NCBI GenBank assembly: GCA_963793425.1
Contig: CAWCAG010000005.1
Coordinates: forward strand, 1,280,001-1,344,000
Direction: 5' to 3'
Length of the DNA stretch: 64,000 nucleotides
From: an uncultured cyanobacterium
GTDB taxonomy: Bacteria > Cyanobacteriota > Cyanobacteriia > Cyanobacteriales > CAWCAG01
Part shown: positions 1 to 64,000 of the stretch, in pieces
Layout of the letters: the number at the start of each line of letters is the position of its first letter
How positions within the stretch are numbered: the stretch's first letter is position 1
Translations under genes and position numbers: made by a program
The notes under the pieces: generated by a model
Database searches by the model: none
What the model was told of the DNA's origin: nothing
Seen by the model: the letters and a program-made list of their open reading frames with translations, nothing else

Positions 1-55
1 GGAAAAAAGCAAGGAAAAAAATCTACTCCTCATCTTGAGGATTGTGCAGAATTAA

Positions 56-490
56 CAAAAAGATATCTACGAAAAGCAAAAAGAAATTGATAACTCAATT
101 AACAAATTTAAAGCAGTTTGCAACAATTACCTGATTGGCAAAAGAGTATTTTATGATGAGAGTAATATCAAAATTTATCTCAAGTCAGATAATAGCACTG
201 AACCATTGCCATTAAATAAGCTTTCTTCTGGAGAAAAGCAAATCATCTCTATCTTTTCTAAAATTTATCTTTCTGATGTTGAAGAAAGATTTATTGTCCT
301 TTTTGACGAGCCAGAATTATCACTATCAATGATTTGGCAGAAAAAATTACTTCCAGATATTTTAGATTCAAACAAATGTGACTTTCTTCTAGCCGTGACT
401 CATTCGCCTTTCATCTTTGGTAATGAGTTAGATAAATACGCTGTGGGCTTAAACGAATATATAAAACCTCAAGCAGAAATCATAGCTTAA
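56..490 (+). pseudogene. C-terminal part of ABC/AAA_21-type ATPase (PARIS AriA-like); frame closed upstream by TAA at 53-55
   Basis: Frame reads DIYEKQKEIDNSINKFKAVCNNYL...LSSGEKQ (ABC signature), FDEPE (Walker B), VTHSPF (H-loop); no Walker A before the in-frame stop. Confidence 0.7.
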
Positions 491-493
491 TCA

Positions 494-1411
494 ATGTCAT
501 ACTTAGACAAATTGAGAGCAAGCCGAGATAAACCCCAGGTTGCTTATCACGAGTTTACACTTCATACCAGGGCGAGAAAAGATAGTTTGTTCTGTTTCTT
601 TGAAGGGAAAGATAACGCTTATTATGTACCCCGGATCAAACATTTTATAGACGATTATTGTCCAATTAGTTGCGGTGGTAGAGATAAAGTATTAAGCGTT
701 CATGAACTTATTGTTATTCATCCAGAATATGATAAGTATAAAAAAGCATTTTTCATCGACAGAGATTTCAATCCGCCTTTACCACCCCATAATCCACCAA
801 TATTTGAAACACCTTGTTATTCTATTGAGAATTTTTACGTTTCAGTAGATGTTTTCAAAGAGATTATTACTAACGTATTTCATTTATCAAAAGTAAGCGA
901 CTCAACATTTCCTGTTTGCCTCCAACTTTTCAAAGATAGACAAGCAGAATTTCACAACGCTACAACTCTATTTAACGCTTGGTATGCTTGTTTAATAGAA
1001 ATAAGGAATAAAACCGGAGAAAAAACTAAAGCAAGTTTAGAAGAGAAGTTACCCAAAAAGTTTATAAGCCTCTCTTTAAAATCAGTTTCTGCAAACTATG
1101 ACATCAACACAATAAAAGCAAATTTCCCCGATGCTTTAGAAGTATCACAAGAAGATTTAGAGGAAAAGATTGATGAGTTTACTAACTGTGAACATCGCAA
1201 AGTCTTTAGAGGTAAGTATGAAATGCAATTCTTGATTATGTTCATCGAACAAATACTCAAGGATTCATCGCAAGCAAAAGAATATATCAAAGACAAAATT
1301 AAGTTTCGCTTTAATCAAAAATTGACTAATGAGCAAGCTATCAATGTATTTTCTAGCTGTGCCGAAACACCTGAAAGCTTAACTCATTATTTAAAACAAG
1401 TTACTCAATAA
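494..1411 (+). CDS. DUF4435/TOPRIM-like protein (PARIS AriB-like)
   Basis: FFEGKD, FIDRDF (DxD) and YSIENF motifs; starts 3 nt after the ATPase stop. Confidence 0.75.
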   Translation: MSYLDKLRASRDKPQVAYHEFTLHTRARKDSLFCFFEGKDNAYYVPRIKHFIDDYCPISCGGRDKVLSVHELIVIHPEYDKYKKAFFIDRDFNPPLPPHNPPIFETPCYSIENFYVSVDVFKEIITNVFHLSKVSDSTFPVCLQLFKDRQAEFHNATTLFNAWYACLIEIRNKTGEKTKASLEEKLPKKFISLSLKSVSANYDINTIKANFPDALEVSQEDLEEKIDEFTNCEHRKVFRGKYEMQFLIMFIEQILKDSSQAKEYIKDKIKFRFNQKLTNEQAINVFSSCAETPESLTHYLKQVTQ

Positions 1412-1419
1412 AAAATAAC

Positions 1420-3321
1420 TTACTCCACCGTCACTGACTTAGCTAAATTACGAGGTTGATCCACATCTAAACCACGTCTGGCGGCAATGTGATAGGAAAG
1501 TAATTGCAAAGGAATCACCGCCAGAATGGGGGAAAGTAACTCTTCTACCACCGGAACAGATAAAATATCATCAAAAGTTTCCATTGCTTCAGAGTCTTCT
1601 CCTGGGGCAACACCAATTAAGCGAGAATCCCTGGCTTTGGCTTCTTGGGCGTTAGAAATTACTTTCCCGTAAACCATTCCTGGCATGGCGATCGCAACTA
1701 CCGGGACTTTATCATCCAACAGGGCAATGGGGCCATGTTTCATTTCTCCGGCGGGGTAGCCTTCGGCGTGGATGTAGCTGATTTCCTTGAGTTTTAAAGC
1801 ACCTTCGAGGGCGATGGGGTAATTGATACCTCTACCTAAAAAGATGAAGTCACGGGTATCACTAAATTCATGGGCCAATTCTTCAATTTGTGATTCTTGA
1901 GTGGTGAGGATTTCTTCCATTTGCCCTGGTAGTTGCCGTAAGCCAGCAACAATTATCCCTAAACGTTCCGGAGTAATGGTTTTACGTCGGTAGGCTAAAT
2001 CTAAAGCGAGGAAGTAGAAAGCCATTAGTTGGGCATTGAAGGTTTTGGTTGCTGCGACACCAATTTCAATACCTGCATGGGTGTTAATAATTTGCCCTAC
2101 CATTTGGGCAATAGTACTTTCTGGGCGATTAGTGATGCCTAATAAACGGGCTTGGAAATGAGGCTCTAAGGCTTTACGACGCTCCTTTTCTGTTTCCAAG
2201 GCGGCGATGGTGTCGGCTGTTTCTCCTGACTGGGTTACGCCGATGGTGAGGGTATTTGCGGCGATGGGGGAAGGGGCATAGCGGAATTCTGAGGAGTATT
2301 GAACTATGGTAGGAATATTGGCTAACTGTTCGAGGAGATATTTACCAACCAAACTGGCGTGCCAACTTGTGCCGCAAGCGAGGATTTGAATTTGTTGAAT
2401 ATTTTCTACTAATTCAGCACTTAAACCCAAATTGATCGGCGCGACATCAGGATTTTCTTGGGGATGCCAAAGGGGATTAAGATAGGCTTCAATACAGGCG
2501 CGGACAACTCCTGGTTGCTCATAAATTTCTTTGAGCATATAGTGGCGGAAGCCTTGCTTTTCCACCAGAATGGGGTTTAAATCTAAGGTGCGAGGAGTTT
2601 TGCGAAGACGGTTTCCCTCTAAATCGTAGACTTCTACTCCCATAGGGGTTAATTTTGCAATTTCTCCATTTTCTAAGGTGAGGACAGCATGGGTATGGGG
2701 AACAATAGCGGGGGTATCGGAAGCGCAAAAGAACTCTCCTTGCCCAAAACCAATAGATAAAGGCGCTTGTTGCCGCACAACAATTAATTCATCGGGATAG
2801 TCAGCGCAAACCACTGCGAGAGCAAAGGCTCCTTTAAGTTTACTAACGGCTGTTCTTACGGCTTCTAAAAAGGGGCTAGGATCGCGAAAATCAGTAGGAG
2901 GGGTTTCGGGTAAAAATTGGGAAATGAGGTGGGGAATGACTTCTGTATCGGTTTCGGAGAGGAATTGACAACCTTGCTTTTTGAGGTTTTCCCGCAATTC
3001 TCGATAGTTTTCGACGATACCATTTTGTACCACTGCCACCCGTTTTTTGGTATCTAAATGAGGATGGGCATTATGTTCTTCTGGTTTACCGTGGGTTGCC
3101 CAACGAGTATGTCCAATACCTATTCTAGCTGGGTTGACTTCCCTTTCTACTTTTTCTCGCAGGTTAAAAAGCTTACCCTTCGCCCGAACACAATTAATTT
3201 CTCCTTCCCATACCGTAGCTACTCCTGCTGAGTCATAACCGCGATATTCCAGTTTTTCTAAACCTGCAATTAAGATGTCGGTAGCTACTTGAGTGCCAAT
3301 ATACCCCACAATTCCACACAT
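1420..3321 (-). CDS. glmS: Glutamine--fructose-6-phosphate aminotransferase
   Basis: MCGIVG N-terminus (true start 3321), GHTRWATHG, C-terminal PRNLAKSVTVE. Confidence 0.98.
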   Translation of the reverse strand: MCGIVGYIGTQVATDILIAGLEKLEYRGYDSAGVATVWEGEINCVRAKGKLFNLREKVEREVNPARIGIGHTRWATHGKPEEHNAHPHLDTKKRVAVVQNGIVENYRELRENLKKQGCQFLSETDTEVIPHLISQFLPETPPTDFRDPSPFLEAVRTAVSKLKGAFALAVVCADYPDELIVVRQQAPLSIGFGQGEFFCASDTPAIVPHTHAVLTLENGEIAKLTPMGVEVYDLEGNRLRKTPRTLDLNPILVEKQGFRHYMLKEIYEQPGVVRACIEAYLNPLWHPQENPDVAPINLGLSAELVENIQQIQILACGTSWHASLVGKYLLEQLANIPTIVQYSSEFRYAPSPIAANTLTIGVTQSGETADTIAALETEKERRKALEPHFQARLLGITNRPESTIAQMVGQIINTHAGIEIGVAATKTFNAQLMAFYFLALDLAYRRKTITPERLGIIVAGLRQLPGQMEEILTTQESQIEELAHEFSDTRDFIFLGRGINYPIALEGALKLKEISYIHAEGYPAGEMKHGPIALLDDKVPVVAIAMPGMVYGKVISNAQEAKARDSRLIGVAPGEDSEAMETFDDILSVPVVEELLSPILAVIPLQLLSYHIAARRGLDVDQPRNLAKSVTVE

Positions 3322-3409
3322 GATACCCTTCACTCCTAACTCTGGTTTCGATTCAGACTTCAAATATTTTAGGCGGTATTCGGGATAATTGCGTTATGAG
3401 GGGTTAATT

Positions 3410-4048
3410 CTATTGTTCCATTAACAAATTCTGGCTAAATGCTTGCAAAGCAACACTAGAACCAACTTCCCAAGCTAAATTAACATAATTAGGAATAGTT
3501 TGTTTAATGGGAAAGTTAGGGAAAATTTTGCTTGTTTGGCTTGTTAAATAGCAATCGCCTTTAAGTTGATATATTTTCAATTCCTGGGCTTGATAAATCC
3601 AAACTTCAGGAATAGCTAAAGGGATGTAATCTTCAATGGCAGTAAAAGAGGTGACATCAATTTCGATGGCTAAATCTGGTGGTGGATCTATACTCAAATC
3701 GAGTTTGCGTTTTCCCAATATTGCTTGATAGTTTTCAATATAAAAACAAGCGTCTGGTTCTAATCCTGGCTTTTTTCCGTACCTTAAAGTGATGGGATGA
3801 AAACTATCCCAGTTGCGATTTTGGTGACGCAGCAGCGCTTTAACTAAATCGACAATGACATCAATTTCTTTTCCGTGTTCAGCTAAGGGACTCATTAATA
3901 AAATATGGTTATCTCGACAGCGCATACGAATTGCACTACGCTCATTTAATTGCCTTAAAAGCTGTTCGTAATCTACTAATGTTCCTGGGAAATGTAACAG
4001 TGTCCCAGGGGGAAGGTTGATTCTGTCTGGAGTTATAGTAGGCAGCAT
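3410..4048 (-). CDS. Uma2 family (DUF820) putative endonuclease
   Basis: EPDACFYI, PPPDLAIEID, IPEVWIY motifs. Confidence 0.9.
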   Translation of the reverse strand: MLPTITPDRINLPPGTLLHFPGTLVDYEQLLRQLNERSAIRMRCRDNHILLMSPLAEHGKEIDVIVDLVKALLRHQNRNWDSFHPITLRYGKKPGLEPDACFYIENYQAILGKRKLDLSIDPPPDLAIEIDVTSFTAIEDYIPLAIPEVWIYQAQELKIYQLKGDCYLTSQTSKIFPNFPIKQTIPNYVNLAWEVGSSVALQAFSQNLLMEQ

Positions 4049-4166
4049 TTATTTCTATATAAAACAGACTTTTCATAACAGACAACTACTATTGTACTTA
4101 AGTTTGTCTAACTAAATTGCTACTTATGACACTGATGTCTAACGACAACAGCAAACCGCACATTGA

Positions 4167-6449
4167 TCATTGATTAAACTGTTTTCTTGCGGATTCTAAA
4201 AGCAAACTTTTCTCCCCACGGGCAATAGCTTGATAAGTAGTTTCTACCCCATGATAATCTACAGAAATAGAAGTTATTCCCCAGCGTATTAATTGCTCAA
4301 TTATCTCAGGATATTGGATTGCTAATTGACCGCAAATAGAAGAAGGAATATTTAATTTAACGGCTTGTTTAACAAGTTGTTCAATCGCTTTAATGACAGC
4401 AGGATAAGCTTCGGAACATAGTTGTTCTAAACTAGCATCTTCTCTGTCAATTCCTAAGATTAATTGAGTTAAGTCATTGCTACCGATGGCAATACCTTGA
4501 ACTCCGGCTTTAACGTATTCAGGTAAGAGAAAAATTACCGAAGGAACTTCTGCCATAATCCATAATTGGAAACCAGGATAATTATTTAACCCTGCTGCTA
4601 TGATGCGATCGCGGCAGAAAGTGAATTCTGGGACGCTGCGGATGAAAGGTAAAATGAGCTTAATATTGTTATAACCGCAGTTATAAAGCTTAACTAAAGC
4701 TTGGAGTTCTAAGTCAAACAAACTACCATCAAGGCGATAATTATAAGCTCCTCTTGCTCCTAAAAGGGAAGGAGAAGTTGTTTCTGAGAGGCAGGCTACT
4801 TTTAAAGCACGCCAATCTAAAGAACGGTAAAAAACAGGTTTTGGGTTAAAAGCTTGGGCAAATTGAGTAATAAGTTGGCTGAGTTGTTCTAATAATAATG
4901 CTTCTCTGCTAGGGTGAAGCCACCAACTTAAAGGATGAGAATTCAACAACTCCATAATCATTAATTCTGAACGCAATAGCCCTAAACCATCAACAGGTAA
5001 ATCAACTACTTCAGGAATGGAACTTGTTTGAGAAAGATTAACTAAAAGTTTGGTAGCAATAGGGTGATAACTTATTTCCTTTGGCTTTGAGGGCGGAGGT
5101 TTTTGAGGAGTTGTTTCTGAATCATATTCAGGGCAATTGTGAACTTCTCCCTTGTCCCCATCTATAAGTAAAGTTAAGCCATTGTTAATCTTCTTAGTAG
5201 CATCTTTAACTCCTACTACTGCTGGTATATTTAATTCCCTAGCTATAATTGCTTCATGACTGGTTTTTCCCCCTTCTTCTGTCACCATTCCCGCTGCTTG
5301 TTGCAGTATCGGTAGCCAGTCTGGGGTGAATTTTTTAGCGACCAAGATTCTTTGTGAAGGAACTGATTGGAAATGTTGAGGTTTTCCTGAAATCAGGTGT
5401 GCTTTGGCAACTGTCTGCCCTGGGGCAGCAGGTATTCCTTGTAAGAGCATAGAGGAAGAGTTTTTCGGTTTTAATGCTGCTTCTTTTTGAGTATATCTTG
5501 CTTGGTAAATAAATTTATGGGTATTAATTTGAGTTAAATAAACTTGAGACTGAGCAGATGCTATGATTGTCCATTCTAAGGTGGCTAAGGTTGATTTATG
5601 AGGAAACCTTTTTTGGACTAGCTTGGTAATGATATTTAAAAAAGTTTGATTGAGACTATAGCTTTCTTGTTCTTCTGGAGATAATAAATAGGTTTCTAAA
5701 CAATCTTCACCAAGTTTGTAAGCGAGGGCTTTATTACCTAAGTTTTGCTTGATGACTTGATTAGTAAATCTTTGTACTTCATAATAATCAGGGATAACAC
5801 TTCCTTCTACCAAACTATGACCCAAACCATAATTAGCTTTAATTTGTAAAGATTGGGGGCTAACTTCTACTGTTCCCGAAGCGATCGCATTTTGAATAGG
5901 TTGGACTAAAATAGCTAAACCAACTTGATGTAAGTTGATGCCCAGACGTTGCCAATAAAACAAACTCCTGGCCCGAAATAACTCTGCCCAGGCCTTTTTT
6001 AAAGCTATTTCCCAACTATAGGAATCACAACGACAAATTTGAGATTTAAGAATGCCTGCAAAGTCTACATTGAAGTTAGGTGGTAGGGTAACTGAAGGGC
6101 GCAAAATAGCATAAGAGGAAGGGAATTCTTCAACAGCAGAACTAAAATTTGTTCCCCAACTATCAGGAAAAGAAGTATTAACAATCTGGTGACGAATTCT
6201 TTGGGCTACTTCTTGCAATGTTTTGGGATTGTCAATGTTTATATGTAGGGAGGAAACAGGCCAATCTAGCAGTAAAGGTTCAGTTTGGCTGATAATAGTT
6301 AGAAATTCTTCTAAGCAGGTAACACTGACGACAAAACCAGGGATGACGGGAAAGCCATGTTGGTATAATTGGCTAAGGGCAAAAGCTTTTTCCCCCACCA
6401 GGAAGCACTCTGAAGGTTGAATTTGGTCGAAGTGGTAAATTGTGGTCAA
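4167..6449 (-). CDS. PEP synthase-like / PEP-utilizing enzyme
   Basis: VGEKA N-terminus, phospho-His domain GGKTSHEAIIARE, IMAEVPS and IGSNDLTQ. Confidence 0.85.
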   Translation of the reverse strand: MTTIYHFDQIQPSECFLVGEKAFALSQLYQHGFPVIPGFVVSVTCLEEFLTIISQTEPLLLDWPVSSLHINIDNPKTLQEVAQRIRHQIVNTSFPDSWGTNFSSAVEEFPSSYAILRPSVTLPPNFNVDFAGILKSQICRCDSYSWEIALKKAWAELFRARSLFYWQRLGINLHQVGLAILVQPIQNAIASGTVEVSPQSLQIKANYGLGHSLVEGSVIPDYYEVQRFTNQVIKQNLGNKALAYKLGEDCLETYLLSPEEQESYSLNQTFLNIITKLVQKRFPHKSTLATLEWTIIASAQSQVYLTQINTHKFIYQARYTQKEAALKPKNSSSMLLQGIPAAPGQTVAKAHLISGKPQHFQSVPSQRILVAKKFTPDWLPILQQAAGMVTEEGGKTSHEAIIARELNIPAVVGVKDATKKINNGLTLLIDGDKGEVHNCPEYDSETTPQKPPPSKPKEISYHPIATKLLVNLSQTSSIPEVVDLPVDGLGLLRSELMIMELLNSHPLSWWLHPSREALLLEQLSQLITQFAQAFNPKPVFYRSLDWRALKVACLSETTSPSLLGARGAYNYRLDGSLFDLELQALVKLYNCGYNNIKLILPFIRSVPEFTFCRDRIIAAGLNNYPGFQLWIMAEVPSVIFLLPEYVKAGVQGIAIGSNDLTQLILGIDREDASLEQLCSEAYPAVIKAIEQLVKQAVKLNIPSSICGQLAIQYPEIIEQLIRWGITSISVDYHGVETTYQAIARGEKSLLLESARKQFNQ

Positions 6450-6544
6450 TAGAGCCGTAAATTTGATTGATTGTCAATTGTTACCTTAAAACAAAATAAA
6501 AATAAAAACTGCTGATCATTGAACATTGAACATTGATAACTGAT

Positions 6545-8652
6545 ATGGCTTTGGGGATAGGAAAAGTATTAAGAGGGCGTTATGGCATTTTGTCTCAATT
6601 GGGGCAAGGAGGTTTTGGCCGAACCTTTTTGGCTGAAGATGGAGACTTGGTGGATCGTCCTCAATGTGTGGTTAAGCAACTGAAAACTCCTTTTGCAGAA
6701 CTAGCTACTTTAAAAATAGCCCAACGCTTATTTGAAAATGAGGCACGTATTTTACAAAAACTCGGCCACCATGCCCAAATCCCTCAACTTTTTGCTTATT
6801 TTGAGGAGGAAAAGGAATTTTATTTAGTTCAAGAATACATTGCTGGTAGCAGTTTGGTAGAAGAAGTTTCTCCGGGCCAGAAATTAGCAGAAAAGCAAGT
6901 TATTGTTTTGTTGATTGAGATCCTAACTGTCTTAGAATTTGTCCATGGACAAAAGGTTATTCACCGCGATCTTAATCCTCGTAATCTGATTCGTCGCCAA
7001 GATAATGGTCAGTTGGTTTTGATTGATTTTGGGGCAGTGAAACAAATTAGTACCGCCACAGAAAGCAATAAAACTATTGTGATTGGTACTCCGGGTTATT
7101 TACCTATTGAACAAAGTCGCGGTAATCCTCAGCTTAGTAGTGATGTTTATGCCGTGGGAATGATGGGTATTGTTGCCTTGACGGGTGGCAATCCTACGGT
7201 TTTGCACCAGATTCCCAAACTAGAGAAATTGCTTGGCAAGATGGGGCGGCTGTTTCCCCAGAATTAACCCAGGTTTTAAGTAAGATGATACGTCAAGATT
7301 ACCATCAACGTTATGCTTCAGCTTCCGAAGCTTTAGTTGCTTTAAAAAGTTTGAATAGTTCTGGCAACAATACTATTGTCTTACCTTTACCTCCCCAACC
7401 TTTACCAAAGTTTAAGCTAACTCGTTCTTTGGTAGCTAAGGTTGTTATTACTCTGGGGTTGGTTGGTTTGGGAATAACAGTATTTTTTGGGGTTGGTAAG
7501 TTAATTCGGGGTAACAATGCTACGAACCTTTACAATCAAGGGAATACTCTTTATGAGTTAAATCGCTACCAAGAAGCTTTTCGGGCTTATGATCAGGCTT
7601 TAGAACTTAATCCTGATTATGTAGAAGCTTGGAAAGGGCAAGGAGATAGTTTACAGGGTTTACAAAGGGAAGAAGAAGCCCTAGAAGCCTATGAACAAGC
7701 GATTCAACTTCAGCCTGATTACTGGGAAGCTTGGATTGCTAGGGGTGAACTTTTAGCTAAATTAACGAGATATTCTCAAGCTGTTCAGGCTTTTGCTAAG
7801 GTTATTGAACATCAACCGGATAATTGGCAAGCTTGGGAAGGGAAAGGTGACGGGGAACTTAAGTTAAAGCAATATTCTCAGGCTATTGCTTCCTATAATC
7901 GGGTACTGGATTTGAATGGGGAAAGAACATCTGCTTGGTATAGTCAAGGTTGGGCTTTTCATAATTTAAAACGCTACGAAAAGGCAGTTGATGCTTATGA
8001 TCAAGCAGTAGATATTCAACCAGATTATCCTCAAGCTTGGTATCAAAGGGGTAATGCTTTAATTAATTTACAAGCATATGAAGCAGCCGCAGATTCTTAT
8101 CAAAAAGCCTTAAACTTCCAACCGAACTTTCATCAAGCCGCCTACAGCTTAGGAATTGCCCTTAACCACGAAAAAGAATATGAAGAGGCTGTGAAAGCTT
8201 TTGAACAGGCACTCAAGGCTAAATCAGATAACTCTCAAGCTTGGTATAATTTGGGCTGGAGTCTCCACCAATTACAACGCTACACCGATGCGGTAGCAGC
8301 TTATGAACAAGCTACGAAGTATGGCAATAATTCTTACTCAGCTTGGTACAATCGCGGTAATGCCCTTTATAAGCTGGAAAAGTATGCTGAGGCGATCGCT
8401 TCTTATGATCAAGCATTAGTTTTAGAGAAAAGTCGCTATCAAGCTTGGTTTAGTCGCGGCAATGCTTTGTTAAATTTAAAGCAATATCAAGATGCGATCG
8501 CCTCCTATGAACAAGCTTTAAGCTACAAACCCAACTATCAAGAAGCAGAGGAAGGAAAACGGCGATCACGACGTTTGTTGGAGAAGCAAGAAAGGGACAA
8601 TCGGCTGAGGGATAAGCCCAAAGAGAAAGAGAAGGAAACTTTGGACATTTAG
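6545..8652 (+). pseudogene. Ser/Thr protein kinase with TM segment and TPR repeats, split by a 1-nt frameshift near 7200
   Basis: GQGGFG, HRDLNPRN, DFG, GTPGY in 6545-7200; kinase C-lobe (APDSQTREIAWQ...SPELTQVLSKMIRQ) continues in the frame of the 7285-8652 TPR ORF. Confidence 0.85.
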
Positions 8653-8711
8653 TACTGTTATAGGCTATACCATTGATCAATGAGCAGTTATCACATCGAC
8701 AATTGAACTAG

Positions 8712-9836
8712 ATGGTAATTAAAGAAATCAAACAACAGTTGAGGGCGAAGTTACCTGGTTTTACAGATTTTGCCAAGGGATTAAGTGCTAAGAAATGGCC
8801 CAAAGGTTCGATTGTTTATTATACAGGCGATCGCAAAACTGGCTTGAGTCCTCGTAGTCTTAAAGAAGGAACAAGCGGTACAAATACTGCGGTTATTTAT
8901 TTAACTAAAGAATGGGCTAAACAAGGACATAAAGTTGTTGTTTATAGTACCTGCGGAGATGAAGAGGGGATTCATGACGGGGTTGAATATATTAACTATT
9001 ATAAGTTTAATTGGTATGACACTTTTGATGTTTTAATTATTTTAAGTCATCCTTATTTATTACCTCTTCGTGTTAAGGCAAGGAAAGTTTGTTGGGAGTG
9101 GCAAGATGTTATGGGGGAACCCCGCATTTATCCCCGTGAAAAAATTGAAAGATTTGACCACATTTTTGCTAAGTCACAGTTTCAACGTAAGTTGTTACCC
9201 TATATTCCTGACGAGAAATTTACCATCGTTACTAATGGTGTTGATAAAAGTATTGCCCAACTTAGTAGTAATAAAAAAGATCCTTATAAATTAGTTTATG
9301 CTTCTCGTTATTATCGGGGCATAGATTCGATGTTAGCCTACGGCTGGCCGATTATTAAACAAGCTATTCCTGAAGCCGAGTTACATATTTACCACGGTTG
9401 GACAAGAAGAGAAAATCATCCTAGTGAAGCAGAGTGGAAACAGAAAGTAATTGAATTAATGCAGCAAGATGGTGTAATTGATCATGGCAAAGTTCCGCAA
9501 AAAACTTTAATTGCCGAAAAGTCTACCGCAAGTATTCATTACTATGGCTGTACCTACGAAGAAATCGATTGTATTTCTGTTAGAGAGTCTGCTATGGTTG
9601 GTTGTGTTCCTGTGACTACAGATTTCGCTGTTTTCAGAGAAAAGAGTTACTGTTTGCGAGTGCCAGGAGAACCGAAAGCAAAAGAAACTCAAGAAGCAAT
9701 AGCTTATAAAATTATTGAACTGCTTAAAGATCCTGAAAAGTTAGCAGCAATTCGCCAAGAATTTGCTGAAAATGTCCAAAACGAAACCTGGGATAATATT
9801 GCTCAAGTTTGGTTGAAAAGTTTCGATTTTGATTAA
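8712..9836 (+). CDS. Glycosyltransferase (GT-B, group 1-like)
   Basis: SGTNTAV, YASRYYRG, EEIDCISVRESAMVGCVPV. Confidence 0.8.
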   Translation: MVIKEIKQQLRAKLPGFTDFAKGLSAKKWPKGSIVYYTGDRKTGLSPRSLKEGTSGTNTAVIYLTKEWAKQGHKVVVYSTCGDEEGIHDGVEYINYYKFNWYDTFDVLIILSHPYLLPLRVKARKVCWEWQDVMGEPRIYPREKIERFDHIFAKSQFQRKLLPYIPDEKFTIVTNGVDKSIAQLSSNKKDPYKLVYASRYYRGIDSMLAYGWPIIKQAIPEAELHIYHGWTRRENHPSEAEWKQKVIELMQQDGVIDHGKVPQKTLIAEKSTASIHYYGCTYEEIDCISVRESAMVGCVPVTTDFAVFREKSYCLRVPGEPKAKETQEAIAYKIIELLKDPEKLAAIRQEFAENVQNETWDNIAQVWLKSFDFD

Positions 9837-9892
9837 ATTATCATCTATTACCCATTACCCATTACCACCATTAACTAGCTTTCTAAATTGAA

Positions 9893-11173
9893 ATGAAACT
9901 AATAATTCCCATAGAATATTATCGGCATGGTGGTGTAGAAAGGGTTATTGTTTCTTTGATTGAGGAAATTAGTCAACAAATTGAACAAACAATAGTAATT
10001 CTTCCTCCTAGTAAGATTGCTTATTTTCAAGGGCTGTTACCAGAATCAAAGACAATTGTTTATGAATCATTTAGTTGGCCAAGTCACTCTTTTACAAATC
10101 GTCTACTTTCTTTTTTACAGAAAGTTTTATCTTTAGTTAGAAAGCTAAAATTAAAGCCTTTAGAAACAATAATAACTAAGCAAATTAAGCATATTCGTTC
10201 TTTGGGGAGAATTGAACACTTAGTTGAGCAATATCAAGCTACTCATTGCCTATACTGTTTAACTAATCGCTTACCTACCCCCAACTTAAAGATTACCTTG
10301 GGAATGATTTCCCATGATGTTTTTTGGCATTTTGCTCCTCTAACCTATCCCGATGATTATATTAAAGAGTATGATCAAAGTTTAGTGGCTTGGTTAGAAA
10401 AAGTAGATGTAGTTTTTGCTGTTTCTGAAAAAACAAGAAACGATATTATCTCTTTTTTACCAAACTTTGCTGATAAAATTAACACAGTTCCTAATTCAGG
10501 ATTTATTGTCGGAGCCAAAGAGCAAGATTCTTCACTTAATAAAGTTGAACATCAAGGAATAACTTCTTTTTACTTTCCTTCCTCTTTTGGCATTTATAAA
10601 GACCAACTTACTCTTTTGCAAGCAGGTATAAAGTTAGCGAAACAAGGTCTTAATTTTAAAATAGTTCTCACTGGCAAAGAAACCGATAATTTAGTGCAAG
10701 GGAACTTAAGTTTATCTCAACAATCTCAAACCCAAGAGTATATTGATTATCTACAAAAATGTCAGCAAATTTATCGCGAAAATCAACAATTTATGGCAGA
10801 TTATTTTGTTGGTTTGGGATATTGCGATGAAGAAGTTGTTGAAGAATGTTACCAAAATAGTTCTTGTGTCGTAGTCCCTTCTAAGTATGAAGGTTTTGGC
10901 TTGGCAGTATCAGAAGCAATTGTCCAGGGAATGCCAGTTATTTGTTCTGATTTAGATGTTTTTCATGAACAAGTAGAGTTATATAAATGTAGCGATCGCA
11001 TTGAGTTTTTCCCCTTAGGAGATGCTGATGCTTTAGCAATTTGTTTAGAACAGTTTATTATTAATCCTAAACCAAAGTTATCCGCCGTAGAAGTTAAGCA
11101 ACGCTTCAAACATTGGACTTGGAAAGAAGTAGCCAAAGAATATGTAAGATTATTCAAAGCAGCATCAGATTAA
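9893..11173 (+). CDS. GT4 family glycosyltransferase
   Basis: GGVERV N-terminus; PSKYEGFGLAVSEA motif. Confidence 0.9.
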   Translation: MKLIIPIEYYRHGGVERVIVSLIEEISQQIEQTIVILPPSKIAYFQGLLPESKTIVYESFSWPSHSFTNRLLSFLQKVLSLVRKLKLKPLETIITKQIKHIRSLGRIEHLVEQYQATHCLYCLTNRLPTPNLKITLGMISHDVFWHFAPLTYPDDYIKEYDQSLVAWLEKVDVVFAVSEKTRNDIISFLPNFADKINTVPNSGFIVGAKEQDSSLNKVEHQGITSFYFPSSFGIYKDQLTLLQAGIKLAKQGLNFKIVLTGKETDNLVQGNLSLSQQSQTQEYIDYLQKCQQIYRENQQFMADYFVGLGYCDEEVVEECYQNSSCVVVPSKYEGFGLAVSEAIVQGMPVICSDLDVFHEQVELYKCSDRIEFFPLGDADALAICLEQFIINPKPKLSAVEVKQRFKHWTWKEVAKEYVRLFKAASD

Positions 11174-11259
11174 TAGACATTGGGTAGAAAAGAGAGAATA
11201 GGGCATAGGGAATGGTATATTCTTAACTTATTACTTGTTACTTATTACTTATTACTTCC

Positions 11260-11718
11260 ATGAGTAACTCTGATTTCTTTCAGTTTGAAGCAGACTTCGT
11301 TGACTCTATGCGTTGCATCCCAATGATAGTTAGGATGAAATTGGATACTTGCGGTGTCAAACTTAAGTTAGCCCACTGGCATCAATTTAGTGAAGAAGAA
11401 CATCAAATTCTAGTGAATTTGCCTTGTACCACTCCCCAGGAGATTCAAGCTTATCGGGAGTATCTGCAAAATAAAGTTAGGGAGAAAAACGGTAATCCTG
11501 CTAAAGAGTTAACTATAAATCCCCATCCTCCTTGGCTAAATAAGCAAATAATTCCTGGGGATATCCAAGAAAAAGCCCAAGAATGGGATGTAAGTATTAA
11601 CCAACAACAATGGCAAAATCTCACTCCTTTACAGCGTTTTGCCCTGATAAAATTAAGTCGCCCTAGCCACGAAAACAATAATTTTTATCCAGCATTACAG
11701 GAGTTTGATTTAATTTAA
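11260..11718 (+). CDS. narM: Nitrate reductase-associated protein (NarM-like)
   Basis: FFQFEADFVDSMRCIPMIVRMKLDTCGVKLKL and LQRFALIKLSRPSHEN. Confidence 0.8.
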   Translation: MSNSDFFQFEADFVDSMRCIPMIVRMKLDTCGVKLKLAHWHQFSEEEHQILVNLPCTTPQEIQAYREYLQNKVREKNGNPAKELTINPHPPWLNKQIIPGDIQEKAQEWDVSINQQQWQNLTPLQRFALIKLSRPSHENNNFYPALQEFDLI

Positions 11719-11877
11719 GGAATACCTAAGAAGTGGTAAGGTGATGTAGCCAATTACTGAAATTGCGAACAATCAAGTTCGGTTTTACTATTTTTTAAAT
11801 AGCTTCTTCCCGCTACCATCATATATGTAATAACAAAAAGTTTTAATATTGCTAGCTATAAAGAGGGGCGATCCACT

Positions 11878-13422
11878 GTGAAGAAATGGCTACTACAAAC
11901 CCTAAGTGAAGTTTTAGAACAAAGTGAACCAACTGTTGCTTGCCCGAAAGCAAAGGAGAAAGGTAGCCGGCAAAGTCCTTCTGATGAGTTAGTTACGGGG
12001 CTACAGAGGGCTGAGGGAGAGTGGAGTGGTGCGATCGCAGCATTGGAAACCATACTTCTACAATGCTTTGCTGGGGGGCAATCACAGTCTGAAGAGCCTC
12101 AAGGAATAATTTTATCAGGGCCAGCACCTGTTTTAACTAAAAAAGCCATTATTTCCCAAATTTATCGAGGCATTTTTACACCAGAGGGAATTAAATCTTT
12201 TAACTTGATGCCTTTTTGTCTGCCAGGATCGAGTCAAAAAACTGAAGCAAAAGCGACTCATTCTGTGGCAGAGTTTCCCTTATTATCTGTTGATCCCATT
12301 GCAGCCGAACAATTTTGTTTAGTTTGTACTAGTGATTTTGCTCTGGTTATAGTTTTGGGGGAAGATAGTTTTGGTACAACCAGATTTCAATTTTCCTTTG
12401 AACCAGAAGTAGTTAGGAAAGCTTGGCAAATATTGAGGGCAAGGTTGCTTTTTGCTAACTTCGGAAAGTTGGCTTATCTTGATAGCTTGTTTGAGAAATT
12501 TGCACCTATACCACCAGATTATCGTACGGTGATGCAATTCAGCCGTGAGATTCTTAAAAATTTGCCAGATATCACTCTTGGAGAAACTGAACCTCAGAAG
12601 GAAATAAGGATTCAAACCAACCAAGAAACAGAAGCTGCTGAATTAATCAACCTTAATAAATACAAAACAGAGGTTAAAGATAAAAGAGACAACAGTACTC
12701 CAGAATTAGAGTTGTTACAAGCCCTTACCCATGAAATTCGTACTCCCCTAACCACCATTCGTACGATGACAAAGCTGCTGTTGAAAAAGCGTAAGCAATT
12801 CTCAGCAGATGTGATTAAGCGTTTGGAAGTTATTGATCAAGAATGTACTGAACAAATTGATCGCATGGAGTTAATTTTTCGGGCAGCAGAGATGGAAACT
12901 ACTACTGTTAATTCCCCAGAAGTTCAACTAACTACTATTTATTTAGATCAAGTCTTTCAACAAAGTATACCTCGTTGGCAAAAGCAAGCTCAAAGGCGCA
13001 AAGTTAATCTGGAGTTTACTTTACCAAAAAAGTTACCCAAAGTTGTTAGTGATCCGGGAATGTTGGATCGGGTTTTGACAGGTTTAATGGAGAATTTTAC
13101 CCGCAGTTTGCCCACAGGAGGAGAAATTCAAGTTCAAGTAACTACCGCTGGAAATCAGCTTAAGTTACAGTTTCTTTCTCAATGTCACTATCAAAATGAT
13201 AGTCTCAAATCTTTGGGGCAACTGCTGATGTTTCAACCCGAAACAGGCAGTTTGAGTCTCAATTTAAATGTTACCAAAAATCTTTTCCACGCCCTAGGAG
13301 GCAAGTTGATTGTGCGTCAACGCCCTCAACAAGGGGAAGTGTTTACTGTTTTCTTACCCCTAAGTAGCCCCTCTGGAGAAGGAGATTGGGGAAGTATTCA
13401 GTATCAAGCGCTTAATCATTGA
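11878..13422 (+). CDS. Soluble sensor histidine kinase, Hik34-like, with atypical ATPase domain
   Basis: H-box THEIRTPLTTIRT; C-terminal LMFQPETGSLSLNLNVTKNLF without canonical G boxes; no TM segments. Confidence 0.75.
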   Translation: MKKWLLQTLSEVLEQSEPTVACPKAKEKGSRQSPSDELVTGLQRAEGEWSGAIAALETILLQCFAGGQSQSEEPQGIILSGPAPVLTKKAIISQIYRGIFTPEGIKSFNLMPFCLPGSSQKTEAKATHSVAEFPLLSVDPIAAEQFCLVCTSDFALVIVLGEDSFGTTRFQFSFEPEVVRKAWQILRARLLFANFGKLAYLDSLFEKFAPIPPDYRTVMQFSREILKNLPDITLGETEPQKEIRIQTNQETEAAELINLNKYKTEVKDKRDNSTPELELLQALTHEIRTPLTTIRTMTKLLLKKRKQFSADVIKRLEVIDQECTEQIDRMELIFRAAEMETTTVNSPEVQLTTIYLDQVFQQSIPRWQKQAQRRKVNLEFTLPKKLPKVVSDPGMLDRVLTGLMENFTRSLPTGGEIQVQVTTAGNQLKLQFLSQCHYQNDSLKSLGQLLMFQPETGSLSLNLNVTKNLFHALGGKLIVRQRPQQGEVFTVFLPLSSPSGEGDWGSIQYQALNH

Positions 13423-13558
13423 TCATTAATCATTTAACATTAAACATTTATCAATTATCAATTGTTTCAAGATTTCTTGTAGGGGCGGGTTTTGAGTTAA
13501 ATTATGAGATTAACCTTCAACTAAATAAACCTGCCCTAACACACAATTTAATTGTCAA

Positions 13559-15076
13559 TTATTCTAAATATTCAATCTTATATAAATAATAGTTTTCATT
13601 ATAAATCAGGCTGTTTTTAAAAACTCCTAGAGGTTGGGTGGAGAGATTAGTTGTTGATTCTTCTAGAGGATAGTTGAGGATGAGGAGTATATCTGTCTTC
13701 TTTTCTGTAAGCAGCTTCTCGACTTGGTTTAAAACCGTAACTATATCAACTTCTTGCCTTTGATTATTAAATAAAACAAAGCTGCCCATCTTTTGGCTTT
13801 CAGGGTAGTAAATTTTCCTTTCTAAGTAACCTGCTAAAGGAGACATGGCGAAGTCTTGGCTACCGACAATAAACATCTCTGCTAAGTTGTCTTGGCGGAT
13901 AAAGTTGGCGGTTGCTTTACTCGCAGAATAGGGGACAAATAAGTCACGGCTATAGGCAACTAAGCCAGCAATTAATTGGCTCAGTAAGATGATGAGCAGT
14001 AGAGTTTTTTTATACTTATTTGTAAATTTTAGCCCTGAAAGAAAAATATTTCGGGAGAGAAAGTTAGAAGAGGGATAATAACTAGCTAGCCATAAAGCAG
14101 TAATCAAAATTATATATAAATGTCCGTAGTGTCTGGGAGAACCTAAGAATTTAACGTAGGTGAAAAAGATAATTTCTGAGGTAGCTAATAAATAGAACAA
14201 AGCGACAACTGGTTTGTTGCTTAAACTAATAAAAATGAAAGTAGCGAGAAAAATAGAAATGAGAGCGAATAAAGATAAGGAATAAAATTGTGAATCTCCG
14301 GGAACTAAGATGAGTATATAACTACTCCATAAACGGCTTAAGGAAGCAACTAGATGGTGAAAGTTAAACTGGAAATTTAACTGCACTCCTCCTTGCAAGC
14401 TACTATCTGGAGGAGGAATAAGTTGTAAGAAAGAAATGATGATTCCGCTGAGAAAGATGCTTAAGCTAGTTAGTTTGTTAATAGTGGTGGCGCGGGTGTA
14501 ATAAGTAATTTTTCTTTGCCATAAATATTCAGCTATTAAACTTACTCCTAACGCGATCGCAATAAATAAACAATAGGCATTAGAGTTAGCCATTAATAGT
14601 AGCAAGCAAGCTAAAGGTAAGTAATTTTTCTTTCTGGTTTCGTATACTGTACAAAACGCAAAAATACATAATACTCCTATGGCATAGTTGCGACTAATAA
14701 CTAAGTATTCATAAAGGGGAAAGTAACCGAGTGTGAATAAAAACTTTTGCCTAATAGTGAAAGGAGAAAACCTGAGAAAAAGAGTAACAAAAGCAATTGC
14801 CAAGAGGAGATGAAAAAGTTGCATTATGAAAGGGTTATAGGTAACTTGCTTCAACCCAAACAAGCAAAGATACCACAAACCAGGATGCCCTTCATATTGA
14901 ATAGTTTGAAACATTTCTACTAGAGAACTACTATCCCTAGCTACTAACCAAGCATTCAGTTCATCACGCCACATTGAATGTCGCAAAATTCCGATTAAGC
15001 CTAAACAAATGTAAGTAGGAAGTAAAATATAAGGGAAGAGTTTTGGTTGAGAAAATAATCTTTTACTTATGTTCAT
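13559..15076 (-). CDS. Polytopic membrane protein, GT-C glycosyltransferase-like
   Basis: WRDE and YEGHPGLWY after TM1; many TM helices. Confidence 0.65.
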   Translation of the reverse strand: MNISKRLFSQPKLFPYILLPTYICLGLIGILRHSMWRDELNAWLVARDSSSLVEMFQTIQYEGHPGLWYLCLFGLKQVTYNPFIMQLFHLLLAIAFVTLFLRFSPFTIRQKFLFTLGYFPLYEYLVISRNYAIGVLCIFAFCTVYETRKKNYLPLACLLLLMANSNAYCLFIAIALGVSLIAEYLWQRKITYYTRATTINKLTSLSIFLSGIIISFLQLIPPPDSSLQGGVQLNFQFNFHHLVASLSRLWSSYILILVPGDSQFYSLSLFALISIFLATFIFISLSNKPVVALFYLLATSEIIFFTYVKFLGSPRHYGHLYIILITALWLASYYPSSNFLSRNIFLSGLKFTNKYKKTLLLIILLSQLIAGLVAYSRDLFVPYSASKATANFIRQDNLAEMFIVGSQDFAMSPLAGYLERKIYYPESQKMGSFVLFNNQRQEVDIVTVLNQVEKLLTEKKTDILLILNYPLEESTTNLSTQPLGVFKNSLIYNENYYLYKIEYLE

Positions 15077-15214
15077 AAGCTAGTTGTTTAATGTAGCCTG
15101 CGGCAAGGCTAACGCCAATAATGATTAAATACTGTACCTTTTTTCTTCTGAATTAGAAAATCACTTGTGGCAAGATGAGAAATAGAGATACAAAAAAACT
15201 CTGATGCCCTGGCT

Positions 15215-18200
15215 ATGAAACTTAACCTCCGTTTTCCTTCGCCCCAGCAAGTTAGTGTTGAATTTGAACAAGAAACTGAAACCTTAGAATTTGTCTCACC
15301 TTTAAAGCCGGAGGATCACGAAGAAATAGGTTGGTATTTAGAAACCTACGCCACTCAATATACTACGGAGGTGGATGATGAGAGGGCTAAACGCATTGAA
15401 GAGAAACTCTCTCAATGGGGAGAAGATTTGTTTACTTCGGTATTCAATAATCGTGCGGCACAAAGAATTTTTAATGCTTTTCAAGAAGAAGAAGAAGTTG
15501 GGCGTTTAATCACCATCAGCGCCCAAAATCCAGAAATCCTCGCTTTACCTTGGGAATTGCTACGAGATCCCCAAGGTACTTATCTATGTCACGAAAATCC
15601 CCGTATTTCTATTCGTCGTCGCTTTGCCAAAGCAGGGGGAGGGCGCAAACCTTTTAAGGTTAAAGCAAAGAAGAAACTGCGCTTACTTTATATTATTAGT
15701 CGTCCCAATGATTGTAATTTCATTGACCCCAGAGGAGAATCTCAAGGAGTTTTAGAAGCGATCGCCCAAGCAGCACCCGGAATAGTAGAAGTTGAGTTTC
15801 TGCGCCCTCCCACCCTTAGCCAATTAGTTGAACGCTTAGAAAATCGGCACTTACCAACGATTGATCTGATTCATTTTGATGGACATGGGGTTTTTGATGC
15901 TGATGGTAGTTTTGCAGCGAAAAGTAACAATCCTGATGCTGCTACCAAAAAAGCCAAGGGGAATATGGGTTATCTCCTCTTTGAAAAGCCTTCCGGAGAA
16001 GGAGACTTAATTAGTGCCGAAAAGTTGGGGAATATGCTGCATCGCCAAAAGATTAGCGCTATTATCCTCTCCGCTTGCCAGTCGGCACAAATGGGGAATG
16101 AACCGATGGGCAGTGTTGCAGCCCGGTTAACCCATGCTGGCATTCCCACAGTTTTAGCTATGACTTATTCGGTGTTGGTAAGAACAGCTAAGCAGCTTTT
16201 TCAGGAATTTTACCGCCATTTGTTACAGGGAGAAGGCATGGGAGAAGCCTTGGATAATGCCCGTCGTAACTTGTATATCAATTCGGAGCGCGGCGAAAGG
16301 CAACGGGGCCAAGCAAGAATTACTTTGCAAGTGCAAGATTGGTTTTTGCCAGCCCTTTATCAATCAGGAAACGATACACCTTTATTGCCACCAGGGGAAG
16401 TTATCACAGAAGAAAAGAAAACTATTCCGAATAACTTACCGGAGGTACAAGAAGCGGGATTTTGGGGTAGGAGTAGGGAACTATGGGAGATTGAAACAGC
16501 CTTTGTGCGGGGTACAAGGCGCATTACGGTTCATGGTTTCGGAGGACAGGGAAAAACCTATTTAGTACAGGAAGTAGGGCGCTGGTTACAACGTACAGTC
16601 ATGTTTAGTCATGTTTGTTTTGTCGATTATGCTGCTTTTCAGGGTATTGATGCCGTGGGATTGGCGGTTAGTAGTTTAGGAGTAGTTTTAGAAAAAAGTT
16701 TTGTAGATGCTGAAGCGGTAGAGAATTACCTGCGATCGCCTGATCAAAAACTTTCCCTACTGTTAATCCTCGACAACTTAGAAACCCTTACCCCAGAAGC
16801 ATCACAAGAACTCCTCACCGTAGCTAAGAAATGGTCAGAAATTGGCAACAATCGCCTCCTCATCACTACCAGGCAAGGAAACTTAAACCATCCTGATTAT
16901 CCCATCTCCGGCAGCCGCAAACATATTTCTTTGGCTTTGAAGGGATTAGGCAGAGAAGATGCCCTAAGTTATTTCCAGGAATTAATGAAGTTACCCCCAA
17001 AACCTTTATTCCCTCCACCGCCACGGAGAAAGTTATTGAGGCTGTTCGGAATAGTAGATTTTCATCTTTTATCTATTGGTTTATTGGCGAATCAGTTAAA
17101 AGTGCAACGAGTTGGAGAAGTAAAAGGAAGTTTAGAGAAATTAATTGAAGAAGCGATCGCAGCGACAGCAAACAGTGAGGATAAAAATGTAAGTTTGTTA
17201 GCTTCTTTGCGGTTGTCTTTACAGATGTTGCCGGAAGAGGTGCAGGGTTTGCTGCCGAAGTTGGGGGTTTTTCATGGTGGTGTTTGGGAACCGATGATTA
17301 CTGATGTGATGAAATTATTTACAGAGGAGCAATGGCAACAATTACGCCCAGCTTTGGAAAATGCCGGCTTAATTCAGCCAGAAATTCTACCAGGATGGAA
17401 TGCTCCCTACCTCAAATTTCATCCCACCTTAACCCCTGCCTTGCGCCAGGAGGGGAGTGCTAATATTACTTCTTTACAGGAGAGTTACTGCCAGGCTTAT
17501 TATCAACTATCTCTTTACCTTTACACTGAAGATGATAAAAACCCCCATCAAGTCCGTGCCATTGCTAAACGGGAATTACCAAACCTCCTTAATGCTGTGA
17601 AACAAGCTTTAGATACAGAGGTAGATTATGCTGTTAATTTTATTGACAATGTAAACAAGTTCCTTAACCATTTTGGGCTGAATCGGGAACGGGCGGAATT
17701 AACAGAAAGAGTCCAAAAGTTAAGTCAGGATGTAGGTTCCCCAAGTTGGTATCTTGCTCAAACTAATCAGGGGGAACAGCTATACGATGGAGGGCGTTAC
17801 CAAGAAGCAGCACAGGTATTTGCTGCTATTTTACAATGCTTGGGTGATGCTCCCAGTTACAATCTTTGTATCACTCTGAATCGCTTGGGGCGCTGTTTAA
17901 GGCATCAAGGGCAAGCAGCCCAAAGTGCGGCAATGTATCGTCAGGCTTTGGCTGTGGCAGCAGAGTTGGAAGTTACTCCCGGTGTGCAGCGACAGATAGG
18001 AATTTTGCATACAGATTTAGCTGATGTGCTTACAGATATGGGGCAGTTTGGGGAAGCTAAGGAGAATTATGAAAAATCCTTAGCTATTGATAAAGAAATA
18101 GGAGATAAGCGGGGAGAAGCTGTTACTCAATTACAAATGGGAACTCTGGCTTTGGTGCAAGGTGATTTAGTGGAGGCGGAGAAATCCTACCAGGTTGCTT

Positions 18201-18982
18201 TGCAGGATTTTCAGCAGTTAGGGGAACCAAAAGAAGAAGCAACTGCTTGGCATCAACTGGCTATGGTGTATCAGAAAGCAAAGGTTTGGGGGCAGGCGGA
18301 GTCTGCTTATCGGCAGTCGGCACAGATTAAGGAAAGTCAGGGGAATTTAGCTGGGGCAGCAACGACTTGGAATCAGTTGGCTTTGGTTTGTAAATATACA
18401 GGGAAGTTGGAGGAGGCGGAGGCTTGGTATCGGAAGGGGATTGAGGGTTTTAAAGTTACAGGTGATAAAATTAATCAATCTAAAGCACTTAACAACCTTG
18501 CTAATTTACTGCAAAACCAACCCCAACGCCTCCCAGAAGCACAACAACTAGTAGAGGAAGCTTTAGCAATTGACAAAACCTTAGACCCAGGTGCAGCAGA
18601 GATTTGGAAAACTTACAACATTTTGGCAGAGATTACCCAGAAGCAAGGGGAAAGTTCCCAAGCTAGGGATTATCGCCGTTTAGCCAGGGAAGCGAAGTGG
18701 AATTTTGCTGGTACGAGGTATGAATTACGGAAGCATGGTGAGTTTATTGCTGAGGTTGTGGCTGCGGTGAGTGATGGTGAGGTTAGGCAGCAGTTGGAGG
18801 AATTTATTTCTGGCTTTGAAGGTGTTTGGGAAAACCTTGCGGCAGCAATTCGACAAATTCTTGCAGGGGAAAGGGATGAAGATGTTTTTCTTGAGGATTT
18901 GGATTTAGATGACTCAACTGTTATCATCCGTGCTATTTTACAGGGCATTGCTAACCCGGAAACGTTGCAAGCCTGGGAATAA
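15215..18982 (+). CDS. CHAT (caspase-like) protease + P-loop NTPase + TPR protein
   Basis: LPWELL, IHFDGHG (His), ILSACQS (Cys); Walker A GFGGQGKT, Walker B LLILDNLE; C-terminal TPRs. Confidence 0.9.
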   Translation: MKLNLRFPSPQQVSVEFEQETETLEFVSPLKPEDHEEIGWYLETYATQYTTEVDDERAKRIEEKLSQWGEDLFTSVFNNRAAQRIFNAFQEEEEVGRLITISAQNPEILALPWELLRDPQGTYLCHENPRISIRRRFAKAGGGRKPFKVKAKKKLRLLYIISRPNDCNFIDPRGESQGVLEAIAQAAPGIVEVEFLRPPTLSQLVERLENRHLPTIDLIHFDGHGVFDADGSFAAKSNNPDAATKKAKGNMGYLLFEKPSGEGDLISAEKLGNMLHRQKISAIILSACQSAQMGNEPMGSVAARLTHAGIPTVLAMTYSVLVRTAKQLFQEFYRHLLQGEGMGEALDNARRNLYINSERGERQRGQARITLQVQDWFLPALYQSGNDTPLLPPGEVITEEKKTIPNNLPEVQEAGFWGRSRELWEIETAFVRGTRRITVHGFGGQGKTYLVQEVGRWLQRTVMFSHVCFVDYAAFQGIDAVGLAVSSLGVVLEKSFVDAEAVENYLRSPDQKLSLLLILDNLETLTPEASQELLTVAKKWSEIGNNRLLITTRQGNLNHPDYPISGSRKHISLALKGLGREDALSYFQELMKLPPKPLFPPPPRRKLLRLFGIVDFHLLSIGLLANQLKVQRVGEVKGSLEKLIEEAIAATANSEDKNVSLLASLRLSLQMLPEEVQGLLPKLGVFHGGVWEPMITDVMKLFTEEQWQQLRPALENAGLIQPEILPGWNAPYLKFHPTLTPALRQEGSANITSLQESYCQAYYQLSLYLYTEDDKNPHQVRAIAKRELPNLLNAVKQALDTEVDYAVNFIDNVNKFLNHFGLNRERAELTERVQKLSQDVGSPSWYLAQTNQGEQLYDGGRYQEAAQVFAAILQCLGDAPSYNLCITLNRLGRCLRHQGQAAQSAAMYRQALAVAAELEVTPGVQRQIGILHTDLADVLTDMGQFGEAKENYEKSLAIDKEIGDKRGEAVTQLQMGTLALVQGDLVEAEKSYQVALQDFQQLGEPKEEATAWHQLAMVYQKAKVWGQAESAYRQSAQIKESQGNLAGAATTWNQLALVCKYTGKLEEAEAWYRKGIEGFKVTGDKINQSKALNNLANLLQNQPQRLPEAQQLVEEALAIDKTLDPGAAEIWKTYNILAEITQKQGESSQARDYRRLAREAKWNFAGTRYELRKHGEFIAEVVAAVSDGEVRQQLEEFISGFEGVWENLAAAIRQILAGERDEDVFLEDLDLDDSTVIIRAILQGIANPETLQAWE

Positions 18983-19118
18983 ATTCCCAGACTAATAGCT
19001 AAAGTCATCTGAAGATGACTAATAAAGAGCAACGCTTCTCACAGATTAACCATAACCAGGAAATGAAGGGATTCCAGCTAGTTGATTCTTTTACCCTTAC
19101 CCTTTACCCATCAATACC

Positions 19119-19260
19119 GTAGGGGCAACCTGTTGAAATTAACTCAGCTATTACCAATAAATTACATAGGGTCGCCTGCCCCACCGATAATTCCCAGTCA
19201 GGGCAATCCATTACATTGATGGATAGGTGACTAAAACAAGGGAAGCGGGTCGCCCCTACA
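19119..19260. repeat. GTAGGGGC...CGCCCCTAC REP-like palindromic element(s); related copies near 13479-13540 and 28518-28580
   Basis: GTAGGGGCAACC at 19119 and GGGTCGCCCCTAC ending at 19259. Confidence 0.65.
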
Positions 19261-19570
19261 CATCGCTAATTCTTTGATTTTTACCTTAGCATCCCAGATA
19301 ATCCCGCCTCTGGCATCACTAGTAAAGAAGAGTTGTTAAGTTATTTTAAACTTCAATGGAATTTTACCTTGACAAGATAAAATTATTTTAGATAATGGGA
19401 ATATTGGCAATTCCAAATTCAAAAGCATCTATTTCCCCTTATGACATACTATCAGTAAAGAAAAAAATAATCAAGGCGATTTCAGCAATTATCAAATAAC
19501 TACAGCTTTACGGTAACGCTATGCGAACCCTATGAAACAATAGAATAATTCGCCTTGCTCTAGTTTACCT

Positions 19571-21319
19571 ATGCCCAAAAAAACCTTTTCTCTTCCTTGG
19601 CTCTCTTCTACTAGCTTGCAGCGTACTTTGCCACTACTTTTAATATGGATTGCTATTGGTACGGTACTGAGATTTATACAATTAACAGGGAAGCCACCTT
19701 GGACTGATGAGTTTGCTACTTTAGTATTTAGTTTAGGTAATAGTTATAAAAATGTTCCCCTGGATCAAATAATTTCTCCTGCCACTCTTTTGGAGCCGTT
19801 GAAAATAGTTCCTAATGCCGGACTTAACGACGTTTTTACTAACTTAATCAACGAAGACAATCATCCGCCAATTTACTTTCTGCTGGCTCACCTGTGGCAA
19901 AAACTATTACCTCAAACAGGAGAATATGTATCTCTTTGGGTAGCGCGATCGCTCCCTGCTTTTTTAGGAGTTCTATCTATTCCGGCTATTTATTTTTTAA
20001 GTATAATTAGTTTTCGTTCCCGCCTAGTTGCTCATTTCGCCGCCGCAATGATGGCTCTGTCTCCTTATAGTATTTTTTTGTCCCAAGAAGCAAGACATTA
20101 TACTTTAGCAATTCTTTTCGTTATTGCTAGTTTAACTTGTTTAATTGCGGCGCTACAAAAGCTAATTCGAGGTCAAAAGTTACCTTGGTGGTTGGTAATT
20201 GTTTGGCTGATTATTAATAGCTTAGGTTTCACAACTCATTACTTTTTTAGCTTAACTTTATGCGCCCAAGCAATTTCTCTCCTAACTTTATTTTGGCCAA
20301 AAATAAAGCAAATAACCCTCCCAGTTTCCTTATGGCGTTTAGGAATAGTCGTAGCAGGTACAATAATAACCAGCTTAACTTGGGTTTTAGTTTTTATTCC
20401 TCAAGATTATGGTAACAATATGGTAGCTTGGATTCAAAACGACGGGTTTTCTTTCTTAAGCTTAATCAATCCGCCTTTCCAACTATTTGCCACCTGGTTA
20501 ACCATGGTTTATTTATTGCCAGTAGAAGCTAGTTCTTTGATTGTAGTAATTGCTTCTGGCTTAATAATGTTATTCCTATTTCTATTCGCCTTACCTTTAC
20601 TCATTCGTGGTTTAAAAATCAAGCAGAAAAATCCTAATGCTCATATCGGCAAAAAGATTTTAACCAGCTTCATTATCGCGGGAATCGCCATCTTTTTATT
20701 CATCTCTTACTTTTTAGGAATCGATATTACTAGAGGAACGCGTTATAGCTTTGTTTATTTCCCGGCGGTGATTGTTTTGTTTGCTGCTAGTTTATCCCAG
20801 TGGTGGAAAGCAAAAGAACTGATTCCTCAACCTTATGGTAGCTTTTTACTAAAGAAGTTCGGTATTAAAAATCTGCAAACGAGAGGTAAAAATGCTATTA
20901 AAATTATCTTCATAGCCAGCTTATTAAGCGCCGTAACTGTTATTATCAATTTAGGTTATCAAAAATACTATCGCCCCGACTTATTCGTCTCTCTTTTAAA
21001 AGAAACTTCTAACCTACCAGTCTTAATTGCCACCACCCACGCTTCCTTAGTGCAAACCGGAGAAATGATGGGTATTGCTTGGGAATTACAACAAGAACCC
21101 TTTTCTCAGCCTGTAAACTTTTTACTTGCTCATCAAGAAGAAAGAGAATCTCTTTTAGCCACCAAAACCTTACAACAAGAAATGCAAAAAATACCTCGTC
21201 CTTTCGACCTCTGGGCTGTTAATTTTTATGCTCCTAAAAATATAGACAATTGCGTTAAAGATGAGAGCAAATTTCCTCATATAGATGGTTATGGATATGA
21301 AGTTTATCGTTGTAAGTAA
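19571..21319 (+). CDS. Glycosyltransferase family 39 / PMT-like membrane protein
   Basis: WTDE, DNHPPIYF, SQEARHY motifs; multiple TMs. Confidence 0.85.
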   Translation: MPKKTFSLPWLSSTSLQRTLPLLLIWIAIGTVLRFIQLTGKPPWTDEFATLVFSLGNSYKNVPLDQIISPATLLEPLKIVPNAGLNDVFTNLINEDNHPPIYFLLAHLWQKLLPQTGEYVSLWVARSLPAFLGVLSIPAIYFLSIISFRSRLVAHFAAAMMALSPYSIFLSQEARHYTLAILFVIASLTCLIAALQKLIRGQKLPWWLVIVWLIINSLGFTTHYFFSLTLCAQAISLLTLFWPKIKQITLPVSLWRLGIVVAGTIITSLTWVLVFIPQDYGNNMVAWIQNDGFSFLSLINPPFQLFATWLTMVYLLPVEASSLIVVIASGLIMLFLFLFALPLLIRGLKIKQKNPNAHIGKKILTSFIIAGIAIFLFISYFLGIDITRGTRYSFVYFPAVIVLFAASLSQWWKAKELIPQPYGSFLLKKFGIKNLQTRGKNAIKIIFIASLLSAVTVIINLGYQKYYRPDLFVSLLKETSNLPVLIATTHASLVQTGEMMGIAWELQQEPFSQPVNFLLAHQEERESLLATKTLQQEMQKIPRPFDLWAVNFYAPKNIDNCVKDESKFPHIDGYGYEVYRCK

Positions 21320-21467
21320 TAAGTAAATACCTTTTGGCAATGGCCGCAATTTTCTTGAAAGAAAGTAGGCAACAGAGAAGAGTTAGAATAAAATAGAGAC
21401 AGAGTAATCCCAGATGTTCAATGTTTAATGATAAATAATAAATGTTTAATGATAAATGATAAATGTC

Positions 21468-22049
21468 ATGCAATCTCCCTTAACTTTCCTTACCGTTGAA
21501 GACTACCTAGACACAGAAAAACATAGTAAAACTCGCCACGAATATGTAGATGGGCGAATTTTTGCTATGGCAGGTGCTAGCGAAGAACATAACTTAATAG
21601 CTGGTAATTTGTATACGGCATTGCGTTCCAATCTACGCGGAACATCTTGCCGCACCTTTGTTTCAGATATGAAAGTTAAAGTCTCGATACAAAAAGCCGA
21701 TATATTTTATTACCCCGACCTTTTAGTTACCTGTGACCCTGATGATAATGAAAGATACTATAAAACCAGTCCTAACTTAATTGTAGAAGTCCTATCTAAC
21801 TCTACTGAAACTACAGATAAAAGAGAAAAACGCCTCAATTATCAAACTATAGAAAGTTTACAAGAATATGTTTTAATCTCTCAAGACGAGATTAGAGTAG
21901 AAGTTTATCGTCGTAATGATCAAAATAATTGGTCAGTAGAAACGTTAGGCAAAGATGATAAATTGCAACTAAATTCAGTCGGGTTGACTTTAACAATGGC
22001 AGAAATTTACGAAGACGTAAACCCAGAAAAAATAGCTACAAAATCCTAA
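21468..22049 (+). CDS. Uma2 family putative endonuclease
   Basis: HEYVDGRIFAMAGAS, YYPDLLVTC, IVEVLS; likely start MQSP at 21468. Confidence 0.9.
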   Translation: MQSPLTFLTVEDYLDTEKHSKTRHEYVDGRIFAMAGASEEHNLIAGNLYTALRSNLRGTSCRTFVSDMKVKVSIQKADIFYYPDLLVTCDPDDNERYYKTSPNLIVEVLSNSTETTDKREKRLNYQTIESLQEYVLISQDEIRVEVYRRNDQNNWSVETLGKDDKLQLNSVGLTLTMAEIYEDVNPEKIATKS

Positions 22050-22053
22050 CTTA

Positions 22054-23340
22054 TTACTTAAAATTAACTACTCCATTGTTATCAATCCCTGTCACGCGAT
22101 CATCAGGAAACAAACCTAACCAAGGATCTGAACTTGGAGTTAGGAAAAGTTGACTGTAAACCCTTTCATTTAAACTGGTTAAATTATTGATAGAGAGGTC
22201 ATTAAGCAACCAGTCATAAACTTGAGTTCGCAACATATACTCATTACGGACAGTATCTAAAGCCATCAATTCTTCAAACTTTTGTGTAGCAGTTGCCACA
22301 TCAACAGTGGCGCTTTTTCTTTTAATTAACTTAATACTATTTTCATCTAACTTTGCTTCCTGGCTATACAATTGAGCAATTTTTTGCCAGGTTGACTCAT
22401 CGGTAATCTCAGCTAAATTCTGGTTATTAAATAAAATATTCAAAGTAGGAGTTTCTATGATCATTTTTGACATTGCTATGGGGGCAGCATCTATCGCATT
22501 AGGATCTTCTGTATACTCAGAAATCTCTCTTAAAGGGGGCGTTTCTATCCCTAAAGAAGTTAAATCATTTGACCATTGGTTTTGTAAAGTAACCAAGCGA
22601 TCGCGCCAATATTGTCGCAAAAAGATTTGTTGTTGAGAACTAGCTTGATGGTTATATTCTTGACTAATTTGTTCTGCTTGTTGCAATTGTTTCAAGAAGG
22701 CTTGAGGCCCATATAATCCTGGCAAAGCATCAAGAGGTTGTCCTTGGGCATTTAAAATGTAGTGAATACTGTTTCCGGTTAAAGTACTTTTAAGCTGACG
22801 ACCATCACCAAAATGAACTGTTACTGTAGGAACAGGGCGTACAGATTCCCAATGTAAAATATAGCGATCGCGCAGAAATTGAGCTATATCTTTATTGGCA
22901 TATAAAGCTAGGCGGAAAAAGCGACTATTAGCACAACTTAAATCCTCATCTAAGTTCCCTAATAAACGCAAAGAAAGAATTGGTTTACCAGAACTTTGGG
23001 CCGCAGCTTGGGCTGATTCTAAGTCAGTGTACCAGTATAATTGCGAAGAATAACAATCTCTTTGTTGACAGATTTTATCTAAAACTTTGTGCAAAGCTGG
23101 AGATGAAAAGTTAGCTAATTCTTCTCCATAAGTTTGCATAAACTCTTCAATACCCGCCTGTCCTTTCTCCCGTAATTTACTAATCTTTTGGTCAGAAATA
23201 AGAGAATCTGAAGATACCGCAACACCAACAGTTTCCCGAACAGGATTTTGGGCTTTAACTGCGCTATTCCAGCCCAAACTAGCTGTAAAGAAGAAAGTTG
23301 TTGAAAATAAAATTCTCAGTCTCAGTTTATTATTTATCAT
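22054..23340 (-). CDS. Exported protein with thioredoxin-like (SelN-like) domain
   Basis: Signal peptide ending VKA; WYTDLESAQAAAQSSGKPILSLRLLGNLDEDLSCANSR. Confidence 0.6.
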   Translation of the reverse strand: MINNKLRLRILFSTTFFFTASLGWNSAVKAQNPVRETVGVAVSSDSLISDQKISKLREKGQAGIEEFMQTYGEELANFSSPALHKVLDKICQQRDCYSSQLYWYTDLESAQAAAQSSGKPILSLRLLGNLDEDLSCANSRFFRLALYANKDIAQFLRDRYILHWESVRPVPTVTVHFGDGRQLKSTLTGNSIHYILNAQGQPLDALPGLYGPQAFLKQLQQAEQISQEYNHQASSQQQIFLRQYWRDRLVTLQNQWSNDLTSLGIETPPLREISEYTEDPNAIDAAPIAMSKMIIETPTLNILFNNQNLAEITDESTWQKIAQLYSQEAKLDENSIKLIKRKSATVDVATATQKFEELMALDTVRNEYMLRTQVYDWLLNDLSINNLTSLNERVYSQLFLTPSSDPWLGLFPDDRVTGIDNNGVVNFK

Positions 23341-23462
23341 TTATCATTTTCCATTAAACATTTATCATTGAAAAACTACCACAACAATCTGCCAAATTCC
23401 CAAAAAATCATTAATACCTCGCAGCAACGGCAGGTTGCATATTAAACACTGACCATTGCTCA

Positions 23463-24662
23463 TTAATCATTGTACGGCTTGCCGTTGCCGTTAGGCATCA
23501 TTGAAATAGAAACCCCTGCCAGCAAAAAAGAGATTGCACCAATAACCACTTGCCCGATTGTAGTTAGTTCAACTTGTCCTGCCATGATACTAAACAAACT
23601 CATACCTGCGCCAAAACCACCGAAATAAGTACCTATTCCTAATCCTCCTCGGCTAGGAGGTACAGAAGATAAAGCAAGGGGGATTGTGCCGTTGAGTACG
23701 AGGCTGAATACAAACGTTAAAATTAATAGAGCGATCGCCACTAAGAAAAAGTTGGGGGCAAAAGCTAGAATTGGTAACAAAATTGTCGTAACCCCCAAGC
23801 CAATTAACATTGCTGAAGAATTACCAACACGGCTAGCAAAAATTCCTCCAGGAATGGAAGCAAAGGCGAGAATAATACTGAAAATAAACATCCCAGAATT
23901 GGTCTGACTCTCCCCTAAATTCCTGGTTAAAGCAGCAGCAACTGTGGGTAACAAAGAACGTAACCCCCAAGCAATGCCGATGCCCGCCAGACAGACGAAA
24001 CCAAGCTTAGCAAAAGAAAGATGCTGTAGTTGTTGGGGAGTAACTTCATCTTGCTGTGGTGGTTGGGGAGGATAGAGACGACGGAGAAAAAAAGCAGCCC
24101 CCAACAGGGTAAAAGAACCAATAGTGAAAGTAAAAGCCGAACCTAACTTGAGGATATTATCTTGAATAATCGGCTTAAATGCTCCTATTAACCCAGAAAC
24201 AAAGATTAAAATACCCGTAGCTTGGGGAAACTTTTGCCTGGGGACAGCTTGCCACAACAAAGCCATAGCCGGAGATCGAAACATGGTCATGGCGATCGCC
24301 CAAGCAACAGCAAATCCTGGCAGCAGCCAACGCCAAACCTGTTGAGGATTGCCCAAAATAGCTATAGTGGGGAGAGTAATAAATAAAGCTGAAGAGAGAA
24401 TTACCCCCAAAGCAATAAAAGGAAAACGATTACCAATAAATTGCTGAGTACGATCTGAAAATGCCCCAAATAAAGGTTCAAAGATTATGGCTAAAGCTTG
24501 TTCAACAATAATTATCACTGCTGCAAAGCCTGCTGCAAAGCCAAACTGTACAAGCATCTTCGGCAAATAAGTACCGTAGATCACCCAAGTTAAAGTGATT
24601 GCCCCTTGCATAGCAGCCAAGCCCAAAACCCGAAGCCACAAGATCCGTGTTGGAGATAACAT
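23463..24662 (-). CDS. MFS transporter
   Basis: About 12 hydrophobic segments; GAFSDR motif A. Confidence 0.85.
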   Translation of the reverse strand: MLSPTRILWLRVLGLAAMQGAITLTWVIYGTYLPKMLVQFGFAAGFAAVIIIVEQALAIIFEPLFGAFSDRTQQFIGNRFPFIALGVILSSALFITLPTIAILGNPQQVWRWLLPGFAVAWAIAMTMFRSPAMALLWQAVPRQKFPQATGILIFVSGLIGAFKPIIQDNILKLGSAFTFTIGSFTLLGAAFFLRRLYPPQPPQQDEVTPQQLQHLSFAKLGFVCLAGIGIAWGLRSLLPTVAAALTRNLGESQTNSGMFIFSIILAFASIPGGIFASRVGNSSAMLIGLGVTTILLPILAFAPNFFLVAIALLILTFVFSLVLNGTIPLALSSVPPSRGGLGIGTYFGGFGAGMSLFSIMAGQVELTTIGQVVIGAISFLLAGVSISMMPNGNGKPYND

Positions 24663-24672
24663 TGATAATTGA

Positions 24673-24814
24673 TACCAAATCCAGTTACTGAAGTACCTTG
24701 ATAAAATCGAGAAATAAAGTTCTCAAACCCTACTCCCTACTCCCTACTCCCTACTCCCTACTCCCTGCTCCCTACCCTAGCAGAAAAGCCATGCAACAAG
24801 AGCAGGATTTGGTA
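24673..24814. mobile_element. MITE-like element with 10-bp terminal inverted repeats carrying an STRR array
   Basis: TACCAAATCC (24673-24682) / GGATTTGGTA (24805-24814); internal (CCCTACT)5 at 24728-24762. Confidence 0.55.
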
Positions 24815-24862
24815 GATAACATTGATAATTGATACCAAATCCGGTTACTGAAGTACCTTATT

Positions 24863-26479
24863 CTATCTCCTCAAAAGAATCTCCTGCTGAAGTACAGGAA
24901 TAGAAATGCCAGCCTCATCAAGGGCTATTTTCAGGCGACGGCGGTATTCCCTAGCTACGTCCCATTGTTTTAGGGTTTGAGTTTTAAGCCAAATGCGAAG
25001 AATAACCCCGCGATCGCCAAAACCATCAACTCCTAAAACTTGAGGCGGTTCTAAAATTTGTTCTTGCCAAACCTCGTCTGCATCCATGTCTTGGGCAACT
25101 TGATTAACTATGGCAATGGCTTTGTCAACATCAGTACGATAAGAAATGGGCAGGCTGACATCAGCCCTAGACCAACCGTTGGAATGATTGGCAACAATTT
25201 TAATCTCGCTATTCGGAACAGTAATTAACCGCCCTTCTGCATCTCGTAACTGAGTAATACGCAGGTTCATGTTTTCAACCAATCCCCCCACATCCCCCAC
25301 GGTGATTACATCTCCGACAGCGAATTGATCCTCTAGGATAATAAAAAAGCCATTGAGGGCATCCTTAATGATGTTTTGGGAAGCAAAAGAGAGGGCAACA
25401 CCAATAATCCCGGCCCCTGCTAACAAAGGTGCAATATCAACCCCTAACCAAGCCAAGGCAACAACGATGCCCGCAGCAAGACAAGTAATCGTGGCAATGC
25501 CTTTGGTTACACGAGAAATAGTTGAGATTCTTAACTGTAAACGAGAAGTAGATTCGGGTATTAATAAAGAATTTTCGGCGATCGCCGCTGCGAATTTGCT
25601 AATCAAGACGTAAACAAGGCGAATAGTTAAGTAAGTACCCAAAATCACTAAACCAACCCGGAAAGGGATTTTTAAGGCAGCTAGGATAGCTATTTGTAGG
25701 GTTCGAGTATAAGGGAATAAACCTAAAATATATAAACCACCTCCCCCCAATAAGAAAAATTCTCCTAACTCCAAAAGGCGTACTTGAATTTCTTTAAAAT
25801 TCCAATCTTGTTTATTGGTAAGTTGAGTTGAGATTGGTTGCCCTTGGTTTTGGGCAGAGGATTTAAGTTTATCTTTAGAGCGTTTCAAATAGCTTTGCCA
25901 ACGGGAGATTAACCAGCTAAGGGCTATCATGACAAAAAAAATGCTCCCAGCAATTCCTCCTTGACGGGTTAAATAACTTGTTTCTCTTTCTTGTTGGGCT
26001 TTTTTTAAACCAACCTCAACATCTTCAACTATCTGCTTAGCCCTAGTTGCCACATCAACTCCCTGTAATTCTGCATCAGGAACAGTAATTGTCAGCAAAC
26101 GAATATCTTCATTTTCATTCCCTACAGCATAGATATCCTCTAACTTTCCCGCTTCCACAGGGCGAATTTCTAAATTACTTTCTTCCGTTGTTAAATAAAT
26201 TTGACGAACATCTCGCAACCTCTGTTCAATATCAGCAACCCGGTCTGATATTTCTGATTCTGGGGCTGCAACCTTAAATAAACAGCGGCCATCAAGGCGA
26301 ATACAAGCGGGAACAATGGGATCTTCCGTACTAGGTTTAAATAATTGGTAAGGAATCAGATTAAGATTATCCAACCTGGGTAGTTGAGATTGAACAGGAG
26401 AAAATATTCCCCCCATCAAAATGATTGTTGCGGCGATCGCCATTGCCAAAGTAAAGTATTTTTTGAGCATCCCCTTCAA
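24863..26479 (-). CDS. Mechanosensitive ion channel family (MscS) protein
   Basis: GAGIIGVALSFASQNIIKD, EDQFAVGDVI, ITVPNSEI. Confidence 0.92.
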   Translation of the reverse strand: MKGMLKKYFTLAMAIAATIILMGGIFSPVQSQLPRLDNLNLIPYQLFKPSTEDPIVPACIRLDGRCLFKVAAPESEISDRVADIEQRLRDVRQIYLTTEESNLEIRPVEAGKLEDIYAVGNENEDIRLLTITVPDAELQGVDVATRAKQIVEDVEVGLKKAQQERETSYLTRQGGIAGSIFFVMIALSWLISRWQSYLKRSKDKLKSSAQNQGQPISTQLTNKQDWNFKEIQVRLLELGEFFLLGGGGLYILGLFPYTRTLQIAILAALKIPFRVGLVILGTYLTIRLVYVLISKFAAAIAENSLLIPESTSRLQLRISTISRVTKGIATITCLAAGIVVALAWLGVDIAPLLAGAGIIGVALSFASQNIIKDALNGFFIILEDQFAVGDVITVGDVGGLVENMNLRITQLRDAEGRLITVPNSEIKIVANHSNGWSRADVSLPISYRTDVDKAIAIVNQVAQDMDADEVWQEQILEPPQVLGVDGFGDRGVILRIWLKTQTLKQWDVAREYRRRLKIALDEAGISIPVLQQEILLRR

Positions 26480-26594
26480 TAATCATTAAAATGTCTAACG
26501 ATCAATGATAAGTGGTATTTTAAGGGAGTAGGGAGATAGGGAACGAGGGAATTAGGGAGCTAGGGAGAAGAATAAACTGATAAATGATAAATGA

Positions 26595-28307
26595 TTAACG
26601 CCTATTTTTATACTCTTCAGTTTGCTTATACTCTTCAATCAACTTCTTGATTTTCTCCTTAATTTCGCTATGACGTAAAGCGCCTTCGTAGCTGTAGCGA
26701 TCATAACCGTTTTCAATAATCAAACTCTCTAAATAATCAACTCTTTCTCCTGTACCTGGGTGACTAGATAACCAAGCTGGGGGGCGAGGTAAATCTTTTT
26801 CATCTAGGATTAGCATCAGGTTGCGTAAACCGTCGGCAGCATAGTTGCTACCAGCCAAAATTCTTGTACCCAAAACATCGGCTTGCCTTTCCATGTCGCG
26901 ACTGTAATTAAGAACGAGGAGTTGTGCCGCCGTGCCACCAAAAGGGATAAACTGAGCTAAGTTAGCTGTTAAGTTGCCTTGGGTAACTAACTGGAAACCG
27001 TGGGAAAGGACAGCATGGGAAAGTTCATGGGCGATTAAACCAGCCAATTCTGCTTCCGAATTACTATCGGCGATCACCCCTGCATGAAGAAAGATTTTTC
27101 CTCCTGGTAAAGCGAAGGCGTTGAGGCTATCATCCATGATCACATAAAAGCGATAATCGAATTCATCACGGCCAGCATATTGTGCCAACTTGTAGCCAAT
27201 ATCGTTAACGTAAGCCAAAACCTCTTCATCTTCTACCATGGGTGCATATCTTTGCATTCGGTTAGAAATTTTTTCTCCTACTGCGGATTCTCCTTCAATT
27301 AAAAGTAAGGTGGTTTCCGCCGCAGAAAAGGGGCCGAATAATCCCCCTGTTACTACAAAACCAACTATTCCGGTGATAATATTAGCGATACCATTGCCCC
27401 TAATGGTAGCCCGGAGATTACTTGTGTAGCGGTCTAAATTTTCTTCTGCTAAAAGCAGAAACTCTCCTGAGCGTTCATGTTCAGGATTAATCAAGGCAAA
27501 CTGACGGGCAGCAAGAGATGCTTCTAACCATTGTTTTTCTTCCCCATAGGCTGTGACTTTAGCAGCAATTAAGTCTGGTTGCTGAGGATATAAAGTTGTT
27601 GCCCTCTCCAACAAAGGTAAGATTTCTTCTTCCCTGTTAGCTTTTTTCAACTCCTGGGCATAAAGTAAATAACCGGGGATAAATTCTGGATATTTCTCAA
27701 CTAAAAAATCTAAAGAGATTAAGGCTTTGCTATCTAATTCTTGTTCTATACCTTCTTGGGCATTTTGCCAATAAACCGCACCCCCAGGAGGTAATTGATT
27801 GGGTTCATAAATCGCTTCTGGTTTGGTGACTAATTCCGCTGCAACTTCGGCGGCAAAGGGTTCTTTTGCTTGGCGATATTTTTCTGCTGCTGCTGCAAAC
27901 TCCCCGGATAAATAAAATTCGTCTCCTTCTTTTAATAATTCTAGGCAGGCAAGTTCCTCTGGAGTTAATTCTTCCTTTTCTTGTTCCCCTTCTTCAACGT
28001 CTTCAACTTCAGTTTCTTCTTCTTCAACAGCTTCTTCCTTTGCTGTTACTTCCTCCCTATCTTCAGTAGGAATAGTATCAGGAATAACAATTGTCTCAGG
28101 AGTAGAATTTGGCTCACTTTCTTGAACTAAAATCAACTCTGAATTCAGGTTTTCTGGTAACTCCAACTCAGACAAGTCTTGAGGTACAAATAACTCCTCA
28201 GCTACCTCAAGATTTTCTTCTACCTCCTGATATGGTTCTGCCAAAACAACAGAAGTAGGTAGTAGGAAAGTTAAACTAAGCAGCAATGAGTTCCAGGCAA
28301 GTTTCAT
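26595..28307 (-). CDS. M48 family metallopeptidase with acidic/TPR-like N-terminal region
   Basis: NAFALPGG, AHELSH (HExxH), YSRDMERQAD, SSHP. Confidence 0.9.
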   Translation of the reverse strand: MKLAWNSLLLSLTFLLPTSVVLAEPYQEVEENLEVAEELFVPQDLSELELPENLNSELILVQESEPNSTPETIVIPDTIPTEDREEVTAKEEAVEEEETEVEDVEEGEQEKEELTPEELACLELLKEGDEFYLSGEFAAAAEKYRQAKEPFAAEVAAELVTKPEAIYEPNQLPPGGAVYWQNAQEGIEQELDSKALISLDFLVEKYPEFIPGYLLYAQELKKANREEEILPLLERATTLYPQQPDLIAAKVTAYGEEKQWLEASLAARQFALINPEHERSGEFLLLAEENLDRYTSNLRATIRGNGIANIITGIVGFVVTGGLFGPFSAAETTLLLIEGESAVGEKISNRMQRYAPMVEDEEVLAYVNDIGYKLAQYAGRDEFDYRFYVIMDDSLNAFALPGGKIFLHAGVIADSNSEAELAGLIAHELSHAVLSHGFQLVTQGNLTANLAQFIPFGGTAAQLLVLNYSRDMERQADVLGTRILAGSNYAADGLRNLMLILDEKDLPRPPAWLSSHPGTGERVDYLESLIIENGYDRYSYEGALRHSEIKEKIKKLIEEYKQTEEYKNRR

Positions 28308-28593
28308 GACAAAGCATCCAGAAATACCGTTTCTGACTTATTAACAGATTGTTTCAAGCTTTTTTAAGGTGAAAGTTACCGAAGATTAAAAGTGTTTTTG
28401 AAAACCAATTTTAAGAGCGCACCTTTTCCACCGCTTACATAATATCATGTCAAGGGAAAATTAGGCAAGCGAGCCAGAGAATTAATTCTCTGGCTAATAC
28501 AATAGAAATATAATCACGTAGGGGCGACACGTTTCCGTTATTTTAATCACTGACAAACTAAACTATTGGGTCGCCCTTGACAAGGATTACTAT

Positions 28594-29544
28594 TCAGTTT
28601 TCATATTCCTCATAAGCTGCCACAATCTTTTGTACCAAGGGATGGCGGACAACGTCCTTTTGGGTTAATTGACAAAAAGCGATGCCATTGACGGACTTGA
28701 GGATTTTTGTAGCCATTGACAAACCGGATTCTTGATACTTAGGTAAATCAGTTTGGGTAACATCCCCCGTCACCACCATGCGAGAATTAAAACCTAAACG
28801 GGTTAAAACCATCTTCATCTGCGCTGGGGTAGTGTTTTGGGCCTCATCAACAATTACAAAAGCATTACTTAAGGTGCGGCCTCGCATATATGCTAAGGGG
28901 GCAACTTCGATTTTGCCGTCAGCCATCAATTCAGGAATGCGATCTGCTTTAATTAGTTCGTATAAAGCGTCATAAAGGGGACGTAAAAAAGGATTAACTT
29001 TTTGTTGTAAATCCCCTGGCAGGAAACCTAACTTTTCCCCTGCTTCTACCGCAGGACGGGTGAGAATCAACCTTTCGTAATCATCATTTAATAAAGCTTG
29101 TACTGCTAAAATTGCCGCTAAAAAAGTCTTTCCTGTCCCGGCTGGGCCGATACAAAAAGTAACATCGTGGGTTTGAATTGCTTTAACGTACTGTTTTTGC
29201 TTAAATGTTTTAGCTCTAACTTTTTCTCCCCGTAGGGTGGTGGCTAAAACATTTTGTTGTAAATCCTTTAATTCATCTGTACGGTCATTATCTACTGCTT
29301 GGAAAGCTGTTTGTAAATCTGCTTGGGAAATAGTCTTGCCTTCTAGCCAATAAGGTTTAAGGGAACGCACTATTTGTATAGAGCGTTCCACCGCCTTTTC
29401 TTTGCCAGACACCAACAAATCCTGACCCCGGAGGACTAATTGCGCCCCTGTATGGCGGGATAAAAGTTGTAAGTTATCTTCTCGATTACCTGCTAGGGCG
29501 ATCGCGCTTTCAGTACTTGGTAGCTGAATGGTCTTTGATATCAA
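28594..29544 (-). CDS. phoH: PhoH family ATPase
   Basis: GPAGTGKT, RPAVEAGEKLGFLPG, DEAQN; likely TTG start at 29544. Confidence 0.93.
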   Translation of the reverse strand: MISKTIQLPSTESAIALAGNREDNLQLLSRHTGAQLVLRGQDLLVSGKEKAVERSIQIVRSLKPYWLEGKTISQADLQTAFQAVDNDRTDELKDLQQNVLATTLRGEKVRAKTFKQKQYVKAIQTHDVTFCIGPAGTGKTFLAAILAVQALLNDDYERLILTRPAVEAGEKLGFLPGDLQQKVNPFLRPLYDALYELIKADRIPELMADGKIEVAPLAYMRGRTLSNAFVIVDEAQNTTPAQMKMVLTRLGFNSRMVVTGDVTQTDLPKYQESGLSMATKILKSVNGIAFCQLTQKDVVRHPLVQKIVAAYEEYEN

Positions 29545-29676
29545 AGCAACTGTTAATTGAGGTTGAAAGTATTGAAATAAAAAGAGAAGGCAGAATTTCC
29601 TGTTTGGGATATTCTGCAATGAGAATAGGCCTTTGCTTCATGGTTGTTTAGCCCTAATCGCTGATGCTTTAAAAAA

Positions 29677-30105
29677 TCAATTGATTAGCTTTTGAGGACG
29701 AGGTTTGAATTTAGGGGGTGCTACACGGGAAGGAGAGGGAGACGGTCTTCTACCATTATACTGGCTACCAGAGCGAGAATTGCGCTCAGAACTATTGTTA
29801 GCGCTGCCATATACATCTAGGTAAATAGACTGCCCCACTAACTTTCCGGTGGCTTGTAAAACCGACCTAACTGCTTCAATGTTACGTCCACCGCGACCAA
29901 ATACTCTTCCTTTATCTGAGTCATCAAAAGCTAACCTAATCCATACTCTTTGATTTCCCCTAGCATTTTCGCAGTCTACTTTTAAAGAGTTTGCTGATTC
30001 TAGTAGGGGCTGAACTAGAAACTTGACCATTTCTACATAGTTTGGCTTGGTTGGGCTAGCTTGATCAGAGGAAACTTGAGGCTTAAGAGGCATTGACTTG
30101 TTCAA
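29677..30105 (-). CDS. khpA: KH domain RNA-binding protein
   Basis: [13 protein letters not shown]; position between rpsP and phoH. Confidence 0.88.
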
Positions 30106-30334
30106 AAACTTGCGCTTTTTTCAAAATGGCACGTACTGTATCTGTAGGCTGGGCCCCTTGTTGGAGGCGCTTAACAATAGCAGGTACGTCTAAGCGGGTT
30201 TCGTTAGTTCTGGGGTTATAAAAACCTAACTCTTCTAAGGGTCGTCCGTCACGACGCACTCTACTGTCCATTGCGACTATGCGATAGCTAGCTTCACGCT
30301 TTTTGCCGTATCTTTTCAATCTTATTTTGATCAT
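30083..30334 (-). CDS. rpsP: 30S ribosomal protein S16
   Basis: [12 protein letters not shown]...[25 protein letters not shown]. Confidence 0.98.
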
Positions 30335-30438
30335 CTTCTTAAAATCCTCCTGATCTGATTTTAAAGCCTTTAGGCCACCTTGGCGATGGGGCCTTAGACC
30401 TTAACTATTTAGGTATTTGATTATACTCTACTTCTTCG

Positions 30439-31911
30439 CTAGAAAAGTTCTCCGAAGCCTTTCTTTTTCTTACCTTTCTTCTTCTTCTTCTTAGAACCTC
30501 CTGAATAGCCGCGAAAACCAGGGCGAGGTGCATTTCCTCCCATACCCCCAAACATTCCTCCTAAGCCGCCTCCCATACCACCCATTCCGGGCATTTCCAT
30601 TCCGGGCATTCCTCCACCTTGCCCCATTTGCTGCATCATGCCTCGCATTCGGGTAAAATCTTTAACTAATTTGCCGACATCGCTTTCTTTAAAGCCGGAA
30701 CCTTTAGCGATGCGGCGGCGACGGCTAGGAGATTTGGCGAGTAAGTTTGGTTCAGTCCTCTCTTCTGGGGTCATGGAATTAATCATGGCTTCAGTACGTT
30801 TGAGTTGTACTTCCCCTTTTTCCAAGTCTGAACTACTCAACTTGCCCATGCCGGGAATCATCTTCATCAATCCCCCCAAAGAACCCATATTTTTCAAGAG
30901 GCGCATTTGTTTAAGGAAGTCATCGAAGCCAAATCTCGCTTCCATGATTTTGGCTTGCATTTCCGCTGCATCAGCGATATCTACTTCTTCCTGGGCTTTT
31001 TCTACCAGGGTTAAGACATCCCCCATGCCCAAAATACGAGAGGCCATACGGTCAGGATAAAAGGGTTGTAGGGCTTCTACTTTCTCCCCTACCCCCACAA
31101 ATTTGATAGGTTGACCAGAAATGCGACGTACAGAAAGGGCTGCCCCGCCACGACTATCTCCATCCAATTTAGTGAGAATGGCCCCAGTGATGCCGATTTG
31201 TTCGTGGAAGGTGTAAGTGAGGTTGGCAGCTTCTTGCCCTGTCATGGCATCTACCACCAGGAGAGTATCGTCAGGTTGAACTGTTTCTTTAATACGTCCC
31301 AACTCTCCCATCATTTCTGGGTCAATTTGCAACCGTCCGGCGGTATCAATGATAACGGTATCAACCCCCATTTCTTGGGCTTTTTCTACCCCTTGACGGG
31401 CAATTTCCACCGGATCAGCATCTTTACCCATTTCAAACACAGGTACATTAATTTGCTGCCCTAAAGTGAGTAATTGGTCAATAGCTGCCGGGCGGTAAAT
31501 ATCTGTAGCCACCATTAAGCAGTCGCGATCTTGCTTCCGCAAATGTAGGGCTAATTTAGCTGTGGCAGTGGTTTTACCTGTACCTTGCAAACCTGCCATC
31601 AAAACCACCGTTGGTTTAGTCTCTGCTTGGGCGAGAGGGACGTTGGTTTCCCCCATAACCTTAACTAATTCATCGTGGACAACTTTAATAAATTGCTGAT
31701 CAGGACGTACCCCAGAAACCACTTCTGACCCTTGGGCTTTGCTTTCTACCTCGGCGATAAAGTTTTTAACCACCTGGAGGTTAACATCCGCAGCTATAAG
31801 GGCGCGACGCACTTCTTTTAAGGCTTCTTGAATATTAGCTTGGGAAATTTTGTCTTGACCGCGTAGCTTTTTCCAAGCATCTTCTAAACGGTCGGCTAGG
31901 GCATCAAACAT
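30439..31911 (-). CDS. ffh: Signal recognition particle protein
   Basis: GLQGTGKTT, DTAGR, TKLDGD; Met-rich M domain. Confidence 0.98.
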   Translation of the reverse strand: MFDALADRLEDAWKKLRGQDKISQANIQEALKEVRRALIAADVNLQVVKNFIAEVESKAQGSEVVSGVRPDQQFIKVVHDELVKVMGETNVPLAQAETKPTVVLMAGLQGTGKTTATAKLALHLRKQDRDCLMVATDIYRPAAIDQLLTLGQQINVPVFEMGKDADPVEIARQGVEKAQEMGVDTVIIDTAGRLQIDPEMMGELGRIKETVQPDDTLLVVDAMTGQEAANLTYTFHEQIGITGAILTKLDGDSRGGAALSVRRISGQPIKFVGVGEKVEALQPFYPDRMASRILGMGDVLTLVEKAQEEVDIADAAEMQAKIMEARFGFDDFLKQMRLLKNMGSLGGLMKMIPGMGKLSSSDLEKGEVQLKRTEAMINSMTPEERTEPNLLAKSPSRRRRIAKGSGFKESDVGKLVKDFTRMRGMMQQMGQGGGMPGMEMPGMGGMGGGLGGMFGGMGGNAPRPGFRGYSGGSKKKKKKGKKKKGFGELF

Positions 31912-32004
31912 AATGAATGTATTTGTTGTAAACGATTAATTTAAGTGTTGTGGTAGGGAGTGGGGAGTGGGGAGCAGGGAGCAGTTAATAGTTATTTTAA
32001 AACT

Positions 32005-32607
32005 TTACTGGTCAATTAACTCGGAGTTAAACTCGTTGAAGGAACGTCTTTTTAATTGTATTGACTCAGAACGAGGCAGGAGATCAAAGACCTCCCGGAA
32101 AACACTATCAATGTCTTCAAACTTAGCTTGTCCAGTTTGGTTAAAGACAATCTCACGATTTTGATTTAGTAAGACAGTCTGAGGAATAGCCCCTTGGTAG
32201 TAATAACCTACTTCTTCAGGATTGTATTCATCCTTGATAGGAATAGAATCAACATTAATGGGTATAAAACTGGCTACTTTGCCATAAAATCGCTGTAGCT
32301 GGGAGATAACCTCAGAAAATCTTTTGCAATCGCTGCTATCTTCTACATAAAAAACTAACAGAGCAACTTTGTCTCTTTGGAAAGATTCCATCAAGGTCAT
32401 GCGGGGCGGAACTAAAGAACCATTTCCAGCATAAAGAGCAAAAATATTCCCATCAAACCTATCATCTTCAAGCCCTGCCGTTGCTGAGGGGGTTCCTAAC
32501 ACTAAGAAACTAATTAGCCCAACCAGGAGCGTTATTGAGCAAAAGCGCAAGGAAATTTTTCTTGAATGGAAGTTATTTAGCCAGTAGCGCAACCGCGAAA
32601 AAATCAT
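32005..32607 (-). CDS. Thioredoxin-like thylakoid protein (photosystem I accumulation factor family)
   Basis: DDRFDGNIFALYAGNGSLVPP and C-terminal RRSFNEFNSEL. Confidence 0.75.
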   Translation of the reverse strand: MIFSRLRYWLNNFHSRKISLRFCSITLLVGLISFLVLGTPSATAGLEDDRFDGNIFALYAGNGSLVPPRMTLMESFQRDKVALLVFYVEDSSDCKRFSEVISQLQRFYGKVASFIPINVDSIPIKDEYNPEEVGYYYQGAIPQTVLLNQNREIVFNQTGQAKFEDIDSVFREVFDLLPRSESIQLKRRSFNEFNSELIDQ

Positions 32608-32691
32608 AAAGTTCTATTTACCAATTAAATCAGCTATTATTAATAGTACAGCTAGGGGCTGTGGCTCAGTTGGATAGAGCAAGCGCCTCCT

Positions 32692-33542
32692 GAACAATCG
32701 GGCCTCTTGGGGGAAACCCTAAGTAGTGAATGCGGTCAAATTCAAGGAAGCCTAAGTCTGGTCAAACAGAGAGGGTAATCTTGAGCCAAGCTTATAATTT
32801 GTCGATTCGGCAAGTTATTAAGAAGGTGCAGAGACTGGTTGAATGAGAGCTAAAAATGATGGACTATAATGTCTCATCAAAAGTAGAGCAAAGAGGCATT
32901 CTGACCGGGATGTTATTAGGTGCAAGTAGGAGGAATAAACAAAATTTCTACCTCCAACACCTGAATTTGCCAGAGGAATATGTTTTGTTTAAAAAGCAAC
33001 TCCTTGAACAAATCATTCGCAAGCCAGTTAGTCTTCGGGAAGAGAAAAGTAGTAAAGGCGAACCCTTGATACGTTTAGAACCAAAGTTGATTCCTTTAAC
33101 TAGGGTTTTGGTTAAGAGGCTTTATCAAGGAACAACACCTATAATTACAAGTAAGTTCCTGCGTTTTTTAACCCCCCCAGGTATAGCAATTTGGTTTATG
33201 GATAAAGGTTCTAAATCTTTTAAGAAGAAGAACGGCAAGATCCATAGCCTAGAAGTTAACTTCAATACCAATATCTGCCAAGCAGAAAATGAATTGATAG
33301 TAGCTTATTTTGCTGAAGTTTGGGGTTTTAAGTGGGGATTAAGCAAAAGTGGAAAGGCTTACCGTTTAAGGATGGGAACGAAAGAAGGTAAAAGATTTTT
33401 TGATTTTCTTCGTCCCTATATCCATCCCGCTATGCTCTACAAAATAGAAACCTCTTGTCAACATAACGGCCGCCACCTAAAAGAGCTTTTGCTCTGATGG
33501 TGAAGGGATAGTCCAGAGAGTAAGGAAACTTACACAAATCTG
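32692..33542 (+). ncRNA. Group I intron (IC3/Azoarcus-like core with a P7.1 insertion)
   Basis: Preceded by U, ends in G; P1 CCU-GA-ACAA-UC-GGG with U.G; P AAATTCAAGGAA, Q AATCTTGAGC, R GTGCAGAGACT, S AAGGGATAGTCC; P3 GCGGTC/GGCCGC; GAAA-capped P2 and P9. Confidence 0.95.
32856..33497 (+). CDS. Intron-encoded double-motif LAGLIDADG protein (I-SceI-like), catalytic Asp residues substituted
   Basis: Motif 1 ILTGMLLGAS, motif 2 LTPPGIAIWFMDKGS, C-terminal LRPYIHPAMLYKI. Confidence 0.88.
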   Translation: MMDYNVSSKVEQRGILTGMLLGASRRNKQNFYLQHLNLPEEYVLFKKQLLEQIIRKPVSLREEKSSKGEPLIRLEPKLIPLTRVLVKRLYQGTTPIITSKFLRFLTPPGIAIWFMDKGSKSFKKKNGKIHSLEVNFNTNICQAENELIVAYFAEVWGFKWGLSKSGKAYRLRMGTKEGKRFFDFLRPYIHPAMLYKIETSCQHNGRHLKELLL

Positions 33543-33591
33543 AAGCGCTAGGTCGCCGGTTCAAATCCGGCCAGTCCCGTTTTTTCAGTGT

Positions 33592-33798
33592 ATGGCTTGC
33601 CGTTTTGTTGATGATCAATTTAGCCACTTGAGTTTAATTTGGTATAAGCAATGGTTGGTTGCCTTTTCTCTGGCAACATTAGCTTTTTTCATGGTGTCTG
33701 CATTTAGCCAACCAGCACAAGCTTTATCATTAGTTGGTAATGACAGCACCGAACAAGTAGAAGAAACTGTTGAGAATGCTAAAGATGCTATTGATTAA
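33592..33798 (+). CDS. Small exported protein or remnant; start uncertain
   Basis: Hydrophobic stretch ending PAQA followed by an acidic tail. Confidence 0.35.
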   Translation: MACRFVDDQFSHLSLIWYKQWLVAFSLATLAFFMVSAFSQPAQALSLVGNDSTEQVEETVENAKDAID

Positions 33799-33901
33799 TT
33801 AACTAGTACTTCGGTTGTATGAGTTTTTGAATTAGGTTTATTTCACTGTCGTGATTGCCTAATTCAATTTTTTTGCTGCGATCGCTTTTTTATTTCAGGC
33901 T

Positions 33902-35869
33902 TCAGTTAACTTTCAACACTCTAGTAGCATTGAGGATTGCTAAAAGCGCTACCCCTACATCAGCAAATACTGCTTCCCACAGAGTTGCTACCCCAATTGC
34001 TCCTAGCAAAATAAATAGTGCCTTAACTGCCATTGCCAGGATGATGTTTTGCCAAACAATAGAATGAGTTTTACGAGCTATACCTATTGCCTCTGCTACC
34101 TTAGAAGGAGCATCATTCATTAGCACCACATCGGCAGTTTCTATAGCTGCATCAGAACCTAACGCTCCCATTGCTATCCCGACATCTGCTCTCGCAATTA
34201 CCGGTGCATCGTTGATACCATCACCCACGAAAGCTACTTTGCTTTTTTTGTCAGACTGATGAAGATACTGCTCGATTGCTTCTACCTTGTCTTCTGGAAG
34301 CAATTGCGCTTTGTAGGTGTCTAGACCAAGCTTACTGGCAACCCTTCGAGCCACAACTTGGTTATCTCCCGTCAGCATTACAGTTTCGGTGACTCCTGCT
34401 TTTTTCAATCGGGCGATCGCATCTTGAGCATCTTCCTTAATCCTGTCGGAGATTAAGATATAGCCAGCATATTTTCTATCTATTGCTAGATGAACTACCG
34501 TACCTTCAACATTACAAGTATCATGTTCTATCTTTTCTCTGTGTAAGAGGCGATCGTTCCCTGCCAATACTGACATCCCTCTGACTTTAGCACTAATACC
34601 GTGTCCGGGAATTTCTTTATGATCAGCGACATCAGAATCGGTAATAGTAATGTCAGCCGCAGCAATTTGATTGCCGTAAGCTTCAACAATGGATCGCGCC
34701 ACAGGATGATTGGATTGAGATTCGGCGATCGCAGCAATAGTAAGTATTTCTTTTTTCCTATAGCCGTTATAAGCAGTTACTTGAGTAACTTGGAATACAC
34801 CTTCAGTTAACGTTCCAGTTTTATCAAAAATTACCGTTTTAACATTGGTCAAGGCATCGAGAAAAGTCGAACCCTTAACTAAAATACCTCTTTTGGCTGC
34901 ACCACCAACTCCACCAAAGTAACCCAAAGGAATACTAATTACTAATCCGCAGGGACAGGATATAACTAATAATACCAACCCTCGATAAAACCATTGTTCG
35001 CTAGTTGCACCAGGAATGAATAAGGGGGGTAAGATAGCAACTGCTAGAGAGAGAAAAACTACAACGGGAGTGTAGTAACGGGCAAAACGAGTAATAAATT
35101 TCTCTGTTGGAGCTTTTTTACTGCTGGCATTTTCTACCAAGTCCAAAATTTTAGCAATGGAAGATTCGGCAAATATTTTGGTGACTCGAACTTTTAAACT
35201 ACCTGTTTGGTTAATCGCACCTGCTAAGATTGTTTCTCCTTCTCTTACAGTTTGAGGTACGGATTCACCCGTAAGTGCCGAAGTATCAATCTGGGAAGTA
35301 CCTGATAGTATCTCACCATCTAAAGGAACTTTCTCCCCTGGTTTGATCACAATCCTATCTCCAACTTCTACTTTTTCAGGGTTAACTTCTCTTATCACTC
35401 CATCAATAACTAGACTTGCCTTGTCAGGACGTATTTCTAATAGTGACTTAATCGAACGACGTGAGCGCCCCACCGCAAAACCCTGAAACAGTTCTCCAAT
35501 CTGAAAAAACAGCATTACTGCTACCCCTTCGGGTAATTCATGAATTGCGATCGCCCCTAAGGTTGCAATAGTCATCAAAAAGTTCTCATTAAATATTAGA
35601 CCCCGCAAAATATTAGACCCCGCACTGGTTAATACACTCCAACCGCTTATGAAGTAGGCGGGAATTAAAACTGCGTATTCTGCGATCGCACCAGGAGTAT
35701 TATGCAAAGGCTGGTTAAAGATTAATCCAATCAGAAATAGAGCGATCGCAATACTAAGAGGTATTAGTTCTCGACTTAAATTAAACTCACCATGCTCATG
35801 GCTATGATTATGATCCTGATGATGATTTTCATCGGTAGAACAGCAACTAGTGGAATGTTTACCTGACAT
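33902..35869 (-). CDS. Zn/Cd/Pb-exporting P1B-type ATPase (ZiaA/CadA-like)
   Basis: N-terminal CC + His-rich tract, TGES, SCPC, DKTGTLT, GDGINDAP; likely start 35869. Confidence 0.95.
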   Translation of the reverse strand: MSGKHSTSCCSTDENHHQDHNHSHEHGEFNLSRELIPLSIAIALFLIGLIFNQPLHNTPGAIAEYAVLIPAYFISGWSVLTSAGSNILRGLIFNENFLMTIATLGAIAIHELPEGVAVMLFFQIGELFQGFAVGRSRRSIKSLLEIRPDKASLVIDGVIREVNPEKVEVGDRIVIKPGEKVPLDGEILSGTSQIDTSALTGESVPQTVREGETILAGAINQTGSLKVRVTKIFAESSIAKILDLVENASSKKAPTEKFITRFARYYTPVVVFLSLAVAILPPLFIPGATSEQWFYRGLVLLVISCPCGLVISIPLGYFGGVGGAAKRGILVKGSTFLDALTNVKTVIFDKTGTLTEGVFQVTQVTAYNGYRKKEILTIAAIAESQSNHPVARSIVEAYGNQIAAADITITDSDVADHKEIPGHGISAKVRGMSVLAGNDRLLHREKIEHDTCNVEGTVVHLAIDRKYAGYILISDRIKEDAQDAIARLKKAGVTETVMLTGDNQVVARRVASKLGLDTYKAQLLPEDKVEAIEQYLHQSDKKSKVAFVGDGINDAPVIARADVGIAMGALGSDAAIETADVVLMNDAPSKVAEAIGIARKTHSIVWQNIILAMAVKALFILLGAIGVATLWEAVFADVGVALLAILNATRVLKVN

Positions 35870-35904
35870 AATCCAAAACATTTAAACAATTTTTATAAAT
35901 GAAC

Positions 35905-35925
35905 AATTGAATAGTTATTCAGATA
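35905..35925. promoter_or_regulatory. SmtB/ZiaR-type operator
   Basis: TGAA-TAGTTA-TTCA inverted repeat (35908-35921) about 40 nt upstream of the ATPase start. Confidence 0.75.
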
Positions 35926-35967
35926 ATATCTCCAAAAAAGTTATTTAGCAATAGATAACAGGAAGAA

Positions 35968-36363
35968 TTAAACTTCGTCTAAGTGTTCGGCTACTTCACG
36001 ATAAAGGTTGGCAATATGCGCGTCTGCCAAGCTGTAATAAACGTTACGCCCCTCACGGCGATGTTTCACTAAGCGGAGGTTTCTGAGCAAACGTAACTGA
36101 TGTGAAACGGCTGATTCACTCATTCTAACTACGGCAGCCAAGTCACAGACACAAAGTTCGGCTTTAGCCAGGGCAGAAAGGAGTTTAAGCCGATGGGGGG
36201 CAGCCATAGCACCAAAAAACTGAGCCATCTGCTGTGCTTTCTCTGTAGTTATGATTTCCGACTGCACTTGACGTACTTGCTCTAAATGAACTAAAGGTGA
36301 ATCACAAGTAAGTATGTCCGATGCTAGAGAGCCTTGTTTTTTTGATTTGTTAACTTTGCTCAT
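35968..36363 (-). CDS. ArsR/SmtB family metal-sensing repressor (ZiaR-like)
   Basis: ELCVCDLA, SESAVSHQLRLLR, alpha5 site DAH...EHLDE. Confidence 0.93.
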   Translation of the reverse strand: MSKVNKSKKQGSLASDILTCDSPLVHLEQVRQVQSEIITTEKAQQMAQFFGAMAAPHRLKLLSALAKAELCVCDLAAVVRMSESAVSHQLRLLRNLRLVKHRREGRNVYYSLADAHIANLYREVAEHLDEV

Positions 36364-36455
36364 TTTTCACATTCCAACCCCTACAAGTATAGTTACTTCA
36401 GATAACAGTAGGGTCATTTTTTAGTTGACTTCTTTGATAGTGATACTCATTATAT

Positions 36456-36476
36456 ATCTGCATCTCTTTTCAAATG
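36456..36476. promoter_or_regulatory. Possible second, autoregulatory SmtB/ZiaR operator
   Basis: ATC-TGCA-TCTCTT-TTCA-AAT upstream of the repressor. Confidence 0.45.
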
Positions 36477-36672
36477 AACAAATATGGCCGTAGGATTACT
36501 CAGAGAAACTATCAGACAAAAATCAACTCCAAACTTTTTTATAACGAGTAAATATTGTGATGTATTTACTCAGCTAAGCAACAAAACAATAAATGTAACA
36601 AATTGACATATAGAATTAAGTAACAAAAAGAAACTCAATCAAACTTAGCTTGGTATGATAGCTGAAAAATAA

Positions 36673-37665
<993 letters not shown>

Positions 37666-37703
37666 ATAAGGAATAAGGAGATAAGGAGATAAGGAATAAG
37701 TAG

Positions 37704-37766
37704 ATAAGTAATAAGTAATAAGTAATAAGTAATAAGTAATAAGTAATAAGTAATAAGTAATAAGTA
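37704..37766. repeat. STRR heptamer array (ATAAGTA)9
   Basis: Nine perfect copies between convergent genes, preceded by degenerate GATAAGGA units. Confidence 0.95.
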
Positions 37767-37774
37767 AAGAGATA

Positions 37775-38080
37775 CTATTCCCTATTCCCTATTCCCTGTT
37801 CTCTATTACTAACAGCTTTGCGAAAACCAAGTACGACCAAAATGTTGGAAAGGGTTAAAAAAGCTTCTGCACTGCCATGAAGCCAGTCTATATTGGCTAA
37901 AGATTTGTGGTAGTTCACCTGAGCATAAATTCCTGCTGGAATAGTAACAGCCACAAAAACCAGCAGTACATAAAACCCAATCAAAGCCAAGCGCGGTGCT
38001 TTTCCAGAACGAGTAATAAACCACAAAAATCCTAAGTAAGGAAATAGGGAAAGAGCGAATAAAGTATCTTTAGAAATCAT
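37775..38080 (-). CDS. DUF3593 membrane protein
   Basis: LFALSLFPYLGFLWF...DWLHGSAEAFLTLSN. Confidence 0.8.
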   Translation of the reverse strand: MISKDTLFALSLFPYLGFLWFITRSGKAPRLALIGFYVLLVFVAVTIPAGIYAQVNYHKSLANIDWLHGSAEAFLTLSNILVVLGFRKAVSNREQGIGNRE

Positions 38081-38135
38081 TGAGGAAGAAGGGAGTAGGG
38101 AGCGGGGAGCAGTAACGGAGGTGGCAAGTAAAATA

Positions 38136-38435
38136 CTATTCTATTGCCTGTTCTCTATAAATCCACCAACCTGCAACGCAGAGAGTGCAATTCCCGAACA
38201 CAGTCATAGAAGCTTGGACAGTAACTAACCACTCTAAAGAAACTGGATTATCAAAGAAGTGCCAAGTACAGGCACACATGGCGCTAACCAAAGCAGGTAA
38301 CATCGCAAAAGAAAGCCCATACCAAGCTTTATTATTCGTTACCTCACCATACCGCCAAATAAACCAAATCGCCGCTATCCACTCAAAAACGCTAGAAACA
38401 TGGATAATCCAAGTGGGAATAGAAAGAGCGTGCAT
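38136..38435 (-). CDS. DUF2499 / Ycf49-like membrane protein
   Basis: MHALSIPTWIIHVSSVFEW, SAMCACTWHFFDN; start at 38435. Confidence 0.85.
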   Translation of the reverse strand: MHALSIPTWIIHVSSVFEWIAAIWFIWRYGEVTNNKAWYGLSFAMLPALVSAMCACTWHFFDNPVSLEWLVTVQASMTVFGNCTLCVAGWWIYREQAIE

Positions 38436-38546
38436 ATAAAATAACAAATAAACAATTTTGTAAGCTAACACAACAAAAGCAAAGTTATCCTAGAACTTAA
38501 TATATCCGCGATCGCCAGCTTGATCTTCGCTAAGGTAACTTGATCT

Positions 38547-39326
38547 ATGAAACCTCAAATTTTGACTGCTGCTGCACTTTTGACCACAATTAGTTTAACA
38601 ACTCCTGCTAAAGCTGAGGATCTAGCTCAAATAAGTCAGTTATTAAATACTAAGCAATGTGTTCAGTGTGATTTGAGTGGGGCGGGTTTGGTATTAGCTA
38701 GACTATCTAATGCTCAACTAACCCAAACAAATTTAACTCGCGCTAACCTCAGTAGGGCAGATTTAAGCGGCGCAGATTTAAGGGGTGCTAACTTAACGGG
38801 TACTTCCCTTAACGGCGCTAACTTAACTGGGGCCGATCTTCGGGGGGCGATTCTCAATGGTACAGACTTAAGAGATGCTTACTTGTTTGATGCCAAACTC
38901 GAAGATACGAGTTTAGCCTCAGCCTATATTCAAGGTACGATTGGTATTCCCTTAGATGCTGCTAGCGCCGAACAATTTAATGTTTGGGGGGTTATGGAAG
39001 CTAATCGGCAAAACTATGCTGCTGCCCTAGAACATTACAATAAAGCTCTGGCTTTAGATCCAGAATTAGCCGCAGCTTATTTAGGAAGTGCTTGGACTTT
39101 ATATCGCCTCCGTGACGAAGAAGAAGCTATTAAAAATGCCACCATAGCTAGTACCTTATTTGAAGAACAAGGTAATGTTAAGGGTAAAGAAACCTCTGAT
39201 CAATTCCTAGTTAGTATAGAAGAAGCCCGCCAAGCTGCCGAGAATCGTAACTCTGGAGGCTCTGGAGGTGGGGTAGGCAGATTTTTAGGAGGAGTTCTTT
39301 CTTTTCTCTTACAAGTCCTGCTTTAA
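38547..39326 (+). CDS. Exported pentapeptide-repeat protein with TPR
   Basis: Signal peptide, CVQCDL, A(D/N)LxG repeats, C-terminal TPR. Confidence 0.9.
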   Translation: MKPQILTAAALLTTISLTTPAKAEDLAQISQLLNTKQCVQCDLSGAGLVLARLSNAQLTQTNLTRANLSRADLSGADLRGANLTGTSLNGANLTGADLRGAILNGTDLRDAYLFDAKLEDTSLASAYIQGTIGIPLDAASAEQFNVWGVMEANRQNYAAALEHYNKALALDPELAAAYLGSAWTLYRLRDEEEAIKNATIASTLFEEQGNVKGKETSDQFLVSIEEARQAAENRNSGGSGGGVGRFLGGVLSFLLQVLL

Positions 39327-39347
39327 CCCTAACTAACTCCTCGCTCC

Positions 39348-39968
39348 TTAGCCTTCCTCCTTACCATAAGCTTCCCAAGCTAAATCTACGATACCATTAA
39401 CAATCGCGGCTGCTACCACAGAACTTCCCTTGCGTCCTTTAATACGAATATGAGGAGTTAAGGTATCTTTTAACTTGGATTTAGCCCGATCTACCCCCAC
39501 AAACCCAGAAGGAGTACCAATAACCAAAGCTGGGCGTATTTCTTCTGCTTCAATCAATTCTACTAGAGCCGTGAGGGAAGTTTGAGCTTGTCCAACCACA
39601 AAAATACCTTCGGGATAGCGTCTGGCTAAAGTTTGAATACCCCAAGCCGCTTGAGTCTTTTCTTTTTGCGGCCTGGTTAAGGTTTCCATGGCACAATAAA
39701 CAGGGTTGGCGAAGGTGTTTTGAATATGATAGGTAATACCAACTTGTACCATAGGTACATCTACCACAATGGTAGTACGAGCAGCCAAAGCTGCTGCCCC
39801 AGCTTGAAGCGCACGTTCCGAAAAGCGTACTAAACTTTTATACTCAAAGTCTGCTGTTTCATAAATGACGCGACGAACAATTTCATACTCCGCAGGAGAA
39901 AAAATATGTTCACCAATTTCTTGGTCAATAATAGATAGACTTTGGGCATCGGTTGTATGCCATTCCAT
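39348..39968 (-). CDS. cobH: Precorrin-8X methylmutase family protein
   Basis: IVRRVIYETADF, PALVIGTPSGFVG, GRKGSSVVAAAIVN. Confidence 0.85.
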   Translation of the reverse strand: MEWHTTDAQSLSIIDQEIGEHIFSPAEYEIVRRVIYETADFEYKSLVRFSERALQAGAAALAARTTIVVDVPMVQVGITYHIQNTFANPVYCAMETLTRPQKEKTQAAWGIQTLARRYPEGIFVVGQAQTSLTALVELIEAEEIRPALVIGTPSGFVGVDRAKSKLKDTLTPHIRIKGRKGSSVVAAAIVNGIVDLAWEAYGKEEG

Positions 39969-40061
39969 GACGCTTAGTTTCCCATCAGCTTAAAGTGTCT
40001 TTTGCTTAGAAAGCTCAAATGTATCATAGAACACCCTCAAATTATTTGCCCTCTCTGCTTT

Positions 40062-40865
40062 TTAAGTCTCAGAAGCATTGGATTGAGCGATCATAGGAGA
40101 CAAGTAAGCGACTAAAGCACCCAATACAAAACCGATGATATTTCTGAATAAGGGTAACCACTCAGGAGTTCTGGTGACAACTGGCCCCATACCAAAAGCG
40201 ATAAATAGTATTCCCCACAAAGGTGAAAATATTAAGGCCCACTGCCAAGCAAAAATTTGACCTTCTTTACGAGGTACTCCTGCAAGCCCAAAGATAAATC
40301 CCCCAACCACAGAACTAATTAAAGTCAGAATCCACTGTTCTTTCGGTAATCCTGGTACGACATTACAACCGCCGTTTTTGAGGCATTCTTCTACAGTGTA
40401 AAGGGCTTGGACAATCGAGTTATTTTCCCCTTCATCCCGTACATAATAAAGGTTGCCGTAGCGAGTTTGTAACTCTACCCAAAAAGTACGAGGAAGCAAA
40501 GGATAAATATCATCGCCAACATTAAAAGCTAAAAGGTTTCCCCCCCTAGCATCCGCAACCAGGAGAATACTGCGATCATCTAGTCCCCAAAACTTTTTAA
40601 CTGCCCTGCCAGGGGTACGATCATACTGGGTTAGTACTCTGAGTTTCCAGCCTGTATTTTCTTCAAAGCTTTCTAAATTTGTAATTAGGGATTCTTCTTG
40701 CAGAGAAGGGAGAAAGTTGGCCAAATCAATGATCGGTGTTTCAACTTCAGGTAATAAATCAGGATTATCAAAAGCCCAAGCTACAGGAGCGATCGCCCAA
40801 GTGGATAAACTCAAGATACAGGCAACTAAGGATATTAAAACTTTTTGAATAAGACGATGTTGCAT
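40062..40865 (-). CDS. TPM domain membrane protein
   Basis: GWKLRVLTQYDRTPG, FWVELQTRYGN, C-terminal TMs. Confidence 0.82.
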   Translation of the reverse strand: MQHRLIQKVLISLVACILSLSTWAIAPVAWAFDNPDLLPEVETPIIDLANFLPSLQEESLITNLESFEENTGWKLRVLTQYDRTPGRAVKKFWGLDDRSILLVADARGGNLLAFNVGDDIYPLLPRTFWVELQTRYGNLYYVRDEGENNSIVQALYTVEECLKNGGCNVVPGLPKEQWILTLISSVVGGFIFGLAGVPRKEGQIFAWQWALIFSPLWGILFIAFGMGPVVTRTPEWLPLFRNIIGFVLGALVAYLSPMIAQSNASET

Positions 40866-41066
40866 TTTGCGGTTAAAAACATCTTTAAGGTGGACAATTG
40901 AGAAGTTATGGAAACTTTTCTTTACACTTATTCACCTTATTCTAATATTAGGAATGGTTAGAAGTTAAATTTTCTTGGTAAACCTACTTGATTTTCTTCG
41001 TTGCTTGAAGTATAAAACTATTGCTGGCTCTGAACTAAAGGCTTTTTAGCCCCCTTAATAGATTAA

Positions 41067-41115
41067 ATCGCCTTAAATGAGATTTCCTCTTCAACTTGAA
41101 GCTCATTAAGGCGAT
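41067..41115 (-). terminator. Long stem-loop downstream of the C-terminal protease gene
   Basis: ATCGCCTTAAATGAG ... CTCATTAAGGCGAT inverted repeat. Confidence 0.5.
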
Positions 41116-41135
41116 CGCTTATGAAAATCAAATTA

Positions 41136-42449
41136 CTACTGAACAACGCTGATGGGTTCAGCCGGTAATTGAGTCTTGCTTAGGCGATTTAAGACACCAA
41201 TTGCCCTTACATATTGGGGATCGTCATTAGTACCTAGCAAGGAAGGATTGCCAGTTAAACGTCGCTGTTGCATCTTCGTTAAACTTTGCTGAATATCTGG
41301 AGCAATGCCTTTTTTATTAATATCTACACCGCTAGGAGGATAATATTGAGAGATAGTCACAGCTAAACCAGAACCATCAGAGAGAGAATGTACTGATTGT
41401 ACAGTTCCCTTACCATAAGTACGGTTGCCTACCACCGTAGCTCGCTTGTTATCTTTCAATGCTCCGGCTAAAATCTCGCTGGCGCTAGCAGAATTTTCAT
41501 CTACTAAAACCACTAAAGGTAGGTTGGTTAAAGCTGTATGATTAGCGGCAAATTCCCGATCTCCACCGCGACGATCTACAGTACGAACAATTTTACCTGC
41601 ATCTACCCACATCCGAGCAATATCTACACTAGCGAATAATAATCCCCCAGGATTTCCTCGTAGATCCAAAACAAAGCCGTCTACCTGTCCTTGGCTTAAA
41701 TCTTGAATCGCCACTTTCATTTGTTCGGCAGCATGGGAACTAAATTCTGTGAGGTTAATATAACCAACTCGAATACTATTTTCTTGGTTAAGGCTGTAGG
41801 AAACAGCAGGTAGTTCAATTTGAGCGCGAGCTAAAGTTAGCATAAATTCACCTTGCCCAGAGCGATTTATTTCTAAGGTGATTTCTGAGCCAATTTCACC
41901 ACGTATTAATGCTGAAGACTGTTCTAAACTGAGCAGAGAAGTGGGTTTGCCATCAATCGCTAAGATTTGATCCCCGCCTTGAATCCCTGCTTCACTAGCA
42001 GGAGAATTAGGAAGAGAATCTACTACGGTGAGAACTTGGGTTTGCTCATTAATTTCTAAATGAATACCTAAGCCAGAAAGTTCTCCGGAAGTTTGGTCTG
42101 TAAGGTTCTGGAAATCTTGGGGATTAAGAAAGCGGGTGTAGGGGTCATTAAGCTGCTTTAAAGCTTCGCGAATCGCCTCGTAGGCTTCTTCAGTAGAATC
42201 ATATTCTTTGCTCAGAAGCTCTTGCCTAACCACTTGCCAATCAAGTTGATTAAAACTTCTATCTACATACTCTCGATTAACAATCTGCCAGACTTCATCA
42301 ACTACGGTTTTAGGGCTATCATCCAATGCTGCCCTCACAGAAGGAATTAAGCCGGGAATCATCAGAGAACTAGTAACTAAAGAGGTTGCGATCGCTCCTC
42401 CAAACAAGAGACGATGAAGCACAGAGAAATTTTTGTTGGCTTGGTTCAT
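41136..42449 (-). CDS. Carboxyl-terminal processing protease (S41, CtpA/CtpB family)
   Basis: PDZ domain, DLRGNPGG, SASASEI, TYGKGTVQ; likely ATG at 42449. Confidence 0.93.
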   Translation of the reverse strand: MNQANKNFSVLHRLLFGGAIATSLVTSSLMIPGLIPSVRAALDDSPKTVVDEVWQIVNREYVDRSFNQLDWQVVRQELLSKEYDSTEEAYEAIREALKQLNDPYTRFLNPQDFQNLTDQTSGELSGLGIHLEINEQTQVLTVVDSLPNSPASEAGIQGGDQILAIDGKPTSLLSLEQSSALIRGEIGSEITLEINRSGQGEFMLTLARAQIELPAVSYSLNQENSIRVGYINLTEFSSHAAEQMKVAIQDLSQGQVDGFVLDLRGNPGGLLFASVDIARMWVDAGKIVRTVDRRGGDREFAANHTALTNLPLVVLVDENSASASEILAGALKDNKRATVVGNRTYGKGTVQSVHSLSDGSGLAVTISQYYPPSGVDINKKGIAPDIQQSLTKMQQRRLTGNPSLLGTNDDPQYVRAIGVLNRLSKTQLPAEPISVVQ

Positions 42450-42735
42450 TAGCTGGCTCAAAAAAAAAGTGATTTTCGGGTTAGACAAGAGAATAATCTT
42501 CGATCTTCCTAGACTTAAAGGAGGGAGCTACAATCTTCGGTATCGCAGTGGTAGCCATCTTTAGTCTAATCAATAAAATACTAAATAAGTGAGAAATATA
42601 GACACATTTTTGTGCCAATTTTCTCATTGTCTGTTAGTTCTGGCGGCATTGCTTTAAAGTTAAGTTTTTTATCAACATTGGTAATCAACGGCGCTTCGAG
42701 TTTGATGAAGCTATTGATTTTCTAACCTGAGTAGA

Positions 42736-43182
42736 TTAACTTTCCCTGAACAAATTAGAAGTCTCAATGAAATTGAGCAGGATTCTCTGATGAGGAAGAC
42801 CGATGGGACGTACTTGCTCTGCTTTTTTAGAATAGCAATTTCCCCGGTGAATATCCTCAATTGTGACCAAATCAAGATCCCAACCTTCACCAAGGACTAG
42901 TTGTTCTTTACTCACTGTTAAAGGAGCATGGTAAATATATCTAATCACCTCAGCCTCAATACAACGGTCAAATAAGCTTAGGGAAGGAGGAGTATAACTT
43001 ATTTCTTCGAGTAATTCTCTTTTAACTCCTTCTAAGGGGGTTTCTCCAACTTCCAAGTGTCCACCAAAAAACCCCCAACATCCAGGATATAAAATGCCAG
43101 GAAGATCATCTCGTAGTTGCATTAAAAATTTTCCTTCACAATAAAGGACTGCGACAGCAACAGAAACTCTTGGTTCACTCAT
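42736..43182 (-). CDS. NUDIX hydrolase
   Basis: GGHLEVGETPLEGVKRELLEEI Nudix box. Confidence 0.92.
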   Translation of the reverse strand: MSEPRVSVAVAVLYCEGKFLMQLRDDLPGILYPGCWGFFGGHLEVGETPLEGVKRELLEEISYTPPSLSLFDRCIEAEVIRYIYHAPLTVSKEQLVLGEGWDLDLVTIEDIHRGNCYSKKAEQVRPIGLPHQRILLNFIETSNLFRES

Positions 43183-43188
43183 TTTGTC

Positions 43189-43581
43189 TTATTTATTTGT
43201 TTGCTTCCCTAGCTGTTCTATTTCCCCTACATATCTTTCTCCTAATTCTTGCTCACCTACCGGGATAGATTTGTATTGGATCTGCCCTTTAAGCAAAACT
43301 AAATCTCCTGGTTGAGGAAGATGGTGAGGGCTTTTCACCCAAATTGTTCCGGTGGAATCACTAAGGGCATAGGCTCCTTGATCTAGCAAAGGGACTTTTT
43401 CTTCTACTTGCCCCTTAATATAAACTGTAGAATCTAGCTTTTGTTGTTCTAGCTTTTGGATAGGAGTTAAGGTAAGTTCCTTTTCAACTGGAAAAGTTAC
43501 CTGAGAGCGATTCCACTGACTACAGCCAAGTAAACTGAGTAGTTGCAGTGTCATTAAACCACTTTTATATTTCTGTATCAT
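43189..43581 (-). CDS. Lipoprotein with OB-fold domain
   Basis: LLGC lipobox; VYIKGQV...LSDSTGTIWV. Confidence 0.7.
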   Translation of the reverse strand: MIQKYKSGLMTLQLLSLLGCSQWNRSQVTFPVEKELTLTPIQKLEQQKLDSTVYIKGQVEEKVPLLDQGAYALSDSTGTIWVKSPHHLPQPGDLVLLKGQIQYKSIPVGEQELGERYVGEIEQLGKQTNK

Positions 43582-43670
43582 TAAGCAATCTACCTGATTT
43601 ATTATTTTTCACGGTAGCTTATTGCTAACCAACGGTATCAGATTTGTTAAATATGGAGGAGCGATTGACT

Positions 43671-44552
43671 ATGACTCAGCTTTTAGATGGTAAAGCATTG
43701 GCGCAGAAAATTCAGATACAACTCAAGGAAAAAGTTGCTACCTTACAAGCAAAAGTTGGTCGTCCTCCAGGATTAGCAGTAGTTATGGTAGGAGACAATC
43801 TTGCTAGTGCGGCTTATATTCGCAACAAAGAGAAAGCTTGTCAAAAGGTTGGCATCGCTTCAATGGGTAAGCACTTTCCCAAAAATACAACTCAACAACA
43901 ACTCCAGGAAGTTATCGAAGAACTGAATGAAAATAAGCGAGTAGATGGTATCCTCGTTCAACTTCCCTTACCCGAAGGCTTAGATGCAGTTAGTCTTCTG
44001 CAACATATTCATCCTGATAAAGATGCTGATGGCTTGCATCCAGTTAATTTAGGACATTTGTTACGAGGAGAACCCGGTTTACGCAGTTGCACTCCTGCTG
44101 GAGTCATGGAGTTGTGCAAAGAGTATAAAATTGATTTAAGCGGCAAACAAGCTGTGGTTGTGGGGCGGAGCATTTTAGTGGGCAAACCCTTGTCCCTAAT
44201 GATGTTAGCAGAAAATGCTACTGTGACTATTGCTCACTCGCGATCCCAAGATTTAATTAATTTAACTCGTCGTGCAGATATTTTAGTTGCCGCAGTTGGT
44301 TCCCCCCGAATGATAACTGCGGAGATGGTTAAACCAGGAGCTACAGTTATTGATGTGGGGATTAACCGGATTGTCGATGAAAAAACCGGAAAATCCCGTT
44401 TGGTAGGAGATGTAGATTTTGACTCCGTAGCAGAGGTTGCTGGTTACATAACCCCCGTCCCCGGCGGAGTAGGGCCGATGACGGTAGCAATGTTATTACA
44501 AAATACAGTTTTAAGCTACGAAAAGGCAAGGGAATTTAGTTCATTGGTCTGA
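43671..44552 (+). CDS. folD: Methylenetetrahydrofolate dehydrogenase/cyclohydrolase
   Basis: [31 protein letters not shown]; likely start 43671. Confidence 0.97.
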
Positions 44553-44579
44553 TAACTTCAAATAGCAATTAGCCATCAC

Positions 44580-45506
44580 CTAAAAACTACCAAAAGTATA
44601 ACCAACCCCCAAAACAATACCTACCTCTGTTTCATCAAGAAAACCAATATTCAAAGTTGCATTAGCAGTAAAATCTCTGGAAAGGGGGTAATCCACTCCT
44701 CCAGTCAAGAGAAAGCCCACGTCGCTATTGTCACTATTGGCGCTATCATCTTCACTATTGAAGATAATTCCTCCACCAACAAAGGGGAAAAACTGGGCTG
44801 GTTCAAAAGGATCTCGCCCAGGAAGGTTAAAGTCGTAGGTTAAAGAAGCTAAGAAGGCTGTGTTATCACTAAAATGTGCCGCAGGACGAAGAGATAAATT
44901 ACGGGAGAAGGCAATTTTGGCATTAACCACAAAAGCCCCTTCACCAACCCCAGTATCCCCAGTTAAACCAATGTTGCCCCCAACACCAATATAGCTAAAG
45001 CTAGAGCGGGTTAAGCGTCCTAATTCAATGTCTGTTTGCGCCAAGAGGGGAACATCTGACTCAAAGCTAGATTCAAGATCGAAGTTATCGGTTTTCTTTG
45101 GTAAAGGTTGCAGGGCTGCTGAGTTGGTTGTGGGTTGTTGCCATTCTTTGGCTTCTACGGGTTGGCTGGCAACAACTTCAGGCAAATCTTCTTCTAGGAT
45201 AGTATTGGCTTGCTTTTCTAAAGACTCATCTATTTTTCCCTGAGATAGTAAATCTAAATCCTTTTGCGAAAGAGTATTTCCTTGTTCTTCAATAGAATCT
45301 TCTGCTAAGGTTTCAGGCAAAGGAGAAATCGCCTCTTCTAGTTTTTGGGTTTCATCAAACTGCTGCAACCCAAGCTCAACACTTTCATCTAAGCCAGTTT
45401 CTTCACTTTGAGCAAAAACAGGTAGACACACCAAAGTTGCTCCTGTTACAAAGAAGAAAAAAGCAAGATTTTTAACAGAACATATTTTCACATTCACTCC
45501 TGACAA
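44580..45506 (-). CDS. Exported protein with acidic linker and outer-membrane beta-barrel-like C-terminus
   Basis: Signal peptide, SYIGVGGNIG, terminal GVGYTFGSF. Confidence 0.7.
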   Translation of the reverse strand: MSGVNVKICSVKNLAFFFFVTGATLVCLPVFAQSEETGLDESVELGLQQFDETQKLEEAISPLPETLAEDSIEEQGNTLSQKDLDLLSQGKIDESLEKQANTILEEDLPEVVASQPVEAKEWQQPTTNSAALQPLPKKTDNFDLESSFESDVPLLAQTDIELGRLTRSSFSYIGVGGNIGLTGDTGVGEGAFVVNAKIAFSRNLSLRPAAHFSDNTAFLASLTYDFNLPGRDPFEPAQFFPFVGGGIIFNSEDDSANSDNSDVGFLLTGGVDYPLSRDFTANATLNIGFLDETEVGIVLGVGYTFGSF

Positions 45507-45971
45507 TCAAAAACTATTTCTATTTTCCCTAATTTGGTCGTTGATGTCAGGTTATGCCAGATCCTGTTTAGTGGCACAGGTTATTTATTAGGGTGGGGAG
45601 TAGGGAGCAGGGAAGATTAGAATGTTTATTAGGTTCGAAATTTCAAGATGTCCTCACCTTGTTGCGTAGCGTCTCCGATGGAGAAGCCTACCGTAGGTAT
45701 CGCCCATTTGAGTTTAGGGTAAACTAGTTTTCCTTTTTTTAAGTTTGAGAAAAAAAGATTGCTTTTGCCTCCCTTTTTCGCTGAAATACTATTCGAGAAT
45801 AGTTTTATCCCCGATTTTGCCATGGAATACGTCACTAGCTCTATTGCTGCCGAAATATTGGTCGATTATTTGTTGTTAATTGCTAATTGCTAGTGGCTAA
45901 TTGCTAACTGTACAGCTTGCCGTTGCCGTTAGGCATCATTTCCTTATTGTGTCAGGATTAGAGATAGAAAC

Positions 45972-46607
45972 TTAAAGCTCAAAATCTTCCCTGAAATCAG
46001 CGCGAGTAAGGGGTTGTTCTATTAAAAGTCCTTCTCCTCCCAAGGTTTCTAAACGCTCTCCTTCTACTTCTAGCCAAACAGGAGCTTTCGGTTCTAAACT
46101 AGTTGCAGTATGCAATATTTGGGCTACACGCCCCATCATGGAAGCGCTGCCACCCCCGGTTGTAAATTCTTTTGATAAATCAATATGAATACCATCTTCT
46201 TTGATCTTAATACTATTAAGCTTGGTTCCTTCTGGTATGCTGGTTGCTAATTCTTCTGTCGGGGAACCAGCTAACAAACGCTTAAAGGCGCTATCAAGGA
46301 CTGCTTCAGGTTGATTAGACTTCTCTTTTTCGATAGCTATGGGGCTAGGGACAAGTTCTATATCACTACCAGAAGCATCAATCCAGAATACCTGAGCTTC
46401 TTTTTGTTGAATTTTGCTGCTTGAGAGTTTGCTTGTTTGGGAAGAATTGGGGGAGTATTCACTTTTAGATGAAGATAAATCCGTAGAAGAAGTCAGTATA
46501 TGCCAAGCCAATAAACCTGTGATTGACCCCACAGCGATGAGACTTGCAGCAGAGATTCCCGCAATAGTACTGAAAGAAAACTGACGGCTTTTTTCTTGCT
46601 CTTCCAC
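45972..46607 (-). CDS. GerMN domain protein
   Basis: TSIPEGTKL, IDLSKEFTTGGGSASM, LGGEGL. Confidence 0.88.
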   Translation of the reverse strand: MEEQEKSRQFSFSTIAGISAASLIAVGSITGLLAWHILTSSTDLSSSKSEYSPNSSQTSKLSSSKIQQKEAQVFWIDASGSDIELVPSPIAIEKEKSNQPEAVLDSAFKRLLAGSPTEELATSIPEGTKLNSIKIKEDGIHIDLSKEFTTGGGSASMMGRVAQILHTATSLEPKAPVWLEVEGERLETLGGEGLLIEQPLTRADFREDFEL

Positions 46608-46710
46608 GATTTACTCCTGAGTTTATAAGTGTATTTGCTTAAAAATAACTATAAACCAATTGTTAAGTGAATTATAGTTTTTTAAAGTGAAAGTTCACCC
46701 ATTATTCATT

Positions 46711-47535
46711 TTATGGTAGAGAATTAGCAGGCAAAGGTTCAAGGCGGACAAAAGCTGCTAAATTCATTACCTCTTCATCTATTTCTAATTGTAATACCCT
46801 TGCTAAAATCCCAGCCTGTTCTAATTCTTGTAAGTTTAAGCGGTTATTTAGTCCGGCAGTAAATCCCTGAATTAAAAAACCAGGTACAGGTGTATTATTA
46901 ACGGTTATAGTTGGCTCAACTAACTCAATTTTATGGCCTTGAGAAACAGCGAGTTGAGATTCTACACTTAAGTTAAGCTGGCTATTTGCAGACTCATCAG
47001 GATTGTTACGACGTAATTCCATTTGCAAACGGAATTTGTTGTTACCTAGGAAGCTAACGCGAGGGTTAATTAATTCGTAATCTTCAGCAGGGGAATTAGT
47101 GAAACCACTTACCAAACGAGTAACCACAGCTTGCATTCTGGCTTTGATAGCAGGAGATTGTAAAGCTTGGTTCAAATCTTCTTGGGACAATTCCAAGCGT
47201 ACTCCTCCTTGCAAAGGTTGGCGCAGAGATTGGCGCAGTTGAGATAAATTACCCTGTCTTATACCCTGAATATCAAGGCTGATGGGGTCAGTTTCTAACT
47301 CTAGGGCATTGATACGTAACTCAGGGGTTAAATATAGCCCTCTACCAGCAAGACGCACCTTCTCTACTTTACCTTGAATGATTTGGTAGCTAGGGGCATT
47401 ATCAATGCGAACTTCCAACTGTTCTACTTTAGCAAGTCGAGAACTAATCCGATTCTCAATGACTGTATCTAAAACTAAGCCTGTAGGGGAAATGGCAGCT
47501 AGTAAACTGGAGAGGAAAATAGTGAGAAATTCCAT
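46711..47535 (-). CDS. DUF2993 (LmeA-like) protein
   Basis: LEVRIDNAPSYQIIQGKV, DLNQALQSP. Confidence 0.78.
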   Translation of the reverse strand: MEFLTIFLSSLLAAISPTGLVLDTVIENRISSRLAKVEQLEVRIDNAPSYQIIQGKVEKVRLAGRGLYLTPELRINALELETDPISLDIQGIRQGNLSQLRQSLRQPLQGGVRLELSQEDLNQALQSPAIKARMQAVVTRLVSGFTNSPAEDYELINPRVSFLGNNKFRLQMELRRNNPDESANSQLNLSVESQLAVSQGHKIELVEPTITVNNTPVPGFLIQGFTAGLNNRLNLQELEQAGILARVLQLEIDEEVMNLAAFVRLEPLPANSLP

Positions 47536-47571
47536 AAATCAAGTTGGGAAAGGACTCTATCAACCCCAAAG

Positions 47572-48381
47572 TTAATAGGGCTTCTGACCCAGGATATTAC
47601 CAGGAGGATTGTAATTGCAAACCCAAACTTCTCGACCATTACTCCTGGCCATAGCACAACCAACTTCCGTTGTTTTTGACCAAACTACCTGGGTATAGTG
47701 ACCACAGACTTTGCCAGAGGCACAACTATTAGTTTCATAGTCGTAATCTTTAATTTCTCCTGCCCACATTTGTACTACTCTTTCCGGAGATAGTTGCTGT
47801 CCCCAAGCTGAAGCCAAGTTTTCTCCGTAGGGAGAGTTGAAGCGATGTTCTAGTTTATCTTGTTTAATTAATTTATTGGCCCAAGCTTGGGCAAAATTAG
47901 CTAGTTCATTAGACCAAGTTAAGGAGGCAACGCCATGGTTTTGCCGCCATTGGTTGTGGGCATCCAGCATTTGTTCAATACCTGCTGAAGAAGAAAGATC
48001 ATAAACATTGGTAGCAATTCCCTCAGCTTGAGCTTCTTCTAAGGATTTAATGCGATCTACCGTTACTCCTTGTTCAGTATTGCCGCTATCCACATAGGCA
48101 ACGGTATACTTCCAACCTCCTCTGGTATTGTACCCATAACCTATTAACCGGGCTTCTTGCCAACTACCATTTTGTAAGACATAAACAGCTTTGCCATCCA
48201 GGGGATAGGGAGGTTGTTGGGCAAGTAACATGGGCTTTGATGTGGGAGAATTTTGGTTAAAGTTTAGTTGTGGCGATCGCCCTTGGGCAGATAAATTATT
48301 GTTGAAGAGAGTGCTAATAATTGCGATCGCGGCGATAGTGATTTGAGAGAGTTGTTTTTTCATCCTTTTAAGAAAAAGCAA
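47572..48381 (-). CDS. CAP (SCP/PR-1) domain exported protein
   Basis: AHNQWR, YGENL, GHYTQVVW, VCNYNPPGN. Confidence 0.92.
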   Translation of the reverse strand: MLFLKRMKKQLSQITIAAIAIISTLFNNNLSAQGRSPQLNFNQNSPTSKPMLLAQQPPYPLDGKAVYVLQNGSWQEARLIGYGYNTRGGWKYTVAYVDSGNTEQGVTVDRIKSLEEAQAEGIATNVYDLSSSAGIEQMLDAHNQWRQNHGVASLTWSNELANFAQAWANKLIKQDKLEHRFNSPYGENLASAWGQQLSPERVVQMWAGEIKDYDYETNSCASGKVCGHYTQVVWSKTTEVGCAMARSNGREVWVCNYNPPGNILGQKPY

Positions 48382-48723
48382 AAGCTAAAAGTGTACATTA
48401 TGTACGCTAAATTCAAGTTTCTACTGAATAACTCAACAATAATAACTCTTAAGGTTATATAATCTAGCAGTCTCAACTATATTCCCTAAAAGAGTAAGCA
48501 AAGCTGCCGCTTACTTAAAGCTACCAACTTTGTCGAAATACCTTAGCTCCCTTAGCTAGAGAAGTTTGCAGATTATAAATTGCTATGAGTATGGCACAAT
48601 AAGATACGTTAATTAAATATCATTTGTAACGAAATTTCATTAAATAACGAGCTTTCTAATCACTCACAACCGGGGAAAGCCTAGCTTAAATTTTGTTTCT
48701 TGACAAATAACACTATAACTAAT

Positions 48724-49812
48724 ATGACTGTAACTGCTCCAGCACTGCTAAAAACTCGTCGTGTCGTCTTTCCCTTCACAGCTATTGTTGGGCAAGAAGA
48801 AATGAAATTGGCTTTACTCTTAAATGTGATCGACCCTAAAATTGGTGGGGTGATGATCATGGGCGATCGCGGTACAGGCAAATCTACTACCATTCGAGCC
48901 TTAGCGGATCTTTTACCAGAAATTGAGGTAGTAGCAGGCGATCCTTTTGGTAGTGATCCTCAAGATCCCGAATTAATGAGTGACCAAGTTAGGGAACAGG
49001 TAGAAAAACAACTTCCCTTAACCACCGAAAAGAAGAAAGTGCAAATGATTGACCTTCCTTTAGGTGCTACCGAGGATCGGGTTTGCGGCACTATTGATAT
49101 TGAAAAAGCTCTTTCAGAAGGGGTCAAAGCTTTTGAACCAGGACTTTTGGCCAAAGCAAATCGAGGTATACTTTATGTAGATGAAGTTAACCTCCTTGAT
49201 GACCACTTAGTTGATGTACTGTTAGACTCCGCCGCTAGTGGTTGGAATACCGTAGAAAGGGAAGGTATTTCAATTCGTCACCCTGCACGTTTTGTTCTCG
49301 TCGGTTCAGGCAACCCAGAAGAAGGGGAACTACGTCCTCAATTACTTGATCGCTTTGGGATGCACGCAGAAATTCGTACAGTGAAAGAACCAGCTTTGCG
49401 GGTACAAATTGTTGAACAACGAGCCGAGTTTGATCAAGAACCCCAAGAGTTTCTAGAAAAATATCAAAAAGAGCAAGAAGAATTACAAATTAAATTAGTC
49501 CAAGCTAGAGAACGCTTACCGCAAGTAGAAATGGACTACGAAATGCGAGTGAATATTTCTGAAATTTGTGCTGAATTAGACGTAGATGGACTGCGAGGAG
49601 ATATTGTCACCAACCGGGCAGCAAAAGCCTTAACCGCCTATGAGGGACGTAAGCAAGTAACCGTTGACGATATTCGCCGAGTTATGACCCTTTGTTTGCG
49701 CCATCGCTTGCGTAAAGATCCCCTAGAATCCATTAATTCGGGTTATAAAGTACAAAAGGCTTTGAGTAGAGTTTTTGGTTTAGCCCAAGAAGAGGTTATC
49801 AATAATGCCTAA
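48724..49812 (+). CDS. chlI: Magnesium chelatase subunit I
   Basis: [31 protein letters not shown]; likely ATG at 48724. Confidence 0.97.
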
Positions 49813-49887
49813 TAATCAACACCACAGCCCTACAATGATGTCTAACGGCAATTAGTCGTACAGTTATCAGTTATCAACCACCAACCA

Positions 49888-50670
49888 ATGACTGAACCAC
49901 TAATAGAGTTAAAGGGAATTAGTAAATCCTTTGGCAGCAATGTCATTCTTGACAACATTGACTTAACTATCAATACAGGAGAAGCACTAGTTATCATTGG
50001 TCCTTCTGGTACAGGTAAATCAACAATTCTCAGAATAATTGCTGGTTTGATGGCTCCTGATTCTGGTGAAATTTATATTAAGGGAAAGCTGAGAAAAGGG
50101 TTAATTGAAGACCACCAAAATCCCCTGGGTATTAGTATGGTTTTTCAACAAGCAGCTTTATTTGATTCCTTAACTGTAGGGGAAAATGTTGGTTTTTTAC
50201 TGTACCAACATTCCCACCTTCCTAAAGCTAAAATTCAGGATTTGGTAGATGAAACACTAGAAATGGTCGGTTTAACTGGTATTAGTGAGACTTTCCCAGC
50301 CCAACTTTCTGGAGGAATGCGTAAGCGAGTCAGCTTTGCTAGGGCAATTATGGCCAATCCAGAAGATATTCACAGTAATCCGGAAATTATCCTCTACGAT
50401 GAACCTACAGCAGGTCTAGACCCCATTGCTTCTACGGTAATTGAAAATTTAGTCCGACAGATTCAAGCTGTCTCGCAAGGGTGCGGAACCTATGTAATGG
50501 TCAGCCATCAACAAAGTACGATTCGCCGTACTGCCGACCGGATTATTCTGTTATTTCAGGGAGGTATCCAGTGGCGAGGAAAAGTGGCAGATATTGAGAC
50601 GACAGAACATCCTGCCATTAAACAGTTTTTTAGTGGTAGTCTTGATGGCCCGATCAAGGTAATAGATTAA
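49888..50670 (+). CDS. ABC ATPase, MlaF/TGD3-like
   Basis: GPSGTGKS, LSGGMRKR, YDEPTAGLDP; adjacent to MlaD. Confidence 0.9.
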   Translation: MTEPLIELKGISKSFGSNVILDNIDLTINTGEALVIIGPSGTGKSTILRIIAGLMAPDSGEIYIKGKLRKGLIEDHQNPLGISMVFQQAALFDSLTVGENVGFLLYQHSHLPKAKIQDLVDETLEMVGLTGISETFPAQLSGGMRKRVSFARAIMANPEDIHSNPEIILYDEPTAGLDPIASTVIENLVRQIQAVSQGCGTYVMVSHQQSTIRRTADRIILLFQGGIQWRGKVADIETTEHPAIKQFFSGSLDGPIKVID

Positions 50671-50700
50671 TTACAATAATCCTAAAGTTGAGGAGAAAAA

Positions 50701-52137
50701 ATGCGCTCTCGAACTATGCGGGAAGGTTCTGTTGGTTTATTAATCTTGGTAGCACTAGCTTTATTTGGTGGTCTGATTGTTTGGTTACGTGGTGTGGACT
50801 TTGGTAAAAGTAGCTATGATGTAACCATCAAATTTAATGATGCTAATCGTTTAAAAGTAGGGGCCCCAGTACGTTATTTAGGAGTAGATATTGGTACAAT
50901 CACCAGCATAGTACCCGTTAGTGATGGGGTTAATGCCACGGTGGAGGTTACGGATGCTGATCTGAGAATTCCTACAGATGTAATTATTCTTGCTAATCAA
51001 TCGGGGTTTATTGGTGAAACTTCTGTGGATATTAAACCCCTTAAGGATGATCTATCGTTACCTTTAAATAAGTCTACTCAGCCGACTAGCAAACAATGTG
51101 ATTCTACTTTAATTATTTGTGAAGGCGATCGCATCCCTGGCAGAATCGGTTCTAGTTTTGATGAATTGCTTTTAGCTAGTTTACGTTTTGCAGAAATTTA
51201 TAGTAGCGAAGAGTTTGTTACTAATATTAATAACCTGACCAAAAACGCTAATGCTGCTGCTTCTCAAGCTGCTGTTTTAAGCAAAGAATTAGCCCTGCTT
51301 TCTCGCCAAGTACGTCAAGAATTAGGTGCTTTCACAGGAACCGCCAATTCTATTACCAGGGCGACAGATCAAACCTCTGCACGTTTAGGGGTTGCCATAG
51401 ATAAACTATCTTTAAATGCTGATGTTACTAGTGCTGAACTTGGTAATACTGCTCGTCAATACGGTTCAACGGCTGTACGTCTCAATGAATTAGCAACTAA
51501 TGTCAATAGTTTAGTGGTTGATAATCGTGGTAGCTTGGTAACAACCCTTAATAGTCTTGGTGCTGTTAGTAATGAAATGCAAGGCTTTGTTGCTAACTTA
51601 AATTCTTCATTGGATGCTAATAGTAGTAGAAGGTTAATTAATAACTTAGAAACCCTCACTGCTAATGCGGCTCAAGCATCAAATAATTTAGAAGCTTTAA
51701 CAGCAAATGCCAACAATTTAACAGCTAATTTAGAAAACATTACTGGTACTTTTAGTGAAGAAGAAAATCTACTTTTGTTGCAACAAACCCTCGACTCAGC
51801 CAGGGTAACTTTTGAAAATGTCCAGAAAATTACTTCAGATGTAGATGAACTTACTGGTGATCCTGAATTTCGTAATAACTTATTAAAGTTAGTCAATGGC
51901 TTAAGTAATTTAGTCTCTTCTACAGAAATATTAGAGCAACAAATTGAAACAGCTAAAGTCCTAGATTCAGTTAATGTTGCCATTGATAATTCCGAAGCAA
52001 CTTTGGTGGATTTATCGGCTATTCCTCAAACCGATACTCAAACCTCTCCTCTCTACACTTCGAGGATTTCTCGTTTTTTAACCAGTCAACAACAAGAAAC
52101 TTTAAAGAAAAGAGCAATCAAAAATAAGAGTAATTAA
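50701..52137 (+). CDS. MlaD/MCE family protein (Ycf22/TGD2-like)
   Basis: REGSVGL + TM, GAPVRYLGVDIG, long helical tail. Confidence 0.9.
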   Translation: MRSRTMREGSVGLLILVALALFGGLIVWLRGVDFGKSSYDVTIKFNDANRLKVGAPVRYLGVDIGTITSIVPVSDGVNATVEVTDADLRIPTDVIILANQSGFIGETSVDIKPLKDDLSLPLNKSTQPTSKQCDSTLIICEGDRIPGRIGSSFDELLLASLRFAEIYSSEEFVTNINNLTKNANAAASQAAVLSKELALLSRQVRQELGAFTGTANSITRATDQTSARLGVAIDKLSLNADVTSAELGNTARQYGSTAVRLNELATNVNSLVVDNRGSLVTTLNSLGAVSNEMQGFVANLNSSLDANSSRRLINNLETLTANAAQASNNLEALTANANNLTANLENITGTFSEEENLLLLQQTLDSARVTFENVQKITSDVDELTGDPEFRNNLLKLVNGLSNLVSSTEILEQQIETAKVLDSVNVAIDNSEATLVDLSAIPQTDTQTSPLYTSRISRFLTSQQQETLKKRAIKNKSN

Positions 52138-52319
52138 ACTCCTACGGTTTCTAACCACTCAAAAATCATATCTAATTGATTTAAACTAACTAATCCATAC
52201 TGCCAAAGCACCATGGGTAAAGAGTCGGTACTATGATTGCTGTGGCGTAAAGCAACATCAATAGAAGGTTCAGGAAGTGCTAAGTCATGGCGAAGGAAAT
52301 CAATTAATTGGTTCAGCAT
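52134..52319 (-). CDS. DUF2949 small protein
   Basis: LPMVLWQYGLVSLNQLDMIFEWLE. Confidence 0.8.
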   Translation of the reverse strand: MLNQLIDFLRHDLALPEPSIDVALRHSNHSTDSLPMVLWQYGLVSLNQLDMIFEWLETVGV

Positions 52320-52484
52320 AAAAAATACTCTCTTTTTTGTCCCCTGGGTAAATTATTTTTATTTTTCTAACCCAAACTGATTATGACAAGTCCATATATG
52401 CGTACCAGTTTGCGTAATGTATACGCAATGTATAAATTAAAGGGAAGATAACGATTATTGATTTATTTAAGCTACTAATTCAAC

Positions 52485-52982
52485 ATGAACCTAAATATTC
52501 GCATTGGAAATGGTTATGATATTCACCGTTTGATAGAAGGAAGACCTTTAATTTTGGGTGGTGTAGAGATTCCCCATCATTTAGGATTATTAGGTCATAG
52601 TGACGCTGATGCCCTAACCCATGCCATTATGGACGCAATGTTAGGGGCTTTAAGTTTGGGAGATATTGGTCATTATTTTCCCCCTAGTGACCCTAAATGG
52701 GCTGGGGCTAATAGCTTAATGTTGCTTGAACAAGTTAATCAACTTATTACTGCCCAAGGTTGGCAAATTGGTAACCTTGATTCTGTGATTGTGGCGGAAC
52801 GTCCTAAACTCAAACCTCATCTTAAAACTATGGGCGATCGCCTAGCCCAAACTTTAAATTTAGAACCTTCCCAAGTTGGCATTAAAGCGACAACAAACGA
52901 AAAATTAGGCCCTGTGGGTAGGGAAGAAGGTATTTCCGCTTATGCAGTGGTGTTGTTGGTAAAAGAGAGTAACCCCAGCTAA
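52485..52982 (+). CDS. ispF: 2-C-methyl-D-erythritol 2,4-cyclodiphosphate synthase
   Basis: [32 protein letters not shown]. Confidence 0.98.
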
Positions 52983-53145
52983 TCAATTGACATTCAAATT
53001 ATTCCTGTTAAACTAAGTCTTAATCTCATTGTAATTACTTACAGCCACAAAAAAAGCTTGCTCTAGCAAAAGCTTAAGGCATCTCTATTTTCAGCATCCA
53101 GGCGAAAAAACAATAACGGCAACTCACAATCCTGGTTCCAAATCA

Positions 53146-54233
53146 ATGGTGAAATTACTGAACAACCGCTATCGAGCCATTAGTACCTTGGGGAAAGGTG
53201 GCTTTGGGGAAACTTTTTTAGCGGAAGATACTCATAAGTTAATTCCCAAGGTAATTCTACCAGTTCTATAGTTATTGGTACTCCTGGTTTTATGCCTAGT
53301 GAACAAGCCGCAGGAAGGGCGGTTTATGCTAGTGATATCTATGCTGTGGGGTTGACAGCTATCTATCTCCTCACAGGGAAAATCCCCCAAAATTTAGCTA
53401 GTGACCCCCTGACAGGAGAAATTATTTGGCGACAGGTAGCGCCCCAGGTTAGCCCATCTTTGGCAGAAGTTTTAGATAAGGCGATTATGGCTCATTCTCG
53501 CGATCGCTTTGCTACGGCGAAAGAGATGCTTGCTGCACTGCAAAATAACTCCGAACAAATTCCTCCTACTATTACTTCTTCTCCTCTTCCTACTATTCCT
53601 TCCCCTCCACCAACCCTAACACCTGTAACTACCACTACATCAGGTACTTCTCAGAAAGGTTTGATTATTGCCGTGACTGTTGCGGGAATATTAATTGGTG
53701 CTTCTATTTTCGGTGGTTTTATGATAAGTAGCAATTCCAAGCAACAGCCTCAAGAGGAAGTAGCAACGGAAACATCAACTCCAGAAGTCAAGGAAGAATC
53801 GACAGAATCTCAACCGGAAGCAAGTCCTTCACCTGTAATAGAAAACTCTCCAGTCCCCAAACTTCCACCGTCACCGCCACCTGTATCAACAACTCCACCA
53901 CAGCAACAGCTAGCTATTCAATCACCAGAAGTACAATCCGAACAGAAGGGTTACTATTTCGTTACCGACTCTGCTTTTTCTGACTCTGGCAGTGCATCAT
54001 CACAAGTAAGCCGCTTACAAGCAGAGGGATATAATGGTGCAGGTATGTTTTGGATTAAAGACTATCCTAACCTATCTAACAAACCCCTTTATCAAGTTTA
54101 TGCTGCTCAGTTTAGCGATCGCAGCAGTTGTAGAAACTTTCTCCAAAATTACGCTCAACAGAATTCCGAATCTTATTGCGTTTTTGGTAGTAATGATCCT
54201 AATGCTTCTCCAGATCGATTTTATGCTCAGTAA
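53146..54233 (+). pseudogene. Ser/Thr kinase pseudogene with an internal out-of-frame deletion
   Basis: MVKLLNNRY...LGKGGFGETFLAEDTH jumps near 53236 to SIVIGTPGFMPSEQAAG in another frame; HRD and DFG subdomains absent. Confidence 0.88.
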
Positions 54234-54420
54234 GATCAATTATTAACACAATATTTTCTAGAATTTAACTTATGTTTAATCATCAAAAACAAGTTATAAT
54301 TCCCTTGCTTACTATCACGACAACACAAGTTTTATTTAGCTTACCAACTACTGCTCAAACTCCCTTAACTGAAGAATTGTTCTCCCAAATCTCAATAAAC
54401 CCACTCTGCAATTCTAGTTT

Positions 54421-54543
54421 CTAAAACTCCTTTTTTAATGCAGCATCACAACGTTCACAAATAGTCGGGTGTTCTTCAATAGTTCCTACCTGGCTTGAAT
54501 AATTCCAACAGCGATCGCACTTTTCCCCATCAGCTTTAACAAT
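54421..54543 (-). pseudogene. ileS: 3' fragment of isoleucyl-tRNA synthetase (C-terminal zinc finger)
   Basis: Translates [40 protein letters not shown]. Confidence 0.85.
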
Positions 54544-54741
54544 GTGCAGATGGCTACTACGTTCAATTCTGTATTTCTATTGAAGTTAGAGAACAGATGC
54601 AACCGACTGGCAAAGCTATCGGGTTAGACATGGGGTTAAAGTATTTCTATGCTGATAGCTTCGGTCATACAAGAGATATAGCTTCAGCAATTCGGATACT
54701 TATCGGATTGAGTACCGTAGGGCATACGGGAACTTACGCTA
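54544..54741 (+). mobile_element. tnpB: Internally deleted IS200/IS605 tnpB remnant
   Basis: [10 protein letters not shown]...AIGLDMGLKYFYADS (RuvC I) fused to RDIASAIRIL (RuvC III) and [12 protein letters not shown] tail. Confidence 0.8.
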
Positions 54742-55078
54742 GCCATCATGGATGCTATGTTAGGGGCTTTGAGTTTGGGAGATATTGGTCATTATTTCCC
54801 CCCAGTGATCCTAAATGGGCTGGGGCTAATAGTTTAATGTTACTCGAACAAGTTAATCAACTTATTACTGCCCAAGGCTGGCAAATAGGTAATATTGATT
54901 CTGTGATTGTGGCAGAACGTCCTAAACTCAAACCTCATATTAAAATAATGGGCGATCGCCTTGCCCAAATTTTGAATTTGGACTCTTCTCAGGTTGGGAT
55001 TAAAGCGACAACAAACGAAAAATTAGGCCCTGTGGGTAGGGAAGAAGGTATTTCCGCTTATGCTGTGGTGTTGTTGGT
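54742..55078 (+). pseudogene. ispF: Diverged 5'-truncated duplicate of ispF with a 1-nt deletion
   Basis: 337 nt aligning to 52623-52960 (338 nt), with scattered substitutions. Confidence 0.92.
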
Positions 55079-55275
55079 TAATGACAGAAGTGTTGAACGA
55101 GGGAGGTGTGGGGGCTAAAAATAGAAACACTTCACCTATGAGCAAGAAAATAACCTCATGTGAATACTAGCTTTTTAAACCAGTGAACATCCCCTCGACT
55201 TTTCTCCTTTGCCACCCCACAAGGGCTTGACAGATTGTGCTTTTGCTTAACTTGTTACCAATGCCCATTGCCTAT

Positions 55276-56400
55276 TCAAACAAGCCAATAACTAGTCATT
55301 TCCCCCTTGCCTTTAACTGCAATTTTTCCTCTTTCTTCAAAATTATATTTTCCTTTTAATAACTCATAGCTGTGGGCAGAAACTTGAATTTTACCTGGGT
55401 CGCCGGAAGACTCCATGCGAGAAGCAACATTAACCGCATCTCCCCATAAATCGTAGATAAACTTATTTTTACCAATCACCCCCGCCACAACAGGCCCTGT
55501 ATTAATGCCAATGCGTATTTGAAAGGGTTCCCCTTCCTCCCTAGAAAAGTTGCCAATACAAGCTTGCATATCTAAAGCCATTTGCGCGATCGCCTCAGCA
55601 TGATCAGGTTTTGGGGTGGGTAGCCCTCCTACCACCATATAAGCATCGCCAATGGTTTTAATTTTCTCCAAACCATGTCTTTGGGTTAGTTGATCAAAAG
55701 CAGAGAAAATCTGATTGAGAATATCAACTATTTCTTTAGGAGAAATACTGGCTGCCAAAGGAGTAAAACCAACAATATCAGCAAAAAGAATTGTCACTTC
55801 TTCATATTGTTCAGCAATAGATTGGTGTGCCTGTTTTAACTTTTCAGCAATCGCTGCCGGAAAAATATTGAGGAGTAAAGTTTCTGATTTTCTTTGTTCT
55901 ATGCGTAGGGCATTTTCTACTTTTTCGCGATCCTTAATTTCTTGTTGCAGTAAGATATTTTGCTTTTCTAATTGTTTAGTTTTTAGTTTAAGACTAAGTT
56001 GTAGTTGTTGAATTTGCAACTGATTTTTCACCCTAGCAAATACCTCAGCATCCTGAAAAGGCTTGGTAATATAATCTATGCCACCCACTTCAAAAGCTTT
56101 AACCTTATCAAAAACATTATCCAAAGCACTAATAAAAATAACTGGAACCTGAGTCGTTTTCTCTTCGGCTTTCAGGCGCTCACAAACTTCATAACCGTCC
56201 ATTTCTGGCATACTAATATCCAGTAAAATCAAGTCGGGCAAATTAGCGGCTACTGAATCTAGAGCCATCTGACCATTCAAAGCTTTCCGGACTTTATACC
56301 CTTGCTTTTTCAGCATCACTGAGAGAAGGCGAAGGTTGTTGGGGGTATCATCAACAAGAAGGATATCTCCTCGCGAAGCATCAGCTTGGTTGTTCTTCAT
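55276..56400 (-). CDS. Response regulator receiver + class III adenylate/guanylate cyclase
   Basis: LLVDD, LLDISMP; ILFADIVGFT, KTIGDAYM, YDLWGDAVNVASRMES. Confidence 0.93.
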   Translation of the reverse strand: MKNNQADASRGDILLVDDTPNNLRLLSVMLKKQGYKVRKALNGQMALDSVAANLPDLILLDISMPEMDGYEVCERLKAEEKTTQVPVIFISALDNVFDKVKAFEVGGIDYITKPFQDAEVFARVKNQLQIQQLQLSLKLKTKQLEKQNILLQQEIKDREKVENALRIEQRKSETLLLNIFPAAIAEKLKQAHQSIAEQYEEVTILFADIVGFTPLAASISPKEIVDILNQIFSAFDQLTQRHGLEKIKTIGDAYMVVGGLPTPKPDHAEAIAQMALDMQACIGNFSREEGEPFQIRIGINTGPVVAGVIGKNKFIYDLWGDAVNVASRMESSGDPGKIQVSAHSYELLKGKYNFEERGKIAVKGKGEMTSYWLV

Positions 56401-59400
56401 TAATCTGTTGAATTAAGTCTCTTACTTTATCAAAGCGGAAGTTGTGGGCATAATCTTCTAAAGCTTGAGACAAGGGATTATAGTTTGGGGGTATAGCTGC
56501 AATCAATTCCAGAATCTGTTCGTCAAAACCTTGAATTGCTGCTTCTTGGAGTTGCATTGTCCATTCTGGGGGCATTTGTGATAGATAATTACTAATAGGC
56601 TGTTCTATTTGTGAATTATCCTTTTCAATACCCACAAATTCTTCTTCTTCTTCTTCTCCTTCGGAATAGGTATAGCTTACGCCCAAATGTTGAGCAATTT
56701 TTTCTAATAATACTTCTTCGCGAAATGGCTTCCGTAAAAAGTCATCGCAACCAATAGATAAAACCGCCTTGCGATCTTGTTCAAAAGCACTTGCTGTTAG
56801 GGCAATAATAACTGTAGCTTGACCTTTGGTGGTACTTTTGATTCGTTTCGATGCTTCATAGCCATTCATAACTGGCATTCGCATATCCATCCAAATTAGG
56901 TGAGGTTCCCAACTTTCCCAAACTTCAATAGCTTCTTGTCCATTCTTGGCTTCCTTGACTTCAAAACCAATCGAGAGCAATAATTTCAACAGAAGTTGGC
57001 GATTGGCCCAGCGGTCTTCTACAACTAAGATACGATAAGTAGGTTGATTTGGTGCTAAACCAGCAATTTGACGCTTGGGGACGGCGGGTTCAACTTCTTT
57101 AGCTGTGGCTGGTTTAGCTTGGATCTCGAAGCTGAAGACTGAACCATAATCTAATTGACTTTTAACTTTAATGTCTCCTCCCATCATTTGGATAAACTTG
57201 CGGCTAATCGGTAAACCTAAACCTGTACCCTCTTGAGCTTTCCAACCAGTTTCTGTTTGACCGAAGGCTTGGAAAAGTTGTTCTTTTTCTTTGGGGGATA
57301 TACCAGGGCCGGTATCTTCAACTTCAAAACGCAGCTTAATTGTGCTGTCACCATTGTTATTACCCCCAGAAATTGTCCCAACCCGCAAAGAAACTCCTCC
57401 TTCTTCAGTAAACTTAATGCCGTTACCTAAAAGATTAATCAGGACTTGACGCAATTTACTCTCGTCAGTTTTGATATATTGAGGTAAATTGGGAGCAAAT
57501 TCAAAAAGAAGCTGTAAATCTTTGCTAGTAGCCCTGTTTTCTAACATATCTTCTATGTCTTCTAACAAGCGATAAAGATCGAAACTGACAGGATTAAAAG
57601 TTGTTCTTCCTGCCTCAATTTTAGACATCTCCAGCACGTCATTAATTAAGGAGAGTAAATGTTCCCCACTACGATTAATAATTTCTAAATTGTTCTTCTG
57701 CTCTTTGGTAAGGTTGCGATCGCGGTTCATTACTTGGGTAAAGCCCAAAATCGCATTGAGGGGTGTCCGTAACTCATGACTCATGTTAGCCAAAAACTCG
57801 CTTTTGGCGCGGTTGGCGGCATCCGCGGCTTCTTTGGCTTGTTGCAATTCTGCTTCAGCTTGTTTGCGATCGCTAATGTCACGGGCAATACCGATGGCGT
57901 AAAGCGCTTGCCCTGTTTCATCCCTTACTGCTGAGAGGTTAGATATATGCCAACGCCAGCTACCATTTTTATGCTTAACTCGATATTCAATGCCATCCAG
58001 CTTTTCTGTTGCTTCTAGGAGTTGAGAGTAAAAAGTTGCACATTTTTCTAAATCATTAGGATGGACAAAATCAGCAAAATGTTTACCCAATACCTCATCA
58101 ACATCATGACCTAAAAGATCAGTCCAATTGGGGGCAACGTAAGAAAATACTCCTTCTAAGCTAAGTAAATAAATAATATCCTTAGCATTTTCTACTATGC
58201 TGCGAAACTTCAACTCACTTTGGCGCAAAGCTTTTTCGGTTCGCAGGCGATCGCTAATATCTTTGAGCATGACGGTAAAAATTTTGCCGTCTTGTAATTG
58301 CAACTTAGAAATGGATGCTTCAGCAGGAAATTGAGAACCATTTTTACGTAGAGCAAAAACTTTCCCGGAACGCTCAGCCATTCTCCGGGCTTGCTGAGGA
58401 GAAATACCAAAGCTGCTAATATGTTCAGAGTGGATGCTGCGAACAGCTTCAGGAAGAAGAATATCTAAAGACTGACCTAAAATTTCTTCCGTTGTATAAC
58501 CAAAAATCTTTTCTGCACCTTGATTGAACAACAGGATCTTATTCTTTTCATCTACAGAAATAATCCCTTCTTCAGCATTATCTAAAATACCCGCTAATCT
58601 TTTCTGACTTTCCCGCAGGGCAATTTCTACTCGCTTGCGTTGAGTGATTTCGGTTAAGATGCCATCCCAAATGATGCTACCGCTTTTTTGTTTTTCTGGT
58701 CGCGAGTCTGATTGTACCCATTTTGTTCTCCCACCTACAAGAATCCTGCCTACCCAATGCATTGGTTCTAAGGTTTGGGCAGATAAGGCGGTAAGTTCCT
58801 TGGATTGTTCTAAATCTTCAGGATAAACAGTTTTAAGAATTAGATTAGCATCTTTAATCGCTTCTTCTGGCTCCACTTCATAAATATCTCGACAAGCAGA
58901 ACTAACATAAATAAATTTCCAAGAACCATTATTAAGAAGTTTGGCACGATAAATCATACCTGGGACATTGGCAGCAAGGTTGCCGTATCTTTTGTTACTC
59001 TTTTGTAAAGCTTTTTCGACTTCAAATCTAGCTTGAGCGATCGCCATCAAAGTTCCTACACGCTCAAATAAATCAATATCTTCGCTACTCCACCTCCGGG
59101 AAGTAGCGATCACTTCAAGCCCAATAAAACCCACCACTATCCCTCTATGGCTCATAGGGACCTGCACAAAAGACTTAACTAGGTTTTTCTCAAATTCTGC
59201 TTTTTCTGAGGCTGCTTCGGGGGGTAAAGCGGCAACATTATGGACTTGGAGGGTTTTAAACTTTAAAAGATTGCTATGGAACCAAGAATTGTGGTTAACC
59301 GAAAGGCTTTGATATTGAGACTTGAGGGAATTAATGCCTTCGTTGCACCATTCATGGGTCAAATCTATATAATCAGCATCATCTTTATAGCGATAAACAT

Positions 59401-59929
59401 AAGCGCGATCGCCAGCCAAAAATTCCCCCAAAGCTTGCAAAGCAAAATCAATAGCGATATCTAAATCTTGGTCAATAAACTGCTGAGAAATATTGCTCAG
59501 TAAACTATCCCTGGCAGCGCGATATTGTAAGGTTTTTTGTTGATAAGGTAATTGTTTCTCAATGCAACCTAAAAGTTCTGCTGGTAAAAAAGGGCTAATA
59601 ATATAGTCTGCCCCCCCGCTACTATAAATTTTTTCTCGCTCTTGTAATTGCTCAGCTTCAAGAATAAATATAACTGGAATTTTATTGATTGTTGGCTCGG
59701 CTTTGAGTTCTTGGCACAGTTTATAACCCAGATTTCCTGCCCTAAGTAAAATTAAAGTAGGGGCTACAGAATGGATAGCCGTGAGAACCTCACTTGTCGG
59801 GAAAAATTCTTTGACTTTATAGCCTTGCTCTATTAATCTTGCGGACAGATTCTGTAAATCAGGTAGCGAATTGTCAACAAAAAGGAGATTGGCCCTTGTT
59901 ATATCCGCTCGATTGCTGCTCATAAGCAA
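56381..59929 (-). CDS. Hybrid histidine kinase (pseudo-REC, GAF, 3 PAS, HisKA, HATPase, REC)
   Basis: FLANMSHELRTPLN, NLLGNGIKFT, DTGPGI, GTGLGL, WMDMRMP. Confidence 0.93.
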   Translation of the reverse strand: MLMSSNRADITRANLLFVDNSLPDLQNLSARLIEQGYKVKEFFPTSEVLTAIHSVAPTLILLRAGNLGYKLCQELKAEPTINKIPVIFILEAEQLQEREKIYSSGGADYIISPFLPAELLGCIEKQLPYQQKTLQYRAARDSLLSNISQQFIDQDLDIAIDFALQALGEFLAGDRAYVYRYKDDADYIDLTHEWCNEGINSLKSQYQSLSVNHNSWFHSNLLKFKTLQVHNVAALPPEAASEKAEFEKNLVKSFVQVPMSHRGIVVGFIGLEVIATSRRWSSEDIDLFERVGTLMAIAQARFEVEKALQKSNKRYGNLAANVPGMIYRAKLLNNGSWKFIYVSSACRDIYEVEPEEAIKDANLILKTVYPEDLEQSKELTALSAQTLEPMHWVGRILVGGRTKWVQSDSRPEKQKSGSIIWDGILTEITQRKRVEIALRESQKRLAGILDNAEEGIISVDEKNKILLFNQGAEKIFGYTTEEILGQSLDILLPEAVRSIHSEHISSFGISPQQARRMAERSGKVFALRKNGSQFPAEASISKLQLQDGKIFTVMLKDISDRLRTEKALRQSELKFRSIVENAKDIIYLLSLEGVFSYVAPNWTDLLGHDVDEVLGKHFADFVHPNDLEKCATFYSQLLEATEKLDGIEYRVKHKNGSWRWHISNLSAVRDETGQALYAIGIARDISDRKQAEAELQQAKEAADAANRAKSEFLANMSHELRTPLNAILGFTQVMNRDRNLTKEQKNNLEIINRSGEHLLSLINDVLEMSKIEAGRTTFNPVSFDLYRLLEDIEDMLENRATSKDLQLLFEFAPNLPQYIKTDESKLRQVLINLLGNGIKFTEEGGVSLRVGTISGGNNNGDSTIKLRFEVEDTGPGISPKEKEQLFQAFGQTETGWKAQEGTGLGLPISRKFIQMMGGDIKVKSQLDYGSVFSFEIQAKPATAKEVEPAVPKRQIAGLAPNQPTYRILVVEDRWANRQLLLKLLLSIGFEVKEAKNGQEAIEVWESWEPHLIWMDMRMPVMNGYEASKRIKSTTKGQATVIIALTASAFEQDRKAVLSIGCDDFLRKPFREEVLLEKIAQHLGVSYTYSEGEEEEEEFVGIEKDNSQIEQPISNYLSQMPPEWTMQLQEAAIQGFDEQILELIAAIPPNYNPLSQALEDYAHNFRFDKVRDLIQQINEEQPS

Positions 59930-60260
59930 TTTAGAAAGAGATGATTTTTAGTTGGCGGTTTGGTAACTGCTCCCTGTCGTCTGTAAGATGCTCGCTCCCT
60001 TATAGCAATTAGCAATTCTAATTGCTAGGTCTTTATTTCTGCAGACGTATTTTGTCTTGATATGTTCTGCCTTTATTCATTGTCTCAAAAATATTTGTTT
60101 CTCGGTAGGGATAATGAGATATTTCAGGAAATTCCCCGAGAAAAACAAAATTATTTGCTTAAAATCACGCAACTTAATAGGGAAAAATATTAATTCAATT
60201 TAAAGCTAGCGACCAAAAAGTATGGAAAGATGTTGATCAATGTTTAATCATAAATGATCA

Positions 60261-60980
60261 ATGGTATTAGCTGGGGTGCGAATTATTTTAGTAGAACCTG
60301 CGGGGGCGCTTAATGTCGGTTCGGTGGCACGGGTAATGAAAAACATGGGTTTGCAGCAACTAATCCTGGTAAATCCTCAGTGTGATGTCCAAAGTTTGGC
60401 AGCACGGAAGATGGCTATGCACGGTAGAGATGTTCTTGAACAAGCACAACAAGTGGAGACTTTACCATTAGCATTACAAGGATGCCAGAGGGCTATGGCT
60501 ACAACAGCCCGTTCCCGCGCTGTATCTAACCAATTTTATACTCCAAGAGAGGGGATTTCTTGGTTATTAGGAGAAAATCTTTCTTCGGCATTAATATTTG
60601 GTAGAGAAGACCGGGGCTTAAGCAATGAAGAGTTGAATTATGCCCAAAAGTTCATCTCCATTCCTGCTAATCCAGAGTATCCTTCTTTGAATTTAGCTCA
60701 AGCTGTAGCAGTTTGTACCTACGAGTTATACTTAGCCTGCCAAGACCAAAGGGTATCAACAGATGCTCCCGAAACTGCGACTTTAGATGTTTTAGAAGGA
60801 TACTATCAACAGCTAGAAGACCTATTGTTAAAAATAGGTTATCTTTATCCCCATACTGCTAAAGCCCGTATGGAAAAGCTTCGCCGCCTATATAATCGAG
60901 GAAATTTAACTCAAGAGGAGGTTGCTATGTTGAGGGGGATTTTGCGACAAATGAATTGGGCAAGTAGGGAGACATCGTAG
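60261..60980 (+). CDS. trmJ: RNA methyltransferase TrmJ/LasT (SPOUT)
   Basis: NVGSVARVMKNMG, FGREDRGL, SLNLAQAV. Confidence 0.88.
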   Translation: MVLAGVRIILVEPAGALNVGSVARVMKNMGLQQLILVNPQCDVQSLAARKMAMHGRDVLEQAQQVETLPLALQGCQRAMATTARSRAVSNQFYTPREGISWLLGENLSSALIFGREDRGLSNEELNYAQKFISIPANPEYPSLNLAQAVAVCTYELYLACQDQRVSTDAPETATLDVLEGYYQQLEDLLLKIGYLYPHTAKARMEKLRRLYNRGNLTQEEVAMLRGILRQMNWASRETS

Positions 60981-61101
60981 ACGGGGGGACTCGGAAGTAA
61001 TAAGTAACAAGTAATAGGTAATAGGTAAGTTGAGAATGTACTATTTCTTATTCCTTTACACAACTAGCAACTAGCCATTAGCAATTTTAGGAGTAGTAGA
61101 T

Positions 61102-62502
61102 GTGACCAAACAGTTTAATCTGCGGCCGTTTGAGTCAAGGAAATCAAATAATTCGACATCTTTGCCTTCCCAACGTCGGACTAAGAGATCGTTATCTCAG
61201 AAGGGAAGTAAACAGCCCACGGAAAGAGTGACTAATTTATCGTCTCGGAAACCTCGTCAGAGAAGGAAGCGGGCTTCTGCTTATTCTCTGGGTCGAAAAT
61301 CTCCTACTACTAGTTTTGAGAGCCTTCCTCAGCGTTCTAGGGTGCAATCTAGTCCAGATATTACTAAAAGAGTGGCCCGAAGGCGGCAGAGAAGAGAAGC
61401 ACTCCTTGAGACAGCGGCTTTAAGGAATTCTCAGCCCAGAAAAGCGACACCAAAAAAGACTCGCCGCAAAGTTAAACGTCCCCCTTCTCCTTTAATTTAT
61501 ATTCTTCGCTTACTGATTTTGGGCATTGGTCTTGCTGCTATTGTTGGTACAATCATTTCTACGGTAAATCCGGCTAGGCAAGTTACCGCAGAAAGTGCAG
61601 CGAGACAAACGGAACAAAGCGCAGAGAATGCGAGTAGTAAAGTTACGGTTTCTTTAGGTCAAGAAATTGTTGCTTTAAAAACGGAAATAGAAGCCCTAAC
61701 TAAAGCTAATTCTCAGTTAGATACAGGGGTGTTTTTTATAGATTTGGATACAGGGAATTATCTAGATTTACAAGGTAATAAAACCTTTGCTGCTGCTAGT
61801 ACAATTAAAGTTCCGGTTTTAGTTGCTTTTTTCCAGGATGTGGACGCAGGAAAAATTAATTTAAACGATACTTTAACTTTAGAAGCAGGGGATCTTGGTG
61901 ATGGTTCAGGAGATTTACAATATCAACAATTAGGAACTACCTATACAGCTTTGGAAGTGGCAACCAAGATGATTGAAATTAGTGACAACACAGCCACTAA
62001 TATGATTATCCGGCACTTGGGAGGGAAAGAAGCTTTAAACTCCCGTTTCCGTAGCTGGGGCTTAACTGCAACCGTAATTAATAATCCCTTACCAGATATC
62101 GAAGGAACCAATACCACCAATCCTCAAGAGTTAGCTAATTTGATGGCTGTGATTAATCGAGGGCAACTAGTTTCGATGAAATCGGGCGATCGCATCTTAG
62201 ATATTATGGAAATGACAGCTAATGATAGCCTCTTGCCCCAAGGTTTAGAGCCTGGAGCAACTATTGCCCATAAAACAGGTAATATAGGCTCTTTAGTGGC
62301 AGATGTAGGTCAAGTGGATATGCCCAGCGGAAAGCGTTACATTGCTTCAGTGATGGTGAAACGTCCCCGCAACGATTCTAGCGCCCAACAACTAATTCAA
62401 GAAATTTCCCGCGTTGCTTACGAGCATTTTAATCAACCAACAGCTCAACCAGATGTTACCACAAGTCCTAGGAGGACATCGGGTTCGGTAGCGAGGAATT
62501 AA
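61102..62502 (+). CDS. Membrane-anchored serine hydrolase, class A beta-lactamase/PBP-A-like
   Basis: ASTIK (SxxK), SDN, HKTG; basic disordered N-terminus + TM. Confidence 0.88.
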   Translation: MTKQFNLRPFESRKSNNSTSLPSQRRTKRSLSQKGSKQPTERVTNLSSRKPRQRRKRASAYSLGRKSPTTSFESLPQRSRVQSSPDITKRVARRRQRREALLETAALRNSQPRKATPKKTRRKVKRPPSPLIYILRLLILGIGLAAIVGTIISTVNPARQVTAESAARQTEQSAENASSKVTVSLGQEIVALKTEIEALTKANSQLDTGVFFIDLDTGNYLDLQGNKTFAAASTIKVPVLVAFFQDVDAGKINLNDTLTLEAGDLGDGSGDLQYQQLGTTYTALEVATKMIEISDNTATNMIIRHLGGKEALNSRFRSWGLTATVINNPLPDIEGTNTTNPQELANLMAVINRGQLVSMKSGDRILDIMEMTANDSLLPQGLEPGATIAHKTGNIGSLVADVGQVDMPSGKRYIASVMVKRPRNDSSAQQLIQEISRVAYEHFNQPTAQPDVTTSPRRTSGSVARN

Positions 62503-62540
62503 TAATGGCTAACGCCTAACTGTGCAAAGGAATTTGATGT

Positions 62541-63119
62541 ATGAATACAATTCCAGTTATTATTCCCCAGACTCTTAAAGTAACCCAACAACAGTTTGAA
62601 CAACTGGCGATCGCGAATGGAGAGGTACGACTCGAACGTAGTGCTACAGGAGAATTAATTACTATGCCACCCACCGGGGGAAATACAGGAAAACGAAATA
62701 TTGATCTTACCTTTCAGCTTCAGGGATGGACTCGTCAAACCAAGTTAGGAGTTGCTTTTGATTCTTCCACTGCTTTTAAGCTTCCTAACGGTGCAAATCG
62801 TTCTCCTGATGCGGCTTGGGTGAGTCAACAAAGATGGGATGCCTTAACAACAGCACAGCAAGAAACTTTTCCTCCCCTTTGCCCTGATTTTGTCATTGAG
62901 TTGCGTTCTAAGAGTGACAACATGGAACCTTTACGCAAAAAGATGCAGGAATTTTTAGAGAATGGTTTGCGTTTAGGATGGTTGATTGATGCTAAAAACA
63001 AACGAGTGGAAATTTATCGCCCAAATCAGGAAGTTGAGGTATTAGAGTCTCCTGTAAGTTTATCAGGAGAAGAGGTTTTACAGGGTTTTGTACTTGATTT
63101 ACAGGTTGTTTTTGGATAA
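62541..63119 (+). CDS. Uma2 family putative endonuclease
   Basis: RSPDAAWV, PLCPDFVIELRS, LGWLID. Confidence 0.92.
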   Translation: MNTIPVIIPQTLKVTQQQFEQLAIANGEVRLERSATGELITMPPTGGNTGKRNIDLTFQLQGWTRQTKLGVAFDSSTAFKLPNGANRSPDAAWVSQQRWDALTTAQQETFPPLCPDFVIELRSKSDNMEPLRKKMQEFLENGLRLGWLIDAKNKRVEIYRPNQEVEVLESPVSLSGEEVLQGFVLDLQVVFG

Positions 63120-63233
63120 GTTACAAAGTTTTAGTTTTGAAAGTAATAGCTCACGGGGTGACAAGGAACTGGAACAGCCTGTAAAGAGGAAGAAGCAGCA
63201 GAAAATGCTAAAAAAAGGAGGGTAAGCTAATTG

Positions 63234-64000
63234 GGTTCTACCGAACATAGGATGTAAGATTAGTAGTTGAAGTGCCAAGTCAAAATGCTCCTCAGAGAGA
63301 AGTTTTCAAAGTTCCTGAATCCGTAACCTCTCCTTTTAATCAACTTCAACTTGTTATTAATTCCTTCCACTACTCCTTGAGTTGTACGGGAGTCAAAGTA
63401 GGCTATAATCTCTCCCATCCAACGCCTTATTGTCCCACAACTTTTTGGGAAATACGAGTAAGCTTGAGCGCACCAATTAGCTATTTCTAATAATCCTTCA
63501 CTCCAGTCTTGGCTCTGTTAAAATATATTTCTAAATTCCTCTTTTAATCTGTGCATTTTACCCAGAAGAGGTGAGACTTTATTGACTTGGTTCAATTTAA
63601 TCTTTTGCTCTTCGCTCAAGTCTAATTCATTAAATTTCTTGCCACATTGCGAGCATCTCATTTGGCGACGATTAATTTTGAGATACACTGGTTGAGTTGC
63701 CCAAGGTAAATCTCTAATCGTTAGCTGATTATTCTGATGGAGTTTTTCAGTTATTGCACCGCAGTTAGTGCAGGTAGCTTTTTTCTCTATTTTTTCTATG
63801 TGTAAGACTATGCCTATACTCTCTATACACTGATAATGTTTAACGGTAACTCCTTCTAATTGAAGTAAGTTTGTCATGAGGTTTAGTTGAGGATTCGATG
63901 GCATTTGTATAAGTTAAGTCTAAATAGTAGTTTTATTTTTACTATCATTTAATCTTTGAAAGAGCTATAATGCAAGCTGGATAAACTTTATAGACATAAA
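63234..64000 (-). mobile_element. Decayed ISL3-family element; transposase pseudogene 63260-63904
   Basis: Zn finger CTNC...IRDLP...CSQC; internal deletion (CGKKF|NELDL); premature TAA at 63518-63520; frame continues [29 protein letters not shown] to stop at 63260; GGTTCT terminus at 63234. Confidence 0.88.

Follow-up and report, generated by a model that had tools for sequence, protein, structure and literature searches.

Results

The interrupted tRNA-Arg(CCU) gene

The only gene for the AGG-reading arginine tRNA in this cyanobacterium is interrupted by an intron, and we regard it as practically certain that the gene, tRNA-Arg(CCU), is split by a group I intron. Our best overall reading, to which we give about an even chance, is that the intron is competent for splicing and that the open reading frame (ORF) inside it encodes a former endonuclease, which has turned into a nuclease-dead protein under selection, most likely a maturase. 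The features on which this reading is based are listed in Table 1.

The window, i.e., the whole analysed stretch of 64,000 nt, gave zero tRNA calls with ARAGORN in default mode, just as the sequence-only reading had predicted for tRNA scanners. With introns permitted, the same program returned the tRNA-Arg gene with the intron i(38,851), and the joined exons (32655-32691 and 33543-33579) were called as tRNA-Arg(cct) of 74 nt, which bears out the earlier assembly of this tRNA from two 37-nt exons. CCA is not encoded in the 3' exon. In the whole genome, ARAGORN found tRNA-Arg cct once, as the interrupted gene alone; the other arginine tRNA genes, i.e., tct in two copies, ccg and acg, are all without introns. 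The cyanobacterial origin of the genome, which had been assumed from the letters, was supported by 10 matches to phycobilisome proteins.

The neighbouring genes are housekeeping genes, encoding SRP54, PhoH, a thioredoxin-like protein and a P-type ATPase with ArsR, and a phage or island context was dropped for this reason. Four DNA runs (Logan contigs), three of which may be the source of this DNA, span the stretch and differ from it little. Contigs without the 851 nt were rejected as a spliced product or an empty allele of the strain, because they have other flanks and two to five differences in the exons; judged by these sequences, they come from other community members whose tRNA-Arg gene has no intron. 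A scan for promoters and terminators near the gene gave none above shuffles, with 1 promoter-like site, situated inside the intron, vs 3.3 expected.

Table 1. Features of the interrupted tRNA-Arg(CCU) gene, its intron and the ORF, in window positions.
Feature	Positions	Strand	Description and basis
tRNA-Arg(CCU) 5' exon, 37 nt	32655..32691	+	Acceptor 5' strand, D arm, anticodon stem 5' strand, loop to anticodon CCU (32689-32691); ARAGORN; near-identical across 43 homologous loci
Group I intron, 851 nt	32692..33542	+	RF00028; ARAGORN i(38,851); alignment with 43 homologous introns
P1	32689..32702	+	Exon CCU and intron GA paired with UCGGG; direct reading
P2	32703..32728	+	GAAA tetraloop 32713-32716; direct reading
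P3, 5' strand (GCGGUC)	32732..32737	+	Pairs with 33468-33473 across the ORF
P4-P5-P5a domain	32741..32785	+	8 pairs changed on both sides across two helices
P6 hairpin	32791..32822	+	13 pairs, one bulged U; direct reading
P7, 5' strand (GACU)	32833..32836	+	Guanosine-binding helix; pairs with 33510-33513
Optional hairpin between P7 and P3, 5' strand	32838..32849	+	Loop holds the ORF; direct reading
LAGLIDADG_2 ORF, 213 aa	32856..33497	+	I-SceI-like monomer; Pfam PF03161; AlphaFold2; Foldseek
Codon of A23	32922..32924	+	Site of the motif 1 metal-binding Asp; family alignment, profile
Codon of K117	33204..33206	+	Site of the motif 2 metal-binding Asp; alignment, profile
ORF-bearing hairpin, 3' strand	33452..33462	+	Comparison with homologous loci
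P3, 3' strand (GGCCGC)	33468..33473	+	Within the ORF; homologue alignment
P8 hairpin	33474..33502	+	Homologue comparison
P7, 3' strand (AGUC)	33510..33513	+	ORF-less homologue comparison
P9	33520..33533	+	GAAA tetraloop 33525-33528; direct reading
tRNA-Arg(CCU) 3' exon, 37 nt	33543..33579	+	A37 A38, anticodon stem 3' strand, variable loop, T arm, acceptor 3' strand, discriminator G; ARAGORN

Anatomy of the intron

The intron is inserted between tRNA positions 36 and 37, directly 3' of the third anticodon base. It begins after U32691 and its terminal base is G33542, so that the 851-nt insert ending in G had been placed exactly from the sequence alone. The Rfam model RF00028 (Intron_gpI) scored 53.2 bits at the intron locus, over its gathering score of 50 (E 1.1e-10), which confirms the assignment to group I by a covariance model; when the whole genome was searched, the same locus scored 47.7 bits and fell below the cut-off. 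The 3' half of the RF00028 alignment is misplaced because of the ORF. The elements P1, P2, P3, P4, P5, P5a, P6, P7, P8 and P9, including the GAAA loops, were all found by direct reading and checked against 43 homologous introns, in line with the sequence-only reading. The 5' splice site is the U32691.G32700 wobble in P1, and U.G is found at this place in 44 of 44 introns as well as in all 24 of the ORF-less set.

Among the 24 ORF-less homologues, 98.6% of cells were paired, vs 93.2% in shuffles, and 27 of 83 pairs had changes on both sides, vs 12.8 +/- 2.0 in shuffles; neither value was reached in any of 500 shuffles, and a control with slid partners gave at most 11 both-sided pairs. Such changes were seen at six of the nine pairs of P2 and at five of the six pairs of P6. 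P7 and most of P3 are invariant in this set, and covariation here neither supports nor contradicts them; for P7, which is the same in 24/24, no covariation signal is therefore available. Compensatory pairs in P3 emerge upon adding the ORF-bearing introns: every pair of the helix is intact in 44/44 cells (44 introns), compensatory types occur at the C32733 and G32734 pairs, and the window's C32733-G33472 is one of them. In the set of 44 introns both-sided changes were counted at 30 of 67 pairs, with our own script and no control. The third pair of P9 is A-U in the window, which is one of 3 such introns vs 41 with G-C. Of the 110 columns in which at least 42 of the 43 other introns agree, the window departs from them at 3, two being a register shift in the P2 loop and one the compensated pair in P3. 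Judged by these comparisons the core of the intron is structurally intact, and we infer that it is splicing-competent.

Distribution of the intron and the ORF

A homologous intron was found at this site in 50 of 401 sampled cyanobacterial genomes, a match being counted if it ran from exon base 1 to at least 100 nt into the intron. All 30 intron loci that were fetched were tRNA-Arg(CCT) with the intron at the same place. According to Williams (2020, bioRxiv 10.1101/2020.01.27.920355), this type, Arg.5Ug, is one of the four classical bacterial tRNA intron types, and Cyanobacteria have the highest frequency of split tRNA genes. The earlier view that host and site are unusual is thus not upheld. 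All four classical types are marked IC3 in the database cited there, and we provisionally place the window intron in subgroup IC3 solely on the strength of that source for the Arg.5Ug type.

ORF-bearing introns were seen in 6 of the 401 genomes; no match to the ORF was present in the other 44 of the 50 intron-bearing ones, nor in any of the 24 ORF-less loci fetched. The ORF-less forms, of 204-319 nt, make up most of the cyanobacterial family and have the same core, so the ribozyme in general needs no protein. The suggested rarity of ORF-bearing forms holds for the sampled genomes; as a claim of novelty it does not stand, since over 100 public protein clusters of this ORF family already carry the names LAGLIDADG or DNA endonuclease. 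Such ORFs are present in many filamentous cyanobacteria, e.g., Coleofasciculus, Symploca, Lyngbya, Laspinema, Oscillatoria, Spirulina and others. At 22 of 22 tRNA-Arg loci with context the ORF lies inside the intron, homologous ORFs are also found within tRNA-Leu(UAA) introns, and no free-standing copy was seen in any of these loci. Of ten metagenome loci searched with Rfam, L059, L060, L062 and L065 matched RF00028; the ORF-bearing tRNA-Leu/'tRNA-Lys' loci L057, L058, L063 and L064 gave no match at E <= 0.001, and a group I-like core was read by eye in L057 and L058.

In the literature searched, we found no report of bacterial tRNA introns that carry a LAGLIDADG gene, and the accessible part of the 2007 compilation (PMC1995217) contains none. 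Two papers were set aside: the 'group I introns' of 22-49 nt reported from cyanobacterial tRNA-Arg(ACG), Gly and Lys (PMC5733544) are too short for group I ribozymes and have no bearing on this case, and PMC4853749 deals with tRNA-Arg(TCT) in sulfur bacteria.

Placement and fold of the ORF

The ORF is housed in the loop of an optional hairpin located between P7 and P3, and its 3' end therefore overlaps P3 and P8; this location and overlap are new here. Of the 24 ORF-less introns, 17 have the hairpin and 7 lack it, and its stem shows compensatory changes. Owing to the insertion of the ORF the two halves of the ribozyme are about 640 nt apart. Translation ends within P8, at UGA 33495-33497 in the window and at a UAA in the place of 33478-33480 in homologues. 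The extra base G33457, as compared with homologues, shifts the frame of the last codons; the shifted tail is common to P0001 and P0002, is not found in P0003 and P0004, and has pLDDT below 50 in the AlphaFold2 model.

The sequence-only reading had recognized a LAGLIDADG protein, and indeed the ORF matches Pfam LAGLIDADG_2 (PF03161) with E 3e-29 and 102.5 bits, vs a cut-off of 25. NCBIfam has no family for the 213-aa ORF. The AlphaFold2 model of the protein has pLDDT 90.1 and pTM 0.87, and in Foldseek it aligned with I-WcaI at TM 0.75 and with I-SceI at TM 0.74, with 18-22% identity. The bI3 maturase was rank 9 among the structural matches, which also included WhiA.

Loss of the catalytic residues

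The ORF family clearly began as a homing endonuclease. In LAGLIDADG enzymes the metal is bound by an acidic residue, the last but one in each motif (PMC3384342, accessible part). By the family profile, A23 of the window protein aligns with the Asp of ILGD in I-SceI and I-WcaI, and K117 with the second Asp of WFMDDGGK in I-SceI. In the family alignment the Coleofasciculus copies have Asp/Asp and the window has Ala/Lys, and the acidic ligands by which an active LAGLIDADG homing endonuclease is recognized are lacking at both sites. With both metal-binding Asp lost, the window protein has most probably ceased to act as a DNA endonuclease, and we consider it probably nuclease-dead; the earlier reading had taken the ORF for a homing endonuclease, an interpretation that these replacements do not support.

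The window is no isolated case, as only 34 of 121 family rows keep Asp/Asp. The motif 2 site has Lys in 38 rows and Arg in 20, the motif 1 site is A, G, T, V, W, K, N or Q among relatives, and one-Asp intermediates (Asp/Lys, Asp/Arg, Asn/Asp and Ala/Asp) were seen. In the ORF tree the window belongs to a clade of 37 rows that has no Asp/Asp member (SH-aLRT 94, below the star level of the tree), and a second clade of 25 rows likewise has none (SH-aLRT 89, again below the star level). At least 12 switches into or out of the Asp/Asp state are required by the tree.

Selection on the ORF

Pairwise dN/dS was computed with our own Nei-Gojobori script. For Asp-less ORFs, 31 of 55 pairs gave finite values, in the range 0.09-0.25, and the remaining 24 were saturated in dS; Asp-keeping ORFs gave 0.08-0.27, so the two groups have the same dN/dS. 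Since many distant pairs are saturated in dS, these values are quantitative for the closer pairs only. Five ORFs with Trp/Lys gave dN/dS 0.12-0.17 at dS 0.15-1.0, and their common ancestor was therefore probably already without both Asp; the bootstrap upper limits were all below 0.45. The frame is uninterrupted over the folded part in 19 of 20 ORF-bearing loci; in L021, an ORF-bearing relative, the start codon is gone and a stop has arisen, as in ordinary decay. By these estimates the Asp-less ORFs are under purifying selection, which points to some function without telling which.

Discussion

Proposed splicing and possible role of the intron-encoded protein

The precursor would be spliced by the usual two transesterifications. 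Free guanosine would attack after U32691, in the U.G wobble of P1, and the freed exon would then attack after the terminal G33542, giving the 74-nt tRNA. The Asp-less protein may act in this process as a maturase that binds the RNA of its own intron and aids the folding of the split core. It is encoded in its own intron and kept by selection independently of the nuclease residues, as is characteristic of maturases. Because the cutting residues are gone and the ORF is selected nevertheless, it probably aids splicing of the intron rather than its spread. For the maturase role specifically, which we read from residue loss together with purifying selection, we would go as far as an even chance or slightly less.

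The purifying selection that persists without the catalytic Asp could also reflect a job outside splicing, e.g., sequence-specific binding of DNA at the tRNA-Arg(CCU) site, where the protein would occupy or protect the target of active relatives, or regulation. The fold is that of the DNA-bound I-SceI and I-WcaI, and WhiA, present among the structural matches, is a transcription factor whose N-terminal domain is a co-opted LAGLIDADG fold (accessible part of PMC3984707). In 58 of the 121 rows the former metal site is occupied by Lys or Arg, which would suit a contact with the phosphate backbone of either DNA or RNA. However, the ORF occurs only inside introns, at all tRNA-Arg loci with context and in tRNA-Leu introns; a host regulator would be expected to have a free-standing copy, of which none was seen in these loci, and the homing site is the only target that suggests itself. 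We therefore consider this alternative unlikely.

Somewhat less probable still is that the ORF is a functionless, dying homing-endonuclease gene at a fixed stage of gain, decay and loss, with its intactness due to short time or repeated transfer. That cycle is the accepted model (PMC1995217, accessible part), and the varied ways in which the catalytic residues were lost, the damaged L021, the frameshifted C-terminal tail in the clade of the window and the 44 to 6 ratio of ORF-less to ORF-bearing introns in the sampled genomes would all fit it. Against it stand the low dN/dS of the Asp-less ORFs, with their bootstrap limits and with divergence up to saturated dS, and the two clades without Asp/Asp, even if their support is below the star level. 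Moreover, neutral decay over such a divergence would have disrupted most frames, whereas all but one of the 20 loci are uninterrupted over the folded part.

The most improbable alternative is that the protein has kept homing endonuclease or nickase activity and cuts tRNA-Arg(CCU) genes that lack the intron, by means of a non-canonical active site. In its favour, the whole fold is confidently predicted, the family originates from homing endonucleases, some members keep Asp/Asp and one-Asp intermediates exist. Against it, neither metal ligand is left, and Lys stands in place of one of them; no catalytic feature of the family is more conserved than the acidic residue of each motif (PMC3384342, accessible part), and the motif 1 residue varies freely among relatives, as is expected where the site no longer matters.

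Going beyond the maturase reading of the window itself, we tentatively suggest that the conversion from endonuclease to nuclease-dead protein, in which Lys or Arg took over the metal site, occurred repeatedly across the family, and that the intron, and through it the sole tRNA-Arg(CCU), may now be dependent on the protein for folding of the split core; we lean against rather than towards this extension. It would include, with the same reserve, movement of the cassette of ORF and hairpin between tRNA-Leu(UAA) and tRNA-Arg(CCU) introns.

Comparison with known systems

The intron shares its host gene and insertion point with the tRNA-Arg(CCU) intron of Agrobacterium and other alphaproteobacteria (Arg.5Ug), and in addition the U at -1, the 3'-terminal G and a small core of the bacterial tRNA type. 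The classical introns of this tRNA are reportedly short and ORF-less; the window intron differs from them in the extra P7-P3 hairpin with the 213-aa ORF and in its cyanobacterial host. In its compact core, in GAAA on P2 and P9 and in the receptor-like CCUAA motifs of P5 and P8 it presumably resembles the Azoarcus intron. The latter, an IC3 intron in pre-tRNA-Ile(CAU) for which crystal structures are cited in the accessible part of PMC3984707, resides in a different tRNA and has neither the ORF nor the P7-P3 hairpin.

The tRNA-fMet intron of Synechocystis PCC 6803, encoding I-Ssp6803I, likewise belongs to group I, interrupts a cyanobacterial tRNA and contains a homing-endonuclease gene, and it is the only tRNA-hosted case in Table 1 of the 2007 compilation (PMC1995217, accessible part). 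The same table agrees with the sequence-only reading that its enzyme is of PD-(D/E)XK type. I-Ssp6803I has 150 aa, is a shown endonuclease and is found in another tRNA, whereas the window ORF is LAGLIDADG_2 without both Asp. The monomeric two-motif endonucleases I-SceI and I-WcaI have the fold and PF03161 in common with the window ORF; they keep both Asp and are hosted by mitochondria. The fungal maturases bI3 and I-AniI are mitochondrial too, unlike the cyanobacterial ORF, and shifts from endonuclease to maturase have been described for the LAGLIDADG family (PMC3384342, accessible part). As a functional model for the putative maturase we regard the 23S rRNA group I intron of Thermotoga neapolitana, which the LAGLIDADG protein that it encodes both stabilises and activates (PMC3984707, accessible part). 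There the host is an rRNA and the activity was shown by experiment, whereas the role proposed for the window protein is deduced from residues and selection.

Significance

In terms of annotation, a default scan leaves one arginine tRNA gene unreported, and in many filamentous cyanobacteria a 'DNA endonuclease' ORF stands without its context. The family displays the stages of the homing cycle together: intron-less genes, minimal introns, introns with an empty hairpin, ORFs with Asp/Asp, one-Asp intermediates, Asp-less ORFs that are nevertheless selected, and a broken ORF. With every stage in one family, it is therefore a compact natural series for the passage from a selfish endonuclease to an RNA cofactor that serves the host. 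This question has mostly been studied in fungal mitochondria, and here the hosts are culturable bacteria, some of which are transformable; cultured carriers include Coleofasciculus chthonoplastes PCC 7420 and Oscillatoria acuminata. If repeated conversion with dependence on the protein is true, free-living bacteria would possess a domesticated maturase system, and the only tRNA-Arg(CCU) of the host would be reliant on the ORF protein.

The split gene and its intron

The two exons of the interrupted gene (table below) lie exactly where the sequence-only reading had placed them, and when joined they are called by ARAGORN as a 74-nt tRNA-Arg(cct) with a regular cloverleaf. With introns allowed, the program reports the identical tRNA-Arg(cct) gene with an intron of 851 nt; by default it reports no tRNA in the whole window, as expected from the prediction that scanners would miss the gene. 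The gene is broken after the third base of the anticodon (CCU, 32689-32691), and the final base of the insert is G33542. Its assignment to group I was confirmed by the Rfam model (53.2 bits, gathering score 50; 47.7 bits at the same place in the whole-genome search), the 3' half of the alignment being misplaced because of the ORF.

Features of the interrupted tRNA gene, its ORF and related tRNA-Leu introns (window coordinates unless a locus is named)
Feature	Position	Strand	Remark
tRNA-Arg(CCU) 5' exon	32655-32691	+	37 nt
P1	32689-32702	+	U32691.G32700 at splice site
P2	32703-32728	+	GAAA loop
P3	32732-32737 with 33468-33473	+	
P4-P5-P5a	32741-32785	+	
P6	32791-32822	+	
P7	32833-32836 with 33510-33513	+	
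Stem of ORF-bearing hairpin	32838-32849 with 33452-33462	+	
P8	33474-33502	+	
P9	33520-33533	+	GAAA loop
Terminal G of intron	33542	+	
tRNA-Arg(CCU) 3' exon	33543-33579	+	37 nt
LAGLIDADG motif 1	residues 16-24		
LAGLIDADG motif 2	residues 110-118		
tRNA-Leu(TAA)	L057:1174-2115		854-nt insert after first anticodon base (ARAGORN)
tRNA-Leu(TAA)	L058:1311-2256		861-nt insert after first anticodon base (ARAGORN)
tRNA-Leu(TAA)	L064:1255-2240		896-nt insert after first anticodon base (ARAGORN)

The host genome (5.28 Mb, 9 contigs, 10 matches to phycobilisome proteins) is that of a cyanobacterium. Its uninterrupted tRNA-Arg genes, according to ARAGORN, are tct (two copies), ccg and acg; cct was found at the interrupted gene only, so the genome has a single tRNA-Arg(CCU) gene. 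Its tRNA-Leu(UAA) gene, the classical intron host among cyanobacteria, is uninterrupted here (contig C1, G000:C1:117811-117894), and the tRNA-Arg intron was the only RF00028 match genome-wide. ARAGORN with introns allowed also called a tRNA-Val(cac) with a 335-nt insert (G000:C5:1478838-1479265) and a tRNA-Gly(acc) with a 191-nt insert (G000:C9:707737-707996). No group I match was found at either insert in the search of this genome, and both calls are probably false.

Distribution and published systems

One genome per species was scanned, and relatives of the ORF at 58-68% identity were found at 16 loci in Coleofasciculus, Oscillatoria, Spirulina and cyanobacterial MAGs, in all 16 within an intron at the same tRNA-Arg(CCT) site. 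Among 401 genomes sampled evenly from the phylum, a close ORF homologue was present in six (the window's genome counted) and distant LAGLIDADG matches in two. The intron itself, searched with a DNA query made of exon 1 and the 5' core, and counted where the match ran from exon base 1 to at least 100 nt into the intron, occurred in 50 of these genomes, again counting this one. Among the best 30 of the 50 matches, which were fetched, every one was a tRNA-Arg(CCT) gene interrupted at the same place, by an ORF-less intron in 24 and by an ORF-bearing one in six. At least 67 further genomes matched exon bases 1-37 only, the pattern expected of an uninterrupted gene. DNA contigs with a tRNA-Arg(CCU) uninterrupted at the 32691/33543 joint, with other flanks and 2-5 exon differences, were also seen in metagenome runs X1 and X4, so potential intron-less targets live beside this organism.

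The feature is real and was correctly described; its rarity was overstated: with 50 of 401 genomes carrying a homologous intron, the combination of host and site is ordinary in cyanobacteria. The ORF-bearing form is a minority, yet already databased under a bare protein name. A protein search (E <= 1e-5) gave 157 relatives, with 120 cluster representatives among those listed, many of which carry the NCBI name 'DNA endonuclease' or 'LAGLIDADG endonuclease'; the named relatives include Coleofasciculus chthonoplastes PCC 7420, Symploca, Lyngbya aestuarii, Laspinema, Oscillatoria acuminata, Phormidium, Desmonostoc, Oxynema, Lusitaniella and Spirulina.

The intron belongs to the classical 'Arg.5Ug' type, one of four such types, all IC3 in the database cited by Williams (2020; bioRxiv 10.1101/2020.01.27.920355), in whose survey of 80,413 bacterial genomes Cyanobacteria had the highest frequency of split tRNA genes (0.69 for each genome). 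In a 2007 compilation of endonuclease-bearing bacterial and phage introns, LAGLIDADG genes appear in LSU rRNA introns only, and the only tRNA case is the Synechocystis fMet intron (PMC1995217). The enzyme of that intron is of the PD-(D/E)XK type, as the sequence-only reading had it, whereas the present tRNA-Arg intron carries a LAGLIDADG_2 ORF. We found no published LAGLIDADG gene in a bacterial tRNA intron in the mainly open-access literature searched. A group I intron with a LAGLIDADG gene is a known kind, and as far as searched the pairing in this host gene is apparently unpublished.

Ribozyme anatomy and position of the ORF

The anatomy was read from the window sequence against 43 homologous introns. 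At 110 columns kept in at least 42 of the other 43, the window deviates at three; two of these are a one-base register shift in the P2 loop, and the third is the P3 pair C32733-G33472, altered on both sides. Covariation was tested on an alignment of 24 ORF-less homologues with a structure of 83 pairs, P7 being added by hand. Paired cells amounted to 98.6% against 93.2% in shuffles, and 27 of the 83 pairs changed on both sides against 12.8 +/- 2.0 (0 of 500 shuffles reached the observed value in either case); with partners slid by 1-3 columns at most 11 pairs did so. P7 and most of P3 are invariant in this set, and covariation there is uninformative either way. With its intact core and covarying pairs, the intron RNA looks like a working ribozyme.

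The ORF-less introns are 204-319 nt long. P7 leads directly to P3 in seven of the 24, and in the other 17 a hairpin of about 40-80 nt stands between them, its stem showing compensatory changes. ORF-bearing introns keep this stem and hold the ORF in the loop, so that the strands of P3, and likewise those of P7, lie about 640 nt apart, and the last ORF codons double as the hairpin's 3' strand, P3 and the first part of P8. Most relatives end in TSYNxTATT or nearly so, the stop being the UAA of the P8 CCUAA motif. In the window an extra base, G33457, puts the last nine codons in another frame, with the stop now at UGA 33495-33497; this shift is common to its two nearest relatives and absent in the next two. 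As residues 202-213 also have pLDDT <50 in the structure model, the sequence of the tail seems to be set by the RNA, and the fold seems able to do without it. Run X4, one sediment metagenome, contains a related strain lacking one base in the P8 loop (33486) and a low-depth contig with 12 substitutions in the 3' part of the ORF (33332-33422), which are population variation around the ORF end.

At its 5' end the ORF opens with two in-frame AUGs (32856 and 32859), the second being used by relatives. A short out-of-frame ORF of 8 codons (32846-32872) begins within the 5' strand of the hairpin that holds the ORF, 10 nt ahead of the main AUG. In a sub-group (L021, which is also L030; L059; and the proteins P0018, P0021, P0026 and P0038) ATA replaces the usual start; the protein begins KIDYHV..., the frame is open upstream across the ribozyme P2-P7 region, and gene callers place the start at an AUG within the catalytic core. 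L059 of this sub-group retains Asp/Asp at the metal-binding places.

Relatives in other tRNA introns

Metagenomes were scanned with 15 queries, the most distant members of the family, and 80 loci were kept. Two (L059, L060) are again tRNA-Arg(CCT) introns, and three are tRNA-Leu(TAA) introns (table) with an Asp/Asp LAGLIDADG ORF related to the window's. The L057 and L058 proteins share 76% and 73% identity with the query P0119; between the clade of P0119 and the window protein, identity is 51-55%. By eye, the core of both introns resembles that of group I, and the ORF lies between the strands of P7 and P3; RF00028 gave no match at E <= 0.001 on L057, L058 or L064. CCA is encoded in L057 and L064 and not in the cyanobacterial tRNA-Arg loci. 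With related ORFs in introns of both genes, the ORF-in-hairpin cassette, or the whole intron, has moved between the two tRNA hosts. P0119, which belongs to the tRNA-Leu-type clade, carries the NCBI label Pyrinomonadaceae (Acidobacteriota); the cassette may extend outside the cyanobacteria, or this bin may be mixed. ARAGORN also called a tRNA-Lys(ttt) with an 877-nt insert at L063:711-1664, whose LAGLIDADG_2 ORF is a remoter relative (42%); the exons as called look doubtful, and no Rfam match was found there.

A protein kept after loss of its metal ligands

The 213-aa ORF matches Pfam LAGLIDADG_2 (E 3e-29), and no NCBIfam family was found for it. The AlphaFold2 model (92 homologues; pLDDT 90.1, pTM 0.87) has a predicted fold like those of I-WcaI and I-SceI, its top structural matches (TM 0.74-0.75). 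The acidic metal ligand of this family is the next-to-last residue in each LAGLIDADG motif, according to PMC3384342. I-SceI, I-WcaI and the Coleofasciculus copies have Asp at both places, while the window protein has Ala23 and Lys117, aligned to those Asp residues in the family profile. Because both places lack Asp, the window protein is very probably unable to cleave DNA, and the ORF is probably not what its endonuclease name says. That it is still an active nuclease is unlikely, the least probable of the alternatives, as both ligands are gone and the motif 1 position varies freely.

Among 121 aligned proteins (the 120 representatives and the window's), Asp/Asp occurs in 34. At motif 1, 42 have Asp and the others V, Q, N, A, K, W, G, S, T, H, E or R, and motif 2 has Lys in 38 and Arg in 20. 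A quick maximum-likelihood tree with the two ligand columns left out implies 12 or more switches between Asp/Asp and other states. The window's clade (37 rows; SH-aLRT 94) and a second one (25 rows; SH-aLRT 89) contain no Asp/Asp, both below the star level of 95; 17 of the 34 Asp/Asp rows fall in an 18-row clade of tRNA-Leu introns.

Selection was estimated (dN/dS, Nei-Gojobori) on 20 ORFs with DNA over 196-198 codons, excluding the tail that overlaps the ribozyme core. Asp-less pairs gave 0.09-0.25 in the 31 of 55 with a finite estimate, dS being saturated in the other 24. Five Trp/Lys copies gave 0.12-0.17 at dS 0.15-1.0, and Asp/Asp copies 0.08-0.27; all bootstrap 95% upper limits were <0.45. 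In one ORF, L021, the start codon is gone, the metal-binding places read Asp/Asn and a premature stop is present. Selection has therefore maintained the protein since its cutting residues were lost. A functionless relic is made quite improbable by the dN/dS values.

Selection indicates some function without saying which. The best-supported reading, to which we give an even chance from the sequences compared, is a self-splicing pre-tRNA with a former homing endonuclease kept as a splicing helper. The pre-tRNA would be self-splicing by way of the usual group I reactions; the ORF would have arrived as a homing endonuclease targeting the highly conserved tRNA-Arg(CCU) anticodon arm, and after fixation several lineages would have lost cleavage and retained the protein as a putative helper. 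With strands of P3, P7 and P8 640 nt apart and ribosomes crossing at the ORF end, such an RNA would benefit from a protein clamp, and shifts from endonuclease to splicing helper are recorded in fungal mitochondria. Against this helper role, relatives that lack the ORF evidently do without a protein; a DNA-binding role under selection, other than splicing, is unlikely but the strongest of the alternatives. The family forms a natural series with many members, running from active endonucleases to proteins that are nuclease-dead yet under selection.

Follow-up and report, generated by a model that had tools for sequence, protein, structure and literature searches.

A LAGLIDADG protein with both catalytic aspartates replaced, encoded inside a cyanobacterial tRNA-Arg(CCU) group I intron: a candidate maturase-like splicing cofactor

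The 64,000-nucleotide stretch of cyanobacterial DNA analysed here (the window) encodes, within a group I intron of its tRNA-Arg(CCU) gene, an intact LAGLIDADG protein in which both catalytic aspartates are replaced, an observation that our analysis confirms and places far beyond chance. The replacement of the catalytic acids, the signature of purifying selection and the occurrence of the gene only inside a tRNA intron together make a maturase-like role the most likely one. Specifically, we see about an even chance that the protein is a nuclease-dead nucleic-acid binder, which has been kept as a maturase-like splicing cofactor of its own group I intron.

Studies of the transition from a selfish DNA cutter to an RNA cofactor have dealt with a few mitochondrial systems, among them bI3, bI2 and I-AniI. 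The family described here may offer the same transition in bacteria, within a small and well-understood tRNA ribozyme, and with its stages coexisting among related genomes: genes without an intron, introns lacking the open reading frame (ORF-less), forms with both aspartates (Asp-Asp), forms with one acid lost and forms with both lost. As the losses are many and independent, comparative and biochemical tests are directly feasible. Should the maturase reading be wrong, a strongly constrained nuclease-dead LAGLIDADG protein would still want another explanation.

The tRNA-Arg(CCU) intron and the protein encoded within it

Using ARAGORN with its intron option, we identified a tRNA-Arg(CCT) gene at 32655-33579 with an 851-nt intron following the anticodon; no other tRNA-Arg(CCU) gene was detected in the genome, and all features given below lie on the + strand. 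The 5' exon (32655..32691) comprises the acceptor stem, the D arm, the 5' half of the anticodon stem and the loop through the anticodon CCU, and is 86-97% identical to the intronless tRNA-Arg(CCT) genes of relatives. The 3' exon (33543..33579) does not encode CCA and is followed by a T-run. Between them, the intron (32692..33542; i(38,851) in the ARAGORN output) begins after the third anticodon base and ends with the omega-G at 33542.

Of the 80 predicted pairs, 32 vary in a compensatory manner across 14 aligned ORF-less homologues, and the window's own intron keeps canonical pairing in 56 of its 59 core pairs. In P1 (32689..32702) the exonic CCU and the intronic GA pair with UCGGG, and the wobble between U32691 and G32700 lies at the 5' splice site; this helix corresponds to consensus pairs 36-40/46-50, present in 14/14 ORF-less introns, and was placed on the window by eye. 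The 5' strand of P3, GCGGTC (32732..32737; pairs 81-86/349-354, with compensatory changes), has its 3' partner, GGCCGC (33468..33473), inside the ORF. From known group I topology we infer that AGAGACT (32830..32836), which is nearly invariant across the aligned introns, lies at the boundary of the P7 5' strand and J7/3, and that ATAGTCC (33508..33514), which is identical in 14/14 ORF-less and 7/7 compared ORF-bearing introns, forms J8/7 and the P7 3' strand. The ORF is placed between P7 and P3', in the loop of a covarying helix, P7.1 (5' strand, 32837..32849; 3' strand, 33450..33463), whose 3' strand falls within the final ORF codons. The P7.1 duplex has a mean energy of -12.65 kcal/mol over 43 loci, as against -5.14 with shuffled 3' strands, and several compensatory variants occur. 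In the window this 3' strand is longer by one base, and the 5' strand has a single additional base to match it; as a result, the C-terminal frame is shifted relative to the 206-residue form of the family. P8 is a hairpin (CACC...GGTG, 33474..33502; pairs 355-358/418-421 and 363-365/412-414, mapped onto the window), the 3' half of which contains the ORF stop TGA (33495-33497). The P9/P9.0 region with the terminal G (33516..33542; pairs 433-462, also mapped onto the window) includes a GTAAG-GAAA-CTTAC hairpin at 33520-33533.

The U-G pair at the 5' splice site, the terminal G and the covarying P1-P9 helices identify this element as a group I intron. The Rfam model RF00028 (Intron_gpI; gathering score 50) scores 53.2 bits in a local scan and 47.7 bits, under that threshold, in the whole-genome scan; in both scans its 3' half is forced onto the ORF because the true P3', P8 and P7' are downstream of it. 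The P3' and P8 that Rfam placed inside the ORF were rejected for the downstream elements at 33468-33502, since these align with their counterparts in the ORF-less introns. A pairing between GGACUAU (ORF codons 2-4) and the invariant AUAGUCC (33508-33514) was dropped, since the latter is the conserved J8/7-P7 strand and shows no variation. Also rejected was a helix between GUAGAG (codons 10-11) and CUCUAC (codons 194-195), which gave mixed counts, some compensatory and several pair-breaking; a column-by-column scan found no supported long-range helix of this kind. A scan of 32400-33800 for promoters and terminators gave hits no more numerous than in shuffled sequence.

The ORF itself (32856..33497) comprises 213 codons plus TGA with no internal stops, and members of the family share its second ATG (32859) as their start. 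Residues 13-181 of its product match the LAGLIDADG_2 profile (PF03161) from end to end (profile positions 1-168 of 168; E 3e-29; 102.5 bits with a cut-off of 25 bits). The result was identical in the whole-genome scan, in which the ORF is present as a single copy. The protein is basic, with a pI of 10.0 and 23 K + 14 R among its 213 residues. The AlphaFold2 model (mean pLDDT 89.7, with residues 202-213 below 50) predicts the saddle of a LAGLIDADG_2 protein, built of two alpha-beta-beta-alpha-beta-beta-alpha half-domains: H9-21, E, E, H40-54, E, E, H80-89 in the first, and H107-117, E, E, H142-156, E, E, H175-188 in the second. In Foldseek searches the top PDB matches of the model are I-WcaI and I-SceI (TM 0.74-0.75); the bI3 maturase (PDB 2ab5) is found at rank 9 (TMq 0.56) and I-AniI at rank 35-45, and WhiA is also present. 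These results bear out the observations of the earlier note on this DNA, which had described a stop-free, Lys/Arg-rich frame, had tied it to a bacterial tRNA intron (trnR-CCU), now supported by both ARAGORN and covariation, and had proposed a structural overlay on I-SceI as a check: the I-SceI/I-WcaI fold is retained in the model.

Loss of the catalytic acids and selection on the family

In active endonucleases of this kind each LAGLIDADG helix is closed by Asp or Glu, whereas the window protein has A23 (GCA, 32922-32924) in motif 1, GMLLGAS (32907..32927), and K117 (AAA, 33204-33206) in motif 2, WFMDKG (33192..33209). The GmllGk of the family profile aligns onto I-SceI G39-L-I-L-G-D44, and WFMDKG aligns by phmmer onto I-SceI W141-F-M-D-D145-G; A23 is thus at the position of D44 and K117 at that of D145, as had been claimed from the letters. 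Both D44 and D145 are metal ligands in I-SceI, and mutants of either are inactive.

This loss extends far beyond the window. Among the 121 rows of the family alignment, 34 have both Asp, 68 have neither and 19 have one acid; among 111 wider LAGLIDADG_2 representatives, both Asp are kept in 99. Asp-Asp homologues occur, for example, in Coleofasciculus (L001-L011). In the rooted tree the window protein belongs to a clade of 36 rows (SH-aLRT 92), none of which has an acid at position 23 or 117 and 26 of which have K117; every ORF in this clade is open, with branch lengths of up to 0.66 changes per column. At each of the two sites, the tree requires at least 11-12 changes between acid and non-acid. 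Together, these observations indicate that the loss of the acids is special to this family as compared with the wider LAGLIDADG_2 set, and that it is old. On the other side, columns 23 and 117 rank only 47th and 56th of 204 by number of tree changes, and their high entropy comes partly from clade structure. The combination of lost acids and a kept fold, which the earlier note had described for the single protein, recurs within the family. The interpretation in that note is supported in part. It had held that its proposal would fall if close homologues kept both Asp and this copy evolved neutrally; the closest are A/K (P0001-P0003, and the same-genus genome G001) or G/K (P0004) at positions 23 and 117. 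Its expectation that the exact substitutions would be conserved fails family-wide: the non-acidic residues at position 23 are of 11 kinds (V, Q, N, A, K, W, G, S, T, H and R), and at position 117 the non-acid residue is mostly, in 58 of 77 rows, K or R.

Annotation pipelines name the proteins of this family "DNA endonuclease", a label that is probably wrong for about two thirds of them.

An endonuclease or nickase with a non-canonical active site (e.g., D116 together with other residues), the conservation of which is driven by homing, would fit several features of the family. D116 and G118 are invariant in 121/121 rows, the structure model gives the saddle fold high confidence, and the one-acid forms could be nickases. 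The order to which the genome belongs also holds three coexisting allele states, as in an active homing cycle: the intronless gene (site sequences L112-L118), the ORF-less intron and the ORF-bearing intron. However, D116 is equally invariant in the Asp-Asp forms and is hence not a replacement residue, and the residues found at position 23 are chemically unrelated. Moreover, S36, K38, Y139, E143 and R61, which are near-invariant in Asp-Asp rows, are variable in the no-acid rows and relaxed only there, the window protein having L36, L38, N139 and A143. The prevalence of Asp-Asp among the wider relatives is what would be expected if the pair is required for activity. We consider continued cleavage of this kind improbable.

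Another way to view the dead ORFs is as homing endonuclease genes that have become functionless and are decaying after fixation, as in the Goddard-Burt cycle. Loss of the catalytic acids is the expected first step of such decay, and the ORF-less introns resemble the end point of the cycle. One locus has a frameshift (L057) and another is truncated (L054), and in corals the loss of acids is reported to be accompanied by raised Ka (PMC5344465). Against this, the ORF is uninterrupted at 55 of the 57 loci L001-L057, every one of the 30 species-level loci lacking an acid has an intact ORF, and the 36-row acid-less clade has remained open throughout despite its long branches. We also computed dN/dS by the NG86 method over codons 12-198 of sister pairs. 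The window and G001, both A/K, gave 0.17 (bootstrap 0.10-0.30), which speaks against the neutral evolution that the earlier note had named as the other half of that condition. Eight other no-acid sister pairs gave 0.09-0.26, and all pairs inside the Q/R, W/K and x/C clades, each with the same dead residues throughout, gave 0.11-0.35. The four Asp-Asp pairs gave 0.12-0.25; the values in the dead clades are not above these, and since the two are the same, the constraint is not specific to the dead state, a point against the maturase-like reading. As judged from these codon comparisons, the dead ORFs are under purifying selection, and, as expected of a maturase, the protein appears to be kept independently of nuclease activity (dN/dS 0.09-0.35 in acid-less clades). 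The decay reading is already contradicted by the dN/dS results, and we regard it as still less probable than a non-canonical nuclease.

Distribution of the ORF and its possible role in splicing

The family was followed at 59 loci, 55 of which lie in the tRNA-Arg(CCT) intron at the same site and one in a tRNA-Leu(TAA) intron; the remaining three are one truncated copy and two contig ends. No free-standing family ORF was seen among the 59 loci. The ORF of the window likewise lies within the intron that it would serve (32692-33542), as expected of a bI3-type maturase. Within the order, 7 of 41 genomes have the ORF-bearing intron and 15 of 41 have an ORF-less intron; these ORF-less introns, of 204-330 nt and at the same site, are the commonest state among relatives. 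In many lineages the P7.1 loop has disappeared and the ORF with it. As ORF-less introns are common, the ribozyme evidently functions in the absence of the protein once the ORF has gone.

The favoured reading would have a single-chain LAGLIDADG protein of the I-SceI type lose DNA cleavage and take on the RNA of its own intron as its ligand. As the ORF is lodged in the P7.1 loop and shares the sequence of its final codons with P7.1, P3' and P8, the core must bridge approximately 640 nt in order to fold. A single RNA molecule should not be able to undergo translation into the core and ribozyme folding at once. This conflict would be eased by a protein bound to the P7.1/P3-P8 region and holding it in place. 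A broader proposal, which we advance more tentatively, is that across cyanobacteria the I-SceI-type homing endonuclease lodged between P7 and P3' of the tRNA-Arg(CCU) intron may have become a nuclease-dead, intron-RNA-binding cofactor many independent times. In this scenario the Lys/Arg that occupies the former metal site of motif 2 would contact an RNA phosphate and the dependency would be self-inflicted, since the core that the protein has to rescue is split by the protein's own 640-nt gene. If true, culturable bacteria would hold a dozen or more natural replicates of the change from endonuclease to maturase.

Protein-dependent introns frequently show decay of the ribozyme core. When the 59 core pairs were compared, no sign of such decay was seen in any ORF class: on average 57.8 are paired in ORF-less introns, 57.5 in Asp-Asp, 57.6 in one-acid and 56.6 in no-acid introns, the deficit of the last being partly due to alignment gaps. 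An unweakened core leaves room for a dependence caused by the 640-nt insert. Nevertheless, intact cores and frequent ORF-less introns also suggest that the RNA may need no help in folding. In that case, the dead protein might be kept for nucleic-acid binding other than in splicing, as a sequence-specific binder of the locus or other DNA in the manner of WhiA, as a control on the supply of tRNA-Arg(CCU), or as a translational autorepressor that acts on the RNA of the intron. Purifying selection without the catalytic residues fits such a role. WhiA, a domesticated LAGLIDADG DNA binder, is among the fold matches, and bI3 is reported to retain high-affinity DNA binding (PMC3173205). The entropy at beta-strand positions, 1.34 in dead rows versus 0.97 in Asp-Asp rows, would also fit a changed ligand. 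However, one would expect a regulator at the host level to have left the intron or to persist more uniformly, whereas the gene is never found outside an intron (56 of the 59 loci are in a tRNA intron), is single-copy in the genome, occurs in only 7 of the 41 genomes and has repeatedly been lost along with the P7.1 loop. We therefore rate these alternative binding roles as rather unlikely, though well ahead of continued cleavage or decay. Under the maturase-like reading, it is uncertain how far the host would profit from efficient splicing of tRNA-Arg(CCU), since tRNA-Arg(UCU) genes are also present.

Relation to known intron-encoded LAGLIDADG proteins

The intron resembles other group I introns of bacterial tRNA anticodon loops in being small and sporadic and in having intronless alleles in relatives. 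The endonuclease of the tRNA-fMet intron belongs to a different fold family. The established intron-bearing tRNA genes of cyanobacteria that are named in the accessible portions of two reports are those for Leu and fMet only (PMC5733544, PMC8450103). In the searchable literature, mostly outside the subscription journals, no paper was found that describes a LAGLIDADG ORF within the tRNA-Arg(CCU) intron of a cyanobacterium.

Nearest to the window protein, among solved structures and in sequence alike, are I-SceI and I-WcaI (PDB 1r7m and 6x1j; profile E 1e-8 to 1e-9), which share 20-22% identity with it. They are single-chain proteins of about 230 residues with GxxxG-D and WFMD-D-G motifs; unlike the window protein, they are active, retain both Asp and come from mitochondrial rRNA introns. 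I-AniI, from the cob intron of Aspergillus nidulans, is an intron-encoded LAGLIDADG protein for which a host-selected splicing role is described (PMC2647301); it is bifunctional, keeps its catalytic residues and is mitochondrial. In the Thermotoga neapolitana 23S rRNA intron, a LAGLIDADG maturase is reported to stabilise and activate its own intron (PMC3984707); like the window protein it is encoded in a bacterial group I intron, the host gene being an rRNA rather than a tRNA. The degraded LAGLIDADG genes of coral COXI introns are described as lacking the acids of both motifs in some clades and keeping them in others; in corals, Ka is higher where the acids are lost, and the loss is interpreted as decay, whereas dN/dS in the family studied here is as low as in its Asp-Asp clades.

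The nearest functional parallel is the bI3 maturase of yeast mitochondrial cob intron 3, which is described as having lost cleavage through replacement of a catalytic acid by Lys while keeping nucleic-acid binding. Like bI3, the window protein is a LAGLIDADG protein encoded by a group I intron, and in both the fold is retained while an acid has been replaced by Lys. The bI3 lineage is I-AniI-like and resides in a mitochondrial protein-coding host gene, whereas the window protein is an I-SceI-like LAGLIDADG_2 protein; and the maturase activity of bI3 is experimental, whereas the role proposed here is read from sequence. In contrast to bI3, both motifs are dead and the losses are many and recurrent within one family.

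Loss of the catalytic aspartates in an intact LAGLIDADG protein

The ORF at 32856-33497 on the forward strand runs through 213 codons to a TGA without interruption, and its product covers the whole Pfam LAGLIDADG_2 profile (PF03161; positions 1-168 of 168, E 3e-29, 102.5 bits, cut-off 25). By sequence, the closest solved proteins are I-WcaI (6x1j) and I-SceI, in the latter of which D44 and D145 are metal ligands. The family profile aligns GmllGk with I-SceI G39-L-I-L-G-D44 and phmmer aligns WFMDKG with W141-F-M-D144-D145-G; thus, A23 (codon GCA, 32922-32924, +) and K117 (codon AAA, 33204-33206, +) stand at D44 and D145. The protein is basic (23 Lys, 14 Arg, pI 10.0). An earlier note had described an intact, Lys/Arg-rich frame with A23 and K117, and the ORF, codons, alignments and pI agree with it in all details. 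It had also held that the fold is kept, as borne out by an AlphaFold2 model (54 aligned sequences; mean pLDDT 89.7, pTM 0.86), in which both alpha-beta-beta-alpha-beta-beta-alpha halves are present. Foldseek places I-WcaI and I-SceI at the top (TM 0.74-0.75, E 4e-12 to 1e-9), with the bI3 maturase (rank 9), WhiA (18-24) and I-AniI (35-45) lower down.

A word-indexed search recovered 157 relatives; the query and the best 120 of these, whose named members are nearly all cyanobacterial, made up a family alignment of 121 rows. Position 23 is Asp in 42 rows, Glu in 1 and one of 11 other residues in 78; position 117 is Asp in 43, Glu in 1, Lys in 38, Arg in 20 and another residue in 19. Both Asp are kept in 34 rows and one acid in 19, with no acid in the remaining 68 ("dead" rows), while no row departs from L20, G22, D116 or G118 in the flanking columns. 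As a baseline, we used the best 150 representatives of an exhaustive HMMER search minus the family's own P0092 (149 rows): 99 of the 111 with both columns aligned are Asp-Asp. Databases name the family proteins "DNA endonuclease", a label that is probably wrong for the rows without acids.

On a tree of 126 rows, computed without positions 23 and 117 and rooted with five distant proteins of the Asp-Asp type, the basal lineages keep both Asp. The window's protein and four others, all A/K or G/K (residues at 23/117), form a clade of 5 rows (support 100), enclosed in a 36-row clade (SH-aLRT 92) with zero acids at either position and K117 in 26 rows. Changes between acid and non-acid number at least 11 at position 23 and at least 12 at position 117. 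With 30 and 26 changes in all (47th and 56th of 204 columns; median 15), the two columns are clearly above average yet are not the fastest sites. Catalytic state tracks taxonomy: Coleofasciculus is D/D in 8/8, Laspinema Q/R in 4/4 and Spirulina W/K in 3/4. Among 56 intact ORFs (the window's and those of 55 loci in relatives), 12 are Asp-Asp, 14 have one acid and 30 none.

Constraint after the loss

The earlier note had proposed looking for dN/dS below 1. Over codons 12-198, leaving out those overlapping RNA elements, NG86 gives 0.17 (bootstrap 0.10-0.30; dS 0.40; pairwise ML 0.25) for the window against a same-genus relative (G001), both A/K. Eight other sister pairs with shared dead residues give 0.09-0.26 (ML 0.13-0.35), four Asp-Asp Coleofasciculus pairs 0.12-0.25 (ML 0.17-0.29), and all within-clade pairs of the Q/R, W/K and x/C clades 0.11-0.35. 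The two classes being alike, constraint on the protein is as strong without the catalytic residues as with them. These values contradict plain decay of the ORF, which we consider scarcely credible; broken copies number two in all among 57 loci, namely L057 (1501-2089; D/R, with a frameshift in an AAG-rich run near codon 123) and L054 (1501-1929; first 57 codons missing, adjoining unrelated sequence).

Within the alignment of the query and the best 120 of 157, dead rows lose constraint at sites almost fixed in Asp-Asp rows: entropy rises from 0.19 to 2.38 at site 36 (S in 33/34 Asp-Asp rows; L in the window), from 0.32 to 3.28 at site 38 (K in 32/34; L), from 0.19 to 3.04 at site 139 (Y in 33/34; N), from 0.94 to 2.96 at site 143 (E in 29/34; A) and from 0.38 to 2.17 at site 61 (R in 32/34; R). 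By structural class, the increase in mean entropy is largest for strands (0.97 to 1.34) and smallest for helices (0.78 to 0.92); since the two groups are unequal in phylogenetic depth, only the large contrasts at single sites count. Each half-domain has one of the pairs 36/38 and 139/143 after its second strand, which makes the two pairs pseudo-symmetric, and we infer a place for them in the lining of the former active site. That the protein is instead a nuclease with a non-canonical active site appears very improbable.

The host intron and the site of the ORF

ARAGORN, run with its intron option, places the ORF in a split tRNA-Arg(CCT) gene (32655-33579, +) interrupted after the third anticodon base by a group I intron of 851 nt (32692-33542, +). 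The 5' exon closes with a U, part of a U-G pair in a short P1, and G is the final base of the intron. Rfam Intron_gpI (RF00028) scores 53.2 bits in a local scan (gathering score 50) and 47.7, below the cut-off, in the whole-genome scan; both force the 3' half of the model onto ORF sequence. Alignment with ORF-less homologues places the true 3' core downstream of the ORF: P3' (GGCCGC, 33468-33473), P8 (33474-33502), an invariant ATAGTCC (33508-33514) and the P9 hairpin (33520-33533), all on the forward strand. Whole-genome scans of the window's genome yield a single match each to RF00028 and PF03161; ARAGORN finds in it no uninterrupted tRNA-Arg(CCT); tRNA-Arg(TCT) has two genes, and tRNA-Leu(TAA) is present without interruption. 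Judged from their translations, the flanking ORFs, all on the reverse strand, appear to encode an Ffh/SRP54-like GTPase (30439-31911), a 200-residue protein with an N-terminal hydrophobic segment (32005-32607) and a heavy-metal P-type ATPase with CPC and DKTGT motifs (33902-35881), with no evident tie to the intron.

A survey of tRNA-Arg(CCT) in 41 genomes of the same order gave 30 loci: intron with ORF (840-970 nt) in 7 genomes, the window's included, intron without ORF (204-330 nt) in 15, and no intron in 7; one locus had no tRNA call, and the other genomes either had no match or had only matches of exon length, which gave no locus. For 14 of the 15 ORF-less introns (L103, with wrapped ARAGORN coordinates, was left out), RNAalifold recovered P1, P2, P3, P4, P5, P6, P8 and P9, with compensatory changes in 32 of 80 predicted pairs. 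Between the conserved AGAGACT on the P7 side and P3', eight of them (L091, L093, L095-L097, L101, L105, L108) have an extra hairpin, which we term P7.1 and which is absent in the other six; its loop is the site of the ORF in ORF-bearing introns. The stem covaries (GUUGUAG/CUACAAC, GUUUAAGGA/UCCUUAAAC, GUUUGAG/CUCAAAC, GUUGCUG/CAGCAAC, GUGAUCAGAG/CUCUGAUCAC). At the 43 of 56 loci where sequence anchors matched (the regex missed the other 13), its mean duplex energy is -12.65 kcal/mol vs -5.14 (sd 2.41) when the 3' strands are shuffled; the outlier L034 (-2.0) is probably due to a wrong anchor. In the five ORF-less introns with the stem GUUGUAG/CUACAAC (L091, L093, L096, L097, L101), the stretch from the 3' strand of this stem up to and including P3' nearly matches the final codons of the ORF form (CTACAACATAACGGCCACCACCTAA); these introns resemble the outcome of an exact deletion of the ORF, or the pre-invasion state.

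The final codons of the ORF overlap the P7.1 3' strand, P3' and P8, and the common 206-residue form stops at a TAA in the P8 5' strand. Relative to that form, the window has one added base per P7.1 strand; that in the 3' strand shifts the C-terminal frame (33450-33497), so that the ORF extends through P8 to the TGA at 33495-33497. For the resulting tail (residues 202-213), a pLDDT below 50 predicts disorder. A comparable long tail is found in G001 (227 residues counted from the conserved Met).

DNA of one genome per species yields 59 family loci, of which 55 belong to a tRNA-Arg(CCT) intron inserted at this position and one to a tRNA-Leu(TAA) intron; three are without placement (L054, truncated; L058 and L059, at contig ends). 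The tRNA-Leu case, L052:1315-2323 (Acidobacteriota, Pyrinomonadaceae), carries the same ORF family at 55% identity, Asp-Asp and with an identical ORF start (ATGGACTATAATGTCTCATCA), at the equivalent position, again downstream of AGAGACT and enclosed by a stem. Another Pyrinomonadaceae protein, P0119, falls in a basal clade of 16 rows (15/16 Asp-Asp). Together, these suggest transfer of an ORF-plus-helix module from one tRNA intron to another and across phyla.

Synonymous sites are almost frozen across the family at codons 2-11 (32859-32891): GAC 58/58, AAT 33/33, GTC 57/60, TCA 40/40, AAA 60/62 and GTA 45/45, with normalised synonymous entropy of 0.30 vs 0.71 at codons 12-197. Such conservation suggests an element acting at the RNA level where the ORF begins; a search for a pairing partner of these codons gave none convincing. 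The conserved ATG is ATA, with linked changes (ATAGACTnTCATGTCTTATCA), in nine species-level loci (L016, L027, L029, L034, L037, L038, L040, L043, L056), of which L040, L056 and L043 have an in-frame ATG upstream, inside the ribozyme 5' part, giving products of 222-247 residues.

A candidate splicing role and its precedents

Taken together, the comparisons establish a predicted nuclease-dead LAGLIDADG protein whose gene is tied to its intron and which is kept by selection. It may act as a maturase-like cofactor of that intron, a reading we hold with moderate confidence and favour because the gene is never outside the intron among placed family loci, because the ORF splits the core, separating P7 from P3' by ~640 nt with the reading frame continuing into P3' and P8, and because a close precedent exists. 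Such a separation would handicap core folding, and a bound protein could relieve the handicap. Against this cofactor role, the ORF-less intron is the commonest state among relatives, core pairing is equal (56.6-57.8 of 59 pairs) whether the ORF is missing, Asp-Asp, one-acid or dead, and Asp-Asp lineages are under the same constraint as dead ones. Some other binding role is the sort of alternative we would call unlikely, if by no means negligible.

Our literature search, with much of the older literature outside it, turned up no account of the ORF family or of its catalytic losses. As established intron hosts in cyanobacteria, passages of PMC5733544 and PMC8450103 name only tRNA-Leu and tRNA-fMet. 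The precedent for a maturase-like cofactor is bI3, which according to PMC3173205 lost cleavage via an acid-to-Lys change and is a maturase only; similarly, the non-acid residue at 117 is Lys or Arg in 58 of 77 rows here, whereas position 23 takes almost any residue (query and best 120 of 157). PMC3984707 mentions a reported LAGLIDADG maturase from a bacterium as well. The coral COXI LAGLIDADG protein, as described in PMC5344465, shows the opposite course, with loss of the acids accompanied by higher Ka, whereas constraint is kept after the loss in the present family. An intron-encoded LAGLIDADG protein with cleavage lost is already known in kind; the novelty lies in the bacterial tRNA setting and the unusually rich series of parallel losses.

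Follow-up and report, generated by a model that had tools for sequence, protein, structure and literature searches.

The window, by which we mean the whole 64,000-nt stretch of cyanobacterial DNA analysed here, contains a tRNA-Arg(CCU) gene into which a group I intron is inserted. The P7.1 hairpin of this intron houses a LAGLIDADG ORF whose start codon is locked in a local hairpin, and we consider it probable, from the sequences and by analogy with known introns, that translation of the ORF and folding of the ribozyme compete.

A group I intron in a tRNA-Arg(CCU) gene

The gene spans positions 32655-33579, its halves lying 851 nt apart, and is interrupted directly after the anticodon (Table 1). 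When the two exons were joined in silico, ARAGORN returned a canonical 74-nt tRNA-Arg(cct); no tRNA was called by the same program in the unspliced DNA. This points to an annotation gap: since ARAGORN misses the intron-split tRNA-Arg(CCU), genomes with such a gene would seem to be without this tRNA.

The interrupting segment scored 53.2 bits against the Rfam profile RF00028 (gathering score 50) when 6 kb were searched, and 47.7 bits, slightly below the cut-off, at the same place in a whole-genome search. In the alignment, the model is interrupted by the ORF and its 3' half is misplaced into it. The group I helices P1, with its U.G pair, P2, P3, P4, P7, P8 and P9 were all counted on alignments, and G33542 stands directly 5' of the 3' exon, as the terminal G of such introns does. 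We take the interruption to be a group I intron of the small kind found in tRNA genes. The tRNA introns of subgroup IC3 have a small core, a direct P7-P3' junction, L2/L9 tetraloop contacts and a site in the anticodon loop. GAAA loops cap both P2 and P9 in the window sequence and in the alignment.

Distribution and history of the intron family

Introns of this family occur widely in cyanobacteria. When 61 related genomes were searched at the DNA level, 10 proved to have the ORF-containing intron and 22 an ORF-less one, the rest giving only contiguous exon matches or none; the presence of intron and ORF is thus patchy among these genomes, as for a mobile endonuclease gene. Scanning genome contigs at the protein level yielded 16 more loci, each of them within this tRNA intron; the contigs with relatives that bear a name come from cyanobacteria (Coleofasciculus, Oscillatoria and Spirulina). 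Within the order, 218 out of 401 sampled genomes matched at E <= 1e-10, a few of the weakest perhaps through the exons only. We hand-picked 60 of these 218 genomes. After de-duplication, 97 different introns were in hand, a non-random sample from which one further intron (L030) was left out because it failed the landmark pattern.

These 97 introns take three forms: 7 are compact, 53 are ORF-less with a hairpin of 37-147 nt between P7 and P3', and 37 have an ORF insert of 628-664 nt. The compact introns, the P7.1 hairpin and the 630-nt ORF insert together make a natural comparison series. In the intron-core tree, which was built by a quick method from 216 columns and leaves 55 of its 93 inner branches open, 8-9 changes of ORF state are needed, although the starred branches force just one per class.

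The ribozyme core

We drew the structure of the precursor by hand as seven helices and evaluated it on 22 aligned ORF-containing precursors. It was 95.2% paired, compared with 88.4% in shuffled alignments, none of which reached the observed value (0/500), and with 29-43% in slid registers; 12 pairs showed changes on both sides. The P1 pairs, including the U.G pair at the 5' splice site, were predicted by RNAalifold in 12/12 ORF-less relatives, and the window has the same letters. P3 forms with p ~0.96 and P8 with p ~1.0 when the partition function is computed for the 927-nt precursor. Two of the six pairs of P3 changed on both sides among the 22 relatives, and one outer pair of P8 covaries (CG in 17, UA in 5). 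The 5' strand of P7 was unchanged in all 22 and is, hence, uninformative on covariation. A possible further closing helix, in which 32883-32890 would pair with 33433-33440, was 87.5% paired in the 22 sequences, a value matched by 29/500 shuffles; its single double change was matched by 120/500, and both of its strands encode conserved residues. The positions given by the initial annotation for P7, P7.1, P3', P8 and the stop codon all agree with the sequence.

Table 1. Position of the tRNA exons, intron helices and ORF features in the window
Feature	Position	Strand	Basis
tRNA-Arg(CCU) 5' exon, anticodon CCU at its end	32655..32691	+	ARAGORN on joined exons
P1, exon CCU and intron GA with UCGGG (32698-32702)	32689..32702	+	RNAalifold, window letters
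Group I intron, 851 nt, last base G33542 (omega-G)	32692..33542	+	Rfam RF00028, helices
P3 5' strand GCGGUC, pairs with 33468-33473	32732..32737	+	Partition function, covariation
P7 5' strand GAGACU, pairs with AGUCC 33510-33514	32831..32836	+	Sequence, alignment
P7.1 5' strand GTTGAATGAGAG, includes the GAGAG tract	32838..32849	+	Sequence, covariation, energies
LAGLIDADG ORF, 213 codons, ATG 32856 in frame with TGA 33495-33497	32856..33497	+	ORF call, Pfam
Start-codon hairpin, 8 pairs and a bulged U, loop 32865-32870	32857..32879	+	Partition function, covariation
Motif 1 catalytic codon, Ala (Asp/Glu in active enzymes)	32922..32924	+	Profile alignment
Motif 2 catalytic codon, Lys (Asp in I-SceI)	33204..33206	+	HMMER alignment
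P7.1 3' strand CTCTTGTCAAC, inside the ORF	33452..33462	+	Sequence, covariation, energies
P3' GGCCGC, within the ORF (codons Gly-Arg)	33468..33473	+	Sequence, alignment, partition function
P8 hairpin, CACC 33474-33477 with GGTG 33499-33502	33474..33502	+	Sequence, partition function
P9 hairpin, GAAA loop	33520..33533	+	Both-side changes at 2/5 pairs
tRNA-Arg(CCU) 3' exon	33543..33579	+	ARAGORN on joined exons

P7.1 belongs to the ribozyme, with or without an ORF

The proposal that a P7.1 stem between P7 and P3' loops out the ORF was borne out, as was the expected covariation of that stem, which appears in ORF-containing and ORF-less introns alike. The two strands form 11 pairs with one bulged A (-10.8 kcal/mol, RNAduplex), and closure of the stem unites P7 and P3' across ~600 nt, although in the unconstrained ensemble of the 927-nt precursor its probability is only ~0.53. 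Among the 22 ORF-containing relatives, two outer pairs switch Watson-Crick type (GC in 12 and UA in 10; UA in 10, AU in 9 and GC in 2). At the three innermost positions the register varies between lineages, so that the pairs of our chosen register fail to form in 5-9 of the 22 sequences. RNAalifold, run on 12 ORF-less precursors, predicted the stem unprompted, with both-side changes at seven of nine pairs. When pairs were counted at anchored positions in 53 ORF-less and 43 ORF-containing slices, stem positions 2-9 showed 3-6 pair types, and across these 96 sequences the mean pairing energy was -13.0 kcal/mol for a 5' strand with the 3' strand of the same intron and -7.8 kcal/mol for swapped partners.

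The stem is kept in the 53 ORF-less introns, which does not fit the idea that P7.1 is a device linked to the ORF; since it is present without the ORF, hiding of a ribosome-binding site cannot explain why it exists. On this comparative evidence P7.1 is a conserved ribozyme domain, present with or without an ORF, and its primary role would be structural. The direct P7-P3' junction that the initial annotation gave for compact tRNA introns also exists within the family: in the seven compact relatives, P7 and P3' are joined by AGAC or AAAC only.

A further feature of the ORF-less introns suggests what this structural role may involve. In 44 of the 53, the P7.1 loop is complementary to the P6 loop over 4-7 nt, and the two loops co-vary, as G-runs with C-runs, CAGGAA with UUCCUG, CAGAG with CUCUG, CAGCA with UGCUG and GGAGC with GCUCC. 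The mean energy of the loop pairing was -6.56 kcal/mol for an intron's own loops versus -4.58 kcal/mol for swapped ones. The nine introns without such complementarity form a subgroup with a short hairpin. No contact of this kind was seen in the ORF-containing introns, whose sequences were inspected by eye only.

The ORF runs into the core helices

The only long ORF of the intron has a second ATG at 32859, which is the start homologous to that of the relatives. Its overlap with the ribozyme core, as the initial annotation had described, is extensive: the last 15 codons are made of the P7.1 3' strand, J7.1/3, P3' and P8. Codons 205-213 correspond to P3' and to P8 from its 5' strand through the loop into its 3' strand, and P8 holds the last seven codons and the TGA, which lies in its internal loop. 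As the tail overlaps core helices, a ribosome completing the ORF must melt them.

The extent of this overlap differs among relatives. In 27 of the 37 different ORF-containing introns, the stop (TAA) lies 10 nt into P3'/P8; in six it lies farther into the core, at +16, +25, +27 (the window), +40, +72 and +75; in two it lies at -4 or -11, and in the last two (L008 and L065) the ORF is truncated. The 35 intact ORFs thus have nine distinct stop positions relative to P3'. Compared with most relatives, the window and its congener share one extra base in the P7.1 3' strand (alignment column 961), matched in the 5' strand (alignment column 301), which therefore adds a pair, shifts the frame of the tail and places the window stop at +27; the congener's ORF continues to a TGA spanning the 3' splice site. 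The tail sequence is not conserved, being unrelated to the tails of other relatives in the family alignment, and residues 201-212 of the 212-residue form have pLDDT <50 in the AlphaFold model, versus 88.9 overall. The coding frame has, then, extended past the P7.1 loop into the ribozyme, with a tail that is variable and predicted to be disordered. The lengthening of the window's tail by a 1-nt insertion fits the 'core creep' hypothesis of PMC3073962, and the series of stop positions among relatives offers a direct test of it.

The start codon is enclosed in a conserved hairpin

The claim that P7.1 hides the ribosome-binding site stands in part: the GAGAG tract is indeed inside the stem, but it is a poor Shine-Dalgarno match. 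The 16S tail of the window's own genome has the usual sequence, and GAGAG pairs with the anti-Shine-Dalgarno over 3 bp only (-2.7 kcal/mol). Shine-Dalgarno-like 4-mers were not enriched, being present in 24 of 43 ORF-containing slices, a set that includes duplicates, versus 37 of 53 ORF-less introns at the same place; the median hybridisation energy with the 16S tail was -4.8 kcal/mol in the former and -5.0 kcal/mol in the latter (first 24 nt). Some lineages, which include all seven relatives with an ATA start, have AAGGAG 8-9 nt upstream of the start, inside P7.1 and paired with CUCCUU.

A separate hairpin, absent from the initial annotation, encloses the start itself. It includes the U and G of the ATG at 32856 and the whole ATG at 32859, and forms with p ~1.0 in the 927-nt precursor. 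The seven stem pairs counted across the family are intact in 36 of 37 different relatives, the exception being one A.C mismatch, around a 6-nt loop with 11 variants. In seven relatives, ATG has become ATA: the last base of the start codon, a G, is replaced by A and the C opposite by U, and the compensatory change also turns a Ser codon into Leu. At one other pair, a double change from G-C to A-U occurred once. In the 22-sequence alignment, the covariation score was reached by 0/500 shuffles and the number of double-changed pairs by 2/500, and slid registers were 16-60% paired. The start codon thus lies inside a conserved helix, the arrangement of I-TevI-type repression. Because the hairpin strands are also coding, part of this conservation could be at the protein level; the fixed synonymous positions and the compensatory change that altered the protein speak against a purely protein-level explanation. 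As judged from these comparisons, the start-codon hairpin is a better-supported block to initiation than the GAGAG tract in P7.1.

These observations bear on a non-regulatory explanation, namely that P7.1 is merely a structural clamp and that the overlaps arose neutrally, as side effects of ORF insertion and stop-codon drift. The stem of the 53 ORF-less introns, the lack of Shine-Dalgarno enrichment, the varying stop position and the predicted disorder of the tail are all as this explanation would have them. It does not readily account for a hairpin kept in 36 of 37 relatives, where compensation overrides the start codon and one amino acid, which suggests selection on the RNA. We therefore regard it as unlikely.

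A conserved protein without nuclease residues

The ORF product matched the Pfam family PF03161 (LAGLIDADG_2) with an E-value of 3e-29 over profile positions 1-168 of 168. Its AlphaFold model (pLDDT 88.9) has a monomeric two-motif LAGLIDADG fold, and the top fold matches, I-WcaI (TM 0.75) and I-SceI (TM 0.74), place it in the LAGLIDADG fold family. The penultimate acidic residues of the LAGLIDADG motifs are described as the most conserved active-site residues in the available part of PMC3384342. At the corresponding positions, where the family profile 'llG-x' is aligned with 'ILGD' of PDB 6x1j and the window's FMDKG with FMDDG of I-SceI (HMMER), the window has Ala and Lys and, therefore, lacks the acidic residue that an active homing endonuclease has in each motif.

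This loss is shared by much of the family. Both acidic residues are present in 9 of the 37 relatives, namely L066 and the Coleofasciculus group; another 8 retain a single one, and the remaining 20 have neither. Residues of many kinds occur at the two positions, whereas the adjacent positions do not vary. In a tree of 35 different proteins, the 19 rows with neither residue lie on one side of a branch with support 95/88, so that a single loss suffices. Selection on the protein was estimated as dN/dS (Nei-Gojobori, alignment columns 14-200). Within the group without acidic residues, 80 pairs with dS of 0.05-3, two duplicate rows included, gave a median of 0.169 (range 0.089-0.295); the value was 0.134 among relatives with both residues and 0.133 among those with one. 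Comparison of the window with its congener gave 0.17, and with remoter members of the group 0.15-0.19; within the Trp/Lys clade the values were 0.11-0.16. Selection has evidently continued to maintain the frame since the loss of the nuclease residues.

The possibility that the window ORF is a decaying, untranslated remnant of a formerly mobile endonuclease gene is, for this reason, very unlikely. The loss of both catalytic residues, the weak Shine-Dalgarno match and the truncated ORFs of L008 and L065 would suit a remnant, yet the 213-codon frame is intact, its predicted fold is confident, and the dN/dS values of the window against both its congener and the more distant members are low.

A protein retained under selection without its nuclease residues, as a maturase would be, suggests instead a non-nuclease role, possibly that of a maturase. 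We accordingly weighed the explanation that the protein has ceased to be a homing endonuclease and is an RNA-binding maturase or autoregulator of its own intron. In that case the start hairpin and P7.1 would form a platform for protein binding and not a simple barrier to ribosomes, and translation would serve splicing instead of competing with it. The Ala and Lys of the window, the predominance of relatives without either acidic residue over those with both, their position on one side of a supported branch, their low median dN/dS and the variability of the catalytic positions next to invariant neighbours all speak for it. So do the bI3 maturase structure 2ab5 among the fold matches and, according to the accessible portion of PMC3984707, the precedent of a bacterial LAGLIDADG maturase in a Thermotoga 23S intron. 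In addition, the P6-P7.1 contact of the ORF-less introns was not seen in the ORF-containing ones, and a protein could replace it. On the other side, purifying selection shows that there is some function, not its kind, and the loss of the contact was judged by eye only. Small tRNA introns of this type are, moreover, generally regarded as efficient self-splicers without any protein. We rate this explanation as possible but somewhat doubtful. A more specific version of it, in which insertion of the ORF abolished the P6-P7.1 contact and the protein, having given up cleavage of DNA in the distant past, now stabilises the intron by binding the start hairpin beside P7.1, folding the ribozyme and shutting off its own translation, seems to us unlikely. 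Should the protein prove to be maturase-like, the family would represent a possible bacterial route from homing endonuclease to RNA cofactor.

Probable competition of translation and ribozyme folding

The reading that we prefer, in which translation and folding compete, can be set out in three steps. The I-SceI-type LAGLIDADG gene occupies the loop of a ribozyme hairpin, P7.1. With the start codon closed in a local hairpin and the weak purine tract held in P7.1, the folded RNA, whether precursor or excised intron, would keep translation low. A ribosome that did reach the last 15 codons would open P7.1, P3 and P8, and splicing of that molecule would meanwhile be blocked. The helices, their covariation, the overlap and the conservation of the start hairpin are observed in the sequences, and an effect on translation or splicing is inferred from them. 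Such a translate-or-splice antagonism is plausible, and the same logic has been shown experimentally for the T4 td intron and I-TevI. With the catalytic residues gone, the purpose of translation itself comes into question, and the rationale of keeping a toxic nuclease in check may not apply.

Comparison with known systems

In the papers searched, largely open-access ones, we found no description of a group I intron in a cyanobacterial tRNA-Arg(CCU) gene. Nor did we find in them a bacterial tRNA intron that encodes a LAGLIDADG protein. The available sections of PMC8450103 and PMC4853749 had no bearing on the tRNA-Arg(CCU) intron. According to the available text of PMC5733544, earlier reports were confined to introns of tRNA-Leu and tRNA-fMet; the 22-49-nt 'introns' that the paper itself describes are a different thing.

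The same part of PMC5733544 counts two further tRNA introns, in Azoarcus tRNA-Ile(CAU) and in Agrobacterium tRNA-Arg(CCU), among the relatives of the tRNA-Leu intron. These two resemble the present family in being small tRNA introns, and the compact relatives found here likewise join P7 to P3' directly; GAAA loops on P2 and P9 are another point of resemblance. The Agrobacterium intron is inserted after the third anticodon base, as in the window. To our knowledge, neither of the two has a P7.1 or an ORF, and it is by the P7.1 hairpin, with the P6 loop contact of its ORF-less members, or by the 630-nt ORF insert that the window's family differs from them.

A cyanobacterial parallel is the tRNA-fMet intron of Synechocystis PCC 6803, which encodes I-SspI. 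Like the window intron, it interrupts an anticodon loop and has an ORF that overlaps ribozyme helices, as the consulted part of PMC3073962 states. The I-SspI ORF, by the same account, encodes a PD-(D/E)xK enzyme and lies in P1, with a 61-nt overlap with P1/P2, whereas the window has a LAGLIDADG protein in P7.1 and a different tRNA. Table 1 of PMC3073962, in the portion available, places ORFs in P1, P6a and P8 and none in P7.1, the cyanobacterial tRNA-fMet intron being included.

At the protein level, the window product shares with I-SceI (1r7m) and I-WcaI (6x1j) the fold and both LAGLIDADG helices, and with I-SceI a C-terminal P-Y-(I/V)-x-x-x-M-x-Y-K region that aligns with it. It differs in the replacement of the metal-binding Asp of each motif by Ala and Lys, and identity is ~20%. 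The bI3 maturase (2ab5) and the Thermotoga 23S intron protein (PMC3984707, as far as its available text goes) are intron-encoded LAGLIDADG proteins with a non-cleavage role, to which the window protein is comparable in having lost its nuclease residues under continued purifying selection; its match to the bI3 fold is weaker (TM 0.54), and its host is a bacterial tRNA intron.

The mechanistic precedent is the T4 td intron with I-TevI, for which Gibb and Edgell 2010 is reportedly the primary paper. The sections of PMC3073962 available to us describe sequestration of the ribosome-binding site, overlap of the ORF with the core, 'core creep' and the splicing defect of I-TevI. In both introns, the ORF lies in a peripheral loop, its 3' end feeds core helices and the initiation region is in a hairpin. 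Ribosome entry into the td core impairs splicing, according to the same sections; in the window the same would be expected. The td ORF is in P6, encodes a GIY-YIG enzyme and overlaps the core by 20 nt (P6a/P7), as given there, whereas the window ORF lies between P7 and P3', encodes a LAGLIDADG protein and overlaps by 46 nt (P7.1, P3' and P8). The host genes also differ, being a translated mRNA for td in that account and a tRNA here. No equivalent of the late promoter that bypasses the block in td is evident in the window, where a search for an internal ORF promoter gave one promoter-like match against 2.5 expected; its -10 element is the loop of the start-codon hairpin, and we took it as a chance match.

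Judged by this analogy, the proposed antagonism of translation and folding is not new in kind, the td/I-TevI paradigm having established it for phage introns. What is new here, as far as the papers searched show, is a protein that appears nuclease-dead and is nevertheless conserved, the contact between P6 and P7.1, and a widespread intron family in which both occur.

A possible loop–loop contact in introns lacking the ORF

Among the related loci, 44 of the 53 introns that carry the P7.1 hairpin and lack the ORF have 4-7 nt of the P7.1 hairpin loop complementary to the loop of the P6 hairpin. The two loops covary, with at least five different pairings, and the loop–loop energy averages -6.56 kcal/mol for pairs from the same intron, against -4.58 kcal/mol for swapped pairs. 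Because these loops are complementary and change together, the sequences suggest a tertiary contact between P6 and P7.1 in ORF-less introns.

Representative ORF-less introns with P6/P7.1 loop complementarity, and the gene divergent from the tRNA locus in the window
Feature	Locus	Position	Strand	Description
ORF-less intron	L010	1501-1841		P6/P7.1 loop complementarity
ORF-less intron	L018	1501-1835		P6/P7.1 loop complementarity
ORF-less intron	L021	1501-1848		P6/P7.1 loop complementarity
ORF-less intron	L085			P6/P7.1 loop complementarity
ORF-less intron	L104			P6/P7.1 loop complementarity
ORF-less intron	L107			P6/P7.1 loop complementarity
Divergent neighbour gene	window	32005-32607	minus	200-residue protein, thioredoxin-like domain (PF13098, E 9e-9)

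Possible gain and loss of the ORF and of P7.1

One ORF-less subgroup (L083, L086, L088, L094-L097, L099 and L106) has only a short P7.1 hairpin, from which the P6-complementary loop is absent, and its stem is near-identical to that of some ORF-containing introns. In the intron-core tree, this subgroup clusters with the ORF-containing L009, L065 and L066; its members could be clean ORF losses or represent the state that preceded ORF insertion. Two of the seven compact introns, in which P7 is joined directly to P3' (L026 and L029), are nested within a clade of P7.1-bearing introns, while the remaining five group together far from it, in a clade of their own (100, branch length 0.85). On this tree, which is of low resolution, there may have been one or more outright losses of P7.1.

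P7.1 and the start region of the ORF

In the window and in its congener, each P7.1 strand contains one additional base, at 32844 and 33457 (columns 301 and 961 of the alignment of ORF-containing precursors), and a U.G pair can form between these two bases. The additional base that lies in the coding strand puts the ORF tail into a different reading frame.

Seven relatives (L005, L008, L048, L050, L051, L055 and L064) have ATA in place of the ATG start. In all of them, a compensating change preserves the start hairpin, and the best SD match, AAGGAG (-7.7 to -8.4 kcal/mol), lies 8-9 nt upstream. The frame is full-length (206 codons) in five, the exceptions being L048, with an early stop (199 codons), and L008, which is truncated.

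In the window, the start-hairpin loop (32865-32870) reads as a perfect -10 hexamer, the one promoter-like match in the intron ORF region, against 2.5 expected by chance. A transcript initiated from it would lack the ORF start codon.

An 8-bp complementarity between codons near the N-terminus (32883-32890) and the conserved M-L-Y-K codons (33433-33440) would form, with P7.1 and the start hairpin, a three-way junction; this candidate helix is 87.5% paired in relatives, not above shuffles.

Annotation of the locus

The 68-codon downstream ORF (33592-33798) has no match in Pfam. ARAGORN calls no tRNA at 32655-33579, so in automatic annotation genomes with this intron in tRNA-Arg(CCU) would seem to lack the tRNA.
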